Of a stretch of 10,563 bases of DNA, positions 1-10,563 are shown piece by piece (the first letter of the stretch is position 1; the number at the start of each line of letters is the position of its first letter). The notes beneath the pieces are model-generated. The model had not been told where the DNA came from. It did not search any database and was given only the letters and a program-made list of their open reading frames with translations. Made by a program: the position numbers and the translations under genes. This DNA comes from Candidatus Micrarchaeia archaeon (GTDB lineage Archaea; Micrarchaeota; Micrarchaeia; Anstonellales; J096). Location: the NCBI GenBank assembly GCA_041500405.1, contig JBGQMB010000029.1:1-10563 (forward strand). The letters are read 5' to 3'.

Positions 1-188
1 AAAAGGGCATCCGCGCCCTCAGAATAAGCATCCTTCTTCTTTTCAATACCTTTCACTTCAGCCATAGTTTCACCCACATCCTTCCATCGTGGCAGCCACT
101 CGGCACCTACAGCACCCACGCTACCGACGTTGGCGGCGATCATCGTGTATATGACCGCGTTGCGCAGATGGTTTTTGATGGTTGCCAT
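1..188 (-). CDS. Hypothetical protein, 5' part only (runs off the window edge), with a possible N-terminal signal or anchor
   Basis: Manual translation from ATG at 188 is open to base 1: MATIKNHLRNAVIYTMIAANVGSVGAVGAEWLPRWKDVGETMAEVKGIEKKKDAYSEGADAL. Basic N-terminus followed by an apolar stretch. Minus-strand TTTTTAATA (220-212) lies about 24 nt upstream. Not in the ORF track because it is truncated. Confidence 0.6.
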   Translation of the reverse strand, partial: MATIKNHLRNAVIYTMIAANVGSVGAVGAEWLPRWKDVGETMAEVKGIEKKKDAYSEGADAL

Positions 189-249
189 ATATAAAGATTA
201 TATATAGAAGGTATTAAAAATGTGTTTGTTAGGGGCTATATCTGTATCT

Positions 250-265
250 AAAAAAGCTTTTAAAA
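250..265 (+). promoter_or_regulatory. Archaeal BRE/TATA promoter for the RFC gene (probably leaderless)
   Basis: Purine-rich AAAAAAG followed by TTTTAAAA (258-265), ending 21 nt before ATG 287. No SD motif before the ATG. Confidence 0.55.
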
Positions 266-286
266 TCCCCTACCCATATTTCCACC

Positions 287-1252
287 ATGCACGGCGAATT
301 CCTTCCATGGACGGAGAAGTATAGGCCAAAGACCATAAAGGATGTCATAGGCCAGTCCCATGTCAGGGATGCGCTTGCCTCGCTTGTGAAAAAGAGGGCG
401 CTCCCGCACCTGCTGTTCGCAGGCCCGCCCGGCGTCGGAAAGACGACCATGGCGATGGCCATGGCGCACGAGCTTTACGGGGAGGACATCAGGGGCAACT
501 TCCTTGAGTTAAATGCCAGCGACGAAAGGGGCATAGACATAGTCAGGGGAAAGATAAAGGAGTTCGCGCGCAGCATAGGCAACAACAAGATAGGGTTCAA
601 GATAATATTCCTGGACGAGGCGGATGCGCTGACAAGCGATGCGCAGCAGGCGCTCAGAAGGACGATGGAAATTTACTCCGACGTGACGAGGTTCATGCTA
701 AGCTGCAATTACTCAAGCAAGATAATAGAGCCGATACAGAGCAGGTGCGCGGTCTTCCGCTTCCTCCAGCTGAAGAAGGAGGACGTCTTTTCAATGGTGA
801 AAAGGGTGGAGGAAGGCGAGGGAATCGAGGTCACTGAAGACGGAAAGGATGCCATAGCCTACGTCTCAGAAGGCGACCTGAGAAAGGCGATAAATGTCAT
901 GCAGGGCGCTTCGTTCCATGCCAAGAAGATAGACGCGGACCTTGTTTTCAGCATCGGCAACACCGCCCAGCCTGAAGCCGTGCGCAAGGCCATGAAGCTT
1001 GCGCTTGGCGGAAAATTCCAGGAGGCCAGAAAAGAGGTGGAGCACATGATGGTGAAATACGGCCTCAGCGGGGAGGATATCGTGATACAGTTCTACAAGG
1101 AGCTTCCCTCGCTTGAAATAGATGAAAAGCTGAAAGTCGTGCTGATAGACAGGATAGGCGAATACAACTTCAGGATTGCGGAGGGCGCGAACGAAAGGAT
1201 ACAGATAGACGCGCTTCTTGCCCAGTTCCTGCTCGCAGGAAAAGGAAATTGA
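287..1252 (+). CDS. rfcS: Replication factor C small subunit (clamp loader, AAA+)
   Basis: PWTEKYRP (RFC box II), Walker A GPPGVGKT, LELNASDERG, Walker B IFLDEAD, IQSRC motif, GDLRKAIN. 321 aa, no intein. Confidence 0.97.
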   Translation: MHGEFLPWTEKYRPKTIKDVIGQSHVRDALASLVKKRALPHLLFAGPPGVGKTTMAMAMAHELYGEDIRGNFLELNASDERGIDIVRGKIKEFARSIGNNKIGFKIIFLDEADALTSDAQQALRRTMEIYSDVTRFMLSCNYSSKIIEPIQSRCAVFRFLQLKKEDVFSMVKRVEEGEGIEVTEDGKDAIAYVSEGDLRKAINVMQGASFHAKKIDADLVFSIGNTAQPEAVRKAMKLALGGKFQEARKEVEHMMVKYGLSGEDIVIQFYKELPSLEIDEKLKVVLIDRIGEYNFRIAEGANERIQIDALLAQFLLAGKGN

Positions 1253-1299
1253 TTAAAAACCTTTCCCTCATTTTCCCTCAGAGCAATAAGGTGAATTTC

Positions 1300-1542
1300 A
1301 TGGATGAGGAAGCAGGAATGGGAAGCGAGGAAGCGGCGCCGAGAAACTATGGCGCGAAGCCGGTTGACGTAGGCCAGGAGCTTGAGGTGACGATAGAAAG
1401 CAAGGGCAAGAGCGGCGACGGGGTCGCAAAGGTGAGCGGCTATGTCATTTTCGTCAAGGGCGAGACAGAAATAGGCCAGAAGTACATGATAAAGATCGTG
1501 AGGATGGGAAGGAGTTTCGCGACTGGCGAGCTTGTCCAATAA
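1300..1542 (+). CDS. Single TRAM-domain RNA-binding protein (archaeal RNA chaperone type)
   Basis: KPVDVGQELEVTIESKGKSGDGVAKVSGYVIFV...KIVRMGRSFATGELV matches the TRAM pattern. Start moved to ATG 1300 because SD-like AGGTGA is at 1289-1294. TATA-like TTAAAAA at 1253-1259. Confidence 0.9.
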   Translation: MDEEAGMGSEEAAPRNYGAKPVDVGQELEVTIESKGKSGDGVAKVSGYVIFVKGETEIGQKYMIKIVRMGRSFATGELVQ

Positions 1543-1547
1543 TATTT

Positions 1548-1940
1548 TTACTCCTTTTTGTTCCGTTTCAGCAGCTTGGGCAGGTGCGCCCTGGCTGTCT
1601 TGTTTTCTACTTCAATGGCGCAGACGCCCATATTCTCAACTTTTCCGATATATTCCCCGTTCGGAAGGTCCAGCTTCATCGGTTTTCCGGACACAAGCAT
1701 TTCCGCATCCTGCCTTTTCAGGTCAACAAAATTGCGCAAGGCAAGGTGCCCGAACATCGTCGCGAAATAGTGGCTTGTCGCTCCGTCGAACGCCGGATAC
1801 CCCCTGCTTCCCTTTATCGGGGACGACATGAGCTGCTTTGAGAATACCCTGACCATATCGTTCTTGTCTTCGTAGACAACATTGTCAGGCCTTATGCCGA
1901 ACCTCTGGTCCATGTGCCTCTTGAATTCTCCGGCGTCCAT
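1548..1940 (-). CDS. Stand-alone PUA-like RNA-binding protein resembling the C-terminal region of RsmF/NOP2-family m5C methyltransferases
   Basis: RFGI near the N-terminus and FATMFGHLALRNFVDLKRQDAEMLVSG resemble the 'FG..A.KN.V.L...A..L..G' pattern I recall for these domains. Start ATG 1940 chosen from minus-strand TTTTAAT at 1968-1962. 130 aa. Confidence 0.55.
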   Translation of the reverse strand: MDAGEFKRHMDQRFGIRPDNVVYEDKNDMVRVFSKQLMSSPIKGSRGYPAFDGATSHYFATMFGHLALRNFVDLKRQDAEMLVSGKPMKLDLPNGEYIGKVENMGVCAIEVENKTARAHLPKLLKRNKKE

Positions 1941-1990
1941 GATTCCATATTGGCAGAAAGCATTAAAACGCATATGGCGGAAATTGGAGC
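1941..1990. promoter_or_regulatory. 50-bp divergent promoter region with one central TATA-like element
   Basis: ATTAAAA at 1962-1968 lies 21-22 nt from both ATG 1991 (+) and ATG 1940 (-). Confidence 0.45.
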
Positions 1991-3076
1991 ATGGAGCTTT
2001 CCGGCAACGCGCTTTTCGAGGCGATAAAGGAGGAGAAAAGAAAGGGAAAGTTCATGGTTGCGCAGATAGCGCCTGCATTGCGCGTGACGATAGGCGAGGA
2101 GTTCGGGCTCCCTGACGGGGCTGAGGTTACGGGAAAGCTGGTCTCATTGCTGAAAAGCCTCGGGTTTGACGAGGTAATCGACACCTCGTTCGGCGCCGAC
2201 GCCATAGTGTTCATAGAGGCAAAGGCGTTCGAGGAGATGCTGAACAAAAACGACCCAAGCGCGTTTCCGCTGTTCAACTCCTGCTGCACAGGCTGGAGGG
2301 AATACGCCGAAAAAAGGCATCCCGAGCTGATTCCGCGCATATCCAGGATAGTCACGCCCATGATGATGGCGGGCGCGGTGGCGAAGATGTTCTTCTCCAA
2401 GACGTGGAGCCGCAACCCACAGGACATCGTCATCGTCGGCATAATGCCGTGCACCCTGAAAAAGCACGAGACCCAGATGGAAATGCAGAACGGGCTGAGA
2501 TACACGGACTATGTTGTCACAACAAGGGAGCTTGGCGAATGGGCGCGCTCGGAAAAATTGGAGCTGTCAAAAATGAAGGACGGTTTCATAACGGACGTCA
2601 GCATGCCTTCGAAGGGCGGCGTCATCTTCGGCGCGACCGGGGGCATAACAGAGGCGTTCATCACGACCCTTGCCGCAAACCTCAATGAAAAAAAGGAGAC
2701 GCTTGAGCTTAGGAAAAACGAGAACCTGCGCGAATGCGTGTTCAAGGTGGGGAAACACAAAATCAGCACCGCGGTGGTTTTCGGCTTCCCTGCGCTGGAG
2801 AAGCTGCTTGAAAAAATCAAGAACGGCGCAAAGTACCACTTTGTGGAAGTCATGATGTGCGCGTACGGCTGCGTGGGCGGCCCCGGACAGCCCGCGCCCA
2901 AGAACGGCATGGAAACGATACTGAAAAGGGCGGAGGCGATGAGGAAGGCTGCCGACAAAATGCCTGAAAAGACGCCCGCGTCCTTGAAGTCAATAAAGGC
3001 GCTGGACCCGCTGTTCTTCGCAAGCCTGCAGGGGAAAGGCTGCTTCGTGTTTTTCGAAAACGTGAAGAAGGAATAG
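1991..3076 (+). CDS. hydA: Minimal monomeric [FeFe]-hydrogenase (H-cluster domain only, group A-like)
   Basis: QIAPALRV, DTSFGAD, P1 FNSCCTGW, P2 IMPCTLKKHE, IFGATGG, P3 EVMMCAYGCVGGPGQP. All five H-cluster-associated Cys are present (C98, C99, C154, C290, C294). No CxxCxxCxxxC ferredoxin motif. 361 aa. Confidence 0.95.
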   Translation: MELSGNALFEAIKEEKRKGKFMVAQIAPALRVTIGEEFGLPDGAEVTGKLVSLLKSLGFDEVIDTSFGADAIVFIEAKAFEEMLNKNDPSAFPLFNSCCTGWREYAEKRHPELIPRISRIVTPMMMAGAVAKMFFSKTWSRNPQDIVIVGIMPCTLKKHETQMEMQNGLRYTDYVVTTRELGEWARSEKLELSKMKDGFITDVSMPSKGGVIFGATGGITEAFITTLAANLNEKKETLELRKNENLRECVFKVGKHKISTAVVFGFPALEKLLEKIKNGAKYHFVEVMMCAYGCVGGPGQPAPKNGMETILKRAEAMRKAADKMPEKTPASLKSIKALDPLFFASLQGKGCFVFFENVKKE

Positions 3077-3077
3077 C

Positions 3078-3587
3078 TTACTCAACCGCCCTTATTATGG
3101 AATATGCCAGCGTTCCGCCCAATAGCGCGGTAAGAAACTGGATCATTCCAAACGCGGCAAGCATCTGCGCAGGAAGGCCAAGGAAATAAACAAGCGCAAA
3201 TGACGACACGATCAGCAGCGCGGCCTTTGACGCCGCGCCTGCCAGCAACGCCTTCCAATAATTGTTATTTATTTTCCTGACAACAAACATCAGCGTCGCG
3301 TTGCCGAGCCATATGAACGGCAGCATCGCAGCAACCGCGCCTGAAGGCTGCCCCAGCACAACGCCGATAAGCATCGCTATTATGGAGGGAATGAACGCAG
3401 GCGCATACGCTTTTGTCCCGCTTATCCTCAATGCGGAAAGGACAAGCATTGCGTTGACTATTGTTCCAAGTATTGCCTGCTGGGTTATCAGCATCGGCGC
3501 AAGGAAAGCCACGGAGCAAAATGCGAAAAGCTCGAATTCCTCCTTTCCAACGAACGGAAGCCTGAAAACGCTTATGTCCTGCCCCAT
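3078..3587 (-). CDS. ECF-transporter S-component-like membrane protein (about 5-6 TM helices), substrate unknown
   Basis: 169 aa and almost entirely hydrophobic. The motifs QQAILGTIVNAML, PSIIAMLIG, MLPFIWLGN and QFLTALLGG fit the S-component pattern I recognise. Start placed at ATG 3587 because the longer ORF overlaps the tRNA-like fragment. Minus-strand TATTTAAA at 3617-3610. Confidence 0.7.
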   Translation of the reverse strand: MGQDISVFRLPFVGKEEFELFAFCSVAFLAPMLITQQAILGTIVNAMLVLSALRISGTKAYAPAFIPSIIAMLIGVVLGQPSGAVAAMLPFIWLGNATLMFVVRKINNNYWKALLAGAASKAALLIVSSFALVYFLGLPAQMLAAFGMIQFLTALLGGTLAYSIIRAVE

Positions 3588-3609
3588 AGTTTTGGTTTTG
3601 CCCGTTTTC

Positions 3610-3617
3610 TTTAAATA
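3610..3617. promoter_or_regulatory. TATA box probably shared by the S-component gene (-) and the tRNA locus (+)
   Basis: TTTAAATA is 22 nt from ATG 3587 on the minus strand and 23 nt from G3641 on the plus strand. Confidence 0.5.
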
Positions 3618-3640
3618 ACTGACGCCGCCCAATATATAGA

Positions 3641-3709
3641 GGGCCCGTAGCTCAGTTTGGCCTTGGAAAAAAGCGGCCAAATCGCTCCGGTCCAAGATGC
3701 AGTCAGTAG
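3641..3709 (+). pseudogene. tRNA 5'-fragment or decayed tandem copy directly upstream of tRNA-Arg
   Basis: GGGCCCGTAGCTCAGTTTGG (3641-3660) is a canonical archaeal tRNA 5' end up to G18-G19. Its first 15 nt match 3710-3724 at 14 positions. No T-arm (TTCRA) occurs before 3710. Confidence 0.5.
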
Positions 3710-3784
3710 GGGCCCGTAGCTTAGCCCGGATAAAGTGCCCGGCTTCGGACCGGGAGATCGAGGGTTCGAATCCCTCCGGGCCCT
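3710..3784 (+). tRNA. tRNA-Arg (anticodon TCG), no intron, CCA not encoded
   Basis: Acceptor GGGCCCG/CGGGCCC. D-stem GCTT/AAGT with loop AGCCCGGATA carrying the A20 Arg determinant. Anticodon stem CCCGG/CCGGG with loop CT-TCG-GA. T-arm GAGGG-TTCGAAT-CCCTC. Confidence 0.95.
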
Positions 3785-3825
3785 AACAACATGCGTTAAA
3801 AAATCTATTGCCAGAGTGTTTGTCC

Positions 3826-4731
3826 ATGGATGATTTCGAGCTCGAGGACCTCAAGGAAGCAGGCAAGCTTACCGCGAGGCTCAAGAAGGATGCGGAGCAG
3901 CTGACAATAGTCGGCGAAAGGCTCTTTGACATCGCCGAAACGCTCGAGCAGCTGATGGAAAAGGAGGGCGCAGCCCCTGCGTTTCCCGTGAACATCTCAA
4001 TCAATGAATTGGCGGCGCACTACACGCCGTCTGCCGACGACAAGGCGGAAATTCCGGAGGACGGCCTTGTCAAGGTCGATTTTGGATTGATCAAGGGAAA
4101 CGCGATAACTGATACCTCTGTCACCGTTGACCTTGGAAACAAATACAAGCCATTGATGAAGGCGTCAAGGGATGCGCTGGACAACGCCATAAAGGCAGTA
4201 AAGCCCGGCGTCCCTGTGAATGACATAAGCAAGATAATCTACGAGACAGTAAGGGAGAACGGATGCAAGCCCATCTCCAACCTTGCAGGCCACAAGATAG
4301 AGTGGATGAACCTGCACGCCGGGATAGAGGTCCCGAACATTCCTGCCAACGAGATGTACGAGTTCAAGGAGGGCGACGTTTTCGCAATAGAGCCGTTCGT
4401 GACAACAAAGGAGGGCGCGGGATACATAAAGGAGACGGACCATGTCGAGATTTACAGCCTGTTCATGCCAGGAAACATACGCATGAGGCAGAGCAGGAAA
4501 ATGCTTGAATATATCATAGAGCACTATAAGACAATGCCGTTCTGCGAAAGGTGGCTCAACAAAGAGTTCAAGTCCCGGCTTTTGCTCAACTCGGGGCTGA
4601 AGGAGATGCTAAAGGCAAGGGTGCTGGTCGCGTATCCGGTGCTTGCAGAGGCAAACGGACAGCCGATTGCGCAGTTTGAGGAAACAGTCGTGGTCACCAA
4701 GGAAGGGTGCATCCCGATAACAAAGCATTAA
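3826..4731 (+). CDS. map: Type II methionine aminopeptidase
   Basis: AFPVNISINELAAHYTP, VKVDFG...ITDTS, NLAGHKI, LHAG, FAIEPF, AQFEETV give the D, D, H, E, E metal ligands. The type II helical insertion (MPFCERWL) is present. ATG 3826 lies 22 nt after TTAAAAAA (3796-3803). Confidence 0.96.
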   Translation: MDDFELEDLKEAGKLTARLKKDAEQLTIVGERLFDIAETLEQLMEKEGAAPAFPVNISINELAAHYTPSADDKAEIPEDGLVKVDFGLIKGNAITDTSVTVDLGNKYKPLMKASRDALDNAIKAVKPGVPVNDISKIIYETVRENGCKPISNLAGHKIEWMNLHAGIEVPNIPANEMYEFKEGDVFAIEPFVTTKEGAGYIKETDHVEIYSLFMPGNIRMRQSRKMLEYIIEHYKTMPFCERWLNKEFKSRLLLNSGLKEMLKARVLVAYPVLAEANGQPIAQFEETVVVTKEGCIPITKH

Positions 4732-4764
4732 AAACTCTTTTCTATACTTTTTAACACGGTTCAC

Positions 4765-6729
4765 ATGGGGCAAAACTCGGACAACGGCCGCGAAAGCCAG
4801 AGGCGCATGCGCAGGCAGGCCAGCCCCGGCCAGATAAATGCCTCCGAAAAGAGGAAAAAGTTCCACGAAATATTCAGGCGCGGAAAGGAAAAGTTCGATG
4901 CAAACGACTTCAGGGGCGCCGTGCGCGAAATGAACAGGTCGCTCAAGCTGAAGCCAAGGCATTCCGAGGCATATTATCTCAGGAGCCTTGCAAGGCAGAG
5001 GCTCAGGGATGACAAAGGCTCGTCCCGCGACATGGAAAAGTATGTCCTGCTCACAAACAGGAAGACCATATCAATGTCAATGAGGATAGGCTCGCGCGAA
5101 ATCGCCATGGGAAACATGGAAGCCGGGCTGAAAAGCATGGGCCACGCGATATCCAGGAAGTGCGACGGCATTGCGGCGGGGTTCATCAACAGGGGCCACA
5201 TGATGGAGCTGGCCGGCGACAGCCGCAGCGCAATACGCCAGTTCACGCAGGCGGTTGAGGCAAGCCCGTGGTCAACATCGCCGTTCATGGCAAGGGGACA
5301 GGCCCATATGGCGCTCAATGAATTCGCAAACGCAAAAGAGGATTTCAGCAAGGCGCTGGAGATAAGGGAATTCGCCGAGGGGTTCATGTTCAGGGGCATC
5401 TGCCTCAACCGCATCGGCGACAACGAGAACGCGGTCCTTGACATCACAAAGGCGCTGGAGATAAACCCGAAATACGCGGAGGCGCTTTTCCACAGGGCGG
5501 TCGTGCTTGACTGGATGAAGATGCGCGACGCCGCGCTCAATGACATAAACAAGGCGCTTGGGCTGAATCCGGAGAATGCCAATTTCCTTGCCATAAAAGG
5601 CCTGATACTCAACAACCTCGGCAGGCACGAGGACGCAATATACATCCTGGACGCGCTTCCGAAACAGCCTGACGCATCATACATCATGGCAATCGCCTTT
5701 GAATCATTGGGAAGGCCCGGCGATGCCATAAGGTGCCTTGACTCCGCAATACGGATGGACGAAAACGACCATACGCTTTATCTCAAAAGGCAGGGCATTA
5801 AACGCTCAATGGGCGACATGGAGGGCGCTGGGAAGGACGGGCAAATGGCCGCGGTTCTAAAGAAGCAGAACGATTTTGACGAAAACATGCTCAAGGGGCG
5901 CACCCTGCTTGCGAACAGGATGTACGGCGCCGCGCTTGCATGCGCGTCAAAGGCCATGGAGATGAGGCCCTCCGACCCGGATGCATACGCGCTCAGGGCA
6001 AGGGCGCATTTTGCCGCAGGCGAGAATGAAGAGGCGGTCGCCGACTGCAATAAGGCCATAGAACTGGCCCCGGACGATGCGGAACTATACAACATGCGGA
6101 ACATGTATTATTTCAACATGGGGGAATACGACAACGCCCTTGGCGACATAGACAAGGCGCTGTCATTGGCGCCAAGGGACAAAGACTTCATATACGCAAG
6201 GGCGCACACCCTGATGGAGATGAGAAGGTACAAGGAGGCGATAGCCTGTTTTTCCAGGCTGATAATGCGCGACCCGGACGACGACCAGCTTTACTATGAC
6301 AGGGCGGACTGCTTCCATAGCCAGGGAAAAATCAAGGAATCCATCCAAGACTACAGGGCCGCGATAAGGCTTAATTCCCACAACCCGGTATATTATAGCG
6401 ACCTCGGCGCCGCGCTCTACATGAGGGGGAACTACATGAAAGCCATCCGCCTTTTCAGCAAGTCCATTCAGGTCGCGGAAAAGGATAAAAACATGATTGC
6501 AAAGTCCAACTCGCACACCAACATCGCGCTTTCGTTTGAGAACCTCGGCAACAACTTTGAGGCCATGCGCCATTACGGCCTTGCCATTGAAGCAGACCAG
6601 AAGAACGCGGCCGCGCTCTACAACAGGTCCATACTCAAAAAAAGGATAGGCGACAAGGAGGGCGCAACGCAGGACCTTGAAAGGGCGTGGGACATTGAAA
6701 GCGGAGAGGACATTGAGCCCCCTTTTTAA
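4765..6729 (+). CDS. Tetratricopeptide-repeat (TPR) protein, 654 aa
   Basis: More than ten ~34-aa repeats, e.g. AVLDITKALEINPKYAEALFHRA, AVADCNKAIELAPDDAELYNMR, ALGDIDKALSLAPRDKDFIYARA. No recognisable catalytic domain or signal peptide. Confidence 0.92.
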   Translation: MGQNSDNGRESQRRMRRQASPGQINASEKRKKFHEIFRRGKEKFDANDFRGAVREMNRSLKLKPRHSEAYYLRSLARQRLRDDKGSSRDMEKYVLLTNRKTISMSMRIGSREIAMGNMEAGLKSMGHAISRKCDGIAAGFINRGHMMELAGDSRSAIRQFTQAVEASPWSTSPFMARGQAHMALNEFANAKEDFSKALEIREFAEGFMFRGICLNRIGDNENAVLDITKALEINPKYAEALFHRAVVLDWMKMRDAALNDINKALGLNPENANFLAIKGLILNNLGRHEDAIYILDALPKQPDASYIMAIAFESLGRPGDAIRCLDSAIRMDENDHTLYLKRQGIKRSMGDMEGAGKDGQMAAVLKKQNDFDENMLKGRTLLANRMYGAALACASKAMEMRPSDPDAYALRARAHFAAGENEEAVADCNKAIELAPDDAELYNMRNMYYFNMGEYDNALGDIDKALSLAPRDKDFIYARAHTLMEMRRYKEAIACFSRLIMRDPDDDQLYYDRADCFHSQGKIKESIQDYRAAIRLNSHNPVYYSDLGAALYMRGNYMKAIRLFSKSIQVAEKDKNMIAKSNSHTNIALSFENLGNNFEAMRHYGLAIEADQKNAAALYNRSILKKRIGDKEGATQDLERAWDIESGEDIEPPF

Positions 6730-6753
6730 CCGTTTTGCAGCATATAATCTATG

Positions 6754-6826
6754 GGGGTAATGGGACAACCTGGTAGCCTGCGAGCTTTGGGAGCTTGTGA
6801 TCCCGGTTCAAATCCGGGTTACCCCA
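6754..6826 (+). tRNA. tRNA-Pro (anticodon TGG), no intron, CCA not encoded
   Basis: Acceptor GGGGTAA/TTACCCC plus discriminator A. D-stem GGAC/GCCT. Anticodon stem CGAGC/GCTTG with loop TT-TGG-GA. T-arm CCCGG-TTCAAAT-CCGGG. TATA-like TTTTTAA (6723-6729) overlaps the TPR stop codon. Confidence 0.93.
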
Positions 6827-6832
6827 ATGGCC

Positions 6833-6854
6833 CTTTTTCTTTGCGAAGAAAAAG
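6833..6854 (+). terminator. Hairpin and T-tract after tRNA-Pro, possible terminator
   Basis: Perfect 9-bp inverted repeat CTTTTTCTT-TGCG-AAGAAAAAG. The left arm is an oligo-T tract 7 nt after the tRNA. Confidence 0.45.
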
Positions 6855-6907
6855 CGCCAGCGGAAAAAGAAAGCATTTTGGCGCCAGCGGAAAAGAAGCT
6901 ACTTTTG
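6854..6907. repeat. Imperfect 27-bp tandem duplication
   Basis: GCGCCAGCGGAAAAAGAAAGCATTTTG (6854-6880) and GCGCCAGCGGAAAAGAAGCTACTTTTG (6881-6907). The first 14 nt are identical. Confidence 0.8.
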
Positions 6908-6978
6908 AAAAAAGCCTAGGCAAAAACCGGCGCATCCTTTTGCGAAAAGGTCAAATATCTTTCGGCTCAAATGCTGCT

Positions 6979-7458
6979 ATGCGCGAGTTTCCATTGCCTA
7001 TTGCGATTTCCGTGCTTATGCACGACAGCAACATCCTTCTTATGGAAAGGGCGAAAGGAGACTATGTCGGCCTTCTTGGCCTGCCCGGAGGAAAGGTGGA
7101 AAAGGGCGAGCATGTCTCCGACGCCGCAGTGCGCGAGATATTTGAGGAAACAGGCATAAAGTCCAAATTCATTTCTCACCTGGGCCTTGTATCGGAACAT
7201 CTTGTGGAAAACGGCGCGGTCATCAAACACTTCCTTCTAAACGTCTGCGAGCTTGCGCCGGAAAGCCACAGCTTCGTTGAAGGCCGGGAAGGCAGGCTCT
7301 TCTGGCAGCCGCTCGGCTCCCTGGGCTCAATGAAAGGCAAAATCATACCGAGCGACTTCGAGATGCTGAACAGGATGGTGCTCAGGAAAGAGAAGCACTA
7401 TTTCGAGTGCGTGCTTGAAAAGTCCGGGGAATCCTACGCGCTAAGGAGCTTTGACTAA
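6979..7458 (+). CDS. Nudix hydrolase (MutT-like), 159 aa
   Basis: Complete Nudix box GKVEKGEHVSDAAVREIFEETGI, preceded by ILLMER and LPG. The start is placed at ATG 6979 because the longer ORF reads through tRNA-Pro. Confidence 0.92.
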   Translation: MREFPLPIAISVLMHDSNILLMERAKGDYVGLLGLPGGKVEKGEHVSDAAVREIFEETGIKSKFISHLGLVSEHLVENGAVIKHFLLNVCELAPESHSFVEGREGRLFWQPLGSLGSMKGKIIPSDFEMLNRMVLRKEKHYFECVLEKSGESYALRSFD

Positions 7459-10034
7459 TCCTCGCCGTACCTTTTTACCAATTGCGCCTTGACAAACTGC
7501 GTCAATGCCAGGTATGACCCGATTATGGCTGCAAGGAAAATCCAGTATTCCATCGGCGGCGGCACAAGCCCTAACGCCCCGCTTATCGGGGAATAAGGAA
7601 GTGCCATTCCTATCAGGCAAACAAGCGTGGTTGAAAATATTATGGGCAGGCTTGCGTTGCTCTGGATGAACGGAATCTTGTTCGTCCTTATCACGTGTAT
7701 TATCAGGGTCTGGGTAAATAGGGACTCTATGAACCATCCTGTCTGGAACAGCGCGGGGTTTGTCCACGCGTTGAACACGTAAAGCATCGCGAAGAACGTG
7801 ATGAAGTCGAAGATTGAGCTTATCGGCCCTATGATGAATATGAACCTCTTTATGGGCTCAAGCGTCCATTTCCTGGGCTTTTTCAGCCACTCCGCGTCCA
7901 CGCCGTCGCTCGGTATCGTTATCTGCGAAAAGTCGTAAAGCAGGTTGTTGACCAGTATCTGTATCGGCTTCATCGGAAGGAATGGAAGGAACGCGCTTCC
8001 TCCGACAACGCTGAACATGTTTCCGAATGTCGAGCTTGCCGCCATCTTTATGTATTTTATGATATTGCCGAAAACCGCCCTTCCATATTTGACTCCGTCA
8101 GTGAGCACGGTAAGGCTCTGCTCCAGGAGGATGACTGTCGACGTTTCCTTTGCTATGTCGGTTGCGGAGTCAACCGATATCCCGACATCGGCCGCCCTAA
8201 GCCCCGGCGCGTCGTTTATCCCGTCGCCCAAGAACCCGACAACGTGGCCGTTCTTCCTCAATGCGTTGATTATCATTTCCTTGTGCTTCGGGACGAGCCT
8301 TGCGAAAATCGCGACATGCTCAACGTCCCTTCTCAGCCTTTCCTCGTCCATCTTGTCTATCTCGCTCCCCAGAAGCACGCGCTCGGCGTGTATCCCAACC
8401 TTTGAGCAGATGTTTTTTGCCACAAGCTCGCTGTCCCCTGTCAGAATCTTGATATGGACGCCGTGCTCCCTCATCTCCCTTATCGCCTCTATCGCCGAAA
8501 CCTTTGGCGGGTCCAGGAACGCGATGAACCCTGCGAGAATCAGGTTGGATTCGTCCGTTTTTTTGTACGCCCTTTTGGATTTTGGCGTTTCCTTGTATGC
8601 AACGGCGATTACCCGGAATCCCTCGTTATTTAGCCCGTCGACAATCTTACGCGCATTTTCAAGATGGCCCTTTGCGAGCTTGAACCTGCGGCCCCGCACC
8701 TCGGCAAAATCGCAGACTCCCAAAACCTCGTCAACAGCGCCCTTGCACACCAAAACCGGGTTTTTTTCGTCCTCCTGCACTATGACGCTCATCCTCCTTC
8801 TTTCAAAGTCAAACGTAACCTCGTCTATTTTTTTGAAGTTCTCCCTTGTCCTGAGCTTCGGCTCAAGCTCCGCGTGCTTTAGGATTGCATCATCCATAAC
8901 GTTCTTCATGCCTGTCTGGTAAATGCTGTTCAGATAGGCGAATTCAAGCACCCTGAAATTGTTCTCATTGCCCTCGACGTCAAGGTGCTTTTCCAGGACA
9001 ATCCTGCCTTCGGTTATTGTCCCTGTCTTGTCCGTGCACAGGATGTCCATTGCGCCGAGGTTCTGGATGGAGCTCAGCTTCTTTATGATGACCTTTTTTT
9101 CCGCCATCCTGCTTGCGCCGTTCGCAAGGTTGACGTTGACTATCATTGACATCATTTCGGGCGCAAGGCCTATCACGACTGCCAGGCCGAAAACGAATGC
9201 CTCGAACCAGTCCCCCTTTGTTATGCCGTTTATCAGGAAAACAAGCGGCGCCATGACAAGTATCAGCTTGACGTTGAACATCGCGTAGCTTCTCATGCCC
9301 TTCTCAAAGCTGCTCGGGACTTCCCTCATTATGCTTTCCGCTATCGAGCTGAAATATGTCCTGAGCCCGGTGTTGACCGCAACAACTTCGGCAATCCCGC
9401 TTTCGACGTTGCTTCCCATGAAGCAGATGTTCTCCAGCTCAAGCGCATTTGCATTTTCATTGACCTTCGGCGCGTGCTTTTCCGCAGGCAAAGACTCTCC
9501 CGTAAGCGCGGACTGGTTCACGAAAAGGTCCTTTGACCTTATTACCCTCACATCGGCGGGAACAAGGTCCCCCGCCGACAGTTGGATTATGTCGCCGGGC
9601 ACTATAAGATGCAACGGAATGTCGTGCGCCTTTCCTTCCCTGATGACAGTTGCTGTTGTTTTTACCATTTCCTTGAGCTTTTCGGCGGCATTGTCGGCCT
9701 TCAGCTCCTGCGTCAGCCTCAGGACGGAGCTCATCAGGACCATTGCCATAATCACAATGCATGCCTTCATGTCGTTTGTCGCGAATGAGAGGATGGCCAT
9801 GAAGGAAAGCAGCAGTATCAGCGGGTCCTTAAAAGTTTCAATTATCCTTGTCAAAATTCCTTTTCTCTTGCTTTCAACGGGCCTGTTTTCGCCGTATTTT
9901 CGGAGCCTTGCCCTTGCCTCGTTGTGCGTAAGGCCCTCCGCCCTTGAGCTGAGCGCCCTTAGCGCGTGCCCCTGGTCCAATGATGCTATCCTGATTAGCA
10001 TCTCGGAATGGGGCGCTTGGGAGCCTTGGTCCAT
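7455..10034 (-). CDS. mgtA: Magnesium-translocating P-type ATPase (P3B, MgtA/MgtB family)
   Basis: VNQSALTGESLP, VIGLAPEM, IQNLGAMDILCTDKTGT, FDFERRRMSV, KGA, FLDPPK, ILTGD, GDGINDAP, KMAASSTFGNMFSV, NNLLYD, FQTGWFIESL, IHVIRT are typical of MgtA. ATG 10034 lies 22 nt after minus-strand TTTTAAA (10063-10057). Overlaps the Nudix stop by 4 bp. Confidence 0.95.
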   Translation of the reverse strand: MDQGSQAPHSEMLIRIASLDQGHALRALSSRAEGLTHNEARARLRKYGENRPVESKRKGILTRIIETFKDPLILLLSFMAILSFATNDMKACIVIMAMVLMSSVLRLTQELKADNAAEKLKEMVKTTATVIREGKAHDIPLHLIVPGDIIQLSAGDLVPADVRVIRSKDLFVNQSALTGESLPAEKHAPKVNENANALELENICFMGSNVESGIAEVVAVNTGLRTYFSSIAESIMREVPSSFEKGMRSYAMFNVKLILVMAPLVFLINGITKGDWFEAFVFGLAVVIGLAPEMMSMIVNVNLANGASRMAEKKVIIKKLSSIQNLGAMDILCTDKTGTITEGRIVLEKHLDVEGNENNFRVLEFAYLNSIYQTGMKNVMDDAILKHAELEPKLRTRENFKKIDEVTFDFERRRMSVIVQEDEKNPVLVCKGAVDEVLGVCDFAEVRGRRFKLAKGHLENARKIVDGLNNEGFRVIAVAYKETPKSKRAYKKTDESNLILAGFIAFLDPPKVSAIEAIREMREHGVHIKILTGDSELVAKNICSKVGIHAERVLLGSEIDKMDEERLRRDVEHVAIFARLVPKHKEMIINALRKNGHVVGFLGDGINDAPGLRAADVGISVDSATDIAKETSTVILLEQSLTVLTDGVKYGRAVFGNIIKYIKMAASSTFGNMFSVVGGSAFLPFLPMKPIQILVNNLLYDFSQITIPSDGVDAEWLKKPRKWTLEPIKRFIFIIGPISSIFDFITFFAMLYVFNAWTNPALFQTGWFIESLFTQTLIIHVIRTNKIPFIQSNASLPIIFSTTLVCLIGMALPYSPISGALGLVPPPMEYWIFLAAIIGSYLALTQFVKAQLVKRYGED

Positions 10035-10118
10035 GTTTTTCAATTGCCGGCTTTGGTTTAAAAGGAGATACATTATCCTAGAAGATAGAATATATAATTT
10101 GTAGATTATATCTTCTTT

Positions 10119-10563
10119 TTATTTAATTTCAAATTCCTTTTTTCTAATTAAGAAATAATATAATTGTTGAATAGGTTCATTACTTTCCTCTCTGATCACA
10201 TAATTTCTTGATACAAAATCGTTATTATTTATTTTTTTGTATATTTTTTTAGCTGTATTCTGTGCGAGATCTCCCTTGCTTAATATTATAAAACACTTCG
10301 GATATAGCGTCGTTAAGTTATTTATCACTCTTGCTGTTATGTCATCTACATTATCTTCTTCTTTTACAAATATTATATTTTGTTCTATATTTTCTAAAAA
10401 TGGTAATATTCTTTCTTTCATATCTTCAAAATTATAGTTAGTTCCCATCAAAATACCTAAATATTTAGTAAAGATGCCTGTTTGGACCGCTTCTGCAATA
10501 TGTAATCCTTTATCTCCATATTTTTTATCAATCTTATTTCTAAGTCCTTTTAGTTTACCAAAT
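10119..10563 (-). CDS. Hypothetical protein, 3' part only, very AT-rich
   Basis: The 10119..10451 frame stays open to the window edge (FGKLKGLRNKIDKKYGDKGLHIAEAVQTGIFTKYLGILMGTNYNF...), so the start probably lies outside the window. No family recognised. Confidence 0.7.
   Translation of the reverse strand, partial: FGKLKGLRNKIDKKYGDKGLHIAEAVQTGIFTKYLGILMGTNYNFEDMKERILPFLENIEQNIIFVKEEDNVDDITARVINNLTTLYPKCFIILSKGDLAQNTAKKIYKKINNNDFVSRNYVIREESNEPIQQLYYFLIRKKEFEIK

Follow-up and report, generated by a model that had tools for sequence, protein, structure and literature searches.

A membrane protein with the predicted fold of an ECF S-component accompanies [FeFe] hydrogenase in DPANN archaea and CPR bacteria

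A two-gene module, consisting of the [FeFe] hydrogenase HydA and the membrane protein Hyd6TM, is conserved in DPANN archaea and CPR bacteria in which HydE, HydG and EcfT were not detected. Structural modelling indicates that the membrane protein has the fold of an ECF S-component, and no gene but the one encoding it was found here to follow HydA in carrier genomes lacking HydE and HydG. We propose that this solitary S-component, paired with HydA, would supply a small molecule for assembly of the [2Fe] part of the H-cluster, most plausibly a salvaged intermediate of the pathway; we put the probability of this reading at about one in two. The module was analysed starting from one copy in the window, that is, the whole stretch of 10,563 nucleotides from a Candidatus Micrarchaeia archaeon (contig JBGQMB010000029.1), and its features are listed in Table 1.

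Table 1. Positions of the hydrogenase and membrane protein genes in the window.
Feature	Position	Strand	Evidence
HydA, minimal (H-domain only) [FeFe] hydrogenase, predicted group A1/M1 type, 361 aa	1991..3076	+	PF02906 match
Spacer, single base c between convergent stop codons	3077..3077	.	direct sequence reading
Hyd6TM-type solitary membrane protein with predicted S-component fold, 169 aa, six TM helices	3078..3587	-	AF2 model, VIA-align

Direct reading of the sequence placed the HydA stop codon TAG at 3074–3076, followed by c at 3077 and by tta at 3078–3080, the minus-strand stop TAA. Therefore, the two genes are convergent and 1 bp apart, confirming the tail-to-tail stops (3076 vs. 3078) described in the earlier note. 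The mechanically called reading frame of the membrane protein gene extends to 3695 and its homologues begin at the same Met as the ATG at 3587, which is most likely the start codon and would give the length listed in Table 1. A Pfam scan of the 11 window ORFs, ORFs shorter than 60 aa being left out, yielded an RFC small subunit, TRAM, MetAP, a TPR protein, NUDIX, a Mg-type P-ATPase and unknowns. In agreement with the previous description of the window, no hydE, hydF, hydG, ferredoxin or EcfA/T gene was present among these 11 ORFs of at least 60 aa. In addition, neither ARAGORN, with introns allowed, nor Rfam found a second tRNA upstream of the tRNA-Arg.

The window HydA matched PF02906 (E = 3.5e-70) as its sole Pfam domain, and it is thus devoid of accessory FeS (F-cluster) domains. 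NCBIfam group-A models matched it with scores below their cut-offs because the N-terminal FeS domains are absent; against TIGR02512 it reached 268.9 bits (cut-off 405.95), with only model positions 73–374 covered. Residues 8–339 align with solved [FeFe] hydrogenases, and the motifs NSCCTGW, MPCTLKKHE and EVMMCAYGCVGGPGQP match the H-cluster motifs of 8a6t_A and 8ru6_B, the latter being a chain of a solved periplasmic hydrogenase fusion. Among 56 relatives, C98, C154, C290 and C294 are invariant and C99 is nearly invariant. Judged from its sequence, the protein is a group A1/M1 [FeFe] hydrogenase composed of the H-domain only, and H2 production with a bound H-cluster would be predicted for it. 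Archaeal group A1 enzymes have an average length of 363 residues, and a related A1 enzyme from Micrarchaeota showed activity once loaded with the synthetic [2Fe]adt mimic (Greening et al., 2024, PMC11216029, cited here and below from parts of the article and its Table S2).

The AF2 model of the membrane protein (pLDDT 93.4) contains six helices. When this model was compared with 48,161 chains using VIA-align, the top 15 rows were all ECF S-components (Z 14.7 to 8.2; 141–158 residues aligned), namely RibU, an unnamed S chain (4hzu), PanT, BtuM, FolT, ThiT, BioY, NikM and CbiM. RibU gave the best row (Z 14.7, rmsd 3.2 Å, 149 residues), and the first unrelated row had a Z of 7.8. S-components also headed the Foldseek list against the PDB, with 5edl as the top match (E = 0.029) and no match at E ≤ 0.001 in that search; a PDB sequence search with profiles A1 and A2 gave no meaningful match. 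The window protein itself had no Pfam or NCBIfam match, and none to PF12822 even at E up to 10. PF12822 matched 14 of its 139 relatives at E ≤ 0.01 (best 4.5e-10), and all seven tested proteins of a Clostridial sister clade reached the PF12822 gathering score (36.7–66.4 bits). The fold found by VIA-align and this remote sequence kinship to PF12822 together bear out the previous description of an S-component-like protein.

Like the window protein, the ECF S-components of PF12822 (RibU, ThiT, BioY, FolT and PanT) have the six-helix fold, with lengths of about 170–200 aa; the sister clade passes PF12822, whereas the window protein does not, and no EcfT was found in the tested carriers. Among the 139 relatives, G41, N45, N96, K121 and Q150 are invariant and no Cys or His is conserved. 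The invariant polar residues sit within helices, and both termini are predicted to be cytoplasmic from the positive-inside pattern. BtuM, which works without an ECF module, handles an organometallic cofactor with a cyanide ligand (cobalamin), binding its ligand through a cysteine. It shares the S-component fold with the window protein (8ovv_A, Z 11.2, 154 residues) but has no detectable sequence kinship with it, and its ligand-binding Cys has no counterpart in the family.

The membrane protein belongs to the Hyd6TM family of Greening et al. (2024, PMC11216029), whose members are membrane proteins of 4–6 helices and about 160–200 aa encoded beside group A hydA, a description that the window protein fits. 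Table S2 of that paper sets hyd6TM beside hydA on three contigs that also carry loci of the present set, AQRS01000037.1 (L038), JACCLG010000046.1 (L004) and JACCLF010000048.1 (L015), and by eye its sequences show PQxLVGxxVNA, LPS, PFIWxGN and Q-L-TA, as here; two archaeal group E examples in the table have no hyd6TM neighbour. The association of hyd6TM with hydA is hence already published, without a function: in the parts cited, no domain match is listed and the text does not discuss it, and the words 'ECF' and 'Patescibacteria' do not occur in the main text. Our literature search for 'hyd6TM' returned one paper only, and no paper was found that ties an [FeFe] hydrogenase to an energy-coupling factor S-component or that treats hydrogenase, Patescibacteria and HydEFG together. 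A 2024 JBC paper devoted to the context of hyd operons (PMC11736057) says nothing of transporters, membrane proteins or ECF. Relative to Greening et al. (2024), the present analysis adds the S-component fold, as modelled, and the counts of co-occurrence; it also extends the family to CPR bacteria, where HydA forms of about 260 aa are found, and ties it to the hydGEF operons of Clostridia.

Co-occurrence was counted in two samples of 301 genomes each, taking related genomes as independent: in the phylum of the window's organism, 58 genomes carried both genes, one the membrane protein alone, five HydA alone and 237 neither, and in a CPR phylum the corresponding numbers were 24, 0, 11 and 266 (a 61-genome sample overlaps with the 301-genome samples). 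HydA was present in 58/59 carriers of the membrane protein in the former phylum and in 24/24 in the latter. The distance between the genes was less than 3 kb in 40/58 and 19/24 of the co-occurring genomes, respectively, and all three orientations of the pair (convergent, divergent and co-directional) were found. In 18 of the 58 DPANN genomes, the genes were far apart or on other contigs, and co-occurrence was kept even at distances of 84–600 kb. Presence is patchy inside genera; in genus g19, for example, each gene was found in 3/12 genomes, the identical three. Moreover, at 37 of the 44 loci taken from named genomes, a HydA-like ORF lay in the 6-kb flank of the membrane protein homologue, and the only families conserved across these loci were the membrane protein (44) and HydA (35–37), the runner-up family reaching 8. 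The pairing is not due to chance. Neighbourhood and co-occurrence in both samples establish the link between the membrane protein and HydA, and the caution in the earlier note that the adjacency may be fortuitous was not sustained, given HydA in 58/59 and 24/24 carriers and a HydA-like ORF in the 6-kb flank at 37/44 loci.

The HydA partners have three architectures, namely H-domain only (~360 aa), a form of ~560–650 aa with HydB/C and a form of ~260–290 aa, and the membrane protein tree groups by the domain of life of the organism, not by HydA type. Because the membrane protein goes with all three, its role would concern the H-domain itself. No match to the membrane protein was found in 5/63 DPANN and 11/35 CPR genomes with HydA, so that these genomes either do without the protein or contain a copy that escaped the search.

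S-components normally depend on EcfT and EcfA, and to our knowledge the mechanism of solitary S-components is established for only a few, such as BioY and BtuM. EcfT (PF02361) was found in none of six DPANN/CPR carrier genomes (the window's and five others), which supports the view of the S-component as an orphan, and it was found in 5/5 Clostridial genomes. HydG and above-cut-off HydE were likewise found in 0/6 of these carriers, among which two are represented by complete chromosomes; the search of the window's own genome (86% completeness), as suggested in the earlier note, recovered neither HydE nor HydG. Across the CPR sample, HydG scored above cut-off in 6/301 genomes and in 0/24 carriers, where an overlap of ~0.5 would be expected if the two were independent, numbers too low for an anti-correlation with HydG to show. 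Most archaea with [FeFe] hydrogenases are reported to lack HydEFG, an alternative pathway being considered likely (Greening et al., 2024, PMC11216029).

The Clostridial sister clade was matched in 68 of 111 genomes searched and is single-copy in 66/68. G41, V44, N45, P90, N96, K121 and Q150 are invariant in both this clade and the DPANN/CPR clade. By eye in alignment A4, helix 1 of the Clostridial clade carries TRTAxLLA, a motif of the AxxxA type, which the DPANN/CPR clade is without; such a motif in helix 1 presumably contacts EcfT. One protein from a Clostridia MAG (L054) is of the DPANN/CPR type and scored below the PF12822 gathering score. At nine Clostridial loci, the gene lies in the operon [TM1266]–S-component–hydG–hydE–aspA–hydF, and hydF is a neighbour at one more. 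Furthermore, a gene of the TM1266 family ('iron-only hydrogenase system') adjoins the sister-clade gene at 17/69 loci, and hydA was found within 5 kb at 0/69 loci. The neighbour seen most often is of the cysteine-desulfurase family, TIGR01977 type (35/69 loci, immediately downstream in 21), and a MocR-type regulator with an aminotransferase follows the homologue at 12 loci. Because the sister clade occurs inside hydG–hydE–hydF operons, and because the family is retained in Clostridia able to build the H-cluster themselves, it is linked to maturation and is not simply an alternative to, or replacement for, HydEFG. Of the earlier proposal of a cofactor-scavenging module, the orphan, HydA-linked S-component has stood; the expected anti-correlation with hydEFG found no support.

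S-component genes are said, in work of Rodionov and colleagues from 2009, to lie typically in the biosynthesis operon of their own substrate, and auxotrophs reportedly retain the S-component gene alone beside the cofactor-using enzyme. The pairing with HydA together with the Clostridial maturase operons forms this signature, which supports the supply of a precursor. In the most likely scheme, built on sequence and model, Hyd6TM would capture a small molecule needed for the [2Fe] part of the H-cluster. We infer that this molecule crosses the membrane through Hyd6TM, an inference that extends to transport as such, the substrate, the direction and the solitary mode of action. The substrate would most plausibly be an intermediate or precursor of the [2Fe] pathway obtained by salvage, and the salvaged precursor could then activate apo-HydA without HydEFG. 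In a stronger form, offered tentatively and with some doubt, the [2Fe] subcluster or a Fe(CO)x(CN) intermediate produced by HydG/HydE would be a vitamin-like substance scavenged by Hyd6TM from hosts or neighbours; organisms with HydEFG would make the precursor, and genome-reduced DPANN/CPR organisms would retain HydA and Hyd6TM alone. We know of no natural free pool of [2Fe] precursors.

The matter bears on how the H-cluster is acquired without HydE/F/G in most archaea that carry the enzyme and in the tested CPR carriers. For this, Hyd6TM is a concrete candidate for cofactor or precursor supply that is cheap to test and has relatives inside canonical maturase operons. If it carries an H-cluster precursor, this would define a new class of S-component substrate, explain the H2 metabolism of episymbionts and provide a tool to load synthetic cofactors into cells for biohydrogen work. 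Were the vitamin-like reading true, Hyd6TM would be the first natural transporter of a cofactor of the metal-carbonyl-cyanide kind, and archaeal [FeFe] hydrogenases would have in it their missing 'alternative maturation pathway'.

Other explanations of the pairing were weighed against precursor supply. The protein might import an ordinary nutrient used in H-cluster or FeS assembly, such as cysteine, another sulfur compound, tyrosine, iron or vitamin B6. The cysteine-desulfurase and MocR/aminotransferase neighbours in Clostridia make an ordinary amino-acid, sulfur or B6-type substrate possible, tyrosine and cysteine are the substrates of HydG, and an organic ligand with a carboxylate group would be well matched by the invariant Asn, Gln and Lys. 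However, an importer of general nutrients would be expected in genomes without HydA too, from which the membrane protein is nearly absent, and in the tested DPANN/CPR carriers, which lack HydG, a HydG substrate has no known user; we consider this explanation rather unlikely. That an S-component for an unrelated vitamin merely chances to adjoin hydA is very improbable: convergent genes are not co-transcribed and the window protein has no family assignment in Pfam or NCBIfam, but the two genes are paired in both archaea and bacteria and in every gene order, co-occurrence is near-perfect irrespective of distance, and the sister clade is independently tied to hydG/E/F and TM1266.

The membrane protein could instead be a partner of the hydrogenase system and not a transporter, serving as dock, anchor or chaperone that keeps HydA or HydF at the membrane, a role that the older label 'HymD subunit' would suggest. 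The gene directly adjoins hydA in most DPANN/CPR genomes, and an Atlas cluster of Bacillota relatives, in which PF12822 is found in 11% of members, is named '[Fe] hydrogenase, HymD subunit family protein', a label that may denote the Hyd6TM family. The genes hymABCD were reportedly first described from Eubacterium acidaminophilum in 2003. Genome annotations in two papers give the HymD label to genes that appear together with those of [FeFe] hydrogenases; this usage and the Atlas name fit the suggestion, made in the earlier note, that such proteins are mislabelled as iron hydrogenases. In one of these data sets, the Heliobacterium modesticaldum hymD, matched by name only, changes ~40-fold between light and dark, and the [FeFe] hydrogenase genes change 43–51-fold. 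Such a partner role is nevertheless distinctly unlikely, since the protein is predicted to fold like the S-components that bind substrates and has its invariant polar residues within helices, three different HydA architectures are served, the genes are distant from each other in nearly a third of the DPANN genomes, and the Clostridial gene sits with maturases and away from hydA. If Hyd6TM were an ordinary importer or a dock, its strict coupling to HydA would still need explaining.

When HydA and the membrane protein were co-folded from alignments A3 and A2, respectively, without controls, the score was 0.00, which is evidence neither way. Fused or longer forms of the membrane protein were absent from 8000 candidates of 357–2000 aa, a result of little weight. 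A 435-aa open frame in one high-GC genome (G546) was considered as a long form and rejected as a stop-to-stop artefact; the membrane protein gene there encodes ~218–234 aa and is separate from that of an 896-aa HydA.

The genome to which the window (contig C29) belongs comprises 916 kb in 60 contigs and is 86% complete. The window is archaeal by its gene content, which includes replication factor C and a type II methionine aminopeptidase, and among named genomes its proteins are most closely related to those of Micrarchaeota MAGs. HydA is alignable to solved [FeFe] hydrogenases over residues 8-339 and contains the three H-cluster motifs NSCCTGW, MPCTLKKHE and EVMMCAYGCVGGPGQP; the H-cluster cysteines are invariant or nearly so among 56 relatives. 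The HydA stop codon (TAG, 3074-3076) is followed by one base and then by the reverse-strand TAA (3078-3080) that ends Hyd6TM, for which the ATG at 3587 is the most likely start. These positions therefore show that the earlier note described the gene pair, with its tail-to-tail stops 1 bp apart, correctly. Likewise, the absence of maturases, ferredoxin and ECF A/T genes that it claimed for the window was upheld, as none was detected among the 11 ORFs scanned. The genome-wide search that it proposed revealed no HydE, HydG or EcfT in the 86% complete assembly, and for HydF only a weak generic GTPase match (18.6 bits; cut-off, 325).

Features of the window
Feature	Coordinates	Strand	Description
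HydA	1991-3076	+	361 aa; sole Pfam domain PF02906 (H-domain of [FeFe] hydrogenases), E 3.5e-70
Hyd6TM	3078-3587	-	169 aa if started at ATG 3587
Copy of tRNA-Arg 5' end	3641-3656		first ~16 bases of the tRNA, GGGCCCGTAGCT(C/T)AG
tRNA-Arg(TCG)	3709-3785		ARAGORN; Rfam 66.8 bits
NUDIX ORF	6751-7458		235 aa as listed
tRNA-Pro(TGG)	6754-6826		overlap with codons 1-25 of the listed NUDIX ORF
Mg2+-translocating P-type ATPase	7455-10073	-	872 aa; TIGR01524, 1102.9 bits, far above cut-off

Archaeal group A1 [FeFe] hydrogenases average 363 residues, and a Micrarchaeota A1 enzyme yields H2 once loaded with synthetic [2Fe]adt (Greening et al., 2024; PMC11216029). A full set of the three maturases was reported for just 5 of 130 archaeal genomes that carry [FeFe] hydrogenase, and an alternative pathway was therefore considered likely in that study. 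Three of the Hyd6TM loci analyzed here are contigs of its Table S2; the label 'hyd6TM' is used there in two figure legends as well as in the table, with neither a domain hit nor discussion in the text.

HydA and Hyd6TM constitute a two-gene module. Among 301 MAGs of the window's phylum, mostly 82-97% complete as in the other samples, 58 carry both genes, one carries Hyd6TM alone, five HydA alone and 237 neither; the corresponding numbers for 301 CPR (Patescibacteria) genomes are 24, 0, 11 and 266. Thus, HydA accompanies Hyd6TM in 58/59 and 24/24 carriers, and Hyd6TM went undetected in 5/63 and 11/35 HydA genomes, respectively. In a sample of 61 genomes closely related to that of the window, which overlaps the 301-genome sample of the phylum, Hyd6TM occurs in 26, HydA in 27, both in 25 and neither in 33. 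A Fisher test would exaggerate this association because the sampled genomes are kin; both genes are nevertheless patchy inside families and genera and are gained or lost in the same genomes. In the window's phylum, 40 of the 58 co-occurring genomes have the two genes no more than 3 kb apart (convergent like the window's pair in 19, divergent in 12 and co-directional in 9), as do 19 of the 24 CPR genomes (10 divergent and 9 co-directional), and five genomes retain both on a single contig with 8 to 600 kb between them. Moreover, a HydA-like ORF was found inside the 6-kb flank at 37 of 44 Hyd6TM loci from named genomes; for the other seven, six genomes carry HydA elsewhere and the seventh locus stops at a contig edge. 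Any further gene family is common to at most 8 of the 44 loci. The pairing is real, and chance adjacency, a caveat of the earlier note, is excluded for practical purposes by the co-occurrence tables and the recurring neighbourhood.

Taken by itself, the window's Hyd6TM had no match in Pfam or NCBIfam. A profile built from 14 relatives retrieved 1088 cluster representatives from 1.84 billion proteins at E <= 0.001, of which 126 were at E <= 1e-30, and almost all are 160-200 aa long. Across 139 aligned members, G41, N45, N96, K121 and Q150 are invariant, and 14 of these members matched PF12822 (ECF substrate-specific component), with a best E of 4.5e-10. The AlphaFold2 model from this alignment is of high confidence (pLDDT 93.4, pTM 0.86) and has six helices. 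In a structural search against representatives, the top 15 rows were all ECF S-components (RibU, the unnamed S chain of 4hzu, PanT, BtuM, FolT, ThiT, BioY, NikM and CbiM), with Z from 14.7 (rmsd 3.2 Å, 149 residues) to 8.2, and the first unrelated chain below them had a Z of 7.8. Foldseek also placed an S-component first, with all matches weaker than E 0.001. The predicted fold and the remote PF12822 kinship support the earlier assignment of Hyd6TM as S-component-like. Its orphan status is likewise supported, because EcfT was found neither in the window's genome nor in five further carrier genomes, two of which are complete chromosomes. An AxxxA-type motif is the putative contact with EcfT. 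Literature searches found nothing in print on an S-component reading of Hyd6TM. An Atlas cluster of Bacillota look-alikes, which may belong to the family, bears the name '[Fe] hydrogenase, HymD subunit family protein'; the 'HymD subunit' label is present in gene tables of two papers and reportedly goes back to a 2003 description of hymABCD.

Three HydA architectures accompany Hyd6TM (H-domain only, long with HydB/C, and very short), and the Hyd6TM tree separates an archaeal from a CPR clade with no split by HydA type; therefore, the role of Hyd6TM bears on the H-domain itself. The usual CPR partner is a 257-292-aa HydA form (PF02906 E 1e-33 to 1e-46), and at 22 CPR loci the short HydA lies directly downstream of Hyd6TM in the same orientation, the intergenic distance ranging from -28 to +155 bp. 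At most of the CPR loci L010, L018-L023, L026-L037, L042 and L044, the HydA-like ORF is found shortly after position ~6440. The short forms at these loci retain GPCxxKKxE and FCxGGCxxGPG and have a single cysteine (TSPCPT) in place of the CC of standard enzymes, the missing residue presumably being the proton-relay cysteine. Five genomes of the CPR sample (G470, G608, G383, G566 and G480) have HydG above the curated cut-off (411-612 bits) but yielded no PF02906 HydA within that search set, reflecting either a maturase without a known client or genome incompleteness. By eye, the printed motifs of two group E examples in Table S2 of PMC11216029 resemble the short CPR forms; those two examples are listed there without a hyd6TM neighbour, whereas the CPR forms do have one.

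One of the 44 named loci is from a Clostridia MAG. The family profile matched 68 of 111 genomes of a Clostridial order (once in 66, twice in 2) at full length, with E from 1e-15 to 1e-25. These homologues have the invariant residues too and group, with good support, as the sister clade of DPANN/CPR Hyd6TM; all seven tested passed PF12822, and EcfT was present in all five carrier genomes tested. HydA occurs in 109 of the 111 genomes, and co-occurrence is therefore uninformative in this order. Among 69 fetched loci, nine showed the order [TM1266]-S-component-[TM1266]-hydG-hydE-(aspA)-(hydF) and one further locus S-component-hydF. A TM1266-family gene (NCBI: 'iron-only hydrogenase system putative regulator') was found in 17 loci, adjoining the called S-component in 16; in the 17th (L060) the S-component ORF was not called. 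Furthermore, 35 loci have a cysteine-desulfurase-family gene (TIGR01977 type), mostly just downstream of the S-component, and a MocR-type regulator accompanied by an aminotransferase occurs in 12. At none of the 69 loci was hydA present within 5 kb. Members inside maturase operons are dispersed over the clade in the tree, and the homologues look like one orthologous gene with rearranged surroundings. The family is thus independently linked to H-cluster maturation, as opposed to hydrogenase structural genes.

The TM1266, PF12822 S-component and TIGR01977 set also recurs away from hydG/E/F (L061, L062, L068, L082, L084, L099, L101 and also L060), at some loci with an extra gene in between; these genes may constitute another accessory module for [FeFe] hydrogenase. 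In one maturation operon (L050), an IS110-family transposase gene at 8819-10108 (-) separates hydG from hydE. In a 2.5-Mb genome labelled as a Clostridia MAG (G617; loci L045/L054), Hyd6TM falls into the DPANN/CPR clade instead of the Clostridial one; three HydA copies and EcfT are present, and HydG was not found. Gene transfer, mis-binning of a contig or incompleteness of the genome could each account for this.

Vitamin S-component genes reportedly lie in biosynthesis operons, and auxotrophs are said to retain the transporter alone beside the cofactor-using enzyme, a pattern ascribed to Rodionov and colleagues in 2009. The Hyd6TM family resembles this pattern, suggesting that its substrate would be something on the H-cluster pathway. 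Hyd6TM would then be an S-component supplying maturation, placed beside HydA where maturases are missing, a reading to which we give a probability of about one half. The boldest and most specific proposal, that an Fe-carbonyl-cyanide intermediate or the [2Fe] precursor itself is carried, appears rather unlikely; a precedent is BtuM, which is among the structural matches and acts as a solitary S-component on an organometallic cofactor with a cyanide ligand.

The main rival to supply of an H-cluster compound is import of a common nutrient that maturation or FeS assembly consumes; candidates are cysteine or a different sulfur compound, tyrosine, iron and B6. This explanation is suggested by the Clostridial neighbours of the cysteine desulfurase and MocR types, but it gives no account of the confinement of Hyd6TM to HydA-bearing genomes without HydG. 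Hyd6TM may also be a non-transport dock, although the tie of the Clostridial family to maturation genes and not to hydrogenase structural genes argues against a mere structural subunit.

The copy of the tRNA-Arg 5' end lies ~68 bp upstream of that tRNA, within the upstream region of the Hyd6TM gene. No T-arm follows, and no tRNA was called here by ARAGORN (introns allowed) or Rfam; the copy could be a tRNA 5' end left as a remnant or arisen by duplication, for example an old integration scar. The NUDIX domain begins at residue 83 of the listed ORF, and the true start of this gene is therefore probably further downstream. The Mg2+-translocating ATPase is encoded by a genome of ~0.9 Mb, and the G+C content is 0.40 in the last kilobase (9501-10500) compared with about 0.52 over the remaining window.
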